Positions 1 through 64,000 of a stretch of DNA of 64,000 bases are shown here, in pieces (position 1 is the stretch's first letter; the number at the start of each line of letters is the position of its first letter). The notes beneath the pieces are model-generated. The model saw only the letters and a program-made list of their open reading frames with translations, searched no databases and was not told the DNA's origin. A program made the position numbers and the translations under genes. Source of the stretch: Chloroflexota bacterium (GTDB lineage Bacteria; Chloroflexota; Dehalococcoidia; Lucifugimonadales; UBA3495). The DNA is taken from NCBI GenBank assembly GCA_027623675.1, contig JAQBVF010000010.1, positions 1 to 64,000 on the forward strand. The letters run 5' to 3'.

Positions 1-197
1 TAAATACAGTTAGTGGCTTTGCCGCCATTCTAACAGACCTGCGCAACCGCCCGGGCCCGCCGCCTAAAGAAACGAGGACGGCGGGCCCATTGGCGCAGTC
101 AGGCACCTAAGTCCAATCAGCCATCGCCGAAATCTCGAAACTCCAGGAGCGACCCAAAAGTCAGGCCGGGAACCGAGCAGAACGGCCAACCAAGGAA

Positions 198-1682
198 ATG
201 CAAGACACAATACCGGTTCCCTGCCCTACCACCCCTGAAAGCGATCTGGAATCAAACTTCTCGCCCGTCCAGGAGCAAACCCAACCCTGGCAAAAACACC
301 GCCGATTCGGCGGAATCCGCCGGCACATTCTGCATGTGCCGCATCTGCCGCACCCTCATGTGCCGGCCGGATGGCACCCTCATTTTCATCCAGTGCACTT
401 TCGGATGCACACGTTCGACTCCTTTCGGTCGCGGAACTTCCGGTTGCTCTGGGGTACCTCCATCGCCGCGGCCGCTGCATTCTGGTCCCAACAATTGATC
501 GTCGGCTGGCTGGTTTACTCCATGACCAAGTCGCCGTTGATCACGGGCCTGGTAGCTGGGTTAGACGGCCTGCCGGTATTGCTGGCCGGACCGGTGGGCG
601 GGATGCTGGTGGACAACTGGGACCGGCGCCGTGTGTTGGCCACCATCTTGACCTGCCAGGCAGTGGTCGTGCTTACCTTTGCCCTGTTCGTTGCCCTGGG
701 CCTATTCACGACTTGGTCGGTGTTCCTCTTTGCCGGAGTCATGGGGATCGGATGGGTCTTCGCCGACCCGGTAAGAATGTCGCTGATCCCTACTCTGGTG
801 CCCAGAGAAAACATTCTGAACGCATTTGCCCTCAACTCCCTGGCGTTCAGCGTCACCCGGTTGGCTGCCCCGGCAGCGATCGGGCTCGTGTTGGCGTTCC
901 TCGGCAAGGGCTTCGGTTTAGCCTTTGAGGGTGGGCTTCTGGTGATAGCGGTGAGCCTGGCTTTGGCGCTCCGCCTTGAAGAAGTCCATCTGCCTCCTCT
1001 AAATGTCAGGTCCGCCATATCGGGGATCAAGGAGGGTGTGGCATACGTTCGGACCCAACCTCCGGTATTGGCCCTGATCTTCGCGGCAGCCGTGCCCTCG
1101 ATGTTTGGCTTGCCCTTCGTTCACGGTCTGATGCCGGTTGTCGCCGCCGAGAGATTCCAGCTCGGGGCGATCGGTCTGGGCGTGCTATTTGCCGCCGTGG
1201 GAGCCGGCGCGACCCTGGGGACGGCAGTGCTTGCTTCCTGGGCCCACAACCGAAGTGGAAAGTCACTGCTCCCGGTATGCGCCGTCATGATGGTCACCGG
1301 CATGGTCTGGTTCTCGCTGAACCCATGGTTCTATCTGGCGCTGCCGGCGTTGATGCTGATGAGCGCGGGACTCATGGCCTTCTACGCCCTGTGCCATGCT
1401 GCGATCATGTCTCAGATCCCCGACCATCTCAGAGGGCGGGTGGGTGGCCTCTACGCGCTCAACTGGGGGGTTTCGCCTTTGGGCGGGATCGCCGCCGGCA
1501 TGATTGCCCAATTCCTGGGCGCCCCGATCGCCATCGGCATCGGCGCCGGTTGCATGATCTTGGGGTTCACCGCGATCGCGCATCTCTTCAGGGCGGCCTG
1601 GCTCCCGGCCAAGCAGGAAACGGAGCCTGCCCAGTCTGACGAAGTCATAGTCATAGAGCCGGTTCCCGCGCTCGCCGACTGA
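198..1682 (+). CDS. MFS transporter (DHA3/MFS_3-like) with His/Pro-rich N-terminal extension
   Basis: ~12 hydrophobic segments; RNFRLLW start, GGMLVDNWDRRRVL motif-A-like loop, PDHLRGRV loop; AAGGA RBS. Confidence 0.88.
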   Translation: MQDTIPVPCPTTPESDLESNFSPVQEQTQPWQKHRRFGGIRRHILHVPHLPHPHVPAGWHPHFHPVHFRMHTFDSFRSRNFRLLWGTSIAAAAAFWSQQLIVGWLVYSMTKSPLITGLVAGLDGLPVLLAGPVGGMLVDNWDRRRVLATILTCQAVVVLTFALFVALGLFTTWSVFLFAGVMGIGWVFADPVRMSLIPTLVPRENILNAFALNSLAFSVTRLAAPAAIGLVLAFLGKGFGLAFEGGLLVIAVSLALALRLEEVHLPPLNVRSAISGIKEGVAYVRTQPPVLALIFAAAVPSMFGLPFVHGLMPVVAAERFQLGAIGLGVLFAAVGAGATLGTAVLASWAHNRSGKSLLPVCAVMMVTGMVWFSLNPWFYLALPALMLMSAGLMAFYALCHAAIMSQIPDHLRGRVGGLYALNWGVSPLGGIAAGMIAQFLGAPIAIGIGAGCMILGFTAIAHLFRAAWLPAKQETEPAQSDEVIVIEPVPALAD

Positions 1683-1758
1683 GAAACCAGCCGCGGATAT
1701 CCGGTTGGCGTCTGATCGGCCCCTGGTCGGTATCCAAAAAGAAAGGGCGATAGAAACC

Positions 1759-1796
1759 AAGAGGACCGTCCAGATTGCATCGGGACGGTCCTCTTT
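1759..1796. terminator. Likely bidirectional intrinsic terminator
   Basis: AAGAGGACCGTCC / GGACGGTCCTCTT 13-bp stem between convergent genes. Confidence 0.7.
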
Positions 1797-1822
1797 AGAT
1801 TCAGTGATCGCCGCGCGGCCGC

Positions 1823-2230
1823 TTATGAAGCGGGTTTGAAGAAGGGGACCGATATCTGGTCGGTGGCGCGTTGGAAGGTTACCTCCACCGCCATGCCGAT
1901 ACTCACGTCTTTGGGGTCGCACTCCACGATGTTGGTGAACATGCGGACGCCTTCATCCAACTCAACCAGGGCCAGCACGTAGGGGCCGGTGTCGAAGCCC
2001 GGAGTCCGGTTCTGATTGGTCACGGTGAACGTCCAAACGGCGCCTCGGCCGGATGACGGCACCCACTGGATATCGTTGGACCAGCAGTTGGCGCAGATGC
2101 CGCGGGGATACCACTGGTACTCGTTGCAGCTGTCGCATTTCTGAATCAGGAGGGTGCCCCGGCGGGCCATGTCCCAGAAGGTCTTGGTCTCGCCGGAGAC
2201 CGTGGGCAGGGGTTTATTCCAGGTTGTCAT
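1823..2230 (-). CDS. DUF35 Zn-ribbon/OB-fold protein
   Basis: True start MTTWNKPLP (ATG 2230); CDSC...YPRGICANC Zn ribbon; PYVLALVELDEG; directly downstream of thiolase-like gene. Confidence 0.9.
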   Translation of the reverse strand: MTTWNKPLPTVSGETKTFWDMARRGTLLIQKCDSCNEYQWYPRGICANCWSNDIQWVPSSGRGAVWTFTVTNQNRTPGFDTGPYVLALVELDEGVRMFTNIVECDPKDVSIGMAVEVTFQRATDQISVPFFKPAS

Positions 2231-2234
2231 ATCT

Positions 2235-3416
2235 CTAGTCCCTCGCCAGGATGACTGTGCCGCCGCTGTGGCGCGAGCCCAAGGCCCCGCCAGTGCCGTG
2301 GCACAGGGCAATCTTGCAATCCGGCACCTGCCTTTCGGTGCCGTCGAACTGGTGCCGGAGCTGCCGGGTGGCTTCCAACAGCAGGAATAGGCCCCGCATC
2401 CCGGGGTGGTTGGAAGAAAGACCGCCACCGTCGGTGTTGATGGGCAGTTCGCCGCCCAGGCCGATGCGGCCGTTCAGAACGAACTGTCCACCTTCGCCCT
2501 TCTCGCAGAAGCCCAGGTCTTCCAAAGTCTCCAGCACCGTGATGGTGAAGGAGTCGTAGATCATGGCCATGTCGATGTCTTTCTGGGTGACGCCGGCCAT
2601 CTCGAAGGCCGGCACGTGGCTCTGCTTGGCGGCGATGTACATCAGGTCGCGTTTGCCGGCGCCCTGGTGGGCCACCGCTTCGCCCGCGCCCAGCACCCAA
2701 ACCGGGGCGTGCTTGCAGTTGCGGGCAACCTCGGGTGAGGCCACCACCACCGCGCCGCCGCCGTCGGTGATGACGCAGCAGTCGTTGCGGTGCAGCGGGG
2801 TGGATACCACCGGAGACCGCAGGACATCTGCAACGGTGATGGGGTCCCGGAATAGCGCCTCCGGGTTCAACGAGGCATGCCGGCGCATGGTTACGGCCAC
2901 CTCGGCCAGTTGCTCTGAGGTTGTCCCGTATAGGTGCATGTGCCTCTGGGCGATCATGGCGTACAGGCCAACGGTGGTCAGGCCGTATAGCTCTTCAAAG
3001 CTGTCGGGAGATGGGTCCAGCCGGGGATGACCCTGGCGGCTGATGCCGCCGGTCCCCACCGAAACGCCGCCGGAGCGTGCCTGGGTGGCGTAGGTGATGA
3101 CGGCACAATTGATGCGGCCGGCGTGGATGGCGTTCAGAGCATGGGAGAGGTGGAACTCGAAGGACCCTCCGCCCACGGTGGTGTTGTCCACCATCTTGGG
3201 ATACATGTTCAGATAGTCCGCCAGGTTCAGGCCGCTGCTTCGGACCGACATTGAGGCGCAGAACAGCCCATCAACATCCTTCTTCTCCAGTCCGGCGTCC
3301 TTCAGGGCATTGATGATGCTCTCGCCCTGAATCTGCAATTCGCTCTTATCCGGCGCGTACCGGGTGATGTGCTCGTGCACGCCGACGATCGCGGCGGCAC
3401 GCCTAAGGTCTACCAT
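2235..3416 (-). CDS. Thiolase-superfamily protein (SCP-x/Ltp2-like)
   Basis: AAIVGV, DCCVITDGGGAVVV, IYDSF, INTDGGGLS, HPG motifs; GGAGG RBS; paired with DUF35. Confidence 0.9.
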   Translation of the reverse strand: MVDLRRAAAIVGVHEHITRYAPDKSELQIQGESIINALKDAGLEKKDVDGLFCASMSVRSSGLNLADYLNMYPKMVDNTTVGGGSFEFHLSHALNAIHAGRINCAVITYATQARSGGVSVGTGGISRQGHPRLDPSPDSFEELYGLTTVGLYAMIAQRHMHLYGTTSEQLAEVAVTMRRHASLNPEALFRDPITVADVLRSPVVSTPLHRNDCCVITDGGGAVVVASPEVARNCKHAPVWVLGAGEAVAHQGAGKRDLMYIAAKQSHVPAFEMAGVTQKDIDMAMIYDSFTITVLETLEDLGFCEKGEGGQFVLNGRIGLGGELPINTDGGGLSSNHPGMRGLFLLLEATRQLRHQFDGTERQVPDCKIALCHGTGGALGSRHSGGTVILARD

Positions 3417-3526
3417 CTGCTGGAATCCTCCCTTTCGGAGAGTTTATTTTGGATTGGTAACCGTTCTCGTTCAATCTTAGTTTTCTGAGCGAACTCTTGA
3501 AATCTCGATTCCATTCGGCGCAACTA

Positions 3527-4909
3527 TCATCTGCTTGCCGAAACAATATATTCTGTCTCCATAATCCCCTTGAAACCGGAAATTCCGTAGGGGTACCTTC
3601 TCCGATTATGTTTTATTAGCCGTGGTGTTACCCCCACTTCCGAAAGGCCGCAGTTTCTCAGCATTGTGCCTAACATCCTAGATATTGGAATTCGGATACC
3701 TCGGACGACGTTATCACCGACAACCAACGTCACTTTTCCGTGTTTCTTAAGTATTCTTGGGAATTGAACCACGACTTCATTGAGTTCGACGATATACTTG
3801 CAGAGCGATTTGTATGTTGGTGCTGATATTTTTGACAAGGAATCGAGCTCATCCAAGTAGTCTGGTACGAGAAAACGACATTTCTGTACTGCTTCTTCAT
3901 CATTACCACCGGGCATAAGTCCAAGATAACTTGACCGACTTGGCGGTTGACGCTCCGGCCAAATCCACCACTGGCTGAATTTGTGAGCTCTCGGATAGTC
4001 AATCGCATTGAAATACGGTGGGGAAGTCAAAATGTAGTCGATTGATCGTTGATTCAGATTCTCCAATTCTTTTCTCGTATCGCCTTGTTTAATCTCCCAA
4101 GAGGAATGATGCTCGTCTCCCAATTTATTTATCCGTCCGAGCCGAGTTATTATTTCGTGAAATGCCTTCTTAAATACTTTACTCTGCGAAGTGACCGTCA
4201 AATCATCTCGTATTCTCCGATGTGGTCTTGAGTGATCTATGTCCATTGCTTGGCTTATCGTATTCGGCCACTTTCTGATAATCGAAGACGAGATAGCAAG
4301 AAACAATAGCGCCTGATGCCTAGCATCAGCAAATGATTGCGCGAGTCCTACGAGCATACAAAGTATGGCTCGTTGCACGGGAGCGAACCAAAAATCGATG
4401 AAATCGCCGGCAGGCACTTTGCCATCAAACCCCGCCAAAGAAAACCTTGTACCAGAGGCCCATGTACAGTCGGAAAACTCTAATTCGCACAAAGCCGCTT
4501 CGATGAGATTGAGCCGTTCACTCACTTTCGACGAAATTGTTTCTAGCTCATCTACTCCGTACGGGGTCAAAGAAACCCTCGCGATTAGACAGGCGATCGG
4601 ATCGATATCAATTCCAATGCTATTGACGCCTAGAAAACTAGCTTGAATCAATCCGGTTCCTGATCCGGCCCAGGGGTCAAGAAATCGCCCCCCTTTTTTC
4701 GCGTTTTGGCTAATTAATTCGCCCGCGAGGTCACCACCAAAGCTAGCAGCGTAAGCATGAAGTCTTACAGAAGCCTGCCGTTCAGCCACGAGGAGACGAT
4801 TCCCGGAATTTGGTTCTTGTTGCAATATTGAACTTCCCTCGACCTTGGACAATGGATGGCAAATTAAGCGATTGCGTTCCACGCGGCTAGTAGCAGATTC
4901 GATGACCAC
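3527..4909 (-). CDS. DNA amino-methyltransferase, probably N4-cytosine, motif I before motif IV
   Basis: LHAYAASF, FLDPWAGSGT (SAM-binding motif I), GIDIDPIA, ILTSPPY (motif IV), LVVGDN; exact start uncertain. Confidence 0.85.
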   Translation of the reverse strand: MVIESATSRVERNRLICHPLSKVEGSSILQQEPNSGNRLLVAERQASVRLHAYAASFGGDLAGELISQNAKKGGRFLDPWAGSGTGLIQASFLGVNSIGIDIDPIACLIARVSLTPYGVDELETISSKVSERLNLIEAALCELEFSDCTWASGTRFSLAGFDGKVPAGDFIDFWFAPVQRAILCMLVGLAQSFADARHQALLFLAISSSIIRKWPNTISQAMDIDHSRPHRRIRDDLTVTSQSKVFKKAFHEIITRLGRINKLGDEHHSSWEIKQGDTRKELENLNQRSIDYILTSPPYFNAIDYPRAHKFSQWWIWPERQPPSRSSYLGLMPGGNDEEAVQKCRFLVPDYLDELDSLSKISAPTYKSLCKYIVELNEVVVQFPRILKKHGKVTLVVGDNVVRGIRIPISRMLGTMLRNCGLSEVGVTPRLIKHNRRRYPYGISGFKGIMETEYIVSASR

Positions 4910-5475
4910 TCTTCAAATAAGGTCGAACCCCCCAAAGTACGCTGTTTCACGAATATGTCCGGATTAGCTCCCGAGGCTCCCCGGTTTCTGGCCGCTCTCT
5001 CAAACTTTTCGCGGGAATTACGCGTTGGATGAACGATGTAATTCCGCACTGCCTTGATTTCGTGAAGACCTGCCGAGCCCAATCCAAGACTAATCTCGTG
5101 ATAGTTGACAACTGAGAATTTTTGGGCCTGAGTTATCGCATAATCAGGGTCTTCCCAATGAGTTGATGGACCCGATTTGAGCGTGTCGACTAGTTTTTGA
5201 TTCGAAGGGGGTGACTTCATCGTTCCAACTCGAACCAGCATTTTGCCGAATCTTGTGAATCCATCTCCAATCGCAGACTTAAGAACGAGTTCTTTGCTGA
5301 ATTCACCCCAAAGATGTTGTAACCGGACCACAAGATGTGCCCGGCCATCCTTATGAGTCTGACTACAAAATCGAGCGGCATAAGTGTCAAATGGCGCAGG
5401 AGACAAGAACCTCTCCAGCATCAATGCGTTGCGTGCCGCGTAACGCTTGTACAGTCTCGATAGCGTGTCGGACAT
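4864..5475 (-). CDS. Hypothetical protein, HEPN-like (putative RNase)
   Basis: C-terminal RNYIVH = R-x4-H motif; N-terminal LQHLWGEF helix; ~200 aa; starts 2 nt after DUF262 stop. Confidence 0.6.
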   Translation of the reverse strand: MSDTLSRLYKRYAARNALMLERFLSPAPFDTYAARFCSQTHKDGRAHLVVRLQHLWGEFSKELVLKSAIGDGFTRFGKMLVRVGTMKSPPSNQKLVDTLKSGPSTHWEDPDYAITQAQKFSVVNYHEISLGLGSAGLHEIKAVRNYIVHPTRNSREKFERAARNRGASGANPDIFVKQRTLGGSTLFEEWSSNLLLAAWNAIA

Positions 5476-5477
5476 TA

Positions 5478-6536
5478 TTAAATTTCGTCAGGCAATAGCG
5501 CTTCGTATAGTTTCGGAAATCGTACCGAGCGGCCTCTAATTCTTTGGGTAGTGCCAGCAGATGCCAATTGGAAGGCGGCAAATCTTTCTGGTACCTCGTC
5601 AGCATCTTTACCGAGTACATCCGCGAGGGTCCCAAGGTTTGTTAGAGCCATAGTCACGTCTCCTAATGCCCGTGGATCCCTCGCCGGCATCTCATCCTTC
5701 ATGTCTCCGTCTGGAATGCCAATCAAAGAATGCGCAACCGCCGCAAATAGCATAAGAAAATGGGGCGAGCCAGCCAGGTTCGTATCGAGGATTGGATACA
5801 AATTCTCTACTATATAGCCAATTACGAGATCAACGTGCGAGGCGGTGTCGGCTGGGAGGCCTCCGTCGAATTCTTTGTATAGCGATTCGGTAAATGGTTG
5901 TCCTCCGTCAGTCACTCCTTTCAACATCACTCCAAACATCTGGGCCATCAGCTCGTCATCCGACATACGAACACGTGCCCGCCTGCTCAAGATTTTGTAT
6001 TCATCCCACAAGCTTTCCCAACGCCTCGACGATTCAACAACTTGATTTCTGAATGCTCCATGATATTTTCCATGCCTTAACTCTTGCGGGGATAAATTGT
6101 AATTATATGTATTGAGACGTTGAAATATATCGAACACAACGGAATCCGGCACATTTAGGAGTTGCTCAACGGGTACCAGATACGAGAGAAAGTTTCGCTG
6201 TGTTTCTTCGTCTAATTCTGAATAGCGTCTCCCTGCAAACTCTCCAAAGATTTCCTTTTTCGTACCCAGAGAAAACTCATCATGGGCAAAAGCTTGAATA
6301 GCTCTTAGACGTTGCTGCCCGTCAACAACCTCGCGATAACTTCGTTGAGTTTTAGGATTGGTAGTCGTTCTTACATAAATCCTGGGCATCGGCCTATCTC
6401 GCAGCACTGTGTCAATCAAATAAGCCTGTGCAGGCGGTGGCCAAACAGCGCTACCCCGCTGAAATTCCCGATTTACCACTAAGGTTTTGTCATCAAGCCA
6501 GGTCAATATGTCAGCAATCGTATATTGTTCTAGCAT
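5478..6536 (-). CDS. DUF262 (ParB/Srx-like, GmrS-type) domain protein
   Basis: EFQR..VW, YLIDTVL, VVDGQQRL, IFQRLN, LSPQELRH hallmark motifs. Confidence 0.9.
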   Translation of the reverse strand: MLEQYTIADILTWLDDKTLVVNREFQRGSAVWPPPAQAYLIDTVLRDRPMPRIYVRTTTNPKTQRSYREVVDGQQRLRAIQAFAHDEFSLGTKKEIFGEFAGRRYSELDEETQRNFLSYLVPVEQLLNVPDSVVFDIFQRLNTYNYNLSPQELRHGKYHGAFRNQVVESSRRWESLWDEYKILSRRARVRMSDDELMAQMFGVMLKGVTDGGQPFTESLYKEFDGGLPADTASHVDLVIGYIVENLYPILDTNLAGSPHFLMLFAAVAHSLIGIPDGDMKDEMPARDPRALGDVTMALTNLGTLADVLGKDADEVPERFAAFQLASAGTTQRIRGRSVRFPKLYEALLPDEI

Positions 6537-6609
6537 TGTTCAACCACCAAAAGATTTGACGAAGACGCCTACTAAAAGGAACTGAACGATTCGCACAATT
6601 TCCTAGACT

Positions 6610-6615
6610 ATTATA
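6610..6615 (-). promoter_or_regulatory. Candidate -10 box for the DUF262 cassette
   Basis: Perfect TATAAT on minus strand ~75 nt upstream of DUF262 ATG; no convincing -35. Confidence 0.4.
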
Positions 6616-6751
6616 CCGCCGACTGAAATTAGGATTACCGTACTACTATTGCGGCTATCGCTAAATTGGCAACGTGACCTTCCTATGGCAAATCAATGAA
6701 GTACCCGAAAAGAGATATCTGAAAATTGACCAGAAACTGATTAAGCGCGGG

Positions 6752-7236
6752 TTAGCCGCCGTAGTTTAGGTTGTGGTCGCGCATCAGGATTGTCTGGTCC
6801 TCGGTGCGCGTCCCGGCTTCCACGACCTCGCCCAGGAAAGGGTGTGGTTGCCCTGGTCAACCTGCCCCACGACCTTGCACTCCCACCAGGCCGGTGAGCC
6901 GGTCAGCAGGGCGCATCCAGTCTCGGGACCGGCCACGAAAGTCTGTCCGCCGAAGGAGTCGCCTTCGCGCTCCAGGGTCTTGAAGGACGTGAACGCTGTG
7001 TCGAGCTGGTCTTTGCCAATCACGTTAACGGCGAACACGCCGGTGTCGGTGATGTGGGCATGCGCGCCCGAATCGCCCTTCACGCCCACGGCCACCAGAG
7101 GCGGCGCGAACGATGTCCGGGTCAGCCAGTTTACGGTGGCGGCGCTAACCTCGCTGCCGTCCTGGTTCTTGCTGGTCAATAAGTACATCCCCTAGGGAAT
7201 CATGCGCAACGCCGTCTTCTTGGCGTCCTCGTCCAT
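6752..7236 (-). pseudogene. Flavin reductase-like protein, disrupted
   Basis: MDEDAKKTALRMIP*GMYLLT: TAG at 7192-7194 where Tyr is expected; 1-nt frameshift near 6838, after which another frame gives LGEVVEAG...LNYGG*. Confidence 0.85.
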
Positions 7237-7439
7237 GGCGGGCCGCCATGACCTATGAGACACGCCCAACGGGCCTGCCAAATATTGGCCCCATTATCGC
7301 CGAGCCTGCAGGGGAAAACAAGGCAGAGTTGAGAGGGTTGTCCGCCTACCCGCCCGAAAGCACGCAAGGGCCGTCTGCGCCAGGCTCTAATCGTCGCCAG
7401 ATCAACGCGGTTCCAGTTGTTCTCCCTGGGTCCGGAAAA

Positions 7440-7474
7440 AACTTAGGGGCACGGCAATGCCGTACCCCTAAGTT
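7440..7474. repeat. REP-like palindrome / terminator hairpin
   Basis: AACTTAGGGGCACGGCA-A-TGCCGTACCCCTAAGTT near-perfect inverted repeat just downstream of the 7504 stop. Confidence 0.6.
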
Positions 7475-7503
7475 ATGAATACTTCCGTGGCGTCGCGGAG
7501 CTT

Positions 7504-9518
7504 CTAGTGCGCTATGGTAAAGATGGCTGGGTTGGGCACCTCGGGTATCAGACCCAGCATCCGGAACAGAGCGAAGTTGGCCGCGTACAGGGTGCCGCTG
7601 TCGTCGCCGATGCCGAACTTGACGTCGGACGGGTTCTGCAGCGGTCCTCCTTGCGCCAGGACCGTGATCTCACCCTCGGGCGAGACCTTGGCCACCGCGT
7701 CGGACCCGACAACGGCCACGTAAATAAAGCCGTCGGCGCCCATGACCATGCCGTCGGGGCCGCCAAGACTGGCCGTGTCTTCCGCGAACGTCTCGGCGGT
7801 TCCGGCGCTGCCGTCGGCGTTCACCGGGATCCTCACGATCCGGGCTTTGTCGGTGTTGGCAACGAAGGCGTTATCGCCGGCGGCGTCAAAGACGATCCCG
7901 TTGGCGCCGATGGGGAAGCCAAGCGGGCCGGGAGGCAGCGTTCCCATCATCAGTTCGTCGCTGGCCCAGTCGGAGACATTCCCATCGGGGTCGATCTTCC
8001 AGACGGCGCCGCCGATGGTGTCGGTAACGAACTGGTCGCCGTTTGAGTCGAAGACGATTCCGTTGGGGAAACCGGTCACGGGCAAAGATGCGAACAGTTC
8101 ACCATCGCCACCGCCGGCCGGGACCTTCCAGATGCCGTGCGTGGCCTCGTCGAAGGTGGACATGGCGGCGAAAAGATTACCATTGGCGTCAAATTGCAAG
8201 CTGAGCAGGAACCCTCCGCTGGGCAGCGGCAGCTGGGCGTAGGCCGTCGACGAACCGTCGGCGGCGAACTCGCGAATCTCGCCGGTGGGCGCCATTCCGG
8301 CGAAGAGGTTGCCGTTGGGGCCGACGGCCAGGCCCTCCGGGAACTGGGCGGCCAGGCCATTCATCTGAGCGACCACTGAGGTGGTGCGTTCCACGACCGT
8401 GATGGAGGCAGCCATGCCCAGATCCGCATGGAGAACGCACACGTAGCCGTAGATCCCGGCGTTGGAGAAGGTCATGGCGAAGGACGACCCGCCTGGGCCG
8501 CCGTTAACCGACATGATGCCCGAGTTCCAGTAACCGGTGCCGTTGAATTCTCCGGTGGGCTTCACCGGGAACACCACCGTGGGGTTGGCCAGCAGGATGG
8601 GCGGACCGGCTTCCTGGAGTTCGGGAATGACGAACTCCGGGGTCGGTTGCCCGGGGTGGAAGGTGACGGTATGGATGGAGGGAGCAGCGCTGACCCAGAT
8701 CACGGTGTCGCCTTCCTGGATGGTCAGGTTTTCGGCCAAAAACTCATAGAGTTCCAGTTGGCTGTCGAACCCGGCAGGACCGGAGTTCACGTGCCAGATG
8801 GTGGTGCCGTTGGGGCCGGCTTCGGTCTGGACCATGGCGGCGGCGGCGCGCATGCCGTCGATCTGGGAGCGGAGCGCTGCTTCTTCAGCGGCGGCCATGG
8901 CGTCGATGTCAGCCTGGGAATCGGCGGCGGCGGCGTTGTCGGCCACCACCGTAACGGTGCCGGTCATCTGGGGGTGCAAGAGGCAAACGTAGTCGAATAC
9001 GCCTTCCGAAGCCAAGACCACGCTCATCACGTTGTTGGGTGGAACGTCCGGGCCGCTGGGGACGTCTGACATCAATCCCGAGGTGACCATGGCGGTGCCG
9101 TCATAGCTCTCCACCGGGGCGCCCCGGGGGCCCTGGTTGGGAAGGCGACGGCAGGGTTGAGCTGAACGTCGGTGGGGTTTCGGCCCTCGATGGGTACAAC
9201 ATCCGGCGGGCGAGGAGTCCCTGCCAGAAAGGTAACGGTGTGAGGCTCCCCCGGATGGCCCAGACCCCAGGTCACGGTATCACCCACCCGGACGGTGATG
9301 TTCCGGGCTAGAAAGGCGTTGAGCAAAACGGTGCCTTCACCGGCGCCGGCCAGCAGATTCAGTTCACGGGCTCCCGTGGCTGGCGGTGGGGTGGGAGTGA
9401 CTTCCACTATCTCTGTAACGGTTTCGGTCACCGTCGCGGGTGTGGGATCGCTGCCGCAACCGGCGATCAGGAACACCAAAGCTGCCAACGCAGACAACAA
9501 GATCAAAGGCCGTTTCAT
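7504..9518 (-). pseudogene. Lipoprotein with two cupredoxin domains plus SMP-30/gluconolactonase-type beta-propeller, split by a frameshift near 9116-9119
   Basis: ORF 9072..9518 has lipobox LIAGC and EPHTVTF; ORF 7504..9114 continues with YVCLLHPQM, IHTVTF, YVCVLHADLGM, FPEGLA, PNGI, PDGM; removing one C from GCGCCCCGGTG fuses them. Could be a sequencing error. Confidence 0.8.
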
Positions 9519-9927
9519 CCAATTTCTCCTGAGTAAATCAAAGTATTGCCTAGGGGCGGCGGCTCAACGCTCCGGGAGACAACCTTACGGTCAAACAGGT
9601 TTGCTTGACGACGCAAATAATATCCCCTGCCTGAGCGAGCGTCAAGGCTGATTGGAATACTCTCTAAGCCAGGTTATCTGCCATTTACCGATTTCCAGTT
9701 TCCGATAATCATCTATTAATCAGCAAGAAATCATCCTATAACACCCATTTAGGGCTCTCGTGAGACCTTCTTGAGATCATGTTTAGAATTTTTTCAGAGA
9801 CCTCTCAGACACCTCCCAGAGACCTTCCCTCGGCATCGTGTTGCGGCTATAGTATTGCCGCGCGGCAGATGGTAGCCGGCGGCCGTGCTTGGGTGTTTTA
9901 CCGCAAAGGATATTCGAGGGGGCGTCT

Positions 9928-10575
9928 ATGTTGGCCATATTGGGTGGTACCGGACCGGAAGGCAAAGGGTTGGCGCTTCGCCTGGCCTTGGCCGGAGAAA
10001 CGCCTATCTTGGGGTCACGGGACGCCGAGCGCGGCGCGGCGGCCGCGCGGGAGTTGGCGGAATCGGCTCCGGGCGCCGTGATAAAGGGCTCCGATAACGC
10101 CGGGGCCGTGGCGGCCTCCGACGTGGTGTTTCTGGCCTTCCCCTACGAGGGGCAACGGGCCGTGTTAACGGACCTGGGCCCGGCGCTGCGGGGCAAGGTC
10201 GTGGTCAGCGTGATCGCCCCCATGAAATTCGAACGGGGCAAGGGCGCCAGCGCGGTTGAGGTCCAGGCCGGGTCAGCCGCCCAAGAAGCCCAGGAGATGC
10301 TGCCCGATTCCCTGGTGGTGGCCGCGTTCCAGAATGTGAGCGCGGAGGAATTGCTGGACCCCAGCGTTACCATGGAAGGCGACGTGATCGTCTGCTCGGA
10401 CCATGCCGACGCCAAGAAGCTGGTGCTGGGCCTGGCCGACAAGATCCAAGACCTACGCGGCGTGGACGGCGGCAGTCTTGCCAACGCCAAATACGTAGAA
10501 CAGATCACCCCACTACTGGTGAACATCAACCGCATCTACAAGATTCACGCCAGCATCAAGATCGTCGGCGTTTAA
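9928..10575 (+). CDS. npdG: NADPH-dependent F420 reductase (F420H2:NADP+ oxidoreductase)
   Basis: MLAILGGTGPEGKGLALR, GSR, GSAAQ, VVAAFQNVSA, LLVNINRIY. Confidence 0.9.
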   Translation: MLAILGGTGPEGKGLALRLALAGETPILGSRDAERGAAAARELAESAPGAVIKGSDNAGAVAASDVVFLAFPYEGQRAVLTDLGPALRGKVVVSVIAPMKFERGKGASAVEVQAGSAAQEAQEMLPDSLVVAAFQNVSAEELLDPSVTMEGDVIVCSDHADAKKLVLGLADKIQDLRGVDGGSLANAKYVEQITPLLVNINRIYKIHASIKIVGV

Positions 10576-10618
10576 CGTCCAGAAAACGCAACCCAGAACC
10601 ATAACTCAGGGAGGGAAC

Positions 10619-11143
10619 ATGCCAAGAGCAGTGATAGACCTCAATACCGACAGCGGACTGGCGGCGGTGAAGGGCCAGTGGCGATTCGCGCAGGGCCTGG
10701 TTCCCGGCGAGCCCAACGAGGGCCTGATCTCGCAGCTTGAAGGGTCGGCGGCCCGGCTGCCAGCCTATGACGACTCGGGCTGGGAGGTCTGCCAGGACCT
10801 GGCCAAGTGGGTCAGCAAGGGGTTCTCTTTCGTTTGGTACCGGACAACCGTAACGTTTCCAGATACGGTGGAAGGCCACCCAACGGCAGGCGTCAGGGTC
10901 CAGTTCGAGACCTGCATCGACGACTACGGCGAGATTTGGATCGACGGCGAATGCGACCGGCACCGGGGCGCGGTGCAGGGGTTCAACGTGCCTCAGAGGG
11001 TGCTGATGACTGACGAAGTGACGCCGGGCGAGCAGCACACCATCGCCATCCTGGCCGCCAACGGCCCAATGGCGGCGCCTGGCGGGGCGGTGTTTGTCCG
11101 TTACGCCAACCTGGCCTTCGAGTGGCGGGAGCCGGGTTACTAA
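10619..11143 (+). CDS. Hypothetical protein, galactose-binding-like beta-sandwich (resembles GH2 N-terminal domain)
   Basis: YDDSGW, VWYRTTV, IDDYGEIWIDG; strong GGAGG RBS. Confidence 0.65.
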   Translation: MPRAVIDLNTDSGLAAVKGQWRFAQGLVPGEPNEGLISQLEGSAARLPAYDDSGWEVCQDLAKWVSKGFSFVWYRTTVTFPDTVEGHPTAGVRVQFETCIDDYGEIWIDGECDRHRGAVQGFNVPQRVLMTDEVTPGEQHTIAILAANGPMAAPGGAVFVRYANLAFEWREPGY

Positions 11144-11359
11144 GCCGTAATTCCATCAGAAGAACTGTCCATCCTCGCCGTTCAACTGAGCGGCGGGTGA
11201 AGGACGACGAACATGTATGTTCCGGGTATGGCCAGCGCCGAGAAAAAGACTCTTCGCTGCTCGAGGCGGCCGTGTGCGCGGGTCGCGCTGGTGATACCCG
11301 GGGCGTGCCCTCAGGCGGACGTTTCCCAAAGAATGTGCTAGTCTAGCCGCCGTCGCGGA

Positions 11360-11629
11360 CTAGCAGTCGTCATCATCGTCATAGCCCAGCACGGAATCGG
11401 ACGATTCGTAGCCCATGGCTTCCAGGTCGATGCGCAACCGGCGGCAGAATACCTCCGTGCTCTCGTTGGCCGGCAATGTGATCTCCACGAACCCATCGCT
11501 CACTTTCTGGATGGATCCGGGGTCTTCCTTGGTGAGTTCAACCCGGACCGACTCACGGTGTATCCCCAATGTGTCGGTGACCTCAAAGATCGCCGCCATG
11601 TCTTCCATACCGATGAGTTCTTCAGCCAT
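11360..11629 (-). CDS. Small acidic hypothetical protein
   Basis: MAEELIGMED start with GAGGA RBS; host-like codon usage. Confidence 0.7.
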   Translation of the reverse strand: MAEELIGMEDMAAIFEVTDTLGIHRESVRVELTKEDPGSIQKVSDGFVEITLPANESTEVFCRRLRIDLEAMGYESSDSVLGYDDDDDC

Positions 11630-11776
11630 CACCGTCCTCTCCGAACGATCTTCCAATGGTTGGCCACTGGTTCGCCAGTTTTTTGACCAGTTTTTTGACC
11701 GATTTTTTCAATCGTAGTAATGTCTCTGGGCCGCCAATGATTGGAGGCGGCCCAGACCAGAATCTGCTTTACCGGT

Positions 11777-12421
11777 TCAGTCCTCGGGGGGCCACCTGGT
11801 GCCGCCTTCCAGCGGGCGTTCTTCCGGGCTCTTGGCAAGGGCCTCGGCCACCAGTCCGCCAAACTCCCTCAGGATCACCTCACCCCACTCCTGGGCATGT
11901 TCCACGCGGTAAGAGGTGCGGCGGCCTCGTTTGGCCCGGCGTGCCTCTGCTTCATCCAGTCCGGCGGTTTCCGAATCGATAGCCGCGTCCATGGCGTCGA
12001 TGTCCGGGACCAGGGTGTTGGCCGTTTCGATGAACCGGACCACGTGGTTCATGGCCTGGTCCATCACCACAAAGATTGGCACGGTTCCGGCGCGGTGCTC
12101 CGGCAGCAGGCTGTTGCTCAACTCCAGTTCGTCGTCCCGGTTGAACACCTGGAGGGAGAGATTGGGGGTGCTGTCGGCCAGCTTCAGAATCACGGGCGTG
12201 GTGCTCATGGCGTCGCCGCACCAATCGGCGGTGAACACGGCCAGGTTCAACGGCTCGCTCAGTTCATTGAACAGACCCAGTGAATCGGCCGGCACCTGGA
12301 CCGTTTCATAGATGGCTACGAAAGGGTCTTTGTTGACCTTTATCTGGTCGATGTACTGTTGGGAGGTCATTCCCTGCTGGAATTTGGCCTGAGTTAACTC
12401 AGTTTCTTGGGCCGATGCCAT
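11777..12421 (-). CDS. Thioredoxin-family protein (single-Cys WCGD)
   Basis: FTADWCGDA, NRDDELEL, TVPIFVV. Confidence 0.85.
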   Translation of the reverse strand: MASAQETELTQAKFQQGMTSQQYIDQIKVNKDPFVAIYETVQVPADSLGLFNELSEPLNLAVFTADWCGDAMSTTPVILKLADSTPNLSLQVFNRDDELELSNSLLPEHRAGTVPIFVVMDQAMNHVVRFIETANTLVPDIDAMDAAIDSETAGLDEAEARRAKRGRRTSYRVEHAQEWGEVILREFGGLVAEALAKSPEERPLEGGTRWPPED

Positions 12422-12637
12422 AACGGTAACCCCCTAGGCACATTTTTACGCGGCTAGTTTCTCAATATTGACCGCGCTTGGCAATGGTCAAAAGGGAAAT
12501 GCCGCGACACGCACGTTTTTGGATTGGCATTGAGCTAACAAAAACCGTTGCCGCTCTACGCTTTCCGTAAAGTTTGCCGTGCTAGAATTGTTGAATCAAT
12601 TTGCCGTGGCTTCTGCGCGGCGATGGGAGGCGTGAAT

Positions 12638-13090
12638 TTGGCCGGTGAAGCCAATGAGCCATTTCTGAAGTACGCACTGTTCTGCCGGGATACGGATGAA
12701 GATGAAGGCGGCGACATCACACTCAAAGGGATTGTCGACCTGTTCGAATTACCCGAGCCCGAAGAGGCAGGAGACACCAATGACCCTGTCCTGGCAACCG
12801 TGGATTTTAACCTGGCGTTCTGTATCGGCGGGGCCGAGCCGGGCAACCATTACCTGTTCGTGGCGCTAAAGACGCCGGGGATACCGTTGGACACCCCCCC
12901 AGCCCAGAAGGTGGATTGGGAGGAAGGCATCTTGTTCCAACGCTGGATCAAGACCTTCAGGATCCCGGTGCAGAAGCCGGGCATACACTCGGCCGCCATC
13001 CTCTTCGACGGCGTGCCCCTGGGGGAAGCCACGTTTCTGGTGCGATTCAAGGAAGATAGAGTGATGCCGGGCTCCCCTGAGGCGGATTAG
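12638..13090 (+). CDS. Hypothetical protein (DUF6941-like)
   Basis: TTG start 7 nt after GGAGG; YALFC..., ITLKGIVD, PGIHSAAILFDG. Confidence 0.6.
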   Translation: MAGEANEPFLKYALFCRDTDEDEGGDITLKGIVDLFELPEPEEAGDTNDPVLATVDFNLAFCIGGAEPGNHYLFVALKTPGIPLDTPPAQKVDWEEGILFQRWIKTFRIPVQKPGIHSAAILFDGVPLGEATFLVRFKEDRVMPGSPEAD

Positions 13091-13212
13091 GGGAGGACTA
13101 AGGGAACGCTGGCGGCGCGGACTCGACCGAAGCTGCCGCAAGTTGAATCCCGTATGACGCTTGTCTATAATCGAGGCGAGCCTAAGGGCATCCCAATCAT
13201 GGAGCGACACAG

Positions 13213-13329
13213 TTGGCTAATCAGACCGGTAAACGCTATGTGTGCACCAAGTGCGCTTCCGAGTTCATCGTGACCAAGGGCGGCGAAGGCACTGTTGCCT
13301 GCTGCAAAACGCCCATGGAGCTCAAGTAG
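13213..13329 (+). CDS. Desulforedoxin-like mini-protein 1 (38 aa)
   Basis: Hand translation MANQTGKRYVCTKCASEFIVTKGGEGTVACCKTPMELK; TTG start after GGAG; CxxC-x15-CC. Confidence 0.8.
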   Translation: MANQTGKRYVCTKCASEFIVTKGGEGTVACCKTPMELK

Positions 13330-13450
13330 AGACCCCACCCGTAAGTTTCCTCTGAACCTCACCTGTGAATTTCACGCGAGACTTCACCTGGAACCCCACC
13401 CGAAACTTGCCCCATATTTTTCCCGGGGGCATCCCACGGAGGACCGCTCA

Positions 13451-13594
13451 ATGGCGAACCAACTAGGCAAACGTTATGTCTGCGAAACCTGCGGCAGCGG
13501 CGTGCTCTGCACCAAGAGCGGTGAGGGCGAGATCTACTGCTGCGACGCAGCCATGGTGATTCAAGAACCCCGGAAGCTGCCTTCTTCCGACTAG
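13451..13594 (+). CDS. Desulforedoxin-like mini-protein 2 (47 aa)
   Basis: MANQLGKRYVCETCGSGVLCTKSGEGEIYCCDAAMVIQEPRKLPSSD; GGAGGA RBS; CxxC-x15-CC. Confidence 0.82.
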   Translation: MANQLGKRYVCETCGSGVLCTKSGEGEIYCCDAAMVIQEPRKLPSSD

Positions 13595-13626
13595 CTCCCC
13601 GACGGCGGGAGATCACGCCTAATCAG

Positions 13627-13667
13627 AATAAAGGTCCTTTCTCAAGTTTAGAGGAGGGGCCTTTATT
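13627..13667. terminator. Intrinsic terminator
   Basis: AATAAAGGTCC...GGGCCTTTATT hairpin after the mini-proteins. Confidence 0.65.
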
Positions 13668-13972
13668 CATGCCTGAGCCCAGTTATAGATCTGGGGAACG
13701 CAGTCATTTTTCATTCTTCCAAGCATGACATTGGCAGACCCTTCCTCCCGATTCCATCGGGACTCAGGGTGACAGTGGGTCAGGTGACAAAAAGGGGCGG
13801 TGCTGCCGACTCTGCAAGCCCTCTCTGACCACTGATCTCCGGGCGATAACATTGGCGTTGGGACATCGCCGCTTGTGTCCCCGGCTTCGCCGTCATTTGG
13901 CAGGCGGTGCTGCCGCCCGGTCAATTGCCAGAAGGGGCTGCCTTCCGATTACCCGCCGGCTTGCCCACTTGC

Positions 13973-15043
13973 TTAGAGGAAGTGGGGGATTACTTCGCGG
14001 CCCATCAACTTGATACAGTCCATGATGCGGGTGTGCTCCAACCGGCCCGGCTGCAGGAAGCACAGCACCTGGTCCACGCCGGCATCCTGGTACTTCTTCA
14101 TCACTTCGATGACGGTGTCCGGGTTGCCCATGGCGAAGGCGCCAGAGTCCAGATGGTCCTGCGCCACCTTGTTGACCCGCTCCGTCTGGATGGCGTCCAC
14201 CGCGAACTTATACGAGTCGGGAACCTCCCGCCCCTGCCACGGATTGTAGAGCCGCTCGGCGTTCTGGACGAACCATTCACCCTCGGGTGCGCCGATGCGC
14301 CGGGCTTCTTCATCGTCCTCGCCGCAGTGAACGATCACCAGCGCGGCGATCTGGTCGTTCACGAAGGAACCGACAGGGTTGGCGTTCTTGACGGCGGCCC
14401 GGTAGGCGGCAACCCGCTCGTGCAGTTGATCGTAGCCGCCCAGGTTGAAGCAGAGCACGCCCAGGCCCATCTCGCCGGCGGCGGCGAAGGAGTCGGGCTG
14501 GGAGCAGGCAACCCATAGCGGCGGGTGAGGCTTCTGCACCGGTTTGGGAATCACCGACCGGGGCGGGATGTTAAAGAACTCGCCCTGATGGGAGAAGATC
14601 TCCTCGGTCCACATCTTGGGAATCATCCGGATGGCTTCCGTCCATTGGGCCTTGGTCTGCGCCGGGTCCACCTCGAAGCCGTCCATCTCCGTCAGGGTCG
14701 TTGAGCGGCCCGTACCCAGGTCCATACGCCCGTCGCTCACGATATCGAGCACCGCCGCCCGCTCGGCGACGCGCACCGGGTGGTTGTACTGCTCGGGCAG
14801 CAGGGCCACGGCATGCCCGATGCGGATGCGCTTGGTGCGTTGGGAGATGGCGCCGTACAGCACCTCTGGGGCGGAACAGTGGGAGAACTCTCTCAGGAAG
14901 TGGTGTTCAACGGTCCAGAAGTAGTCGAAACCGACCTGGTCGCCAAGCTCCACCTGGGCCATGACCTGGTGGTAGCGGTCGCGCTCGATGCCGGGATAGT
15001 GGGGTTCGGGGATCTGTATCTCATACATCATGCCGAATTTCAT
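13973..15043 (-). CDS. LLM-class (luciferase-like) flavin/F420-dependent oxidoreductase
   Basis: MKFG, WTVEHHF, HPVRVAERAAVLD, PKPVQKPHPPLW. Confidence 0.92.
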   Translation of the reverse strand: MKFGMMYEIQIPEPHYPGIERDRYHQVMAQVELGDQVGFDYFWTVEHHFLREFSHCSAPEVLYGAISQRTKRIRIGHAVALLPEQYNHPVRVAERAAVLDIVSDGRMDLGTGRSTTLTEMDGFEVDPAQTKAQWTEAIRMIPKMWTEEIFSHQGEFFNIPPRSVIPKPVQKPHPPLWVACSQPDSFAAAGEMGLGVLCFNLGGYDQLHERVAAYRAAVKNANPVGSFVNDQIAALVIVHCGEDDEEARRIGAPEGEWFVQNAERLYNPWQGREVPDSYKFAVDAIQTERVNKVAQDHLDSGAFAMGNPDTVIEVMKKYQDAGVDQVLCFLQPGRLEHTRIMDCIKLMGREVIPHFL

Positions 15044-15205
15044 GGTTGATTCCTCTCAGTGGGTGAGTTGCAAAGCCAACAGACAACCGCTTTCACCGGG
15101 GCGGATCCACGCGCCGGCGGCGTGGATTTAAGGATATTACCACAGGGCCCCTACCACGGAGCAGGCAATCTGAGAGCGCCGATTCTAGGATGCGCCGCCG
15201 CTCGG

Positions 15206-16465
15206 CTAACCCCAGCGGGGTTGCGCGTTGAGGGGGATGCCGAACAGGTGTTTGCCGACTTCCTCGCGCACCAGGTCGGGGGCGCTGACGGCGTGGAGGG
15301 TACCCATGCGTACGTCGCGGTAATAACGCTCAAAGTTGCCGCTCTCGAGCAGCCCGTGGGTGCCCCGGACGGCAAATAGCCGGTCCACCGCCTTTTGGGC
15401 GTTCTCCCTGGCCACCAGGCCGGCCATCTCCATGCGGGCGGCGTCGTTGGGGACGAACTCTTGGCCGGCGATGGCCTTGGCGGTGATGGCGCGGACCTCC
15501 TGCACCAAGAAAGCCCGGCCCGACTCGATGAGCATGGCGGCATCGGCCACGGCGAACTGGTTGCCCGGCATGCTGCCGCGCCTGGCGCCACCCAGGGTCA
15601 TGCCGCGGGACCTGCCGAACTCGATGGTGTCGTCCAGCGCGGCCTGGGCCACCCCCAGCATCATGCCCGACATCCAGACCCTGGCTTTGGTGGGGACCTT
15701 CAGCGCCGCCGGGCCGTTGGGCAACCAGGGCTCGTGGGGCGCCGGCCGCAGGCCAACGGGAGCCATGTCCTCGGGCACGAAGACCTGGTCCAACAGCACG
15801 TCGTTGGTCATGGAGCCGCGGGCGGCCATGGCCATCCAGGTCGGATCGATAGTCAATCCGTCTTGGCTCGAGGGCATCACCAGCCAGCGATTGTGGGCCT
15901 GGGGCGGCTCGCCGCCTGATTGACTAGAGGGCTGGCCGCCGGGTTGGTTGGGAGGCGGACCGGGGACCATGGTGCTGAGAAACATCCAGGTGGACAGGTG
16001 GGAACCGCTGACGAAGGGCCAGCGTCCGGAGGCGACGAACCCGCCGGGGGCCGGCTTGGTCTCGCCGCCGGGAATGGCGGCATGGGAGATCAACGCGCCG
16101 TTGTCGACCACGTCCTGGATCAGCGGGTGGGAGGCATCGCCCATCATGCCCAGGGCCCGGGTGCAGAGCACCGAGTGGTTGCCCATGACCCAAGCGGTGG
16201 AGGCGCAGGCCCCGCCGATCAGCTCGTAAACGGCGACCTGAGTGACCAGGTCGGCCTCGCTCCCGCCCAGGGACTTGGGGATGGCGACGGTCAGCAGTCC
16301 GGCTTCGTGGAGGTCTTGGATGTTCTCCACCGGAACCCGGCGCTGCCGATCGGCCTCGGGGGCGCGCTCGGCAATCTTGGCGGCTGCCTGCCGCGCGGCC
16401 TGCACCAGGCCTTGCTTAGGCTCGATCTGAACCGCTGGCTGCTGCTTATCTGCTGCCATCGCCAT
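15206..16465 (-). CDS. Acyl-CoA dehydrogenase-fold flavin-dependent monooxygenase (HsaA/DszC-like)
   Basis: LGGSE, CASTAW, GRWPFVSGS, RGSMTNDV, FERYYRD; start at 16465 or 16459. Confidence 0.85.
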   Translation of the reverse strand: MAMAADKQQPAVQIEPKQGLVQAARQAAAKIAERAPEADRQRRVPVENIQDLHEAGLLTVAIPKSLGGSEADLVTQVAVYELIGGACASTAWVMGNHSVLCTRALGMMGDASHPLIQDVVDNGALISHAAIPGGETKPAPGGFVASGRWPFVSGSHLSTWMFLSTMVPGPPPNQPGGQPSSQSGGEPPQAHNRWLVMPSSQDGLTIDPTWMAMAARGSMTNDVLLDQVFVPEDMAPVGLRPAPHEPWLPNGPAALKVPTKARVWMSGMMLGVAQAALDDTIEFGRSRGMTLGGARRGSMPGNQFAVADAAMLIESGRAFLVQEVRAITAKAIAGQEFVPNDAARMEMAGLVARENAQKAVDRLFAVRGTHGLLESGNFERYYRDVRMGTLHAVSAPDLVREEVGKHLFGIPLNAQPRWG

Positions 16466-16488
16466 CCTTCCCGGAGCTAGAGTAGGTG

Positions 16489-17595
16489 CTAGGGAACCAG
16501 CATGGCCCTGGTGATGGGAGTCTGGCTCTGGTCCCATTCCGCCTGGACAAAGGCGTCATTCACCTCAGCCAGTGGGAATTGGTGGGAGACGATCTTCTCG
16601 AAGGGCAGAACATCCTTCTTGCGGACCAGGAAATTGAGCAGCCTGGGCAACAGTTCCGGCTTGTACATGAGGGAGCCGACGATGTTCTTGCCGGTGAGCA
16701 GCTTGGAGGGGTCGATGGAGACCTCACGGCCCCGGACGATGTCGCCGATCTCCACGAAGGTGCCGCCGTTGCTCAGCATGTCGATGCCCTCAGCCAGCAG
16801 TTCGGCCCGGCCCACCAGCTCCATCACTACGTCGGCGCCCCGTCCATCGGTCAACTCCCTGACCCGGCTTAGCCTGGTCTCGGGGGTGTTGAACTCCTCG
16901 ATATTGATGGTGTGGTCGGCGCCGAATTCCTCGGCCAATTGCAGACGGTTCTCCAGGCGGTCAATCACGATCACCCGGTCTGCTCCCATCTCTTTGGCCA
17001 TGGCGGTGGCGTGGATGCCAAGTCCGCCGGCGCCCTGGATCACCACGTAATCGCCCTCACCGGCCTGAGCGCGTATCAGCCCGGTGGTGACCGTGCCCAT
17101 GGCGCAGTTCACCGGACCCAGGATGTTGTCGTCCAGTTCATCGGGCACCTTGAAGAAGGGATGGCGGGCAGGCAGATAGAGAAAGTCGGAGTAGGTGGCC
17201 GTGAAGTAGGGCCATATCCCGGCGGCGGGGTAATTCCGGTTCATGCACCAGTTGGTGTTGCCCTTGAGGCACTGGCGGCAGTGGTAACAGGGGAATACCG
17301 CGGCATAAACGATGCGGTCGCCCTTCTTGATCGGCGTGCCGGCGGAGTCGGTCTCGACGCCTTCTCCCAGCGTGTCGATCACGCCGGTGCCCTCGTGTCC
17401 CATCGCGCGTCCGGTGGGGGGAATGGGCAGGTCGCGGTTGTTCTGGTCGCCGCGCCAGGTGTGCAGGTCCGAGCCGCAAACACCGGCCTGGGTCATGCGG
17501 AGTATGACTGCTCCGGGAGCAGGTTCCGGCACCTCATACTCCTCGATAACAAAGGGTTTGCCGTATTCCTTGCAAACTACCACTCGGCCTTTCAT
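16489..17595 (-). CDS. Zinc-binding alcohol dehydrogenase (MDR family)
   Basis: GVCGSDLH, GHEGTG, CYHCRQC..C, GAGGLG. Confidence 0.92.
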   Translation of the reverse strand: MKGRVVVCKEYGKPFVIEEYEVPEPAPGAVILRMTQAGVCGSDLHTWRGDQNNRDLPIPPTGRAMGHEGTGVIDTLGEGVETDSAGTPIKKGDRIVYAAVFPCYHCRQCLKGNTNWCMNRNYPAAGIWPYFTATYSDFLYLPARHPFFKVPDELDDNILGPVNCAMGTVTTGLIRAQAGEGDYVVIQGAGGLGIHATAMAKEMGADRVIVIDRLENRLQLAEEFGADHTINIEEFNTPETRLSRVRELTDGRGADVVMELVGRAELLAEGIDMLSNGGTFVEIGDIVRGREVSIDPSKLLTGKNIVGSLMYKPELLPRLLNFLVRKKDVLPFEKIVSHQFPLAEVNDAFVQAEWDQSQTPITRAMLVP

Positions 17596-17885
17596 ACGGT
17601 CCTCCTACACGATTCCACCACGTTCAGCACACACGGCTGGGAAACTTCAAGCTCCATCGGCTTGACGCCCAAAAGACGCCGGTAACATAACACAGCCATT
17701 TGGGAAACGGTACTCGCCTGACGGCAGCCTCTAGCGTCATACTATTTTGGTAATTTATACTAACGACAATCTTCTAAAACTTTGAATTTCGGTGAGTTTC
17801 AAAAGACGTCAGGCTCTAGCGCGTGTCTAGCCGTGATGCTCATCACAGACGCATTCTTACAGAATCATCAATTGGAACCTACGGG

Positions 17886-18113
17886 ATGACCGTTATGGTC
17901 CACAACCGGTCCGGTCGCTGGTTCAGCCGAATAAGCATCGCTCTGGCCTTGGCCTCAATGGCCTTCGCGCCGGTCGTATTCGGTCCCCTTGGGGTTTTGG
18001 CGGGCATGGTTGCCGTGGCCAAGGGCGACCGCTACCTAGGCATGTTGGGCGTGACTACCAGCGCCGTCTTGAGCGTTACCGGGTATTACCTGACCGGGGC
18101 GATATGGTACTGA
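17886..18113 (+). CDS. Small membrane protein
   Basis: Hydrophobic segments, PVVFGPLG..G..AVAKGD; followed by terminator. Confidence 0.6.
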   Translation: MTVMVHNRSGRWFSRISIALALASMAFAPVVFGPLGVLAGMVAVAKGDRYLGMLGVTTSAVLSVTGYYLTGAIWY

Positions 18114-18170
18114 TCCGGTGGTCCGTGGGGGGTTGAACTAAAGACGCCGCCGGACAAGATCCGGATGAAC

Positions 18171-18208
18171 CAGGGGGGTTCCGATTTACCGGAACCCCCC
18201 TGATTTTT
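18171..18208. terminator. Intrinsic terminator
   Basis: CAGGGGGGTTCCG / CGGAACCCCCCTG stem plus T-tract. Confidence 0.75.
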
Positions 18209-18227
18209 CGAGACTGGCGGGTCGCGC

Positions 18228-19148
18228 CTAGCCGGTTTTCGTGGAGCCGCGCAGCAGCAACACCGGTCCGGCGGCGTGGCGGACGACCCGGTCGGCAACG
18301 CTGCCGATCAGCCACCGGCCCACCCCGGAGCGGCCGTGGGTGGTCATCGCAACCAGGGCGTCGGGGTACTCGTGGGTGAGATTGACGATGGCGGTCGCCG
18401 GATCTCCGTGGAGCACCAATCCCGACACCTCAGGCACGCCTTCGGCGCGCAGCTTGTCGGCCACGCGTTCCAGGCCGTCCTTCTCCTTGGAGTCCGCCTT
18501 GTGGTTGGCCGTGGCGCGGACCAGGCACACCTTGGCATCCAGCGCCTTGGCCATCGCCGCGGCATGGGGCAAGATGCTCTCCGCAAGGGCCGAGCCGTCC
18601 AGCGGGACGATGATGTGGCCCATGCTCCCATCCAGAACGGCGTCATTGTCCTCGGCGCGGATGATCAGCAGCGGCATCTTGGCGGCGTGCAGCACCTTGT
18701 CCGTCACGCTGCCCAAGACCCACCGTCCCACTCCGGAACGGCCGTGGGTGGACATGACTATCAGGGTGTCCTTCTCTTTCTCCGCTTCGGTCACTATATG
18801 CTCGGCCGGAGCGCCGTATCGGTGGTCCTTTTTCTCGTCCTTGATTTCGTCGTCTTCCAGCGTCGCGATATCCGGGCCGTGCATGACGGCGATGGCGGCG
18901 ACCCCGGCGCGCTCCAATTGAGTCTTGGCCGCACCCATGGCGGTCATCACTTCTTCCCGGTGGTGTTCCGATGCTTCGTGCCGCTCCTTGAAGTCGAACG
19001 GATTGGGGTAGAAATACTCTGGCTGGGGCTCAAACACACGGAACAACTCGACCTTGGCCTCGAGTTTCCTACCCAGCGTCCGCACGTATGGAAGGACCCG
19101 GTCGCCCAAGGGTGAACCGTCCAGTGGCACCAAAATCCGTTTGTACAT
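18228..19148 (-). CDS. Universal stress protein, tandem USP domains
   Basis: ILVPLDGS twice; MSTHGRSG..RW.LGSV twice. Confidence 0.93.
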   Translation of the reverse strand: MYKRILVPLDGSPLGDRVLPYVRTLGRKLEAKVELFRVFEPQPEYFYPNPFDFKERHEASEHHREEVMTAMGAAKTQLERAGVAAIAVMHGPDIATLEDDEIKDEKKDHRYGAPAEHIVTEAEKEKDTLIVMSTHGRSGVGRWVLGSVTDKVLHAAKMPLLIIRAEDNDAVLDGSMGHIIVPLDGSALAESILPHAAAMAKALDAKVCLVRATANHKADSKEKDGLERVADKLRAEGVPEVSGLVLHGDPATAIVNLTHEYPDALVAMTTHGRSGVGRWLIGSVADRVVRHAAGPVLLLRGSTKTG

Positions 19149-19435
19149 GTCGTAGCCCCCTTCCCAAAAGCTTTACGATGCCGGTTATGGTCTCGGGCGG
19201 ACGTAACGTCCACCTGTACATCATGGATTCTAGAGCCCGTCTCCCGGCCCAAAAACGGTCAAGCGGCCCTGATTTCACCGCCGAAAGGGCAGGCTTTTCC
19301 GGGCCATTTGGCCGACCGGGAACCATCAGCCGGGCGAGGCCGTCAGGCCTTGTTCCGAGGCGTCATTTTGACACCCCATAGGGCCACTGCTACACTCGCC
19401 CCGGCCCGGGAATCACCCGGCTCGGAGGGCCGAAC

Positions 19436-20890
19436 ATGCCAGCTAGAACGGGGCAGCAATACATCGACAACCTATCGGACCATCCGGCCGAAGTCTGGAT
19501 CCGTGGGGAGAAGGTGGACGATGTAACCACCCATCCCGCGTTCCATAACGGGGTGCGCTCCCTGGCATCTCTGTACGACATGCAGCACAACCCCGACACC
19601 AGGGACGAAATGACCTTTAAGTCGCCGTCATCGGGCGACCCGGTCGGGCTGTCTTTCATCATCCCCAAGACCATCGAGGACCTGGAACGGCGGCGGCGGA
19701 TGATGACCCACTGGGCGTGGCAGAGCTGCGGCATGATGGCCCGCACCCCCGATTTCCTGAATAATGCGGTGTCGGGATGGGCCGGATCGTCGGAGTACTT
19801 CACCGCCAACCGTCCCGAGTTCAAGGACAACGTCCTCCGCTACCACGAATACATCCGCGAGAACGACCTGACCCTGACACACACGCTGGTCAACCTGCAA
19901 CGCACTCGCAACACCACCGTGTTCGACCGGATCGAAGACGAGGTCGCGCTGACCGTGGTGAAGGAGACCGACGCGGGGATCGTGGTGCGGGGCAGCCGGA
20001 TCCTGGCCACCCTGGGTCCGATATCAGACGAGATCGCGGTGTACCCCACCCGGACCCATCTGCTGGGGGATGAAGCCCGGCGGCAGGCTTTCTCCTTCGC
20101 TCTGCCCTGCGCCACTCCCGGAATGAGGTTCATCTGCCGTGAAAGCCTGGACCTGGGACGGTCCAACTTCGACCACCCCCTGGGTTCGCGGTTCGAGGAG
20201 ATGGACGCCCTGGTCTTCTTCGATGACGTATTCGTGCCCTGGGAGCGCGTGTTCCTGATCGGCGACGTGGACATGTGCAACAACTACTCCAACGCGACCC
20301 AGTCCACCGCCCACACCGGCCACCAGGTGGTGAACCGCACGGTGGTGAAGACCGAGTTCCTGCTGGGCCTGACCTCGTTGATGGCCGAGACGCTGGGCTC
20401 GACACAGGTGCCCCACGTACAGGAGCGCATCGGCGAGATCGTGGTCTATTTGGAGACCATCAAAGCCTGCGTGCGGGCCTCCGAGGCCGACGCCAAGCCC
20501 AACCAATGGGGCGTGATGTGCCCCGCGGCCGGACCGCTGAGCGCCGCCCGAAGCCTGTTCGCCAGCACCATGTACGCGCGGATGGCGGAGATCGTGCAGC
20601 TACTCGGCTCCAGCAGCCTGATGGCCCTGCCGGCCGAAGCCGACTTCGACACCGCCGTCGCGCCGGAGTTGGAGCGCTACCTGTCCACCGTCACCGCTGA
20701 AGCTCGGGACCGGGTGCGGCTGTTCCACCTGGCTTGGGACGTGGCCTGCAGCGCGTTCGGAGGCCGGCAGGTGCTCTACGAGCGCTTCTTCGGCGGCGAC
20801 CCGGTCCGGAACGTGATGCTTATGTACCAAGGCTACGACAAACGGAACGCCATGGACCGGGTGCAGCGGTTCTTGGAGCGCGAGGGGTAG
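19436..20890 (+). CDS. hpaB: 4-hydroxyphenylacetate 3-monooxygenase, oxygenase component
   Basis: RTGQQYI, GMMARTPDFLN, DHPLGSRFEEMDA, GGRQVLYERFF. Confidence 0.9.
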   Translation: MPARTGQQYIDNLSDHPAEVWIRGEKVDDVTTHPAFHNGVRSLASLYDMQHNPDTRDEMTFKSPSSGDPVGLSFIIPKTIEDLERRRRMMTHWAWQSCGMMARTPDFLNNAVSGWAGSSEYFTANRPEFKDNVLRYHEYIRENDLTLTHTLVNLQRTRNTTVFDRIEDEVALTVVKETDAGIVVRGSRILATLGPISDEIAVYPTRTHLLGDEARRQAFSFALPCATPGMRFICRESLDLGRSNFDHPLGSRFEEMDALVFFDDVFVPWERVFLIGDVDMCNNYSNATQSTAHTGHQVVNRTVVKTEFLLGLTSLMAETLGSTQVPHVQERIGEIVVYLETIKACVRASEADAKPNQWGVMCPAAGPLSAARSLFASTMYARMAEIVQLLGSSSLMALPAEADFDTAVAPELERYLSTVTAEARDRVRLFHLAWDVACSAFGGRQVLYERFFGGDPVRNVMLMYQGYDKRNAMDRVQRFLEREG

Positions 20891-21091
20891 GCTTTACCTG
20901 ATGCGAGGTGATACGCCGAGTTAGGCTGCCGCTTTTCCCCTTGGCTTTTGACCGGCGCGCGGGTATAGTATTCGGTAAGCCAATTATCACTATCGCGCTT
21001 CGGACCAAAGACTGGACTGAGGCGCGGAACCCGGTTAGAATGCCGGAAATCACGGGACCCGAACCAAGGGAAGAGATTTAGGAGGACTGTT

Positions 21092-21547
21092 ATGCCAAAG
21101 CCCACAAGGATCGGCCACCTGGTAATCAATGCCAAGGACCTTGCCGCGGCCACCAAGTTCTACACCGATGTCATCGGCTTCGAGATTGCCCTGGAACGCC
21201 CCGGATTCGGCACTTTCTTGACCGCCGGCGAGATGCACCATGACCTGGCCATCTTCCAAGCCCCGGAGGGCGCGGCCGACACCCATGACGGCGACGTGGG
21301 CCTGAACCACATGGCCATCCAGGTCGAGGACTTTGAGGAGCTGACCGAATACTGGCACAAGCTCCAGGACCATTTCGACACCGCCGAGATCCGGACGACC
21401 GACCACGGCATGACCCGCAGTATCTACATCAAGGACCCGGAAGGCAACGGCATCGAGCTGTATTGCAACTCCCAGGAGAACCCCGAGGATGGCCTGGCTC
21501 TGATGCGCAGCCCGGAGCGCAAGAACACCGAGTTGGTCTTCGACTAG
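21092..21547 (+). CDS. VOC/glyoxalase family protein
   Basis: IGHLVI, HHDLAIF, GLNHMA, SIYIKDPEGNGIEL. Confidence 0.9.
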   Translation: MPKPTRIGHLVINAKDLAAATKFYTDVIGFEIALERPGFGTFLTAGEMHHDLAIFQAPEGAADTHDGDVGLNHMAIQVEDFEELTEYWHKLQDHFDTAEIRTTDHGMTRSIYIKDPEGNGIELYCNSQENPEDGLALMRSPERKNTELVFD

Positions 21548-21736
21548 ACCCGGACCATCAACTTCGAACCTGGCAGGCCCGTTCCCGAACGGGTACGCTA
21601 GCAACTGATGTTAGAGGGGGAGTACGCTCCCTCTCTAACTATTTTAGGCCCCTTCGGTAATTTCCACCGGACCGTACACAGAACCGTAACCCGGCCCGCC
21701 GCATGCCCAAACCCCAAAGGACTCCCAAGAATCTCA

Positions 21737-22513
21737 ATGGTCAACAGCTTAGCGAATAACGGGCGCCCCCCGATCCTGGCGGCCACCCTCGACCTGGACG
21801 GAACGATCATCGGCGCCAACGAACTGATCTCCCCTGCGGTGTATGACGCGATAATCCGGTTGGCTGTAAGGGTGCCGGTTTTCATCTCAACCGGCCGGGA
21901 GCCGGCCGATGTGCTGCGGTATTCCAAGGAGTTAGGCCTGACCACGCCCCAGGTGTCTGACGGCGGCGCCAACATCCTGGACCCGGTGCGTGAGGTGTCG
22001 GTGTGGACGGCTCCCCTGGGGCCGGTCAACGCCAAGATGGTGGTCACCAAGATCAGGGAGATTGGCGTGGCCTTCGTCGCCACCCACGCCAACGGCACCG
22101 CCAGCACCTTCGACGATGTGCCTGGTTGGGACCTGATCCGGGTGTCGGCCTTGGACATGGACGAGGGCACCGCCGACAGCCTGGCCCGGGATTTCCAGGG
22201 CAACGCAAACATGTACGTAACCAAGGCGCTGCTGCCTTACAACGGGCTGTGGGCCGTGGATTTCACCCTGGCGGGGGTGGACAAAGCGACCGGGGTGGCG
22301 CGGGTGGGGAAGACCCTGGGCGTGGACCCGGCGAACATGGTGGCGGCCGGGGACAGCTACAACGACCTGCCCATGTTGCGGGTCTGCGGGTTCACCATCG
22401 CCATGGGTAACGCGCCGGACGAGGTCAAGGCCATCGCCGATTTCGTGGCGCCCAGCGCCGAGGAAGACGGGCTGGCCGTGGCCATCAACGACTACATCCT
22501 GCCACTGCTTTAA
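21737..22513 (+). CDS. HAD-superfamily hydrolase, Cof-type (IIB)
   Basis: DLDGT, STGR, VDKATG, GDSYNDLPML, AMGNA. Confidence 0.88.
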   Translation: MVNSLANNGRPPILAATLDLDGTIIGANELISPAVYDAIIRLAVRVPVFISTGREPADVLRYSKELGLTTPQVSDGGANILDPVREVSVWTAPLGPVNAKMVVTKIREIGVAFVATHANGTASTFDDVPGWDLIRVSALDMDEGTADSLARDFQGNANMYVTKALLPYNGLWAVDFTLAGVDKATGVARVGKTLGVDPANMVAAGDSYNDLPMLRVCGFTIAMGNAPDEVKAIADFVAPSAEEDGLAVAINDYILPLL

Positions 22514-22557
22514 GCCAGCCCGTTAGTTCCCACCCGTTATTATCTTGCCCGGACCTA

Positions 22558-23640
22558 TCAGCGAAGGGCCGGCACGACCTCTTTGCAGAAGAGTCTGATC
22601 GACTCAGTCACTTTCTCTCTCGGAATCAGGCCACCCACGTTGGTCTCGGCCACGATGCCGGAGAGACCCAGTTCCTCTGAGATCTCCTTCAACTGGGTGG
22701 CCACGCCTTCCGGGTCGCCGTAGGCCAAGCGGTCGCGGATCAATTGTTCATAGGTGACGGCTGACAGTGCCTGGCCACGCGCCGCACGGTCCTCGGAGAC
22801 AACCGCACCCGCGGCGGAAGCCGAAGCGGCGAAGTTCTGGGCCATCCGCCGGTACGAACGCATCGCGCTTTCTTCGGCGTCGGCGTAGGCCTCTTGCTGG
22901 GACGCGCCCACGTAGATGGGTATACGCAGGAAAACGTCGCCATTGCCGGCGTGCCCGGCGTCTTTCCAGGCCTTGCGGTACTCATTGAGCAGCTTGACCA
23001 GGTCGGGCCGGTCCAGACCTCTTAGCCCCACGAATATGGGGTAACCCAATCTCCCCACCTGGGGGAAAGTCTCCTTGGTGGTGGCCGCCATCCGCAACGG
23101 CGGATGCGGCTGCTGGTAGGGCTTGGGAATCACGCACACTTCGTTAAAATTGTAATTCTTGCCCTGGTAGGAGAACCGTTCATTGGTCCAGGCCGCGAGG
23201 ATGATATCCAGGTTCTCCTGGAATCTCTCCCTGCTTTCGGCGTAGGGAATGTCATACCCTTCGTAGGCCCTCATGAACCCGCTGCGGCCCACCCCGAAAT
23301 CGACCCGGCCGTGACTGATCTGGTCCAGGGTGGCGATCTCCTCGGCCATGCGCACTGGATGGCTGAGGGGCAGTACATTCACCGCCACGCCGACGCGCAG
23401 ACGCTCGGTCCGGGCGACGATGGCGGTCGAGATTATCAGGGGAGACGACACCACCGATGGGATGCCTCCTCCCATGGGATCAAGGGGGTCCTTGGGCGCG
23501 GCGAAGTGCCGCTCGGCTAGCCAGACTCCATCCAGGCCGCCGTTCTCAGCAGCCTCCGCCATGGCGAAAGCTTCGTCAAAGGCTTCCTCCTGTGAGTGGC
23601 CGTAGCGGTAGTCGCATTCCATCACAAGACCGTAGTGCAT
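22558..23640 (-). CDS. LLM-class flavin-dependent oxidoreductase
   Basis: WLAERHF, HPVRMAEEIATLD, PKPYQQPHPP. Confidence 0.92.
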   Translation of the reverse strand: MHYGLVMECDYRYGHSQEEAFDEAFAMAEAAENGGLDGVWLAERHFAAPKDPLDPMGGGIPSVVSSPLIISTAIVARTERLRVGVAVNVLPLSHPVRMAEEIATLDQISHGRVDFGVGRSGFMRAYEGYDIPYAESRERFQENLDIILAAWTNERFSYQGKNYNFNEVCVIPKPYQQPHPPLRMAATTKETFPQVGRLGYPIFVGLRGLDRPDLVKLLNEYRKAWKDAGHAGNGDVFLRIPIYVGASQQEAYADAEESAMRSYRRMAQNFAASASAAGAVVSEDRAARGQALSAVTYEQLIRDRLAYGDPEGVATQLKEISEELGLSGIVAETNVGGLIPREKVTESIRLFCKEVVPALR

Positions 23641-23783
23641 CGTTCCTCCTGTGGTTTGCCGGGCCGTGCCACCGGTGTTTAGCCTCGGGCTATCGCGGCG
23701 CGGCTCTGCTCATGGTTTATTTCGTGCCGGGTGATGTCTCCGGATCATTTGCCGGGGCAATTTGTCGGGGTAATCTGTCCGGG

Positions 23784-24755
23784 CTAGCCCCAGAGCGCCG
23801 CCACCCGGTAGGCCAGTTGGGTGTGCGATTCTCTAACGTCGATTATCTCCGCCGGAACGTCGCCCAAGATTCCCAGGGCGATGATCCAGTTAAGTATCTC
23901 ATGGTCGCCCGAGTCCTGTAGCTCCTCGGGGGTGAGGCTGGCCAGCCGGCTGCCATTGCCCTCGCGGACCCACTCCAGATAGCGGCGGTCCGTGTCCAGG
24001 TCGATGGCCGAGCAGCCCAATCTGTGGGCCAGAAAGCTGTGGGACCAACTCGATGACGCCACCACGGCTACGCGCTCGTCCCTGGTATCCAGGAAGCGGC
24101 GTATCGATTGGCCGACCTGGTAGCAGCGTCGGGCGGTTGGCCGGGGCGGGTAGTCTGGCCCGGCTTCCTCACCGTAGCAGTTCACGAACAGGGGCAGCAG
24201 GGGGAACTCGCCCTCCGGGTCCAGGTAGACCAGGGGATTGATGATGGCGTGCGCCAGGCCCCAGTCCCAGCCCTTCAAAGCGCTGGAAGACGCCATGTCC
24301 ACACCGTCGCGTATCAGGAAATTACGCATATCCCTGGAGAAGTCCTGGGGGCATTGAAAGCTGAATCTGGTCTCCGCGGGGGCCTCCCAATTGTTGCCTG
24401 GGCCGCCTGAATTGCGGAAGGGAAATCCGTCGACCTCGCTGCCGGTGTAGAGACAGAAGGGAGGCAGGTTATCTTGCTGAAAGTTCTCGGCCTGGTCGTC
24501 GCCGATGACCATGAGAACGTCGGGCTTGAAAGCGTGCAGGCGGTCACGGAGCGCGGCGAAAGCCTCCACCACCTTCCGCTGGTCCATCCGGTCCTGGGAC
24601 AGACCGTTGTCGTCGGCCAGTTCCGCGACCAATTGGGGCGGCGCCTGGAAGTTGGGATTGCGGCCGAAGATGCGTTCACGGCTCTTGTGCCAGGTCTCGG
24701 GCGGCGTCAGAATGATCGGTCCGTGAGAACAACCCAGTCCCAGTAACTCTGCCAT
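23784..24755 (-). CDS. LigB-like (class III) extradiol ring-cleavage dioxygenase family protein
   Basis: MAELLGLGCSHGP, IGDDQAENF, SSSWSH, GDHEILNW. Confidence 0.8.
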   Translation of the reverse strand: MAELLGLGCSHGPIILTPPETWHKSRERIFGRNPNFQAPPQLVAELADDNGLSQDRMDQRKVVEAFAALRDRLHAFKPDVLMVIGDDQAENFQQDNLPPFCLYTGSEVDGFPFRNSGGPGNNWEAPAETRFSFQCPQDFSRDMRNFLIRDGVDMASSSALKGWDWGLAHAIINPLVYLDPEGEFPLLPLFVNCYGEEAGPDYPPRPTARRCYQVGQSIRRFLDTRDERVAVVASSSWSHSFLAHRLGCSAIDLDTDRRYLEWVREGNGSRLASLTPEELQDSGDHEILNWIIALGILGDVPAEIIDVRESHTQLAYRVAALWG

Positions 24756-25035
24756 CTTGGCCTCCAGGAATAGCCTGAGTCCCAACGCATCACCCATCTG
24801 GTTATTTTCCCTTTAGATGGGCGTGGCCACGAGCCGGATTGTAGATGCACCCCCGTGGGCTGTCAAACCGCCGAATCGCCCCGAAATATGGTGGGAACCG
24901 GCCATGGACCGGCTGATCCCGCCGACTGACGAACGGCGGGATCGGTTTGTCGCAATTGACTGGGCCAAGACGCCAAACGTACACTTCTAGGCGTTCGTAT
25001 ACCGAGGATCGGGCGGATATTCGGCAAGAGGGAGC

Positions 25036-26673
25036 GTGTCAATCATGGCGTCAGGAAGGCTGTCACGGCAGGTCGTCTACGGCAAGAACGGCATGGTGTG
25101 CACCAACTCGCCCCTGTCAGCCACCGCCGGTCTCAAGGCGCTCCAAGAGGGCGGCAACGCCTTCGACGCGGCCCTGGCCGTGGCTGCCACCGAGACCGTG
25201 ACCATGGTTCCCATGTGCGGCATCGGCGGCGACTCGTTCATCCTGGCCTACGAAGCGCAGAACTGCCAGGTCACCGGCATCAGCAGCGCCGGAGTGGCCG
25301 GGTCCGGGGCCAGCGCCGACTACTACCGCAGGCAGGGCCTGACCAAAATGCCCCTGGAAGGCCCCCATTCGGTGGGCGTTCCGGGCGAGGTTGCCGCCTG
25401 GGAGGAGTTCCATCGGCGCTTCTGCAGCAAGCCATTCGAAGGGTTGCTGGAAACGGCCATCGGGTACTCCGAAGAAGGGTTCCCCGTGCCGCCCAAGATC
25501 GCTCAGAGCTTCAAAAGCACCGCACAGCGGCTGGCGGGCTTCCCTTCCACCGCCGAGGTTCTGCTGGCCGGGGGGCGCACCCCCGGAGAGGGCGACCTGC
25601 TGGCCAACCCCGACCTGGCCCAGTCGCTACGGCGCATCGCTTCGGGGGGAGCGGAGGAGTTCTACAAGGGCGACCTAGCCCGCAGGATGGTCAAGGCGCT
25701 GAACGACGCGGGCGGGCTATTCACCGCCCAGGATTTCGCCAACCATGAGGTGGACGTCTACGACCCCATCGGCACGACCTACCGGGGCGAGACGGTCTAC
25801 CAGACCCGGCCCCCATCCCAGGGTTTCGTCCACCTGGAGATGCTGAACCTGATCGAGGGGTTCGATCTGTCCCATCTAAGTTCGGACGACCCGGAAGCCA
25901 TCCATCTGATGGTGGAGGCCAAGAAGATCGCCTACGACGACCGCAACCGGCTGGCCGCCGACCCCCGGGTGCTGGAATGGCCCCTGGAAGAAGTGATCTC
26001 CAAGGCGTACGCTGACCGGCGGCGCACCGAGATACGCCCCGACCGGGTCGGCGGCGAGAGCCCCACCCTGGATGGGGCCAAGAGCGACGGCAATACGACC
26101 TATTTCTGCGTGGCCGATGGCGCGGGCAACGCCGTTTCGTGGGTGCACAGCCTGTCCCACGGCTTCGGCTCACGGTTCATGGCCAAAGGCACCGGAGTGC
26201 TGTTCAACAACCGCGCCGGACGGGGGTTCAGCCTGGAGGCCGGCCATCCCAACGAGTTTGCCCCCAACAAGCGCACCATGCACACCCTGAATTGCTACCT
26301 GACCCTGCGCGGCGGCAAGGCCCACATCGTGGGCGGCACCCCCGGCGGCGATTTCCAGCCCCAGTCAGGCACGCAGATCATCACCAATCTGCTGGACTTC
26401 GGCATGGGGCCGCAGGAGTCGGTGGACGCGCCCCGCTGGTGGAGCTACCCCGGTACCGACCCCGCCACCATCGAGACGGAGATGGAACTGCGGGTGGAGC
26501 CGGAGATGCCGGAAGAAACGGTTGCCGGTCTCCGGAAACTGGGCCACAAGGTCGTCCGCCGGAATGCCGGGGTCTACGACGGCAAGGTCCAGTTGATCGT
26601 GATCGACCAGGAACGGCAGGTGTTGCTGGGCGCCGCCGACCCCCGGGGAGACGGCCTAGCCGCCGCCTTTTAA
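25036..26673 (+). CDS. ggt: Gamma-glutamyltransferase family protein
   Basis: GGNAFDAA, GIGGD, NTTYFCVAD (Thr nucleophile), GTPGGD. Confidence 0.92.
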   Translation: MSIMASGRLSRQVVYGKNGMVCTNSPLSATAGLKALQEGGNAFDAALAVAATETVTMVPMCGIGGDSFILAYEAQNCQVTGISSAGVAGSGASADYYRRQGLTKMPLEGPHSVGVPGEVAAWEEFHRRFCSKPFEGLLETAIGYSEEGFPVPPKIAQSFKSTAQRLAGFPSTAEVLLAGGRTPGEGDLLANPDLAQSLRRIASGGAEEFYKGDLARRMVKALNDAGGLFTAQDFANHEVDVYDPIGTTYRGETVYQTRPPSQGFVHLEMLNLIEGFDLSHLSSDDPEAIHLMVEAKKIAYDDRNRLAADPRVLEWPLEEVISKAYADRRRTEIRPDRVGGESPTLDGAKSDGNTTYFCVADGAGNAVSWVHSLSHGFGSRFMAKGTGVLFNNRAGRGFSLEAGHPNEFAPNKRTMHTLNCYLTLRGGKAHIVGGTPGGDFQPQSGTQIITNLLDFGMGPQESVDAPRWWSYPGTDPATIETEMELRVEPEMPEETVAGLRKLGHKVVRRNAGVYDGKVQLIVIDQERQVLLGAADPRGDGLAAAF

Positions 26674-26815
26674 CCAGCCGGCGCAGCCGGGTTTCCCTGC
26701 CAGCCGGCTCAGCCGGAATTCCCTGTTAACGTCAACTACCAGGATCCGGGTCGACCGTCCGATCCAGGCTCCCGAATACGTTTGATAACCGATCCGATAG
26801 AGTATCGAGGAAGGA

Positions 26816-27682
26816 ATGATGCCCGGACTTCGCCTTTTGGCCTGCTTTGCCCACCCTGACGACGAGGCATTTCCAGTTGGGGGCATCCTGGCCCGCAACG
26901 TAGCCGAGGGAAAACAGGTGCGTCTGGTGACCACTACCCTGGGCGAAGAGGGGGAGATCCGGCAGGAGGGTTCGGCCACAAAGGAGACCCTGGGGGAGAT
27001 CCGCCGCATCGAGCTTTCCTGCGCCGTCCGGGCGCTCAGTTTGGACAGCAACACGGTGTTCGGGTACCGCGACTCGGGCATGGCCGGCTGGGAGGCCAAC
27101 AACCACCCCAAGGCTTACGTCCAAGCGCCGGAGGATGAGGTGATGGAACGGCTGGTGCGGGAGATACGCCAGTTCCGGCCCCAGGTGATGCTGACCTTCG
27201 AGCCGGGCGGACTCTACGGCCACCCCGACCATATCGCCATCAGCAAACACGCCACCAAAGCCTTCGACCTGGCCTCTGACCCGGCGGCGTTCCCCGGCCA
27301 GTTGGCCGATGAAGGACTGCAGCCCCACACCCCCCAGCGGCTCTTCTACAGCGCCCGGCCCAAGGGGTTCCGTTTGGAGTGGGCCAAGCGGCTCCAGGCC
27401 GCCGGCATCGATTGGCCGACGCCAGACCCGGAGCAGTTGACCCACGGCAACCCGCCGGAGGACATCCACCTGAACCTGGACGTGTCGGACCAATTGGAGG
27501 CCAAGATGGCGTGTATCCTCTGTCACCGGACGCAGGTGGCCCCGAGTTGGCCCTACCACCGGGTGCCCAGGGACGTGACCGAGTGGGTGATCGGCCGCGA
27601 ATACTACATCCGCGCCAGACCTGATGTGGCCGCCGGAGAGTCCGTCCCTGAAGACTTCTTCGATGGCATCGAAGCAGACTAG
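26816..27682 (+). CDS. PIG-L family deacetylase (MshB/Mca-like)
   Basis: AHPDDE, GEEGE, YRDSGM, YGHPDH, HRTQ. Confidence 0.9.
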   Translation: MMPGLRLLACFAHPDDEAFPVGGILARNVAEGKQVRLVTTTLGEEGEIRQEGSATKETLGEIRRIELSCAVRALSLDSNTVFGYRDSGMAGWEANNHPKAYVQAPEDEVMERLVREIRQFRPQVMLTFEPGGLYGHPDHIAISKHATKAFDLASDPAAFPGQLADEGLQPHTPQRLFYSARPKGFRLEWAKRLQAAGIDWPTPDPEQLTHGNPPEDIHLNLDVSDQLEAKMACILCHRTQVAPSWPYHRVPRDVTEWVIGREYYIRARPDVAAGESVPEDFFDGIEAD

Positions 27683-27695
27683 CCGCCGGCTTCGC

Positions 27696-28088
27696 CTATT
27701 CCGTGGGGCGCTGGATCAGCTCCACCGACACTTCGTCGGGGGCTACCACGAAAGCGACCATCGAGCCTGAGGGCATGGTCCAGGGCTCGCAGTTGAACTT
27801 AACGTTGTTGCTCTTCAAGCGTTGGGCCAACCCCATCAGGTCGTCGGTCTCGAACCCGAAGTGGTCCAACCCGAAACGCGGCTCGGTGGTCCCGGCGATG
27901 GGGTCCTCACCCTCGGCCTGTCCGGAGATGGTCATCATGTGTTCGCCGTTCAGCTCCAGCTGGATGGATTTGGTGGTTGAGAGCGGGCGTTCAGAAGTGA
28001 TCGCCGCGCCAAAGTTATCGCAGTACCACTTGGCGGCTGCGTCGGGGTCCTGGCTGCGGAAATGAAGGTGATTCAAGGCGATCTTCAC
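27696..28088 (-). CDS. VOC family protein
   Basis: LNHLH, GLDHFGF, APDEVSVELI. Confidence 0.88.
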   Translation of the reverse strand: MKIALNHLHFRSQDPDAAAKWYCDNFGAAITSERPLSTTKSIQLELNGEHMMTISGQAEGEDPIAGTTEPRFGLDHFGFETDDLMGLAQRLKSNNVKFNCEPWTMPSGSMVAFVVAPDEVSVELIQRPTE

Positions 28089-28294
28089 GGCGGAACTCCT
28101 TAAGAAAAGCTGAGACAGTAATGCTTGGGTTTGCGCCGGCCCCGGGTCGAGAGATCAGTCAAGCGATCAACCGTTGGCCGGACCGAGGCCCTAGTGTACC
28201 GCACAAAACGCCACCGGTGAAGTTGGCACGCATCCGGACCGAATCCGGCCCTCCCAGGTTGCGCGGTCTCCTGGTAGCCCGGAGCGAGACCCGG

Positions 28295-28726
28295 CTAGCC
28301 CGGTTCCCTTGCGGACGCGTCCAGCCAATCGACCACCGGGCGGCAGCCCCAGTATTCTCCGGGGATCGGGTCCGGCGAGATCAAAGGCACGCCCCCGGCG
28401 CTGTGGCAGGCCTCCACGCCGTCGACAAACCGGTACAACAAGAACACCATACCCACGTCCGGGCAGGTGTCCCAGCAGATGAATTGTTCGCTCAGAAACT
28501 TGCCGTTCCTCATATCGACACCGATCGCGACCGGGTAATCGCCGGGGTCGAAAGACTCGGTCCCGACGGTCAGGTTGACCTGATGCAACCGGGCCAACTC
28601 CGCCTGCATATCAGAAGGGGACATTACGGGATCGTTGATGGTCTTGAAGTCAGGGCGGGTACATCCAAGCAGAACGATCGTTAAGACGAACGCCGCGCCA
28701 AGGAGCGGGAACAGCGGCTTTTTCAG
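28295..28726 (-). CDS. Putative lipoprotein, probable CTG start
   Basis: Frame of ORF 28295..28624 extends 34 codons: LKKPLFPLLGAAFVLTIVLLGC (signal + lipobox), bounded by in-frame TGA; 4 Cys in mature part. Confidence 0.6.
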   Translation of the reverse strand: MKKPLFPLLGAAFVLTIVLLGCTRPDFKTINDPVMSPSDMQAELARLHQVNLTVGTESFDPGDYPVAIGVDMRNGKFLSEQFICWDTCPDVGMVFLLYRFVDGVEACHSAGGVPLISPDPIPGEYWGCRPVVDWLDASAREPG

Positions 28727-29009
28727 ATCCTCTCACCCGGGAACCGCCTCAGTGGAGGCTCTTTCCCTACCCCTATGCTCCACGTATCAGGCCTTAATCT
28801 CAACCGGTCTCAATGATGGACTCGATCCGGGCTCCCTCGCCGACGCCCAGCCGGTCTGGCTGGGCATCAGGGAGCGCCGGTCCGCAAACCAAGGCCCAGA
28901 AACATGAGCCATCCCAGAGTTCCATCATGGGCAGCACGCTACCGGGCCGATGCCGTCATCTCGGCGAAAGCGGAAATGACGGTGGTGCAGAGCAACCACA
29001 CTAGCTAGC

Positions 29010-29172
29010 TGTCATTCTGATTCTTCCGCAGAAGGAGAAGAATCTCTTTGCTTGACTTCAAGGTTGCTAGCGTTCCGCGGGACCGGCAGTTGGTCTCCGT
29101 TCAGCAACGAGATTCCTCTCTTCGCTCGGAATGACCAAGGCGGCCGGAATGACCAAGGCGGCCGGAATGACA
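29010..29172. repeat. REP/MITE-like inverted repeat with triplicated right end
   Basis: TGTCATTCTGA...GAAGAATCTCT and GAGATTC...TCGGAATGAC ends; 18-bp CGGAATGACCAAGGCGGC x2.5; related TGTCACCCTGAG...GAAGGGTCT on minus strand near 13735-13775. Confidence 0.6.
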
Positions 29173-29245
29173 AAGCTTGCGGCATCCAACCAGCAAACTC
29201 AGGGATGACTCATGTTTAGTCCATGTTAGACCGGCCCGTGCCGGA

Positions 29246-30106
29246 TCAGCTGAGGAATTCCGTCGTCCACTTGGCGTAGTCGGCCTTGCGGGTGAACTGG
29301 TCGATCTGCTCCGTGGTGGCCAATCGGGGACGCAGGTCGGCGGGAGCCACGCCGTCGCGCAGGGCCTTCAAGGTGTCGTAGGTTGCCTTGATGGCGGCCG
29401 CGAAGGGCAGATGCCCCTGTAGCGCAACCCGCACTCCCACCGAGCCCAGGTATTCCTTGTCGGCCAATTCGCCGGTGGTGCCGCCCAGGAGCAGGGGGAT
29501 GTTCATCTCCGCGCTGACAGCCTCGACCTCGGCCTTGGTGGAGGCCCCGGCCAGGAAGACGGCGTCGACACCGGCCGCCTCGTAGGCCTTGACCCGGGCG
29601 ATGGTGTCGGCCAGGTCGGTGATGCGCAGCGAGCTGGTCCGTCCGGCCACCACCATGTTGGGGTCGCGCCGGGCGGCGAGTGCGGCCTTCATCTTGCCCA
29701 CACCCTCGTCGATGGGCAGTACGGCGTCCGCGCCGCCGCCGAAGGTCCGGGGCAGCACGGTGTCCTCGATGGTCAGCGCCGCGACACCGGCGGTCTCCAG
29801 TTCCTCGACCGTCCGCATCACGTTCAGGGCGTTGCCATAACCATGGTCGGCATCCACCATCAGACTGAGATCGCCGGCGCGGCAGATGCGGTGGATCTGC
29901 TGGGCGAACTCGGTCAGGGTCAGAACGATCAGGTCCGGGGCGCCCAGCACGGTCCCGGAGGCGATGGATCCGGCGAACATGCCGACCTCGAATCCCAGGT
30001 CCTCGGCGATCCGCGCCGATATGGGGTCGAACACCGAACCGGGGTAAACGCACTTGTCTCCGGCCAGTATCCCCCGGTATCTCTCTCTTCTCGTGGTAAA
30101 ATCCAT
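29246..30106 (-). CDS. Isocitrate lyase/PEP mutase family protein (oxaloacetate decarboxylase-like)
   Basis: SVFDPISARIA, VDADHGYGNALNV, TIEDT. Confidence 0.88.
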   Translation of the reverse strand: MDFTTRRERYRGILAGDKCVYPGSVFDPISARIAEDLGFEVGMFAGSIASGTVLGAPDLIVLTLTEFAQQIHRICRAGDLSLMVDADHGYGNALNVMRTVEELETAGVAALTIEDTVLPRTFGGGADAVLPIDEGVGKMKAALAARRDPNMVVAGRTSSLRITDLADTIARVKAYEAAGVDAVFLAGASTKAEVEAVSAEMNIPLLLGGTTGELADKEYLGSVGVRVALQGHLPFAAAIKATYDTLKALRDGVAPADLRPRLATTEQIDQFTRKADYAKWTTEFLS

Positions 30107-30256
30107 AACGCACCTTTTTGGTCGCAGAGTTATTTCCGCCCCGATCAGACTTTGCCGTGGACCGGCCCAGGCGGGAGGCGGAGAATCCGGCCCATTCTAT
30201 CACAGCCCTTGGCACAGCCCTGGGCACAGCCCCGAGCCCAGATTACCGGAGCACTC

Positions 30257-31144
30257 ATGACCGGCAGTATAACTGTGGTAGGCGCGGACTACAGCGGCGC
30301 CAAGACCGACACAAACACCTGGGCCACACTTGGCGTTCTGGATGGCGGCGTACTCACTTTGGAGTCCTGCCGGCGGGTCACCCGCGGCCAGCTGGCGGCC
30401 CTTCTGGAATCGCTGCCGGGAACGGCGGTGGCGGCCCTGGACTTCCCCTTCTCCGTGCCCGGCCGGTTCGCCCAAGAGTGGCTGCCCGGCGCCTCGGCCA
30501 TGCCCCAACTCTGGGAAGGCGCCGCCGGCATGGAGTACGGCGATTTCCTCTCGCTGCGGGACCGCTTTGTCGCCCAGCACGGCGAACCCCTGCGCCAGGG
30601 AGACCTCTACTTCCCCGAGTGCTACTCGTGTCTCCACAAGGCCAACCCCAACATGGTGCCCATGACCTTCCGGGGCATGCAGATGCTGCACCGGCTGTGG
30701 CAGGCGGGCTGCCGGGTACCGCCCCTGCCCGGTGACGATAGCCGTGAGGGGCCGTTGTTGCTGGAGTCCATGCCCGGCGCGGCCCTTCGGGCGTTCGGTC
30801 TTCCCTTCAAGGGGTACAAGAAGGGCCGCCGGGCCATGGAGCTTAGGGAGCGGATACTTGACCGGCTTTCGGCGCGTTCCGGGGTCCCCATCGAGGGCCT
30901 GGACCGGTTCAAGGACGTCTGCCTGGCCGTGGACGACTGCCTGGACTCGCTGGTGGCGGCGGTTACCGGATGCCTCTGGGCCGGCGACCACAAGTTGTTC
31001 CGCTCGCCCAGTGACGGGCCCGGCGGCGTCACCCGCCGCGGGGGAGTTCCCGGCTCCGGCGAGAACGAGTTGACCACCGCCCGCCTGGAGGGGTGGCTCT
31101 ACGCCCCCGTGTTCATCGACGAAACCGCCGAGCCAACCGGCTGA
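30257..31144 (+). CDS. DUF429 domain protein (predicted RNase H-like nuclease fold)
   Basis: Start MTGSITVVGADYSGA; ALDFPFS, LESMP, DCLDSLVAA, EGW. Confidence 0.75.
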   Translation: MTGSITVVGADYSGAKTDTNTWATLGVLDGGVLTLESCRRVTRGQLAALLESLPGTAVAALDFPFSVPGRFAQEWLPGASAMPQLWEGAAGMEYGDFLSLRDRFVAQHGEPLRQGDLYFPECYSCLHKANPNMVPMTFRGMQMLHRLWQAGCRVPPLPGDDSREGPLLLESMPGAALRAFGLPFKGYKKGRRAMELRERILDRLSARSGVPIEGLDRFKDVCLAVDDCLDSLVAAVTGCLWAGDHKLFRSPSDGPGGVTRRGGVPGSGENELTTARLEGWLYAPVFIDETAEPTG

Positions 31145-31422
31145 GGTCAGCCGCATATTGCCCAAACCCCCTCCAAGCGGTAAAGTGTGGGCCGATGACG
31201 GAGAGCAGAGGAAACCGCTGGGCTACCTGATCACCGAAGGCCCTAACACCGGCAGCGCCGGCTGGGCGATGCCATCCTGGTTGGTGATACCGCGTTGATG
31301 ACACCGCCGGCAAGGGCCACGCCACAACCTCGCCTCGGTGATTCCCATAGCCCGGTCTTCGCGGCCATGAGATTGAAACCAATGACACCCACGCACACAA
31401 GCAGACCTTAAGGAGTAACAAA

Positions 31423-31761
31423 ATGGGCATCTACAGGATGTACACCGGCGACGACGGACAGACCCACATCGAGGAGACCAGCCTGGCCTCTCACCCCGAG
31501 TTGGCCGAGGCCGTCAAGGCCACCAGCATCACCTTCCGAGAGAATGAGGCCGGCCGCTTCATCGACTGGCATCCGGCCCCCCGCCGCCAGTACGTGATCT
31601 GCATCTCCGGGCAGATCGAGATCGGCCTGGGCGATGGCTCGAAGCACCTGTTCGGCCCCGGCGACGCCCGGTTGGTCGAGGACACCACCGGCCAGGGACA
31701 CACCACCCTGACCGCCGGCACCGAGCCAGGCATCACCTGCACCGTCCCCCTAGCCGATTAA
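31423..31761 (+). CDS. Cupin-domain protein 1
   Basis: YTGDDGQTH, WHPAPRRQY, EDTTGQGH; AAGGAG RBS. Confidence 0.85.
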   Translation: MGIYRMYTGDDGQTHIEETSLASHPELAEAVKATSITFRENEAGRFIDWHPAPRRQYVICISGQIEIGLGDGSKHLFGPGDARLVEDTTGQGHTTLTAGTEPGITCTVPLAD

Positions 31762-31865
31762 CCGGCCGGCATCGCCGGTATTACGGCCCCCGTCGGTTGG
31801 TTGCAACCCAACGCTGGTCCGGGCAGATAAGACAACAAGACATCAGATGGTAGAGAGGAACCGAC

Positions 31866-32207
31866 ATGCAGATAGTTAGGGTTTATTCGGGAGACGACGG
31901 CGAGTCCCATTTCGAGGACGTTTCCCCCGAGGAGATGGTGGCCATCGCCAAGCGCCTGGGCGAGGGCGACATCCAATTGAACGCCCGCCAGGCGCCGTCT
32001 TTCTCCGATTACCACACCGCGCCCCGGCGTCAGTACGTGCTGCACCTGCTGGGCACCGCCGAGTACGAGACCGCCGACGGCAGCAAGCGACAACTGGTCC
32101 CCGGCGACGTGCTGGTGGCCGAAGACCTGACCGGCCACGGCCATATCGCCCGGGGCCTGGGCGAAGGCGAACGGTACATCCTGGCCGTGCCGCTGGCCGA
32201 AGCCTAG
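31866..32207 (+). CDS. Cupin-domain protein 2
   Basis: YSGDDGESHF, YHTAPRRQY, EDLTGHGH. Confidence 0.85.
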   Translation: MQIVRVYSGDDGESHFEDVSPEEMVAIAKRLGEGDIQLNARQAPSFSDYHTAPRRQYVLHLLGTAEYETADGSKRQLVPGDVLVAEDLTGHGHIARGLGEGERYILAVPLAEA

Positions 32208-32268
32208 ACCCGGTTCTCAAACCACCGTTCTGAAACGCGCCCCGTTCTTAAACACTAAGGAGTCAGCC

Positions 32269-32613
32269 ATGAAGATAGTTCGAGTATTCACCGGAGACGA
32301 CGGCGAGTCCCACTTCGAGGATGTCAGCCCGGAGGAGATGGCCGGCATCGTCAACCGGGTGGGCGAAGGCGACATCAGCCTGGGCCTGCGCACCTCCCCG
32401 TCGTTCTCCGACTACCACAACGCGCCCCGCCGCCAGTACGTGGTCAACCTTTCGGGAACGGCCGAGTTCGAGACCGCCGACGGGAGCAAGGTGCAGATGG
32501 AGCCGGGAGACATCCTGGTTGCCGAGGACCTGACCGGCCACGGCCACATCGCCCGCAGCCTGGGCGACACTCCCCGGGCCTCGCTGGCCGTCCCCCTGGC
32601 CGAACCCAACTAA
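32269..32613 (+). CDS. Cupin-domain protein 3
   Basis: FTGDDGESHF, YHNAPRRQY, EDLTGHGH; AAGGAG RBS. Confidence 0.85.
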   Translation: MKIVRVFTGDDGESHFEDVSPEEMAGIVNRVGEGDISLGLRTSPSFSDYHNAPRRQYVVNLSGTAEFETADGSKVQMEPGDILVAEDLTGHGHIARSLGDTPRASLAVPLAEPN

Positions 32614-32645
32614 CCGCCGCCGGCCCCCGGCCAAACGATGACGCT

Positions 32646-32677
32646 AGAACGGCCCTCTTCAACAAGAGGGCCGTTCT
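32646..32677. terminator. Hairpin terminator between convergent genes
   Basis: AGAACGGCCCTCTT / AAGAGGGCCGTTCT perfect 14-bp stem. Confidence 0.65.
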
Positions 32678-32736
32678 GCCATGGCGGTATCGGCGGATGC
32701 CCATGCACCGGCCTGATCCAGGTTGGTATGCGCCCT

Positions 32737-34221
32737 TTAATAGGCGCCTTTCAGGAGGTTGGACAGGTGCAGCAACCCCTGCTGCCGCCGGGCGTTGGTT
32801 ACAGCCTCCCGCCATTCGCCCGGCAGCAGTTGTTCGGTCATCTCACGGGTCAGTTCATTGTCTGAGAGCCGGGGGAACCGCCGGTAGATATCTGCCACGG
32901 TCTCCGGTCCCGCGCCCAGAGACCTGGCCTCCGGCCAAGCGTGCAGGAACGCCAGCACGGCGTTCACCACCAGGTCTTTGGCCCGCCCCTGGCCCACGTA
33001 GGCCGGACCGCTATTTCCGGCGGCGGCAAGCGCTTCGGTTAATCTAGCTGGGTTCCGGCTCTGGGCGTTGCCGCTGGCAACACCCCTTGAGACACCGGCG
33101 GCAACGCCAGCGGCGACCCCGGCCAAACCCTCGGCCAGGCCCTGCTCCAAGAACCGGTCCAGGATCACCGCCATCCCCATGATGCGCCGCCGAGGGTGGT
33201 TGGACGGCCGCACCCGGAACAGATGCCATTCCTTCCGGTCCATGGGCCGGCCCATAAGCCGGTCCATGGGCGGCCCCACGCTCCTGGGACGCGGGGGATG
33301 GGCCCAAAGGGAGCCTTCCGTCCCGTCCAGACCGGAACAGGCGTGGAACCAGGAAGCGATGGCCGGGCGGCGCTCCCCTGGTGGCAGTTGAACAGCGGCA
33401 TCCCTGACCGCCTGGTACGGCACCCGCCAGGCCAGTTCGAGGAACGGACGCCGGTTGCTGCTGTAGCCCAAGCCCTCCATGATGGCTTCGTATAAGGTTT
33501 GGCCCGGTCCCTGGGCACGGATGCAGGTCGACAGCCACCGGGCCTTCAGTTGAAACCTCTGGTCCCCCGCCCAGTCAAGCGCCGCCTCCGCCTCCAGTGA
33601 CGAGCCCGGCCTGGGTGCGCCCCGGCCGGCCAAGACCTGCCACAGGTCAAGGGCCTGGCCGCTTTGCCCCCGACCGCCCGGACGCCTGTGTCCCGATGGC
33701 CCGCCAACCGCTCCGACCATGTCCCCAGTATCGCCAGCCAACAGGGCCCGCAGGTCGACCACCGGCGCCCGGGTGCCGCACTGCAAGCGGGTCTCGCCGG
33801 AGTGGACGTCCAAGGCCCCGTGGACTACGACTCCGTTGTAGTTGGGATCGCCGCCGTGGCCGTGAACGTCCCAGTCCCGCTGCCTGATGTGCAATTCAAC
33901 GTCGCCCCGCACCAGGCCCAGCCCTTCCACCTCCAGCAGGGCGTCACGGAAGTCCGGCCCGGCGGCGGTGCCGGCGCGGCCCGGATAGACCACCCGGACC
34001 CGCTTGCCGGCCTGGGTGCGCAGGGTGGTCTGCCGGGAGGCGCGTTCCTTCCAGAGTTTGGCCAGCAGCCGCTCCGGTATCTGCATGCCCTGGTCCCCGG
34101 GCAAAGCTGCGGGCCGCTGCGGGCCACCGCTCTCGTGGATGCAGGTATGCGCCGGCGCCGCTTCCTGTGTCTCCGCACGGATAGCCAAATCGGTATAAGT
34201 GGTCATCGCTCTTTGTTCCAT
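32737..34221 (-). CDS. DUF2851 family protein
   Basis: VYPG..GPDFRDA, GDVELH..DW..HGH..DPNY, LGYSSN..PF, RVRPSNHP, NAVL, QQGLLHL. Confidence 0.85.
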   Translation of the reverse strand: MEQRAMTTYTDLAIRAETQEAAPAHTCIHESGGPQRPAALPGDQGMQIPERLLAKLWKERASRQTTLRTQAGKRVRVVYPGRAGTAAGPDFRDALLEVEGLGLVRGDVELHIRQRDWDVHGHGGDPNYNGVVVHGALDVHSGETRLQCGTRAPVVDLRALLAGDTGDMVGAVGGPSGHRRPGGRGQSGQALDLWQVLAGRGAPRPGSSLEAEAALDWAGDQRFQLKARWLSTCIRAQGPGQTLYEAIMEGLGYSSNRRPFLELAWRVPYQAVRDAAVQLPPGERRPAIASWFHACSGLDGTEGSLWAHPPRPRSVGPPMDRLMGRPMDRKEWHLFRVRPSNHPRRRIMGMAVILDRFLEQGLAEGLAGVAAGVAAGVSRGVASGNAQSRNPARLTEALAAAGNSGPAYVGQGRAKDLVVNAVLAFLHAWPEARSLGAGPETVADIYRRFPRLSDNELTREMTEQLLPGEWREAVTNARRQQGLLHLSNLLKGAY

Positions 34222-34369
34222 ATAATTACCAACAAGATAATATATATTACCAATTTCATAACCCGGTTAATAGTCTGCTCCACCGCGGACCGGCGGCCAG
34301 ACCCGACGGGTTTCGTTTCCCCCCGGCACGGCGGTAGAATGACGGTCGATAGCAACTAGAGGGTTTGAG

Positions 34370-35104
34370 ATGTCCACCATGCCAGGTCCCCAGTCCCGCG
34401 GCCCCCTGACCTTGACCTACTACGGCCACTGCGCCTTTCATTGGCGGACCGAGGCCGGCTTGGGGGTTTTGGCTGACCCCTACCGGAACATCGCCGGGCG
34501 GTACTGGTTCACCCGGCTGTTCCCCGAAGTGACCTGCGACCTGGGCCTGATCACCCACGCCCACTTCGACCACGATGCCGCGGAACGTCTGCCGGAGGGG
34601 GCCTCGCTGATGCGCCTGCCGGGGGAGTTTGCCAGCCGCGACCTGAGCGTCCGGGGCGTTTTGGACCTGCACTCGGGGGCGTCGCGGCTGCGGGAATTCC
34701 CCAACGTGATGTACAAGCTGCAAACGGGCGGGATCAGCTTTCTGCACCTGGGCGACAACCGGGCCGACTGGCCGGACGACGTGGCCCGCGCCATCGGCGA
34801 GATCGACGTGCTGCTGGTGACGGTGGACGACTCCAACCACCTGCTGTCCTACCAGGAGGTTGACTCACTGGTGGCGCGGCTGGAGCCACGGGTGGTGATC
34901 CCGATGCACTACCAGATTCCGGGGTTGATGGCTGACGACACGGGACTGGAGCCGCCGGAAGGCTGGCTGGCCACCCAAACGCGGGTGAAGCGCCTGGACG
35001 GCCCCTCCGCCGTGTTCTCCGCCGAGGGCCTGCCGTCGGCAACAGAGGTCTGGCTGTTCCAACCCTCGCCGGTGTCATTCGCCAGCCCGGCGGTTGGGCC
35101 GTAG
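34370..35104 (+). CDS. MBL-fold metallo-hydrolase
   Basis: YYGHCAF, ADPY, THAHFDH, HLGD, IPMHY. Confidence 0.9.
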   Translation: MSTMPGPQSRGPLTLTYYGHCAFHWRTEAGLGVLADPYRNIAGRYWFTRLFPEVTCDLGLITHAHFDHDAAERLPEGASLMRLPGEFASRDLSVRGVLDLHSGASRLREFPNVMYKLQTGGISFLHLGDNRADWPDDVARAIGEIDVLLVTVDDSNHLLSYQEVDSLVARLEPRVVIPMHYQIPGLMADDTGLEPPEGWLATQTRVKRLDGPSAVFSAEGLPSATEVWLFQPSPVSFASPAVGP

Positions 35105-35135
35105 GGCAGGATGTCAGGACCTCTGCCTGGCGACC

Positions 35136-35269
35136 GTGGTTCGACGGGATCACCACGAGCGGGGAAGCAAACCATGGGCGAACTTGACTTGGCAAAGGTC
35201 AGGTCTCGGCGCTGAGGTATCGATCCACCACCCGCTCGTCCTGTGCCCCGTCGAAGGGCCGCATCAGTC
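35136..35269. repeat. REP-like element, left copy of ~120-bp direct repeat
   Basis: GTGGTTCGACGGGATCACCACGAGCGGG ... CCCGCTCGTCCTGTGCCCCGTCGAAGG; 35228-35269 matches 43908-43949 at 38/42 nt. Confidence 0.8.
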
Positions 35270-35294
35270 GGTCGATGCCCGTAAGCAACTTGGC

Positions 35295-35516
35295 TCACTC
35301 GAGAACCTCGCTTTCGGTTTCCCGTTCCTGTCGAGCACTCGGGTCCAAGTCGCGGGAGACGCACTCCAACTCCCTGGCGCGGGCGCGGAACCTGTCCATA
35401 TCCAAATTGCAGCGGTTCAGGTCCATGGCATTACTGGCGTAGACCTGAGTGATCCGGTCCTCTTGGACCCGGACCTGCCGGAGCCCAAGACCAGCCTGTC
35501 GGCGGTCTCGAGGGAA
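35295..35516 (-). pseudogene. Relic resembling the coiled-coil C-terminal region of a large serine recombinase
   Basis: Startless frame LRQVRVQEDRITQVYASNAMDLNRCNLDMDRFRARARELE; resemblance recalled, not searched; catalytic domain absent. Confidence 0.45.
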
Positions 35517-36090
35517 TCAGGCCGCCGATCGATATTTGGGATGGGTAAGGGGGTATCCCAACCGCGCCATCTAGACCGGGTTCGCTGGCGAGCCGCCGGT
35601 CGAGTCAAAGGTCCGTAGCCTGGAGGAAAGATGACTCGACCTGGTGGGCAAGCCAAATCTCAGGCTGGGCGGTCATACCGGCATCCCGGTGGTAGGTCTG
35701 CACCGCACGTAGCACGCGGGTCCCGGTACGGAGCAGCAGCTGGAAATGCTGCTTCCTGGAAATGCTGCTTCAATGTAGACGTTCAGCGAAAATGGGGCAC
35801 ATTGGGGCGGGAAAGAACCGAAAACAAAAGGGGGAGCGGGAGAGGCGCTGATGCGGGCGTCCGCCCACACAGCCAAATCGAAAGCCGCTGCCGACCGTCA
35901 GCGACGAAGAGTGGCACGATCAAGGGTACATACACCCGAGAGAGGAAGCGGTCTAATCTCCTGGAGTGGAGGTAACATTCTCACGGCAAGGAGCAGATGC
36001 GTCCCAGTTGGATGTCGACAGGGCGAAGGCCGCTAAGGAGCGGAGCCAACAGACTCGTTCCTTCGTCCGCGTGGTGAATGCGCCGTAAAT

Positions 36091-36192
36091 CTACTTTTCT
36101 TTTTTCAATTTACGTTTTTCCTTTAGGGTATGTTGTGCAGCTGTCTGTTTTTCCTTTTTGGATTTATCTTTCTTACCACCCTTATCGCCCAT
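36091..36192 (-). CDS. 33-aa Lys-rich small protein
   Basis: MGDKGGKKDKSKKEKQTAAQHTLKEKRKLKKEK*; AAGGAG 7 nt upstream. Confidence 0.65.
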   Translation of the reverse strand: MGDKGGKKDKSKKEKQTAAQHTLKEKRKLKKEK

Positions 36193-36986
36193 TATTCTGC
36201 TCCTTTGAAGGTGAACCTTCGAACGGCCCAGGTTTAAGCCTGATGGGGCTACTGGAAGCGGACTGCCACTATCTTTAGGGGTGGCATATCATCCGAGATT
36301 CTGCATTTGGGACCACCCTATGCCTTCAGCAAAACCCGAATGAATCGTATTTCAGCTTACCACCGGTATTTGAGTCTCGGCAACGTGCTCTTGCTCCGGC
36401 CTGGGACAAGGTTTCTGTTATGGACACCCAGGGAAATACGTCATATGGTCATCCTGCCCCAGCGCGAAGCGGCTGGGTTCGTGTTCCAGGGAAACCCGAG
36501 GTGGCCCCCATCAGTCCCTCATGATCGGTGAGCTTTGGATCTACCGCGATTGACCTCGGTGAGGGTCCGGTCCTGGGCCATCGCCAACCAAATTTCATCG
36601 GGGCCGTTGGCAATCACGGTTTGAAAGATGACCTGAGGCGAACCCAAATCCAACCACCGAACAAGGGCACACTTTAAGCGCCACACAACCGGTCAATGCC
36701 TTGCCGCTTCGAAGCTATGGTTCTCGGGTGCGCTCGCTGCAATAGGTGTAAAATCGTGGGCACCAAAAAAGATTAATCTTTGGCGCCTCGCGTACAGCGA
36801 TCAATCTCCTCACTAGACCGTATGGCAAGCAGTCCTTAAACTTGGGACTTGTTGGTTCTGCGTCTCATCAGAGCCGGGTTGCCCAGCCTTCAAAATTTCC
36901 CTTCGAGACCAGGCATAAAAGCCTGGTTGGAAAGCGGTCAAGTGGGTCGAGTTAAGAAAATAGTGACGGCAAGGTAACTTCCCTTT

Positions 36987-38903
36987 ATGGCCCTCTTAAG
37001 TATGCAAGGCATCTCCATCGCCTTTATCGGCGTCCCGATCTTTGAAGGGATCAACCTGACCATTGAGCGCGGAGAAAAGGTTGGCCTGGTAGGCAGGAAC
37101 GGGTCAGGGAAATCAACGTTGCTGCGGCTGATAGAGGGAAGCGTAAAACCAGGTTCCGGCACTGTTGCGGTCCAAAAGGGCATACGCTCCGCCTATCTTT
37201 CACAAGATGTGCCCCATGATCTACCCGGAACCGTGTTTGATGTGGTCGCCAGCGGAAGCAGAGAATACCTTGACCTGACCACCCGGAATCCATCCTCAAG
37301 CGCCCAGTTGCTACCTGAAGGCGCACTACCTCTACGCGAAGAATTGGACCGGATTCACGACAACCTTGATATGGAAGGAGTGTGGTACAAGAGGGAACAG
37401 GTCAACAAAAGCCTCTCGCAACTTGGGGTGGATGCCGGCTGCAATTTCAGTACTCTTTCCGCGGGCCTAAAACGTCAAGTGCTCTTAACGAGGGCGCTTG
37501 TTGGTGAGCCGGATATCCTCCTACTTGATGAACCAAGTAACCACATGGATATTGATTCCATCCAGGAACTGGAACGGATGATGGTTCGGTTTACGGGCGC
37601 CTTGATATTCGTTACCCACGACCGGATGTTCTTGCAGAAGATCGCTACCCGGATAGTTGAGATTGACCGGGGCCGGCTGTTTGATCAGACCTGCGACTAT
37701 GAGACATTCCTGGTACGGCGAAACGCCAACCTTGAGGCAGAAGAAACGAAAAACGCTCTGTTCGATAGGAAGCTGCAACAGGAAGAACATTGGGTTCGGG
37801 GAGGTATCAAGGCGAGGCGGACGCGCAACGAGGGCCGCGTGAGGGAACTGGAAAAGATGCGGGAGATGCGCAGCTCCAGACGGGACCGGCCAAAGAGTGT
37901 GAAGATGGAAGCCCAAGAGGCCGAGCGCTCCGGAACATTGGTGGCCAAGGCAGACGATATCGGCTTTAACTATGGCGATACCCAGGTAATCTCAAGATTC
38001 TCCACCACGATCCTGAAGGGCGACAGGATCGGCATCCTGGGCCCCAACGGCAGCGGCAAGACAACCCTTTTGCGCCTGCTTCTTGGCATGCTCAGTCCGG
38101 TTACTGGAACGATCCGCCTCGGGTCTAATCTACAGATCAGCTACTCCGACCAACTTCTTGAGCAATTGGACGAGAACAAGACCGCCATAGAAAACGTCGG
38201 CGACGGCAGTGATACGGTTACCGTTAACGGCAAAATCCGTCATATCGTCGGCTATCTACAAGATTTTCTCTTTTCTCCAGATCAAGCCCGCTCTCTGGTT
38301 TCTGTTCTTTCCGGCGGGGAGCGTAAGCGCCTCATGCTCGCCCGTCTCTTCACCCAGCCCTCCAATCTCCTTGTACTGGATGAGCCCACCAACGACCTTG
38401 ATATCGAAACCCTTGACATCCTTGAAGGCCTCTTGATTGACTACACGGGAACGATCCTCCTCGTCAGCCATGATAGGACGTTCATCAACAACATCGTGAC
38501 GAGCACTCTCGTTTTTGAGGGCGGTTCCGTCGTGAAGGAGTACGTGGGTGACTATGATGACTGGCTGCGTCAGCGCCCCCAGGAAGCGAAACCGATCAGG
38601 ACATCCGCCAGCAAACAAGAGGCCCAACCGGCTCTGCCACCCAAGGCAAGATTAAAATTACGGTTCAGCGAGCAAAGGGAACTGGATGCGCTGCCCCAGA
38701 CTATCGAGTGCCTCGAAAGAGAACAGACGGAGTTGTTCCAGACCATGGGAGATCCAGGACTCTACAAAATGGACAAGGCTGACATCGTTGCCACGAATCA
38801 TAAGCTAGAAGAACTGAAAGGACTATTGGCTGAGGCCTACGAACGTTGGGAAGAACTGGAACAACTCCGCCTGGAGATCGAAAACAGCAGGCTTTCAAAG
38901 TAG
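36987..38903 (+). CDS. uup: ABC-F family ATPase (Uup-like)
   Basis: Two NBDs (GRNGSGKS, GPNGSGKT, DEPSNH/DEPTND), GIKARRTRNEGRVR linker, C-terminal coiled coil; no TM segments. Confidence 0.88.
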   Translation: MALLSMQGISIAFIGVPIFEGINLTIERGEKVGLVGRNGSGKSTLLRLIEGSVKPGSGTVAVQKGIRSAYLSQDVPHDLPGTVFDVVASGSREYLDLTTRNPSSSAQLLPEGALPLREELDRIHDNLDMEGVWYKREQVNKSLSQLGVDAGCNFSTLSAGLKRQVLLTRALVGEPDILLLDEPSNHMDIDSIQELERMMVRFTGALIFVTHDRMFLQKIATRIVEIDRGRLFDQTCDYETFLVRRNANLEAEETKNALFDRKLQQEEHWVRGGIKARRTRNEGRVRELEKMREMRSSRRDRPKSVKMEAQEAERSGTLVAKADDIGFNYGDTQVISRFSTTILKGDRIGILGPNGSGKTTLLRLLLGMLSPVTGTIRLGSNLQISYSDQLLEQLDENKTAIENVGDGSDTVTVNGKIRHIVGYLQDFLFSPDQARSLVSVLSGGERKRLMLARLFTQPSNLLVLDEPTNDLDIETLDILEGLLIDYTGTILLVSHDRTFINNIVTSTLVFEGGSVVKEYVGDYDDWLRQRPQEAKPIRTSASKQEAQPALPPKARLKLRFSEQRELDALPQTIECLEREQTELFQTMGDPGLYKMDKADIVATNHKLEELKGLLAEAYERWEELEQLRLEIENSRLSK

Positions 38904-38905
38904 AG

Positions 38906-40657
38906 ATGGCGGAGCCAGAAGACAGGACCGGCCAGACGAGCGCAGTCTCCAATCCTCATGTCAAGTTCCTGCGTAAATGGGGGACCAGGGGCGGCGGAGA
39001 TGGGGAATTCAGGTGGCCCCTGTGCCTGATCATAGACGGCGCCAGCGACGTCTACGTGTCAGAATCTAGCAATGATCGGATCCAGGTCTTCGACCAACGG
39101 GGCAGATTTCTGCGCAAGTGGGGCAGCGAGGGCAGCGGAGACGGGGAATTCATCCGGCCCCAGGAATTGGCCATGGACAGTGAAGGCAACGTCTACGCTT
39201 CGGACCGAGACAATAATAGGATCCAGGTCTTCGACCAACAGGGCAGGTTCCTGCGCAAATGGGGGAGCGAGGGCCGGGGAGAAGGGGAGTTCAGGTGGCC
39301 CCAGGGTCTGGGCATCGACCGTGACGGCAACATCTACGTGTCCGATCGGGGCAACGACAGGATCCAGGTATTCGACCAACAGGGCAGATTCCTGCGCAAG
39401 TGGGGGCGCACTGGCAGCGGAGATGGGGAGTTCAGGTGGCCCCAGGGTCTGGGCATAGACAATGAGAACAACATCTACGTGTCGGATCAAGGCAACAATA
39501 GGCTCCAGGTCTTCGACCAACAGGGCAGATTCCTGCGCAAGTGGGGCAGCGAGGGTAGCGGAGACGGCGAGTTCAATTGGCCTCAGGGTCTGACCATCGA
39601 CAATAATGGCAACGTCTACGCTTCCGATCGAGGCAATCATAGGATCCAGGTCTTCGATCCACAGGGCAGATTCCTTCTCAAGTGGGGGACCAGGGGCAGT
39701 GGCGACGGGGAGTTCAGCCAGCCTCAAGGTCTGGCGATAGACGATGACGGCAACGTCTACGTGTCAGAATATGGCAATAATAGGATCCAGGTTTTCGACC
39801 CCCAAGGGAGGTTCCTGCGCGAATGGGGCAGCGAGGGCAGCGGAGACGGGGAGTTCAGGACGCCCCAGGGTCTGGGGGTAGGCATCGAGGGCAACGTCTA
39901 CGCCTCCGATCATTGGAATGACCGACTCCAGGTTTTCGATCCCCGGGGCAGATTCCTTCTCAAGTGGGGGATCAGGGGGAGCGAAGACGGGGAGTTCAAC
40001 CAACCGCAGGGGCTGGCTGTGGACGGTGGCGGCAACGTCTACGTGTCAGATTATGGCAATAATAGGATCCAAGTTTTCGACCCACAGGGAAGATTTCTGC
40101 GCAAATGGGGGAATGAGGGCCGCGGAGACGGGGAGTTCAGCCAACCGCAGGGTCTGGCGATAGACAGCGACGGCAACGTCTACGTGTCAGACCAAGGCAA
40201 TGATCGGATCCAGGTCTTCGACCCGCAGGGCAGGTTCCTGCGAGCATGGGGAATCGGGGGCCGCGGAGATGGAGAGTTCATCCGGCCCCAGGGTCTGGCG
40301 ATAGACGGTGAAGGCGAGGTCTACGTGTCAGAATATGGCAATGACCGGATCCAGGTCTTCGATCCACAGGGCAGGTTCCTGCGCAAGTGGGGAATCAGCG
40401 GCAGCGAAGACGGGGAGTTCAGCCAGCCTCAGGGCCTGGCCATAGACGGTGACGGCAACGTCTACGTGTCAGAATATGGCAACAATAGGATCCAGGTCTT
40501 CGATCTACAAGGTAGGTTCCTGCGCAAATGGGGGAGCGAGGGCAGCGGAGACGGGGAGTTCAGCCAGCCGCAGGGCCTGGCGATAGACAGCGACGGCGAC
40601 GTCTATGTGTCAGACCAGGGTAATCATAGGATCCTGGTGTTCAAACCAACCGTCTAG
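38906..40657 (+). CDS. NHL-repeat protein, 12 x 47-aa repeats
   Basis: FLRKWGxxGxGDGEFxxPQGLAIDxxGNVYVSDxGNxRIQVFDxQG counted 12 times (141-bp period); ATG 2 nt after uup stop. Confidence 0.92.
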   Translation: MAEPEDRTGQTSAVSNPHVKFLRKWGTRGGGDGEFRWPLCLIIDGASDVYVSESSNDRIQVFDQRGRFLRKWGSEGSGDGEFIRPQELAMDSEGNVYASDRDNNRIQVFDQQGRFLRKWGSEGRGEGEFRWPQGLGIDRDGNIYVSDRGNDRIQVFDQQGRFLRKWGRTGSGDGEFRWPQGLGIDNENNIYVSDQGNNRLQVFDQQGRFLRKWGSEGSGDGEFNWPQGLTIDNNGNVYASDRGNHRIQVFDPQGRFLLKWGTRGSGDGEFSQPQGLAIDDDGNVYVSEYGNNRIQVFDPQGRFLREWGSEGSGDGEFRTPQGLGVGIEGNVYASDHWNDRLQVFDPRGRFLLKWGIRGSEDGEFNQPQGLAVDGGGNVYVSDYGNNRIQVFDPQGRFLRKWGNEGRGDGEFSQPQGLAIDSDGNVYVSDQGNDRIQVFDPQGRFLRAWGIGGRGDGEFIRPQGLAIDGEGEVYVSEYGNDRIQVFDPQGRFLRKWGISGSEDGEFSQPQGLAIDGDGNVYVSEYGNNRIQVFDLQGRFLRKWGSEGSGDGEFSQPQGLAIDSDGDVYVSDQGNHRILVFKPTV

Positions 40658-40674
40658 AAAAGCAATTCACGGAC

Positions 40675-41046
40675 TCATTCGTCTCCATCATCTATTTCCC
40701 AAGGTCCAGGTGCATGGGCGTCATCTCCAACCGGGAGAAGGGCAGCCCGGCGTGGGACCGCCTTCAAGATCGTGGTCTTGCGGGTGCCGGTACCTCCCGT
40801 GACGACGGCCACTGTCTCTGTGACCACCAGGCCAACCGCCTTCTCCTGCGTCTCGGGAAAGGTCAGACCGATCTCCGTCTCAGCCAACGCCATCGCCTGA
40901 TAGAGATCCCACAAGGCCGATTCTGATTCGGTGGCCAACGGCGCCTTCAGGCTGTCGGCCGCTCCACTCTCCGCGACATAGTAGGCGCGCAGGTAAACGG
41001 CATGACAGTCTCGAACGGTCCGGCCCGATTCCTGCGAAGAATCCAT
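40675..41046 (-). pseudogene. RecD2-like helicase fragment
   Basis: VYL..YYVAE, QEKAV..VAVVTGGTGTRKTT = degenerate TGGPGTGKTT; only ~120 aa. Confidence 0.7.
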
Positions 41047-41118
41047 CGGAATCCTGATATATTAAGTGCCTGGGTCTCGACCAAGACTGCCTTTTCCGAT
41101 AAGGATTGGAAGGACTAT

Positions 41119-41238
41119 ATGCCCCATAGTGACGTGTCTGAAAGATGTGATAGAGAAGTCGCTATCGTCATCGTCGGCTTTGGAGCCGCGGACGCAGCGG
41201 TGGAGCAGCCGATAGGCCTGGACGAAACCCGGCTGTGA
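41119..41238 (+). pseudogene. N-terminal relic of an FAD-binding flavoprotein
   Basis: CDREVAIVIVGFGAADAA resembles WDxEVDVVIVGFGAAG; ends after 39 aa. Confidence 0.4.
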
Positions 41239-43526
41239 CCGCAGGTCAGACGGTTATTTCGGCATCCGATGACGGCCTCGGCGTTGCGGTCCATTTCGAC
41301 GGACTACCATTTATCCTGGAGATTGGCGCCGACCTTCAGATGGAAGCAGCGCGGCGGTCCGCTTTCGAAGGCTCGTTGATGGTGGACTGGATCGGGGACG
41401 GCGCAAGCGATGACCGTCTCGGGCGCCATGAGTTCATTTCGATCACTTTTCGCGACGGATCAGGACCGTTGCTCCGCCAAACGATCCGAGCCTACCGTAG
41501 CGGCCTGGCCGAATCGGCGGTGATCGTCGAAACCACCGCACTCAGAGAAATGACAGGCACATCGGTCGCGGACAGCTACTTCCATACCACCTTCAATTCG
41601 CCAGTATTTAGGTTGGCCAAGGGGTTGAGCTACCTTACTTTTACTTGGGGGCTCACTGGAGGCGAAGGGACCGGAGTGGGCGGGAATTTCCCGGATGCCG
41701 CAATTGCTCCAAGTCTGGAAGACCTGCCCGAGCAACTGAAGATGGCGGATTTCTCCCCCGATACGGATCTCCACCAGAGTGGCAATAAACCGTTTGCGCC
41801 TCTCATTGCATTTGACGCGGACGGACGGACCATGGTCGCCGCGCCGTTGGACTATCTTCTGATTAGTCCCATGCGATTAACCGAGACCCCTAAAGGGTTA
41901 GCGGTCGCACGAGGCTTGCACGGCGCCGTAAACCAGATCCCAGCCGGCACCACCACCAATACTGCCTTCGTCTTCGGGATGGGCTTGGTCGATACGATGC
42001 TGCGCTGGGGCCGGCTGATGGCCAAAGCGCAAGGATGTGACGTACCCAAAACCGCCAGAGGGCCAGAGATCGGTTCTCTGGGATTCTGGAACTGCTACGG
42101 AGGGTATTACGCCCAGCTTTTCCGGCCCACGACAGCGCAGACCCTCAGGGACCTGGCCTCCTACTTCAAGGAAGCCGACATCCCAGTTAGGTATCTTGGC
42201 CTAGACCTTTGGTACCCACACTCTACCGTGGGGTTCTCAACAAGCTATCGACCGGATCCCGAGAAATACCCCGATGGGTTGGGCCCATTGGCTCGGGAGA
42301 TTGGCCTGCCCCTGCTCTTGCACATGTCAGCCTTCGACCGGAATAACGAATATTCGGAGACCCACAACCTGACTAGGGAAGAGGGGGCGGCATACCCTAG
42401 AGAGCCCCTGATTCACCAAGACCTAGCCCGCGATTTTCGGGACTGGGGCGCGTCTGGGATCTGGCATGATTTCTTGAGGACCCAACTGCAGAACTGCCAC
42501 TCTTTAAGAGCGAAAATCGGGGAGGCTGACCGGGTCTTCGACGGTATGGTCCGGGCCATGGCAGCCGAAGAACTTGACGTGATGTTATGCATGCCGACCA
42601 TCGGACACTACCTGGCGTCGGCCGCATACGAAAACGTCGTGGCGGTGCGCACTTCAACCGACTATGTGAACCACAAACCCCGCCAGGCCGAGATGCTATC
42701 TCACCTGTCTGAATATCGTTCGATCTTCCCGGCCGGGCGCAACTTTAGGCAGAATCTCTTCTTGTCGTTTCTCGCGGGTGTTCTTGGACTGGCCCCATCC
42801 CATGACGTGTTCATCTCCAACCAAGACCACCCCGAAGGTTTCGAAGAATCTGACGCCGAGCAAGAGGCGTTGGCTCGCGCCCTCAGCGCTGGTATCGTTG
42901 GATTCGGAGACAAGGTTGGTCACGCCGATAAGTCCGTGATCGATAAGCTCGCTTTCCCCGACGGACGGTTAGCCCAGCCAGACCACCCACCTTACCCACT
43001 GGCGTCGACGATCCTGTCTTCCGTGCCAGCCTTCTATTCCACCACCACCATCGGCGGGTTCACCTGGACCTACGTCATCGTGTGGAACCTTACCGACGAG
43101 CCCCTCGATTATTCGGTGGACCTAGGCCCCCTAATGAAAGATGGCGACTTGATGTACGACTTCTTCGACGAGGCCGTTCTATCGGGACAAGTTTTGTCTG
43201 GCCGTGCCGAGGCTGGATCGGCTCGGTACGCCGTGCTAGTGCCACTCGTGGGTGGAGGTCACCCGTTGGGCTTCGCAGGGAAATACGTGCCGGTTTCCCG
43301 TGCGCAGGTGAGATCGATAGAGGCCGAAGAGAGAACGATCGCGGTCCACTGTAATCTCCGCCAAGGATCGCATTTTTCCTTTGCAAGCGTCGGCGCCGAA
43401 CCAACGGAGGCAACGGGCTCGGGTTTAGAGATTCAGGCAATCACAAAGAAAGGTGAGATCACCTTCGTGGATCTCACCGTCACCGAGCGTGAATGCACAT
43501 TAGAACTCAGTTTCATAGGCGAGTAA
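41235..43526 (+). CDS. Hypothetical protein, glycoside hydrolase clan GH-D-like (GH27/36-like)
   Basis: GFWNCYGGYY, YLGLDLWY, DPEKYPDGL, IWHDFL, RTSTDY, ALSAG.VGFGD. Confidence 0.6.
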   Translation: MTAGQTVISASDDGLGVAVHFDGLPFILEIGADLQMEAARRSAFEGSLMVDWIGDGASDDRLGRHEFISITFRDGSGPLLRQTIRAYRSGLAESAVIVETTALREMTGTSVADSYFHTTFNSPVFRLAKGLSYLTFTWGLTGGEGTGVGGNFPDAAIAPSLEDLPEQLKMADFSPDTDLHQSGNKPFAPLIAFDADGRTMVAAPLDYLLISPMRLTETPKGLAVARGLHGAVNQIPAGTTTNTAFVFGMGLVDTMLRWGRLMAKAQGCDVPKTARGPEIGSLGFWNCYGGYYAQLFRPTTAQTLRDLASYFKEADIPVRYLGLDLWYPHSTVGFSTSYRPDPEKYPDGLGPLAREIGLPLLLHMSAFDRNNEYSETHNLTREEGAAYPREPLIHQDLARDFRDWGASGIWHDFLRTQLQNCHSLRAKIGEADRVFDGMVRAMAAEELDVMLCMPTIGHYLASAAYENVVAVRTSTDYVNHKPRQAEMLSHLSEYRSIFPAGRNFRQNLFLSFLAGVLGLAPSHDVFISNQDHPEGFEESDAEQEALARALSAGIVGFGDKVGHADKSVIDKLAFPDGRLAQPDHPPYPLASTILSSVPAFYSTTTIGGFTWTYVIVWNLTDEPLDYSVDLGPLMKDGDLMYDFFDEAVLSGQVLSGRAEAGSARYAVLVPLVGGGHPLGFAGKYVPVSRAQVRSIEAEERTIAVHCNLRQGSHFSFASVGAEPTEATGSGLEIQAITKKGEITFVDLTVTERECTLELSFIGE

Positions 43527-43831
43527 GTGAAGATTCAACCATGGCGTTTACAGGTGGCTGAGTGAAATCTCCCGACCTACAGATCTGGCGTTCATCATTG
43601 CCCTCTTGCAGCGCGAGATTCCACGGTCGGATCCAACAAAAATCACGAGCACACCGGAACCGCTGCGCTGGGTCCTTGGTAAACGACGGCACAAGGAACT
43701 AAAACATCACAGCGGTTCATCGCTACGCTTACCTGGCGCCAACAATCTAAAACAGTTGAAGTTCATGATGCGCTGCTCACCATATTTTCAGTCTAATACA
43801 AACCGAAGTTGGGGTAATTGCGCACCCGCCG

Positions 43832-44020
43832 TCACCATGAGCGGGGAATGGCACTATTGGCAGACTGGACGTGTAACAAGCCTGGTTTCAGCGCTAGAGA
43901 AATACCCCCACCCGCTCGTACTGAACCCCGTCGAAGGGCCGGATCAGTCAAGTTCATCGCGGGGACTGGGTTGGCTTGCCCGGCAAAGCGGTGGTTCGAC
44001 GGGCTCGCCACGAACAGGGA
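43832..44020. repeat. REP-like element, right copy of direct repeat
   Basis: TCACCATGAGCGGGGAA...CCCGCTCGTACTGAACCCCGTCGAAGGG...GTGGTTCGACGGGCTCGCCACGAAC. Confidence 0.8.
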
Positions 44021-44086
44021 GGTGCCCCACGAGCGGGGCACGGCGGGTCTCGGCCTCGAAGTCCGAGGCCGAGACCCGCTGGGGCG

Positions 44087-46369
44087 TTACGGGGCTTCGG
44101 CGGCCCGAAGCGCGTCGGCGTCCACGTTGTACTCGTCGCCTCGGCCTTGGATGGCAGCCAGCACGCGCTCGGCCGACAGGGGCAGGGTCCTGATCCTGAC
44201 GCCCACCGCGTCGTAGATGGCGTTGGCGATGGCTGCCGGCGGTCCGAAACCGGGCGATTCAGCGACCGCTCTCGCGCCGAAGGGGCCGTCGGCGCTGGGG
44301 ATCTCCACCAGGATACTCTCGATCTCGGGCATGTCCACCGACAGGGGCATCAGGTAGGTCGCCAGCGACGGGTTCCTCACCCGGCCCGTCTCCCGGTCGA
44401 TGAGTATCTCCTCGCTGAGCGCGCGGCCGATGCCCTGCACCGCGCCGCCTTCCAACTGCCCTTCCACGCCCATGGGGTTGATGGCCTTGCCCACGTCCTG
44501 CGCCTGGACGAAGCGGGTCACTCGAACCTGCCCAGTCTCCTTGTCCACGATGACCTCCACCCCCTGGGCATTGAAAACCGGGGCGTAGGGCAGGCTGGAG
44601 AGAGAGGCGTTCCCGATGATTGGCCCGCCCCGGGAGCTCAGACTCATACGGGCCAGTTGACCCAGGTCCAGGGACTGGGGCGGGTTGTCCAGGACGTAGA
44701 CCGACCCTCCGGCGCAAGCCAGCGCGTCCGCGGGAACGCCCAGCCGGTCGGCCGCCAGGTCCAGCAGCTTGGCCTTGGTGTCTTCGGCGGCATTCTGCAC
44801 GGCGCGGCCCTGACTGTAGACGATGCGGCTGCCCCCGCTGGGCCCGGTGAAGGGGGCCAGGTCGGTGTTCCTTTTGGCGACTATCACTTGGTCCAGCCGC
44901 AGTCCCAGCGATTCGGCGGCGATCTGGGCCAACGACGTGTCGCTGCCGGAGATGTCCACCGAGCCGGTGAGCAGGCTCACCGTGCCGTCTTCGTTAACAC
45001 TGATGGAAGCGGTGGAAGGCCCGCTGCCGCTCCGCCATTCGCCCAGGGCGATGCCCACGCCCCGGCCTTCTTTGGCATTCGACGGCAGCTTCTTGGGCAG
45101 GCCCATCCGCTCTTTCAGCGCGTTCATGGTCTCCTTGAGACCGTTTCGGGGGAGGGTCGCGCCGCTGACCGAGGTGTCGCCCTCCTTGAGGGCGTTCATC
45201 ATCCGGAATTCCACGGGGTCCAGCCCCAGTTTGTGGGCGATGACGTCGGTGTGGGACTCGGTGGCGAAGGTCATGTCGGCCACGCCCGAGGCCCGGTAGG
45301 AACCCACATAGATCTTGTTGGTGTAGACGCCGTAGGAGCGCAGCTTGAAATTGGGAATGTCGTAGGCCCCCAGGCCGTGGCCCACTCCCGAATTGGGGCC
45401 GGCGCCCAGATAGGCGCCCACATCGAAGATGCTCCGCGCCTCGCGCGCCAGGATTCGTCCGTCTTTGGTCACCCCGGTCTTGAGGTAGATATTGGTCTCC
45501 AGCCGCGGCCCGTTCAGGGTGAAGGTTTCTTCGCGGGTGTTGACCAGCTTGACCGGCCGGCCCGTCTTGATGGCCAGCAGGGCGGGGAAGGCTTCCAGGG
45601 CCAAACGGAGCTTGGCGCCGAAGCCGCCGCCCATCTCCATGGCGGTGACCTTGATGTTGCTCAGCGGCATGTTCAGCACCGAGGCCAGTTGGGAGCGCAC
45701 CTGGTACGGGCCCTGGGTCGAAGCCAGGATGCTCAGGCGTCCGTTGGCCTCCAGGTCGGCCACGCAGGCCATGGGCTCCAAGAACCCCTGATTGATGGGT
45801 TGGGTGTGGTAGGTCTCCTCGACGATCAGGTCGGAATCCTTGAACCCCTGTTCCACGTCGCCCCGGTCGGCATCCAGCATGGTGCAGTTGTTGCCCCCCA
45901 GAGCGAACCCGTAGCCCTCGAAATCTTCCAGGTCAGGATGGATCAGGGCGGACTCGCCCGAGATCGCCAGAAGGGGGTCGATCACCTTCTCCAGGTCCTG
46001 GTACTCGACCTTGATCAGGTCCAGGGCTTCCAGAGCGGTCACTTCGTCGTCGGCCGCCACGGCCGCCACCGGCTCGCCGATGTAGAAGACCTCGTCCACG
46101 GCCATGATCCGGCGGTCCTTGAGGGCGCCAGAGCCGAACCTGGCGTCGGGATAATCTTTGCCGGTGACGACGCCCCGCACACCGGGCAATGCCTCGGCAT
46201 CCGAGGTGTCGATGCTGACGATGCGGGCATGGCTGTGGGTGCTGGTCAGCAGTTTGCACATCAGCATGCCGGGCAGGTGAACGTCGGCGGCGTAGGTGGC
46301 CCGGCCGGTTACCTTGTCCAGTGCGTCCACCCGGACCTGGTTGGTGCCCAATACTTGAAAGTCGGCCAT
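44087..46369 (-). CDS. Xanthine dehydrogenase family molybdopterin-binding (large) subunit
   Basis: Start MADFQVLG; DKVTGRATY, GGGFGAK, SYRASG, GQLEGG, GPFGARAVAE. Confidence 0.92.
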   Translation of the reverse strand: MADFQVLGTNQVRVDALDKVTGRATYAADVHLPGMLMCKLLTSTHSHARIVSIDTSDAEALPGVRGVVTGKDYPDARFGSGALKDRRIMAVDEVFYIGEPVAAVAADDEVTALEALDLIKVEYQDLEKVIDPLLAISGESALIHPDLEDFEGYGFALGGNNCTMLDADRGDVEQGFKDSDLIVEETYHTQPINQGFLEPMACVADLEANGRLSILASTQGPYQVRSQLASVLNMPLSNIKVTAMEMGGGFGAKLRLALEAFPALLAIKTGRPVKLVNTREETFTLNGPRLETNIYLKTGVTKDGRILAREARSIFDVGAYLGAGPNSGVGHGLGAYDIPNFKLRSYGVYTNKIYVGSYRASGVADMTFATESHTDVIAHKLGLDPVEFRMMNALKEGDTSVSGATLPRNGLKETMNALKERMGLPKKLPSNAKEGRGVGIALGEWRSGSGPSTASISVNEDGTVSLLTGSVDISGSDTSLAQIAAESLGLRLDQVIVAKRNTDLAPFTGPSGGSRIVYSQGRAVQNAAEDTKAKLLDLAADRLGVPADALACAGGSVYVLDNPPQSLDLGQLARMSLSSRGGPIIGNASLSSLPYAPVFNAQGVEVIVDKETGQVRVTRFVQAQDVGKAINPMGVEGQLEGGAVQGIGRALSEEILIDRETGRVRNPSLATYLMPLSVDMPEIESILVEIPSADGPFGARAVAESPGFGPPAAIANAIYDAVGVRIRTLPLSAERVLAAIQGRGDEYNVDADALRAAEAP

Positions 46370-46374
46370 CACCG

Positions 46375-46890
46375 TCACTCTGCCTTCGGGCTGCCCAGCC
46401 CCGTTTTCGTCTCTCGTCCGGCCGCCTTGGTGGGCTCCACCGCCGCCAATACCGCTTCGATCACCTTGGAGTAGCCGGTGCAGCGGCAAAGGTTGCCCCC
46501 CAGGGCGTGTTTGATGTTCTCCGCGGTCGGTTCTTCATCGCTCTCCAAGAACCCCACGGCGGACATGATGAGACCGGGTGTACAGTAGCCGCACTGCAGG
46601 CCGCCGTGCTCCACGAAGGCCCGTTGGACGGGATGAAGCTCCTGTCCCTTGGCCAGCCCCTCGATGGTCGTGACCTCGCTGTCATGGGCGCTGTGGGCCA
46701 GGACCAGGCACGACGTGACCGGCTTGCCGTTGAGCAAGACGGTGCAGGCGCCGCAGTCCCCTTCGTCGCAACCCTTCTTGGTGCCGGTCATCTGCATCTC
46801 GTCCCGCAGGGCGTCCAAGAGGGAGAAGTATGGCTCGACCAGGGCTTGTTGGAGCTGCCCGTTGACCGTTATCTGTAGTGGTTTTTTCAT
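46375..46890 (-). CDS. (2Fe-2S)-binding small subunit
   Basis: GCDEGDCGAC, QCGYCTPG, NLCRCTGY. Confidence 0.95.
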   Translation of the reverse strand: MKKPLQITVNGQLQQALVEPYFSLLDALRDEMQMTGTKKGCDEGDCGACTVLLNGKPVTSCLVLAHSAHDSEVTTIEGLAKGQELHPVQRAFVEHGGLQCGYCTPGLIMSAVGFLESDEEPTAENIKHALGGNLCRCTGYSKVIEAVLAAVEPTKAAGRETKTGLGSPKAE

Positions 46891-46930
46891 CGTTGAGTCC
46901 TTGGGCTATCGGTGAGAGTAACTAACGTGC

Positions 46931-47854
46931 CTAGAACGTGGCCTGGACAGTCAGCCGGCGTTGTTCTTCGAACGTCAGCGGGCCGTTGACGGCCGCACGC
47001 AACGCCTGCTCCAGAGTCCGGCGGGTCAGCACGCCAACCATCTCCTTGCGGTGGGCCGCCGAGCCGCGGATGTCGTCGATGGGTTTCACGCCGGCCTCGG
47101 CGGCGGCAGCGGCGGCCTGGATGATCTGCGGCGTGACCTGTTGGCCCCGCAGGATGTCTTCGGCGGCGTAGGCGCGCACCGGCGTGGGCGCCACGGCGCC
47201 CAGGGCGATCTTCGCATCGGAGCAGGCGCCGGTTTTGTCATCCAGCGTGATCAATGCCGCCGCGCCCACGGTGGCGATGTCCATGGCGCCCCTGGGGCTG
47301 TGCTTGATGTAATGTGAGCCGGTGTTGGCCGGTGTGGGCGGCACGCGCACCTCGGCCAGTATCTCTCCGGTCTGCAATACGGTCCGGCCTGGGCCGGTGA
47401 AGAACTGGTCTAGGGCGACGAGGCGCTCCCCATCGGGGCCGGCGATGCGGCATTCGCCTCCAAAAACCAGCAGCGCGGGGATGATGTCCCCAGAGGGGGA
47501 TGCGTTGCAGATGTTGCCGCCGGCGGTGGCCAGGTTGCGGACCTGCACGCCGGCGAACGACGCGGCGGCGGCGGCCAGGGCCGGATAGCGGCGGCGCACC
47601 ACCGTGTCTTGTTCCAACGTTCTAATGGTGACCAAAGCGCCGATGCGCAGGCCGTTCCGGGCGCTGAAGGTGATCCGGCCCAGTCCGGCCACCCGCTGGA
47701 TGTTAATCACCTGTTCGGGGTTCCAGAAGCCGGCGCGCCAGCGCACCAAAAAGTCGGTGCTGCCGGCCACGATCCGGGCGTTCTCGCCGTGACGCTGCAA
47801 CATGGATATTGCCTGGCGCAGCGTCCGGGGTTCCAGATATTCGAATCTCTTCAT
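46931..47854 (-). CDS. FAD-binding medium subunit
   Basis: MKRFEYLEP, AGSTD, VRNLATAGGN, DDIRGSA. Confidence 0.92.
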   Translation of the reverse strand: MKRFEYLEPRTLRQAISMLQRHGENARIVAGSTDFLVRWRAGFWNPEQVINIQRVAGLGRITFSARNGLRIGALVTIRTLEQDTVVRRRYPALAAAAASFAGVQVRNLATAGGNICNASPSGDIIPALLVFGGECRIAGPDGERLVALDQFFTGPGRTVLQTGEILAEVRVPPTPANTGSHYIKHSPRGAMDIATVGAAALITLDDKTGACSDAKIALGAVAPTPVRAYAAEDILRGQQVTPQIIQAAAAAAEAGVKPIDDIRGSAAHRKEMVGVLTRRTLEQALRAAVNGPLTFEEQRRLTVQATF

Positions 47855-48177
47855 GTCTTTGATCCCTCGCAGGGTCTCTATGGGCCGCGCCCGTATCCCC
47901 ATTTTTCATCATACGTCTGGCGTCTGGCAAACGTCTGCCATTAATCTGGGAGCGGCGGGCGGTTGGTGGGAGTGTAGTCACGAGGGGGTGAGGCTGTCAA
48001 CGGCGGTGCGATCGCCGCTTCAACCGCCGCTTCATCAGGGGCGAGAACCCCCCGGCTGCAACCTTAATTATTGAGAAAGCGTGGCTCCGGGCTGCCGGCG
48101 GACTCCGCCATGCCCTCCAACTCCATTTGTTCAACCATATTTTTCGTGCCTGCACTCAGTTTCAGCCTCTATCAGGT

Positions 48178-49827
48178 TCAAACACTCAAGTCCCGACGCT
48201 GGAACCGCCAAACGGCGGCCGCGACTAAGCCGGCCGTGAGCGACGCCAGGACCGCGACATGCCAGCCGTTAAGACCGTGCAACAAGGGTTCGTTGGCCCC
48301 GTAGTAGTAGAGCGGGGTAGCGAATCGAAACGGCTCTAGCCAGCCGATGATGGGATAAAAAGCGTTCAGGAAGTAGGCGGCTAGACCAAGACCGGCGACG
48401 ATCGCCGCGGCCTGCCCCGGACGCCCGGTCGCCGCGCCGGCGAAAAGGGCGGCGGAGCCGAACAACGTACCCAGCACCGCGGCGTTCACGGCCGCCAGCC
48501 CCTCCTTCCCAAGGTCGAGATCGACGCCGACGAACGCCGTGCCAAGCGCGATGCCCAGCCAGGCCAGAGCGCCGATCGTGGCGAAGCCGATCAACATCGC
48601 GGCCCACTTTTCGAGGACCAAGCGGGCCCGGCTCAATGGATTCGCAAGAACGAAGTCGAGCAGGCCCCGCCGCTCCTCACCCGCGATGATGGCGCTGCCC
48701 TGAGTAACACCGTAGATCAACAAGATAATGGGGATGAGGAAACCGAATAGCTCGCCGCTGAGGAATGCCCCCGCCGACTCCAGATCGTACCCGCCGAAAA
48801 GGGCTCGAACTCCTTCCGGCAGGCCTTCCATGACCTCTTTCAGGGATTCCAAGGAAGAGTACGTGGGATAGATCGCGATCATGATGAAACCGAATGCGCC
48901 GATGCCCAGTCCCCATGCCAGCACCCCCAAGCGCTGGGTGGAAAGACTGATTCCAAGCACGCTGCGCAGTGACCAGGAACCTGCCACCCCGGCCGGGAAG
49001 TTCGGGATGCGGCTCAAGAGCGATATGGCGCCGACACCCAGGTCTTTTCGGCGGAAGATTACGGCCGCCGATACCACAAATGCCACTCCGACCGAGGCGA
49101 GAACGCCTACGTGGGCGGCGTCCAGTCCGTTGACGAGGGGTTGGGTCGAGTTGTAATAGTAGATTGGGCTCAGGTACCTTAGTGGCTCCAACCACCAGAC
49201 CATCGTATAGAATGCGTTGATCAGGTAAGCCACCAGACCCAGAGCGGCCATGATGGCGGCAGCCGGGGCCGGGCGTCCGGTTAACGCACTGGCCAACAAA
49301 GCCCCGCTGCCAAATACGAAGCCCAGCAGCGAACCGCTCAGTGTCGCGAGCGCCACGTTCCCCAGATCTATATCGACATCAACTATCAATGTGCCGATGG
49401 CGACACCGGCCCAGAGAAATAGTCCGATAGCAGCGAATCCCACCAGTAGGGCCGCGGCCTTCTCGACGAGAACGCGTTCCCTGGCGATCGGGTTGGCTAA
49501 CATGAAGTCCAGCAGGCCGCGCTCCTCTTCGCCGGCGAGCATCGACGCCCCGCGGGTAGCGCCGTACACGATCATCATGATCGGGACGATCAGGCCGAAC
49601 AGTTCTATGTTCAGCCAACCCTCGGCAGAGCCGAAGTCGATCTGACCGCCGACCAGGGCCACGAATCCCTCCGGCAGCTCGGCAAGAACGTCGGTCAGCA
49701 CGGTTGAATCGCCGAACGATGGGTAGATCGCCACCTCCAATGCGCCAAATAACCCAAGACCCAGACCCCAAGCCAGGACCGGCCAGCGCTGGGCGTAAAG
49801 GCTGATCCCGAAAACGCTACGCAGCAT
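48178..49827 (-). CDS. ABC-2 type permease with two tandem permease domains
   Basis: Both halves carry LRSV.GISL..QR..VLAWGLG and AGEE.RGLLDF.LANP. Confidence 0.88.
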   Translation of the reverse strand: MLRSVFGISLYAQRWPVLAWGLGLGLFGALEVAIYPSFGDSTVLTDVLAELPEGFVALVGGQIDFGSAEGWLNIELFGLIVPIMMIVYGATRGASMLAGEEERGLLDFMLANPIARERVLVEKAAALLVGFAAIGLFLWAGVAIGTLIVDVDIDLGNVALATLSGSLLGFVFGSGALLASALTGRPAPAAAIMAALGLVAYLINAFYTMVWWLEPLRYLSPIYYYNSTQPLVNGLDAAHVGVLASVGVAFVVSAAVIFRRKDLGVGAISLLSRIPNFPAGVAGSWSLRSVLGISLSTQRLGVLAWGLGIGAFGFIMIAIYPTYSSLESLKEVMEGLPEGVRALFGGYDLESAGAFLSGELFGFLIPIILLIYGVTQGSAIIAGEERRGLLDFVLANPLSRARLVLEKWAAMLIGFATIGALAWLGIALGTAFVGVDLDLGKEGLAAVNAAVLGTLFGSAALFAGAATGRPGQAAAIVAGLGLAAYFLNAFYPIIGWLEPFRFATPLYYYGANEPLLHGLNGWHVAVLASLTAGLVAAAVWRFQRRDLSV

Positions 49828-50758
49828 GGTCCTCCTCCTTTTCGTAAAATTCTAAAAACACCTCCTCAAGATCGGGCTCATGGGTCAAGACATTCACTAG
49901 GCCATATCCGGATGCTGTGCTCAGGACATCGCCGATGGCTCCCGCCATGGTCAGCTCGACAAACCCGTCATGGCCGGTGGCCCGCAACACTCCTTCCACC
50001 GCGTCAAAGACCCGTGGCGACACCGGCGACGAGAATTCCAACTCCACTCGGCGCACCGATTTCTTAGTTAGGGCGGCGATCTCTTCAACCGCAGTCAAAT
50101 GACCATCCTTGATTATTCCTACCCGATCACAGATCGCTTCTATCTCCGGGAGGATGTGGGAGGAAACGAACACGGTCCGGCCCTCGCTTTTTACTTCGGC
50201 GATACACCGGTTGAACTCTCTTTGCACCAACGGGTCGAGGCCGCTGGTCGGCTCATCGAGGATGAGGACGTCGGGCCGGTTCATGATCGCCTGAATGACC
50301 CCGACCTTCTGCCGGTTGCCCTTGGAGAGCGAGCGAATCTTTCGGGAGGGATCCAAGTTGAACCGTTCGATGAGCCCTTGAAGGTAGACACGGTCGACTC
50401 CGCCCCGCAAAGACGCGATGAAATCGATGACTTGCCCACCGGTGAGATCGTCATAGGTGACAAAGTCCCCTGCCAGGTAGCCGACCCGGCGGTGCAGGGC
50501 TACGCTGTCAGCCTGGGTGTCCAGCCCTAGAATCCTGGCCGAACCCCGTGTCGGTCTCAGGAACCCCAACAACAGCCGGATCGTCGTCGACTTGCCGGCC
50601 CCGTTAGGGCCAAGGAACCCAAACACTTCACCCCGCCGCACCGTCAGATCGAGATCCTCAACACCCACCGCTTTGCCATAGAACTTGGTCAAACCGCGAA
50701 TCTCGATGGCGTTGTCCGAGTCCGGTGTCTGGGCTGGGTAACGATCGCTTCTGACCAT
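49817..50758 (-). CDS. ABC transporter ATP-binding protein
   Basis: GPNGAGKS, LSKGNRQK, LDEPT, SSH. Confidence 0.95.
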   Translation of the reverse strand: MVRSDRYPAQTPDSDNAIEIRGLTKFYGKAVGVEDLDLTVRRGEVFGFLGPNGAGKSTTIRLLLGFLRPTRGSARILGLDTQADSVALHRRVGYLAGDFVTYDDLTGGQVIDFIASLRGGVDRVYLQGLIERFNLDPSRKIRSLSKGNRQKVGVIQAIMNRPDVLILDEPTSGLDPLVQREFNRCIAEVKSEGRTVFVSSHILPEIEAICDRVGIIKDGHLTAVEEIAALTKKSVRRVELEFSSPVSPRVFDAVEGVLRATGHDGFVELTMAGAIGDVLSTASGYGLVNVLTHEPDLEEVFLEFYEKEEDHAA

Positions 50759-50936
50759 GGTTAAACCTCCTGATGCTTGTGCCTGCTGGTAGCGGGCCGC
50801 TGCCCCGTGTTAGGGTCCGCGAGCAAGCCCCGGAATCTCTTTGCCGAGCCGGTTTCCCGGCCCCAAGGCGCTTCCGCGAAGCATTCCCAGGGTATTGACG
50901 ATCGCGACACCGGGGGTCTCGCCCGACGATCCGCGA

Positions 50937-53207
50937 TCAGAACTTCCCCTCCCAGAGATGGTTTTCCTGAATCGCAGCTGGATGACACATACGCATCAGG
51001 CGCCGCGCCAGAGGTGAAGCGCCAGGAATCGGCGCACCGTACCCCTCGGGAGCAGGCAGGTCTTCCGGTTCAGCCTCCACATGTAGGCGGGGAAGGATCT
51101 TGTCCAGCCACGCTGGGAACCACCAGTTGCGGCTGCCCAGCAAGTGCATGATCGAGGGCACCAGCACCATCCGGACCAACGCGGCGTCAATGAAGATGGC
51201 CGTCGCCAGTCCGATACCGAACTCCTTGATGACCCTGGCGTCGACGATGATGAAACTCAAGAACACCGAGGTCATGATGGCGCCGGCCGCCAGGATCACC
51301 CGCATGGTGATCGCTTGCCCCCGGGCCACCGCCTCGCCATTGTCCCCGGTCCGCTGGTACTCCTCATGCATTCGGGTGACCAAAAACACCTCGTAGTCCA
51401 TCGACAGCCCAAAGAGGATGGCGAACATCATCATCGGCAGGAAGGACTCCACCGGCCCGGTGCTGTCCACACCCAAGAGCCCGCCCATCCAGCCCCATTG
51501 GAACACCGCGACCAGCACGCCGAACGCGGCCCCGACGGATACCAGGATCATGAGCGCGGCCTTCAGAGGCACCAGGATCGAACGGAACACCGCCGCCAGC
51601 AACACGAAGCTCAGACCGATCACCATGGCAAAGAATAGCGGCATGACCGCTGAGATCTTGTCGGCCACGTCGATGAAAACGGCGGTTGAACCACCCACCA
51701 GAACTTCAGCGTCCTGCCCGGCCACCGCGGCGGGGAGCAGGTGGCGCAGTCCATTGACCAGCGCGTCGGTCGCTTCATCCTGCGGCGAGGTCTTTGGGAT
51801 GACGCTGATGATGGCGGCCGATGAGTCTTGGTTGAACGTTAGGGGAGATACCGCCGCCACCCCTTCCACCTGGCCGATCAGGCCGGGCAAAGTGTTGACC
51901 GTCTCCAATGCGCTGGGGTCGTCGATGCCGATGGCCACCAGGATCTGACCGTTGAACCCCGGCCCAAAGCCTTCGGACTGAAGGTCGTAGGCCCGGCGGG
52001 TTGTTGACGATTCCGGGCCGCTGCCCGCGTCGGCGGAGCCAAGACGAAGGTCCAGGACGGGTGTCGCCAACACGGCGGCGATCGCCAGTCCGCTGATCAA
52101 GAAAACCAGCGGATACCTCTGAATCTTGCGGCTCCAACGCATCGCCACGCTTTTCTCGGTGATGCCGTTCTTGGTGGATAGGCCCGGAATGGTTAAACGG
52201 TCTATCTTGCGCCCCACCAGCTTCAGGATGGCCGGTAGAACAAATACCGCCACGACAACCGTGCAGGCCACCAGAATAGCCGCCGCGGTGCCCAGGTATG
52301 AAACAAAGGGAATGCCGACCGCCCAAAGTCCCAAGAGGGCGATCACCACCACCGACCCGGCGAACAGCACCGACCGGCCCGCTGTTGATGCCGCCTGTAC
52401 GACCGCGTCATCAACGCTGAGTTGCCGCCCCAGCGCCTCCCGGAACCGGTTGACGATCAAAAGAGCGTAGTCGATGCCGACGCCAATGCCGATCATGGCC
52501 CCAAACTGGGTGGTAAAGGAAGGCATGTCCACGAAGGCTGACAAAAGGCTCACGATGATGAAGCCGGGTATCAAGCCCATGAGGGCCGTGATGATGGGCA
52601 GGCCCATGGCCACCACGGAGCCAAATGCGATGAGGAGAATGAATACCGCCGCGACGATGCCCAGCAACTCGGAACTGCCCGGCTCTTCCTGTTCGGCGAC
52701 GCTGGCGACCCCTCCGCCAAGCTCAACCTGAAGGCTTGAGCCGTCGAAACTCTTTCGCAGATCTACCAGTGCGTCAATGCTCGATGTTTCCAGGTCGGTT
52801 GCCTGCACCGCATATTGGGTGGATATACGGGCAATGGTGCCGTCGGCGGAGATCGACCCAGGTTGTTCGAACGGCGAAGATACGCCCACGACCTCAGGCA
52901 AACGGTTCAGGTCGTCCAGCAAAGCCTCGATCTGGGGGCGAATCTCCGGGCTGCGCAGGTCCCCGGGGGCTTTAACCACCACGGTGGCCGTTCCGCCGGC
53001 TTGCTGCGGAAACCGTTCTTGGAGCAGGTCCATGGCCTTTTGGGACTCGGTCCCCGGGATGCTAAAGCTGTCAACGAAGCCGCCGCCGGTGGATGCGACG
53101 AGCCCGATCAGCACCGCCACGATTGCCAGTGCGCCGGCGATGACGCGCCAAGGGTGGTGCGTGGCGAAACGGGGCCATCGTTCGAAACCCAGAGAAGGGT
53201 TCTTCAT
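50937..53207 (-). CDS. MMPL/RND family transporter
   Basis: GIGVGIDYAL, FGLSMDYEVFL, GFGPGFNG, NWWFP.WLD. Confidence 0.92.
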   Translation of the reverse strand: MKNPSLGFERWPRFATHHPWRVIAGALAIVAVLIGLVASTGGGFVDSFSIPGTESQKAMDLLQERFPQQAGGTATVVVKAPGDLRSPEIRPQIEALLDDLNRLPEVVGVSSPFEQPGSISADGTIARISTQYAVQATDLETSSIDALVDLRKSFDGSSLQVELGGGVASVAEQEEPGSSELLGIVAAVFILLIAFGSVVAMGLPIITALMGLIPGFIIVSLLSAFVDMPSFTTQFGAMIGIGVGIDYALLIVNRFREALGRQLSVDDAVVQAASTAGRSVLFAGSVVVIALLGLWAVGIPFVSYLGTAAAILVACTVVVAVFVLPAILKLVGRKIDRLTIPGLSTKNGITEKSVAMRWSRKIQRYPLVFLISGLAIAAVLATPVLDLRLGSADAGSGPESSTTRRAYDLQSEGFGPGFNGQILVAIGIDDPSALETVNTLPGLIGQVEGVAAVSPLTFNQDSSAAIISVIPKTSPQDEATDALVNGLRHLLPAAVAGQDAEVLVGGSTAVFIDVADKISAVMPLFFAMVIGLSFVLLAAVFRSILVPLKAALMILVSVGAAFGVLVAVFQWGWMGGLLGVDSTGPVESFLPMMMFAILFGLSMDYEVFLVTRMHEEYQRTGDNGEAVARGQAITMRVILAAGAIMTSVFLSFIIVDARVIKEFGIGLATAIFIDAALVRMVLVPSIMHLLGSRNWWFPAWLDKILPRLHVEAEPEDLPAPEGYGAPIPGASPLARRLMRMCHPAAIQENHLWEGKF

Positions 53208-53388
53208 TTCCTCAGTTCCTTTCGTTGTTTCTAGTTGTTGTTTCTAGTATTCGCCGCAGATCCAGCTTGGGTCATTAGACGAGGCCGAGTCAGAGGGAAA
53301 AAAATCCCTGAAGGTAACAAGCACTTGGAAAAACGTTCCTGGGTTGGAGGTCAACTACCTAAAGGCAGCGCTAGCTCCCCGGCCAGGA

Positions 53389-53859
53389 TCAACCGGGGTC
53401 CGTAGACACCGTTTCAGCGTCGGCCAATTTCTGGACCGCCGCTAGCAAAATCTCCATCCCCTCCACCACTTTGGCGAGTTCCGCCTCTTCGAGAACTTCA
53501 CCGATGGCCTCGGCCTGATGGTGTCTAACCGCCCAAAGGCGGCTCAACTCCTGTTCGCCGGTCTCGGTCAGGTGGACCACCACCGATCTACGGTCGGTCA
53601 AGTCATGGACCCGCTTGATGAGTCCCTTTTCCTCGATCCGGTCTATGATGGCGGTGGTGGATGAGTAGGTAGTGGCGAGAAAGGCAGCGATGTCGCTCAT
53701 GCGCCGAGGGCCGTTTTGCAAAAGCAGTAATGTGCGTAGCTGCGGCATCGTCAGTTCCACCGCCGACCATTCCTCGGCGGAGCCCGAGCGAGCCATCCTG
53801 GTCATCTCGTTGACCAGTTCCACCAACCGAGTAACGAGGTTTCTTTTGGGAAGTTCCAT
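53389..53859 (-). CDS. MarR family regulator
   Basis: LTMPQLRTL, IDRIEEKGLI.R, DRRSV..LT..G. Confidence 0.9.
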   Translation of the reverse strand: MELPKRNLVTRLVELVNEMTRMARSGSAEEWSAVELTMPQLRTLLLLQNGPRRMSDIAAFLATTYSSTTAIIDRIEEKGLIKRVHDLTDRRSVVVHLTETGEQELSRLWAVRHHQAEAIGEVLEEAELAKVVEGMEILLAAVQKLADAETVSTDPG

Positions 53860-53883
53860 TGTGATTTCGGTGATCTCGCAATA

Positions 53884-53933
53884 ATATTACGTGTAAGACG
53901 TAATATCCTGGCATATATGAATATCCTTGTCAA
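53884..53933 (-). promoter_or_regulatory. sigma70-type promoter with overlapping palindromic operator
   Basis: TTGACA (53933-53928)-17 nt-CAGGAT; ATATTACGT-N5-ACGTAATAT at 53884-53906. Confidence 0.7.
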
Positions 53934-54017
53934 CTATGGCGATCCTATGACCAGGCAGCTTTGATCCCCGGAGACGAGAGGCTGGGGATGGACCGCGAAA
54001 TATCAGAAGGCAAAATA

Positions 54018-54045
54018 AAAAACCGGGATGAAAGTCCCGGTTTTT
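54018..54045. terminator. Intrinsic terminator
   Basis: AAAAACCGGGA / TCCCGGTTTTT hairpin with A/T tracts. Confidence 0.7.
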
Positions 54046-54164
54046 GTGTTCTTCTGGTGGGCCATGCCGTATAGAACCAGCATAACCTTCGGCCTCAGAC
54101 CAAGATAACGATGGGGAGAAGGGGGAAGAGCCGGACGCCACCAGACCTTCCCCACGCTCTCCTT

Positions 54165-54213
54165 CCCAAAATTTCCGGCCCAAAATTTCCGGCCCAAGGC
54201 TTCCGGCCCAAAG
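54165..54213. repeat. 14-bp tandem repeat x3.5
   Basis: CCCAAAATTTCCGG x2, CCCAAGGCTTCCGG, CCCAAAG. Confidence 0.8.
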
Positions 54214-54237
54214 TCTCCCGTTCGTTGATCAGAAACG

Positions 54238-55125
54238 TTACAGCGTCTTGTACCAGGCGGCGATCTCTTGGCCGATCAAGTGCGGGTTGTCCTCTTGGAT
54301 GAAATGACGCCCCGGGCCGATGTCCACCGTCTTGAGATTCTTGTAGTTCTGCTTGACCGTATCCACCATGTCCACAGGGAGGATAGCGCCAGGGTCGGCA
54401 TGGAACAGCAGCTTGGGGATATCGGATTTCTGGAGCTTGGCTGCGTAGGCGCTTACGATCTCGTGGACGTCGGCCGGCTCACCACCGATGGGGATCTCGT
54501 TGGGCCACCGCCAGAGGGGAAGGCGGGTCGATGGGTCGGTGAACGGCTCGCGGATGGCGTCCATTTCGGCGTCGGTAAGCTGGCGCACGACCATCGCCGG
54601 CACGAGCTTCTCGATGAACATATTTTGGTTCACGATCATCTCCCATCCGGCTTCAGGGGTGCGGAATCCCTGGAAGATCTCCTTCACCTCCGCGGGCATC
54701 AAATCCATGCTGGGGATGGGCATCAGGACCGCTTCCATGAAGGCGATGCCCTTCACATTGGACTCGTTGCGCATGGCGTAGTGGAAACCCAGCGCCGAAC
54801 CCCAGTCGTGGATCACCAAAGTGACGTTCTTAAGCCCCATGGCTTCAATGAAACCCTCGACGTACTTAACGTGGTCGACGAACCGGTATTCAATGTCGGG
54901 CTTGTCCGATTTACCGAAACCGATGTTGTCCATCGCGATCGCGCGGGCCACGGGAGACACGTGCGGGATGACGTTTCGCCATAGATAGGACGAGGTCGGC
55001 TGGCCGTGGAGGAAGAGCACCGGGTCGCCCGATCCTTCCTCCACGTAGTGAATCTTTGAGCCAAGCACCTCGATGTAGCGCGACTCGAACGGGAACTCAG
55101 CGGATATGGGTTGTTGTGTGGTCAT
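54238..55125 (-). CDS. dhaA: Haloalkane dehalogenase (HLD-II, DhaA-like)
   Basis: LHGQPTSSYLWRN, IHDWGSALG, FMEA, WPNEIP, HFIQED. Confidence 0.88.
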   Translation of the reverse strand: MTTQQPISAEFPFESRYIEVLGSKIHYVEEGSGDPVLFLHGQPTSSYLWRNVIPHVSPVARAIAMDNIGFGKSDKPDIEYRFVDHVKYVEGFIEAMGLKNVTLVIHDWGSALGFHYAMRNESNVKGIAFMEAVLMPIPSMDLMPAEVKEIFQGFRTPEAGWEMIVNQNMFIEKLVPAMVVRQLTDAEMDAIREPFTDPSTRLPLWRWPNEIPIGGEPADVHEIVSAYAAKLQKSDIPKLLFHADPGAILPVDMVDTVKQNYKNLKTVDIGPGRHFIQEDNPHLIGQEIAAWYKTL

Positions 55126-55351
55126 GTACGACTCCTTGGTTGTTCGCCTTGCGGCTGAATGGTTGCGTTTCGGAGTCCTAGCCCTGTCGCCTGGCGCCGC
55201 TGTGGCGAGGATCGGCTAACATGCTGCACTCCTCTTCGGACTTCCATTACTTTAAGCACGCTGGATAACCGTCTCAATTCCCCATGAGGTAATTGCTTTC
55301 AGCTAGCCCCTGAGCCAAGATGTTGACGACAAGACGCCAAGGTGTGAAGAA

Positions 55352-56161
55352 ATGAGTATCGCAACTCTCAGCCAATCTACGGCCTTTGGACGCCACATGA
55401 AGCGGTGGCGGCGACAGCGTGGACTGAGCCAACTGGATCTGGCCGTTCGGGCGGAGCTATCCCAGCGCTACGTTTCGTTTATCGAAACAGGCCGGTCGAG
55501 GCCGAGGGCGGATGTGGTCCAAAGAGTGGCCGAGGCGCTGCAGGTCCCACTCAGAGACCGCAACATCATGTTGGAGGCGGCGGGCTTGGCGCCTCACTAT
55601 CCAGAGGTGCCCCTTTCGGATGGCGCCGCCGAACCGTTCCGCAACGCCATCCGGACCATGCTCGAATCGCATGAGCCGTATCCTGCCTACGTCATCAACC
55701 GGTGGTGGGAGCTGATCGACGCGAATGTGGCGGGTCGCAGAATCTTCCCCGAGACCGGTGACGGCCCGATAAACCTTGTCGACACCATCCTCGCGCCGGG
55801 GCCGACGCGAGAGTTGTTCGACAACTTCTCAGCCGTGGCGCCGGTGTTCCTTCGTCGCATACAGCGGGAAGTGGCAGACTCAGGCCCAGACGAGCGCCTA
55901 CAAGCGGTGCTGAAACGGGCGGAAAATTATCTGAAGGATCTCCCGGTCGACACCAACGACGCTGAGGACGACCTGGTCATCTGTCCCCACCTTCGGATCG
56001 GAGACCAGGTGATCAAGACCGTCTCCATGGTTGCGCGGTTTGGCACGGCGCGAGATGTAACGCTGGATGAGCTTCGGGTGGAGCTAGTATTCCCCAGAGA
56101 TCAAGAGGCCGACGCCTTCTTCAGGCAGACCGCTCAAATGGCGCAAGACGCCGCGGACTAA
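55352..56161 (+). CDS. XRE-family HTH regulator with MmyB-like ligand-binding domain
   Basis: WRRQRGLSQLDLA, SFIETGRSRP, HEPYPA, FGTARDVTLDELRVE. Confidence 0.9.
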   Translation: MSIATLSQSTAFGRHMKRWRRQRGLSQLDLAVRAELSQRYVSFIETGRSRPRADVVQRVAEALQVPLRDRNIMLEAAGLAPHYPEVPLSDGAAEPFRNAIRTMLESHEPYPAYVINRWWELIDANVAGRRIFPETGDGPINLVDTILAPGPTRELFDNFSAVAPVFLRRIQREVADSGPDERLQAVLKRAENYLKDLPVDTNDAEDDLVICPHLRIGDQVIKTVSMVARFGTARDVTLDELRVELVFPRDQEADAFFRQTAQMAQDAAD

Positions 56162-56382
56162 GGCCGAAATGCAGAGGCTGAGTTGAGTAGGCAATCATGG
56201 CTCAGGGGGCTTCTCTACCCGTCCCGATCAAGGACACCCATGTTGCAGTTGCCGGAGGGCCGGCGTGATGAGCGTTTCCGGTTATTTGCTTAGTCCGGAA
56301 TGGCTCACCTGAGTAGACGCGAACCCCAGAAGGCAGCAGGCGAGGGCAAAGAGGGGAGAAAAGTTCTGGGTTGTGGCAATGA

Positions 56383-56459
56383 TGGTGGGCCTGGATGGAC
56401 TTGAACCAACGACCTCGGTCTTATCAGGACCGCGCTCTAGCCACCTGAGCTACAGGCCC
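56383..56459 (-). tRNA. tRNA-Ile (GAT)
   Basis: GGGCCTGTAGCTCAGGTGGCTAGAGCGCGGTCCTGATAAGACCGAGGTCGTTGGTTCAAGTCCATCCAGGCCCACCA, 77 nt, encoded CCA. Confidence 0.95.
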
Positions 56460-56618
56460 ACATAGTGGGGGAGTGGCCGAAGCCACGCTAGGATTATAAC
56501 GACTGGCTGGGTCACGGGCAAGCTGGCATGGGTAGACACTTTTTCGGACCGCTCCCGCCCAACTTGATGCGGTGAGCCGCCCGCCACCGGTCCGTCGTGT
56601 TCGCCGGGGGAACGCCGG

Positions 56619-57905
56619 TTATGCGTCGGGGCCATCTTCTGAATCACGTGAATCGCGGGCATCCCTGGGCGGTTGTGGCCCACGGCGAGGGTGCGTGGCG
56701 TCGGCAGCGGCGGGCGGTTGAGTTGACGCCCTTGGCGCGCCAGTCCGGCCGGTCGCGGAGGTCTGGCCGACCACATCGGACGCGGGGGATTGGCCGTCGG
56801 CCACCTGAGAGCCCCAGCCGTCGGGGAACTGTAAGGTGCGGACCGGGTAGTTGATGACGACACCCTCTTCTCTGAAGCGCCGGTGCAGGTTCTTGATCAG
56901 GGACGATTGCAGATTGAAGCTGGCGATGCGGTCGCGGGCCTGAATGAACAGCCAGAAGTCCACATTGGACTCCCCAAAAGCGTTGAAGGCGAACCACGAC
57001 CCATATTGGCTAACCGCGTTGTTGTCATTGACCAGTAGGTCGTCCATGACCTCCCGTGAGATATTCTCCACCAGGTCCAGGTCGCTGTCATAGCTGACAC
57101 CGCAGGTCAGGTAGACGTTCACCGCCGGGACCGGCTCCTGGTAGTTGGTGAAGATGGTCTCGGCGAAACGGGCGTTGGGCACCACCACCAGGTTGTTGCC
57201 CCAGGTGCGGATGCGGGTGCTGCGCCAGCCGACCTCCACCACGTACCCGGCCACGCCTCCCTCAAGCTCGATGTAGTCGCCGGTGGAGATGACGCCCTCG
57301 GTCATCACATAGGTGCCGGCGAATAGGTTGGCCAGGGTGGGCTGCAGGGCCAGCGCCACCGCCAGACCGCCGATGCCCAGGCCGGCGATCAGGGGGCTGA
57401 TGTTGATCTCCAGCACGTCCAGAACCAGCAGGGCGCCGATGCTGTAGACGAGCAATACTCCGACCCGCCGTAATAGGGGGAACAGGCGCAGGTCCACCAC
57501 GTGCTGGCTGCGGGTGGACAGGATCGCCAGATACCAGTCGATGGCGCTGGAAAGCAGGCCGACGACCACGGTGATACCCACGACGACCCCCAACGCACGG
57601 GCCACATCGTCGGTCCGGGCTTGCTGGCCGGGGGTCAGGTCGAGGGGAATTGTCAGAGCCAGGTAGCCGCCCAGCACCAGGATTCCGAAGGTGAAGGGCC
57701 AGCGCGCCGACTTGAGCATCCTGGAGTCCAGGTCGGTGGGCGTCCAATTGGTGAAGCGGACCGCGAGAGGAAAAACCAACCGATTGACCACCACCGCCGC
57801 GGCCAGGGTGATGAGGAATAGGACGGCCACGGTGACCGGTTCCAGCCACTGGGGGTCGCCCAGTCCGAATCGGGCAAGTATGGGTGTCACCTTGAGGTAC
57901 GGCAT
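56619..57905 (-). CDS. MscS mechanosensitive channel family protein
   Basis: AGLGIGGLAVALALQPTLAN, GDYIEL, GWRST, VPN. Confidence 0.92.
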   Translation of the reverse strand: MPYLKVTPILARFGLGDPQWLEPVTVAVLFLITLAAAVVVNRLVFPLAVRFTNWTPTDLDSRMLKSARWPFTFGILVLGGYLALTIPLDLTPGQQARTDDVARALGVVVGITVVVGLLSSAIDWYLAILSTRSQHVVDLRLFPLLRRVGVLLVYSIGALLVLDVLEINISPLIAGLGIGGLAVALALQPTLANLFAGTYVMTEGVISTGDYIELEGGVAGYVVEVGWRSTRIRTWGNNLVVVPNARFAETIFTNYQEPVPAVNVYLTCGVSYDSDLDLVENISREVMDDLLVNDNNAVSQYGSWFAFNAFGESNVDFWLFIQARDRIASFNLQSSLIKNLHRRFREEGVVINYPVRTLQFPDGWGSQVADGQSPASDVVGQTSATGRTGAPRASTQPPAAADATHPRRGPQPPRDARDSRDSEDGPDA

Positions 57906-57999
57906 GAAAGGAGGCTACTCATGGCGCTGATCGTGGGAGTCGGGTCCGGGTGGGATGCCCAGGTTTCCAGCGCCGGGAGTATAACATTGTGAGCCAGGG

Positions 58000-58839
58000 C
58001 TACCCGCTATTTTCGCCGGCTCCAGACTCATCCTCCGTCCCAGCGGCCAGGCTTTTTATCCGGTCTAGCAGCAGCGGCAGCAGCTCTCCAGAGGGGCCGC
58101 TGAGGGTGATGTCGCACCAACGGGTGAGGGAGGTTTCCTCGAGGTTTATCTCGATCAGGGACGCGCCCAACTCCCTGGCGACCAGGGGCAGACGCGCCGC
58201 CGGGTTTACCGTGCCCGAGGTGCCGACCAGCAGCATGCAGTCGCAGGTCTCGGCCTGGTAGCGGCAGGACAGCAGCACTTCTTGGGGGATCGGCTCACCG
58301 AACATCACCGTGTCCATCTTGATCACGCCGCCGCACCGGAGGCACCTGGGCGGCAGGCTGTCGAAGTGGTAGCCGTCCCTGGGTTGGCGGATCCCGCAGC
58401 CGACGCAGCGAAGAATCGTCCGGTTGCCGTGGATCTCCAAAAGGTTGGCGCTGCCTGCCTCGCGGTGGAGGTTGTCCACGTTCTGGGTGATGAGGCTCTT
58501 CAGCAGACCCATCCGTTCCAACTCAACCAGGCTATGGTGCCCCGGATTGGGCTCGGCCTGGTCCACGGCAACCTTCAACTCGTAGACCGGGTCGCCGGGT
58601 TGGTCTTCACTGCGGAACCGGGCCTCCCACCACTCCTGGGGGTCGCGGGTGAACTCTTGGTACGAGAGGTTCGTGGGCTCGCCGTACTTGGTCCAAAGCC
58701 CGCCGGGGCCGCGAAAGGGCGGGATGCCGCTCTCCACGGAAAGCCCGGCGCCGGCCAGGGCCACGGCGTGTTTCGAGCGCAGCAACAGCGCGGCAGCCTG
58801 GCCGATGGAGTCGGAGAGTTGGGGGGAGATATCTACCAT
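58000..58839 (-). CDS. cobB: NAD-dependent protein deacylase (Sir2 family)
   Basis: GAGLSVESGIPPFRG, TQNVDNLH, HGN, two CxxC, GTSG. Confidence 0.9.
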   Translation of the reverse strand: MVDISPQLSDSIGQAAALLLRSKHAVALAGAGLSVESGIPPFRGPGGLWTKYGEPTNLSYQEFTRDPQEWWEARFRSEDQPGDPVYELKVAVDQAEPNPGHHSLVELERMGLLKSLITQNVDNLHREAGSANLLEIHGNRTILRCVGCGIRQPRDGYHFDSLPPRCLRCGGVIKMDTVMFGEPIPQEVLLSCRYQAETCDCMLLVGTSGTVNPAARLPLVARELGASLIEINLEETSLTRWCDITLSGPSGELLPLLLDRIKSLAAGTEDESGAGENSG

Positions 58840-58880
58840 GTTTGGCTGGTTATGTTAAGCACGCCGGAGTGTTGAAGTGG

Positions 58881-59585
58881 CTAGAGGCCGGTTGCGCCGG
58901 CGCCCGGGTCTGCATCGGCGGAGAATGCTTCGCGGCCGATCAGGGGGACGAACCGGCAGGGACCCAGCATCCGCAGGGAAACGCCCTCGCCGGTGCGCAG
59001 AACGCAGACCAATTCCTGCTGTTCCCGGTTGCCCACGGGGACGACCATGCGGCCGCCGACCGTTAGCTGGGATATGAGCGAGGCGGCCAGGCTGGGCGCG
59101 GCGGCAGATACCACGATGGCGTCGTAAGGACCACGTGAGGGGCAGCCCAATTCGTTGGTGGAGCGGGTGGAATGCTCCACGGTGACGTTCTTGTAGCCCA
59201 GGCCCAGCAGGGTCTCCCGTGCCCGTTGCGCCAAGCTCCGGATGATTTCCACGGTGACCACGCTGCCTTGGGGGACCATCTCGGCCAGCACCGCCGCCTG
59301 GTAGCCGGAGCCGGCGCCGACCTCCAAGACGCGGTCGGTCGGCTGCAAACGCAGGGTCTCGGTGATCAGGGCCACGATGTAGGGCTGGGAGATCGTCTGG
59401 CTATGTCCGATGGGCAGGGGTGAGTCCAGATAGGCCCGGTAGCGGTCACACGGAGGCACGAACGCCTCCCGCGGCACCCGCTCCATGGCATCGACAACAG
59501 CTTTAGACTTGATACTGCGTCTAAGACCGTTGAACAGCTCTCTCCGGTCCGACTTCAGTCTATCTTGTGATTCAAAGTCTCCCAT
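58881..59585 (-). CDS. pcm: Protein-L-isoaspartate O-methyltransferase
   Basis: VPREAF, QTISQP, LEVGAGSGYQAA, PYDAI, CRFVPL. Confidence 0.93.
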   Translation of the reverse strand: MGDFESQDRLKSDRRELFNGLRRSIKSKAVVDAMERVPREAFVPPCDRYRAYLDSPLPIGHSQTISQPYIVALITETLRLQPTDRVLEVGAGSGYQAAVLAEMVPQGSVVTVEIIRSLAQRARETLLGLGYKNVTVEHSTRSTNELGCPSRGPYDAIVVSAAAPSLAASLISQLTVGGRMVVPVGNREQQELVCVLRTGEGVSLRMLGPCRFVPLIGREAFSADADPGAGATGL

Positions 59586-59820
59586 CGAACTCCACCATTA
59601 AGTCGAATATAACATTACATAACCTGAGCAACAACGATTCCAACAGGATTCCGATAGTGATTCTCGAATCAGACGTTGAAACTCTTAGATATGCGCCGGT
59701 ATGCGCCCGTTCCCGGCCTCCCGTTTCCAAAGCCGATTTCGTGCCTGATGCGAGTCTGATTGACTGCCGCAAACCCGTATGCTAGCCTGGCTTAAGTGAG
59801 GTTTTTCGGACCGAGCTTCT

Positions 59821-59851
59821 TATAGATTTTTATAGATTTTTAGGTTACTAT
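59821..59851 (+). promoter_or_regulatory. 10-bp direct repeat next to a -10-like hexamer
   Basis: TATAGATTTT TATAGATTTT TAG, then TACTAT at 59846-59851, upstream of the HTH gene. Confidence 0.55.
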
Positions 59852-59900
59852 TGGTCCGCAAATCTCTCATTCAGCGATTCATCAACAGGATCGGACCTTA

Positions 59901-60566
59901 GTGGTAGACATGCAAACTGCCGAGATAGGGGCCGGGGACAGGCCCCAGTGGCTCTCCCTTCGCGAAGCCTGCCGCCAACTAGACGTTAGCGACACCACGC
60001 TCAGGCAATGGGCTGACAGCGGCTATCTCCGCGTCTACCGCACGCCAGGGGGACACCGCAGGTTCCTCCGCGACGACGTGGAGGCCTTTTCCAACGCCCC
60101 CGAGCAAGCCCAGGATACCGGGCGGGAACACGCCATCGAGGACTCGGCCCTCCGCAGAATCCGCCGCCGCCTCAGCCGCAACGACGTGCTCAAGCAACCC
60201 TGGTACCAAAGCGTCGAGGAAGAGGGCAAGGTGCGGATGCGGCTGTTTGGACGCCGGTTGCTGTCCCTGCTGCTACAGGAGGCCGGACCCCGCCGCCGCC
60301 GCAAGGAACTGCTGGAGGAGGCGCTCCTGCTGGGCCGGGAATACGGCACCGAGATGTCTGAGCGCGGCACAGGTTTGAAGGACACCGTGGAAGCATTCGT
60401 CTTCTTCAGGACCATCGTTCTGGACTCGACCACTCCCAGCTCCTGGGGCCGCATAATCGAGGCAGCGGACCGGGTTTTGGTCGGCGTGACCGACTCTTAT
60501 GAAAAGTCTTTCGGTGGACCCGTCACGGGACCCATTACGGGACCCATCGATAGATCCAAGAATTAG
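59901..60566 (+). CDS. MerR-like/excisionase (BldC-type) HTH protein with helical C-terminal domain
   Basis: WLSLREAC..LDVS..TLRQWAD.G....RTPGGHRRF. Confidence 0.85.
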   Translation: MVDMQTAEIGAGDRPQWLSLREACRQLDVSDTTLRQWADSGYLRVYRTPGGHRRFLRDDVEAFSNAPEQAQDTGREHAIEDSALRRIRRRLSRNDVLKQPWYQSVEEEGKVRMRLFGRRLLSLLLQEAGPRRRRKELLEEALLLGREYGTEMSERGTGLKDTVEAFVFFRTIVLDSTTPSSWGRIIEAADRVLVGVTDSYEKSFGGPVTGPITGPIDRSKN

Positions 60567-60642
60567 CCAGATTCGAATAATGGTCAGGGTCTGTAGATCT
60601 GCCCTGGCCAGATAGACACCACAGGAGGAGTCAAGCACAGCA

Positions 60643-61737
60643 ATGGATATCATCGACCGCAAGCTGTTAAACAAGATTCAAGCGCCTTTCCCCATGGTCG
60701 ACCAACCCTATCAGCGATTGGGCGAAGAGGTTGGGGTTAGCGAACAAGAAGTTCTGGACCGTTTGGCCGAACTGAAACGGACCAACGTCCTCCGCCAGAT
60801 CAGCGCCATCTTCGACACACGCCGCCTGGGCTTCAAGACCACTCTGGTGGCCATGGCCTACGAGCCGGAGAAGTTGCACAAAGCAGCGCTTGAGATCAAC
60901 AAACACCCTGGCGTAAGCCATAACTACGCCCGGGAAGGCTCCTACTACAACCTGTGGTTCACCCTGGCTGTGCCCCCCGAACACGACCTGGAGTCCACCG
61001 CCCGTTACATGGCGGACAAGACCGGCGCCCTGGAACAGCGCATCATGCCAACCAAGCGGTTCTTCAAGATCGGCGTCAACTTCGACATGGTCGAGAAGAA
61101 GGGCTCTTCGTTCAATTTCAGCCCCGACAACGTGACCGCGGACAAGGCCGGCAAACAGGCCGGCGGCGAGATTGCGGCCACCAAAGAGGCCGCCGAATCC
61201 TGGAACAAGGCTGTTCCGGTGACGGAAGCCGAGAAGGACGCCATCCGCGAGATGCAGGAGGACCTTGCTCTGGTCCCGCGTCCCTACGATGCCTTGGCCC
61301 AGAGACTGGGCATGTCCACCGCCGACCTGTTCGCCCTGGCCCAGGACTTCCAGGACCGGCGGATCATGCGCCGCTACAGCGCCGTGCTGCACCACCGGCG
61401 CTCCGGCTTCAAAGCCAACGCCATGATCGTTTGGAAGGTGCCCGAAGAGCGCTCCGAGGAGGTTGGCCTGACCATGGCCGCCCACAACGCCGTGACCCAC
61501 TGTTACGAGCGGCCCACCTTCCCCGACTGGCCTTACACCCACTTCACCATGGTCCACGCGACCACTCCGGAAGGCTGCGAGGAGATCAACAACGAGATCA
61601 GCGAGGCCACGGGCATCGACGAACGCCTGGTGCTCTACAGCACCCGGGAGTACAAGAAGACCCGCGTCCGCTATTTCGTGCCCGACTACGACGAGTACCA
61701 GCAAACGGAACGGCCGGATGTGGTGCCCTCGGCCTGA
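60643..61737 (+). CDS. ahbAB: Fused siroheme decarboxylase AhbA/AhbB (NirDL-like)
   Basis: Two Lrp/AsnC-like halves: VSHNYAR..NLWFT and VTHCYERP..WPY..FTMVH; haem gene context. Confidence 0.88.
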   Translation: MDIIDRKLLNKIQAPFPMVDQPYQRLGEEVGVSEQEVLDRLAELKRTNVLRQISAIFDTRRLGFKTTLVAMAYEPEKLHKAALEINKHPGVSHNYAREGSYYNLWFTLAVPPEHDLESTARYMADKTGALEQRIMPTKRFFKIGVNFDMVEKKGSSFNFSPDNVTADKAGKQAGGEIAATKEAAESWNKAVPVTEAEKDAIREMQEDLALVPRPYDALAQRLGMSTADLFALAQDFQDRRIMRRYSAVLHHRRSGFKANAMIVWKVPEERSEEVGLTMAAHNAVTHCYERPTFPDWPYTHFTMVHATTPEGCEEINNEISEATGIDERLVLYSTREYKKTRVRYFVPDYDEYQQTERPDVVPSA

Positions 61738-61848
61738 CCACCAGGCCTGGCGATCGGACCAGGCGGATAGACCCGGATTTTCACTAGAATTTCACCGGAA
61801 TTTCGATCGAGAAATTTTAGAACACGATAGTTCTACCAAAAAGAGATC

Positions 61849-62619
61849 ATGACAAGTTTTTACCCCGTTTTTCTCAACCTGGAAGGGCGCCGATGCGTCA
61901 TCATCGGCGGTGGTCAGATCGCCGAGGGCAAGGTGCTGAAGCTGATTGACTCCGGCGCCAAGATCGTAGTGATCAGCCCCGACGCCACCAAGGGCATTCA
62001 GGACGCCGCCGAACACGGTGACGTTGAACTACACCTGCGCAAGTACCAGGCCGGAGACCTGCACGGCTCGTTCCTGGTCATCGCGGCCACCAACGACCGG
62101 GTGGTCAATCAGGAGATATTTGAAGAAGCGGACAGCCAGGGCATCCTGCTGAACGCGGTGGACGACCCACCCCGCTGCTCATTCATCGCACCGGCGATCG
62201 TCGAACGCGGACCCGTAACCCTAGCCATCTCCACCGGAGGCGCCAGCCCGGCCCTCGCCCGCAAGCTCAGGGAAACCCTGGACGATTCACCCTCTCTCGA
62301 CTGGGCGGATGCCACCAGTGTCCTATCCAGGGCGCGTCAGATAGTGAAAGACAGACGGGCCGTGGTCGACCCCCAGCGCTGGCAGTGCTGCATGAACGGC
62401 CGGCTTCTAGAACTGGCCCAGACCGGCCACGAAGACGAAGCGTTGGCCCAACTCTTGCAAGAGCTGTTGGGTGAAGATTCGGCAGGGAAATGCTCCAATA
62501 TCGGCGAGTGCGTCTCCGGCGGCTGCCAAACGCGGAACGCCAACACCGGCAAGGCCAGCCGGGGCGGCCGGGGCGCCACCGCCAAGAGGGACCGCATGGC
62601 CGAGACTGCGGGGGACTAG
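61849..62619 (+). CDS. Precorrin-2 dehydrogenase / sirohydrochlorin ferrochelatase (SirC/Met8-like)
   Basis: YPVFLNL, IGGGQIA, NAVDDP, ISTGGASPALA. Confidence 0.9.
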   Translation: MTSFYPVFLNLEGRRCVIIGGGQIAEGKVLKLIDSGAKIVVISPDATKGIQDAAEHGDVELHLRKYQAGDLHGSFLVIAATNDRVVNQEIFEEADSQGILLNAVDDPPRCSFIAPAIVERGPVTLAISTGGASPALARKLRETLDDSPSLDWADATSVLSRARQIVKDRRAVVDPQRWQCCMNGRLLELAQTGHEDEALAQLLQELLGEDSAGKCSNIGECVSGGCQTRNANTGKASRGGRGATAKRDRMAETAGD

Positions 62620-62674
62620 AAAATTGTCCCCATCAGATTCGCCCGGTAGCTCGGCCGCCGAATCCGGCAATAAA

Positions 62675-63595
62675 GTGATAAAGGTTGGCAGCCGGGGCAG
62701 TCGGCTGGCCCTGATTCAAGACGATGTGGTCATCAGCCGCCTCAAGGCCAACAACCCGGAACTGACATTCGAGATCGACACCGTCCGCACCAGGGGAGAC
62801 GCCGACCAGACTTCGCGGCTGGCAGGCATGGGCTTGGGCATATTCGTCAAGGAGCTGGAGCAGGAGCTTCTGGGCGGCAAACTAGACATCGCCGTGCATA
62901 GCCTGAAGGACATGCCCACGCAGTTGGCCGACGGACTGGTCCTGGGCGCGGTGTTGTCCAGAGAGGATCCCCGCGACGTTCTGGTGAACCGGTTCGGCTG
63001 CGGATTGGAAGACCTGCCCGAGGGCGCAAAGATCGGCACCAGCAGTCCGCGCCGCGCCGCCCAACTGAAGATGTTCGCCCCTCAGGTGGAGGTGGTGTCC
63101 ATTCGGGGCAACGTGGAAACGCGGTTACGGAAGGCGGGCGGCGAGGAAGCCGACGGGGCCATCCTGGCGGCCGCTGGCCTGGTCCGGCTGGGACTGCAGG
63201 ACCAGGTCACCGAGTACCTCTCGGCACACCGGTTCGTGCCTCCGCCGGGGCAGGGTATCCTGGCCGTGGAAGCCCGGTCCGACGACCGCCGCATGTTGGA
63301 GTATCTAGCGGCCATCGACGACCCGGACACCCGCTACGAGGCTGTCGCCGAAAGAGGCTTTCTGGAAAAGTTGGGCGGCGGATGCAGCGTCCCGGTGGGC
63401 GCCTACGCCCGATGCACCGGCGATGAGATGCTAATGACCATCTTCATTAGCACCGAGGACGGACAGAATAACTTCACCGCCCAGATCGAAGGACCCAAGA
63501 ACGACCCAATGGCATTGGCCAACCGCGCCTACGAGAGATTGGCCGAGGGGGGCGGCGCCGAATTGTTGGCCTCCGCCAGAGCCGCCCAAGCGTAA
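62675..63595 (+). CDS. hemC: Hydroxymethylbilane synthase
   Basis: GSRGSRLAL, FVKELE, VHSLKD, GTSSPRR, RGNVETRL, GGCSVP; GTG start 62675. Confidence 0.95.
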   Translation: MIKVGSRGSRLALIQDDVVISRLKANNPELTFEIDTVRTRGDADQTSRLAGMGLGIFVKELEQELLGGKLDIAVHSLKDMPTQLADGLVLGAVLSREDPRDVLVNRFGCGLEDLPEGAKIGTSSPRRAAQLKMFAPQVEVVSIRGNVETRLRKAGGEEADGAILAAAGLVRLGLQDQVTEYLSAHRFVPPPGQGILAVEARSDDRRMLEYLAAIDDPDTRYEAVAERGFLEKLGGGCSVPVGAYARCTGDEMLMTIFISTEDGQNNFTAQIEGPKNDPMALANRAYERLAEGGGAELLASARAAQA

Positions 63596-63654
63596 TCATC
63601 TTCCGTCCCCAAGAGCCAATGGGTTCAGGTGAGCGGTTTATTCAGGTGTGACAA

Positions 63655-64000
63655 TTGACCGGTAAAGTTTTTTTGGTGGGCGCCGGACCCGGTGACCCAG
63701 GCCTCATCACAGTTAAGGGCATGCTGGCATTGCAGCAGGCCCAGGTGGTCGTTTACGACCGTCTTGTGGGGCCGGAGTTGCTGGAAGCTGTTCCCGAGAA
63801 TGCCGAACTCATCTTCGTGGGCAAGGCCAGGGGCCGCCAGCAGCTAACCCAGACCGAGATCAACCAACTTCTGGTTGAGAAGGCTGCTCAAGGCCTGAAC
63901 GTGGTGCGGCTCAAGGGCGGCGACCCATTCGTTTTTGGACGAGGCGGCGAAGAAGCCCTTGAACTGAAAAGAAACAGCCTGCCCTTTGAGATTGTCCCCG
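63655..64000 (+). CDS. cobA: Uroporphyrinogen-III C-methyltransferase, truncated by window end
   Basis: Hand translation MTGKVFLVGAGPGDPGLITVKG...YDRLV...VVRLKGGDPFVFGRGGEE. Confidence 0.92.
   Translation, partial: MTGKVFLVGAGPGDPGLITVKGMLALQQAQVVVYDRLVGPELLEAVPENAELIFVGKARGRQQLTQTEINQLLVEKAAQGLNVVRLKGGDPFVFGRGGEEALELKRNSLPFEIVP

What the first reader, a model, noticed from the sequence alone, without database searches (positions are those of the whole stretch)
3527..6620. Candidate undescribed defence system: DUF262 + HEPN-like + N4-type DNA methyltransferase cassette
Seen: three co-oriented, tightly coupled genes (2-nt gap, then an overlap) in a block visibly AT-richer than both flanks, with its own TATAAT, lying between a dead flavin reductase and a thiolase. 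Motifs: FQR/DGQQR/FxRLN; R-x4-H (RNYIVH); DPWAGSGT + SPPY. Known: DUF262 is the ParB-like NTP-binding module of GmrS, SspE and several anti-phage systems; HEPN domains are often abortive-infection RNases; SPPY enzymes are mostly m4C methyltransferases. Inference: there is no HNH/DUF1524 or recognisable PD-(D/E)xK restriction nuclease, so the MTase may mark self DNA, with DUF262 sensing modification state or nucleotides and gating an RNase, i.e. methylation-linked abortive infection rather than classical R-M. I do not recognise this trio as a named system.
Basis: partly seen in the sequence, partly recalled or inferred. Interest (0 to 1): 0.85.

Follow-up and report, generated by a model that had tools for sequence, protein, structure and literature searches.

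The report
PD-T4-2-like defence pair with optional methyltransferase
A swappable three-gene cassette in a Chloroflexota genome encodes a DUF262 protein and a predicted HEPN RNase, laid out like the known anti-phage system PD-T4-2 and likely working like it, plus a predicted DNA methyltransferase that about half of its close relatives lack and that is therefore likely an optional add-on rather than the trigger.

Summary
The three genes, their motifs and the low GC (46.5% vs 62%) are real. The block is absent from this site in 13 of 13 same-genus relatives. The conserved unit is the DUF262 + HEPN pair: 154 of 176 related DUF262 loci, across many phyla, are followed by an RxxxxH gene. That layout is already named. 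PD-T4-2 is DUF262 + RiboL-PSP-type HEPN, PD-lambda-5 is ParB/HEPN + methyltransferase, and ParB + HEPN (+ methylase) operons were tabulated in 2013. This is a separate clade: 0 of 145 of its HEPNs hit the PD-T4-2_B model. The methyltransferase is accessory. It is adjacent in 16 of 31 loci of the Dehalococcoidia subclade and in 7 of 82 loci outside it. Five genomes carry an intact pair at this same site with no member of this methyltransferase family found, and purifying selection was measured in one pair of them. So obligate self-marking is not supported. What stays interesting: the window's methyltransferase lineage was found only beside the pair (7 of 7) and diverges with it. Two further lineages of the same family also sit beside this clade. 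Verdict: new variant of a known kind.

The parts
3449..6744 (.). Low-GC cassette in a variable slot upstream of the thiolase; no terminal repeats or integrase found
   Evidence: GC 0.465 vs 0.62; DNA homology to relatives stops at about 3435-3461 and 6745-6753; no cassette gene in 13 of 13 same-genus loci; repeat scan shows no end repeats
5478..6536 (-). DUF262/ParB-like protein (predicted NTPase domain, residues ~1-160) plus helical C-terminal domain; no HNH
   Evidence: Pfam GmrSD_N 1e-17; PADLOC NsnA 5e-34, PD-T4-2_A 2e-19; HHalign to PD-T4-2A-like proteins 99.95% over 311 columns; AF2 pLDDT 94.8; Foldseek top hits BrxU (E 9e-5) and ParB CTPases
4864..5475 (-). Predicted HEPN RNase, RiboL-PSP-like, R144-N145-x3-H149
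   Evidence: R144/N145/H149 invariant in 5 similarity-found proteins; 21 of 145 family members hit PF18735; nearest named ESM Atlas cluster is RiboL-PSP-HEPN, 0.92; AF2 pLDDT 92.8; top structural hit HEPN toxin 7ae2, Z 8.1, rmsd 5.3 over 131
3527..4909 (-). Predicted amino-DNA methyltransferase, motif I before motif IV (alpha order), SPPY, likely m4C; real start probably 4825 or 4789
   Evidence: Pfam N6_N4_Mtase 1.4e-10; PADLOC MTase_II 2.9e-22; TSPPY in 115 of 120 homologues; dN/dS 0.14 for G449/G519
6610..6615 (-). TATAAT, possible -10 box without a recognised -35
   Evidence: Sequence; not called by the promoter scan
6752..7236 (-). Flanking flavin reductase pseudogene (host gene, not part of the system)
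   Evidence: PF01613; TAG at codon 15 and 1-nt deletion
2235..3416 (-). Flanking thiolase (host gene; downstream anchor of the slot)
   Evidence: Pfam; 94-97% identical in same-genus relatives

Best explanation
The cassette's conserved core is a DUF262 + predicted-HEPN gene pair laid out like PD-T4-2, in which the DUF262 protein likely senses phage infection and likely switches on the predicted HEPN RNase to cut RNA and halt phage growth, while the predicted m4C methyltransferase is likely an optional add-on, not a required self-mark. Shown here: gene order and domains; near-universal pairing of this DUF262 family with an RxxxxH gene; co-divergence of the two; loss or exchange of the methyltransferase; turnover of the cassette at one chromosomal slot. 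Inferred from relatives: NTP binding at FQR/DGQQR/RLN and DNA binding by the C-terminal domain (BrxU, SspE, NsnA); a trigger such as modified or foreign DNA; RNase activity; and abortive rather than direct defence. The methyltransferase likely descends from type II restriction-modification enzymes and has been co-inherited with the pair in one Dehalococcoidia clade.
For: 154 of 176 DUF262 loci have a next ORF with R[NHD]xxxH; 11 end at or near a contig end and 11 are split, interrupted, cut or different. DUF262 aligns end to end with PD-T4-2A-like proteins. PD-T4-2B is RiboL-PSP-type and an H127A mutant of it was built, the same Pfam family that this HEPN family hits. DUF262-HEPN similarity matrices correlate at rho 0.79 over 14 loci. 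The methyltransferase is adjacent in 16 of 31 clade loci and 7 of 82 outside. G451, G507, G514, G433 and G541 (93-98% complete) hold an intact pair at this same slot and have no match to the methyltransferase at E<=1e-20. Pair-only copies are under purifying selection: G451/G507 dN/dS 0.07 and 0.24; G539/G456 0.16 and 0.25. Sister methyltransferases sit beside NgoMIV-type REases in 6 of 19 loci and beside MORC-type ATPases in 4 of 19.
Against: The window's methyltransferase lineage was adjacent to the pair in 7 of 7 hits found from the methyltransferase side and tracks DUF262 within 9 trios (rho 0.80). Three lineages of one methyltransferase family sit beside this one DUF262 clade, which is more than a simple passenger model predicts. 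Pair-only genomes carry 4-36 other N6/N4 methyltransferase matches, so self-marking by another enzyme is not excluded. The HEPN link to PD-T4-2B is weak (HHalign 26%; 0 of 145 hit PD-T4-2_B), and the DUF262 scores higher on NsnA than on PD-T4-2_A. Neighbours are mostly housekeeping genes, not defence islands. No activity was measured.
Confidence: 0.58

Rival explanations
1. Methylation-gated RNase: the methyltransferase marks a host site, DUF262 reads the unmethylated site on incoming DNA and fires the HEPN. Pair-only hosts are covered by another methyltransferase with the same site.
For: 7 of 7 exclusivity of the methyltransferase lineage; co-divergence within trios; three couplings of one methyltransferase family to one DUF262 clade; orphan copies of the sister lineage at a second slot, as left by R-M decay; 5 pair-only loci of genus g236 and G463 have a sister methyltransferase elsewhere; PD-lambda-5 as precedent.
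Against: 15 of 31 clade loci, and most loci outside it, lack an adjacent methyltransferase. Five intact same-slot pairs have no family member in the genome. DUF262-methyltransferase correlation falls to 0.14 across all 14 coupled loci. No avoidance of GCCGGC or CCGG inside trio cassettes (low power).
Confidence: 0.22
2. PrrC-like guard: the pair monitors the methyltransferase, or SAM/R-M function in general, and releases the HEPN when a phage anti-restriction factor (DNA mimic, SAM lyase) interferes.
For: PMC3710099 proposes this for R-M-linked HEPNs (passage). PD-lambda-5 is described as a compacted RM+Abi system. It fits a loose, exchangeable methyltransferase partner.
Against: There is no REase to guard in the cassette, and tblastn found no NgoMIV-like or MORC-like gene in G000 with one query each. 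The same paper notes that HEPNs fuse to nucleases and ATPases, not to methylases.
Confidence: 0.1
3. Selfish toxin-antitoxin cassette: DUF262 only neutralises the HEPN toxin, the cassette persists by addiction, and it has no anti-phage role.
For: Two tightly coupled genes that co-diverge; presence on plasmids (15 records) and viral contigs; few defence neighbours.
Against: Catalytic DUF262 motifs are invariant in 148 sequences. Frequent clean loss and allele swapping at the slot fit defence turnover better than addiction. The layout-matched PD-T4-2 protects in its native strain.
Confidence: 0.1

Closest known systems
PD-T4-2 (Vassallo 2022, PMC9519451)
   Same: Two genes, DUF262 then RiboL-PSP-type HEPN, no HNH; DUF262 proteins align over 311 columns; RNxxxH motif.
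   Different: Separate, long-branched DUF262 clade (28% identity over 189 columns); HEPN about 205 aa vs 167 aa and not matched by the PD-T4-2_B model; PD-T4-2 has no methyltransferase.
PD-lambda-5 (Vassallo 2022)
   Same: ParB-like + HEPN + DNA methyltransferase, without a classical REase.
   Different: There ParB and HEPN are one protein, the top ParB hit is ParBc rather than DUF262, and the methyltransferase is D12 class. No PD-lambda-5 model appeared among the listed PADLOC hits (25 of 54 methyltransferase rows shown).
ParB + RiboL-PSP-HEPN and ParB + MAE_28990-HEPN + methylase operons (Anantharaman 2013, PMC3710099 Table 1)
   Same: The same domain associations, predicted by computation.
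   Different: This HEPN family hits RiboL-PSP (21 of 145) far more often than MAE_28990 (2 of 145). The methylase link was listed for MAE_28990.
Menshen (NsnABC)
   Same: Best PADLOC score for the DUF262 (NsnA, 5e-34); DUF262 + helical DNA-binding domain as proposed sensor; solitary methylases noted near some Menshen loci.
   Different: No NsnB ABC-ATPase and no NsnC; the HEPN follows directly.
GmrSD / BrxU / SspE
   Same: DUF262 motifs; BrxU is the top structural hit.
   Different: No DUF1524/HNH nuclease; the predicted effector is an RNase on a separate gene.

Membership tests
PD-T4-2 | Gene A: DUF262 protein without HNH, homologous to PD-T4-2A | tested here: met
   PD-T4-2_A HMM 2.2e-19; HHalign 99.95%, 311 columns; NsnA scores higher
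PD-T4-2 | Gene B directly downstream: HEPN of RiboL-PSP type with RxxxxH | tested here: met
   2-nt gap
PD-T4-2 | Gene B matches the PD-T4-2_B model / is orthologous to PD-T4-2B | tested here: not met
   0 of 145 family members hit it at E<=1e-3; HHalign 12.6% to PD-T4-2B and 26% to 7 PD-T4-2B-like proteins
PD-T4-2 | Protects against phage, dependent on the HEPN histidine | not testable with these tools
   Needs a phage challenge
PD-lambda-5 | Fused ParB-HEPN protein plus D12-class methyltransferase | tested here: not met
   Separate genes; N6_N4_Mtase with SPPY
Menshen | NsnB ABC-ATPase and NsnC after NsnA | tested here: not met
   The next genes are the HEPN and the methyltransferase
GmrSD/BrxU type IV restriction | DUF1524/HNH domain with DUF262 | tested here: not met
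   No Pfam hit at E<=1; the modelled C-terminal half is all helical
HEPN superfamily | Rx4-6H motif conserved in the family | tested here: met
   (found by similarity); 154 of 176 next ORFs. Alignment A4 was selected on the motif, so its invariance is not independent evidence
HEPN superfamily | HEPN helical fold | tested here: inconclusive
   The best hit is a HEPN toxin (Z 8.1, rmsd 5.3, 131 aligned) and several HEPN chains rank in the top 13, but generic helical bundles score within 1 Z; Foldseek gave nothing at E<=1e-3
MAE_28990 ParB-HEPN-methylase operon | HEPN belongs to MAE_28990 (PF18737) | tested here: inconclusive
   2 of 145 members at E about 0.007, against 21 for PF18735
Type II m4C methyltransferase | Motif I and SPPY motif IV intact and conserved | tested here: met
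Type II m4C methyltransferase | Makes m4C at a defined DNA site | not testable with these tools
   Needs a methylome; 'SPPY implies m4C' is recalled knowledge

The most novel reading that the evidence does not exclude
In one Dehalococcoidia clade, a PD-T4-2-type DUF262-HEPN pair has taken the place of the restriction nuclease in a type II R-M system. A dedicated m4C methyltransferase marks self DNA, and unmethylated sites on phage DNA switch on an RNase instead of a DNase: restriction-modification logic with an RNA-cutting, abortive output. Pair-only hosts would rely on another methyltransferase with the same site.
Probability: 0.22. Interest if true: 0.75.

Novelty: new variant of a known kind. 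Interest (0 to 1): 0.42.

Why it matters
The trigger of HNH-less DUF262 systems such as PD-T4-2 was called largely uncharacterised in 2025 (PMC12065111, passage). This clade offers a natural experiment: the same pair, at the same chromosomal slot, with and without a co-inherited methyltransferase. Trio versus pair-only alleles would test directly whether DUF262 reads methylation state. The wider pair family (366 HEPN representatives at 50% clustering) is not called as a complete system by the 2023 PADLOC models, so it is probably an uncounted defence family. If the methyltransferase proves to be a passenger, this is simply a new PD-T4-2-like clade.

Tried and rejected
Single-sequence Pfam, PADLOC and NCBIfam scans of the middle ORF gave nothing useful. 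A PDB sequence search with its profile gave 0 hits, and Foldseek gave none at E<=1e-3. Complex prediction of DUF262 with HEPN (1:1, with alignments) returned no verdict, score 0.00 against a mark of 0.32; this is neither support nor evidence against binding. The wide structural search for the DUF262 model had not finished when the budget ended, so the fold of its C-terminal domain is unassigned. Palindrome avoidance gave no target: GCCGGC 13 observed vs 11.9 expected in 9 trio cassettes, and O/E 0.86 in the genome. No terminal repeats were found, and promoter and terminator hits were at chance level. The idea that the insertion killed the flavin reductase was rejected. A motif-only methyltransferase scan missed true members and was replaced by an HMM. 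A viral scan for PD-T4-2A relatives gave 1 fragment. The careful ML tree did not finish: one search is the quick tree, and searches are FastTree. The 20 weakest viral loci (L204-L223) were dropped before all counts. G516 (split DUF262) was left out of the clade tree and G546 (partial) was not fetched. I did not scan the rest of the 64-kb window for defence genes and did not look at sequencing reads.
Full report
OBSERVATION. Two details are weaker than stated. The HEPN/methyltransferase overlap depends on the most upstream start codon. The TATAAT has no recognised -35, and promoter hits are at chance level. The nearest named relatives are titled Dehalococcoidia. 'SAR202-like' is my own reading of the gene content, not a tool result.

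THE SITE. I fetched DNA upstream of the orthologous thiolase from 15 relatives. None of the 13 same-genus loci, and neither of the 2 from other families, has any cassette gene. In 8 of the 13 the flavin reductase lies about 200 nt from the thiolase; in 5 it is gone. It carries stops in L014 and L018 too. In other genera of the family the same slot (F420 oxidoreductase to thiolase) is filled: the trio in G449, G519 and G506, and the pair alone in G451, G507, G514, G433, G541 and G458 (HEPN split). The cassette is far more diverged than its flank: G507/G514 thiolase dS is 0.12, while DUF262 pS exceeds the 0.62 print cut-off. I infer allele exchange by recombination in the flanks. Neighbours of the closest loci are mostly metabolic, with scattered transposases, resolvases and relaxases (53 neighbour proteins scanned). 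This is a slot, not a defence island.

THE CORE PAIR. In 154 of these 176 the next ORF carries R[NHD]xxxH. Eleven end at or near a contig end, and 11 are split, interrupted, cut or different. Hosts include Pseudomonadota, Bacteroidota, Actinomycetota, Cyanobacteriota and others. The middle protein has no direct Pfam hit. However, 21 of 145 family members hit HEPN_RiboL-PSP (best E 5.5e-7), 3 hit HEPN_Swt1 and 2 hit HEPN_MAE_28990. The nearest named ESM Atlas cluster is RiboL-PSP-HEPN (0.92; family on 28% of members). The model (pLDDT 92.8) ranks a HEPN toxin first (Z 8.1) among helical bundles of similar score. Alignment A4 was chosen on the motif, so its invariant R144/H149 is circular; the 5 proteins found by similarity also keep it. 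The DUF262 model (pLDDT 94.8) has a ParB/BrxU-like N-terminal half and a helical C-terminal half with conserved T330/R336/R339.

THE METHYLTRANSFERASE. It has alpha motif order, TSPPY in 115 of 120 homologues and dN/dS 0.14 in the one unsaturated pair. In a 401-genome class draw and a 151-genome family draw, all 7 hits at 38% identity or more, other than the window's own, lie beside the pair, one of them convergent. By shared contig length, a rough lower bound, 18 of 30 DUF262 homologues at 65% identity or more share a contig with such a methyltransferase; at 55-59% it is 1 of 23. All trios fall in one DUF262 clade (support 99-100). Of its 31 evaluable loci, 9 carry this lineage, 3 a second lineage downstream, 4 a third lineage upstream and 15 none (L113 is too short to judge). 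Outside the clade, 7 of 82 loci have any methyltransferase-like ORF adjacent (scored by HMM or motif, a different method; kin are not independent). On the methyltransferase tree the second lineage nests among MORC-linked enzymes. The third nests among orphans; family members are found in 20 of 21 genomes of one genus and 14 of 17 of another. Other sisters pair with NgoMIV-type REases (6 of 19 loci). Within 9 trios the three genes co-diverge (rho 0.80-0.85). Across all 14 coupled loci tested, DUF262-HEPN stays at 0.79 but DUF262-methyltransferase drops to 0.14. So the dependence is one-way: this methyltransferase lineage was not seen without the pair, but the pair is often without it. Five same-slot pair-only genomes have no family member at E<=1e-20, yet they carry 4-36 other N6/N4 methyltransferase matches, so cover by another enzyme cannot be excluded.

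MECHANISM. Most likely (0.58) the DUF262 protein is a nucleotide-dependent sensor of infection that gates a HEPN RNase, as assumed for PD-T4-2, and the methyltransferase is accessory. Sensing, NTP use, RNase activity and abortive outcome are all inferred from BrxU, SspE, NsnA and HEPN precedent. Rivals: methylation-gated RNase (0.22), PrrC-like guard (0.10), addiction module (0.10).

COMPARISON. I located PD-T4-2 in E. coli and collected six DUF262 + HEPN relatives from plasmids. Gene A is homologous end to end but forms a separate long-branched group. Gene B shares only the first helix and the RNxxxH region and misses the PADLOC model. So the cassette likely works like PD-T4-2 but does not pass as a strict member. 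PD-lambda-5 already combines ParB, HEPN and a methyltransferase in another form.

LITERATURE SEEN. PMC9519451: passages plus supplementary Tables S1 and S2, parts of S3, and single rows of S4 and S6-S8. Figures are not held, so I do not know whether PD-T4-2 scored as abortive, nor what the H127A mutant did. Passages only: PMC3710099 (including Table 1; its Additional file was not read and may list these operons), PMC10952713, PMC12065111, PMC10853773, PMC12839542, bioRxiv 2024.01.29.577857 and 2024.10.26.620412 (bioRxiv supplements are closed). Six full-text searches listed no paper that, from its title, abstract start or the passages read, describes this clade or trio. The library lacks most subscription papers, and PADLOC is the 2023 version.

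VERDICT. Real, and a new variant of a known kind. Interest 0.42; 0.75 if the methyltransferase proves to gate the RNase (probability about 0.22).

Noticed in passing
L287, L289-L292, L304, L306-L308: A second slot in this family: a sister methyltransferase sits alone in some genomes, with DUF262-HEPN beside it in others, and the pair is alone in L292. Gene sizes suggest the same flanks; I did not confirm this by alignment.
   Followed up: partly
G handles of genera g236 and g245: An alpha-class SPPY methyltransferase (about 30% identical to the window's) is in 20 of 21 and 14 of 17 genomes, mostly without a recognised REase in the loci viewed; a possible conserved orphan epigenetic enzyme.
   Followed up: partly
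L229, L232, L233, L237, L240, L242: NgoMIV-type restriction enzymes paired with an SPPY amino-methyltransferase (NgoMIV's own partner being a C5 enzyme is my recall).
   Followed up: no
L231, L238, L239, L241, L288: The same methyltransferase family beside ~860-940 aa MORC/HATPase_c_3 proteins.
   Followed up: no
P0005: A 303-aa protein joining the HEPN N-terminal part to the methyltransferase C-terminal part; a deletion fusion or an assembly error.
   Followed up: no
L032:8323-9717; L294:5341-7278: Insertions into the pair: a DDE transposase between DUF262 and HEPN, and a 645-aa ORF splitting DUF262.
   Followed up: no
window:7504-9518: Cupredoxin-like + gluconolactonase-like gene split over two ORFs; present in full in only 2 of 13 same-genus loci, so this side of the slot is also variable.
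   Followed up: no
window:7440-7474: A 17-bp inverted repeat (94% complementary) just downstream of the 7504-9114 gene; possibly a terminator.
   Followed up: no
G541: 36 N6/N4 methyltransferase matches in one 4-Mb genome, against 4-17 in its kin.
   Followed up: no
L144:8023-9075; L173:1516-2511: DUF262 relatives followed by 330-350 aa ORFs without the RxxxxH motif; possibly alternative effectors.
   Followed up: no
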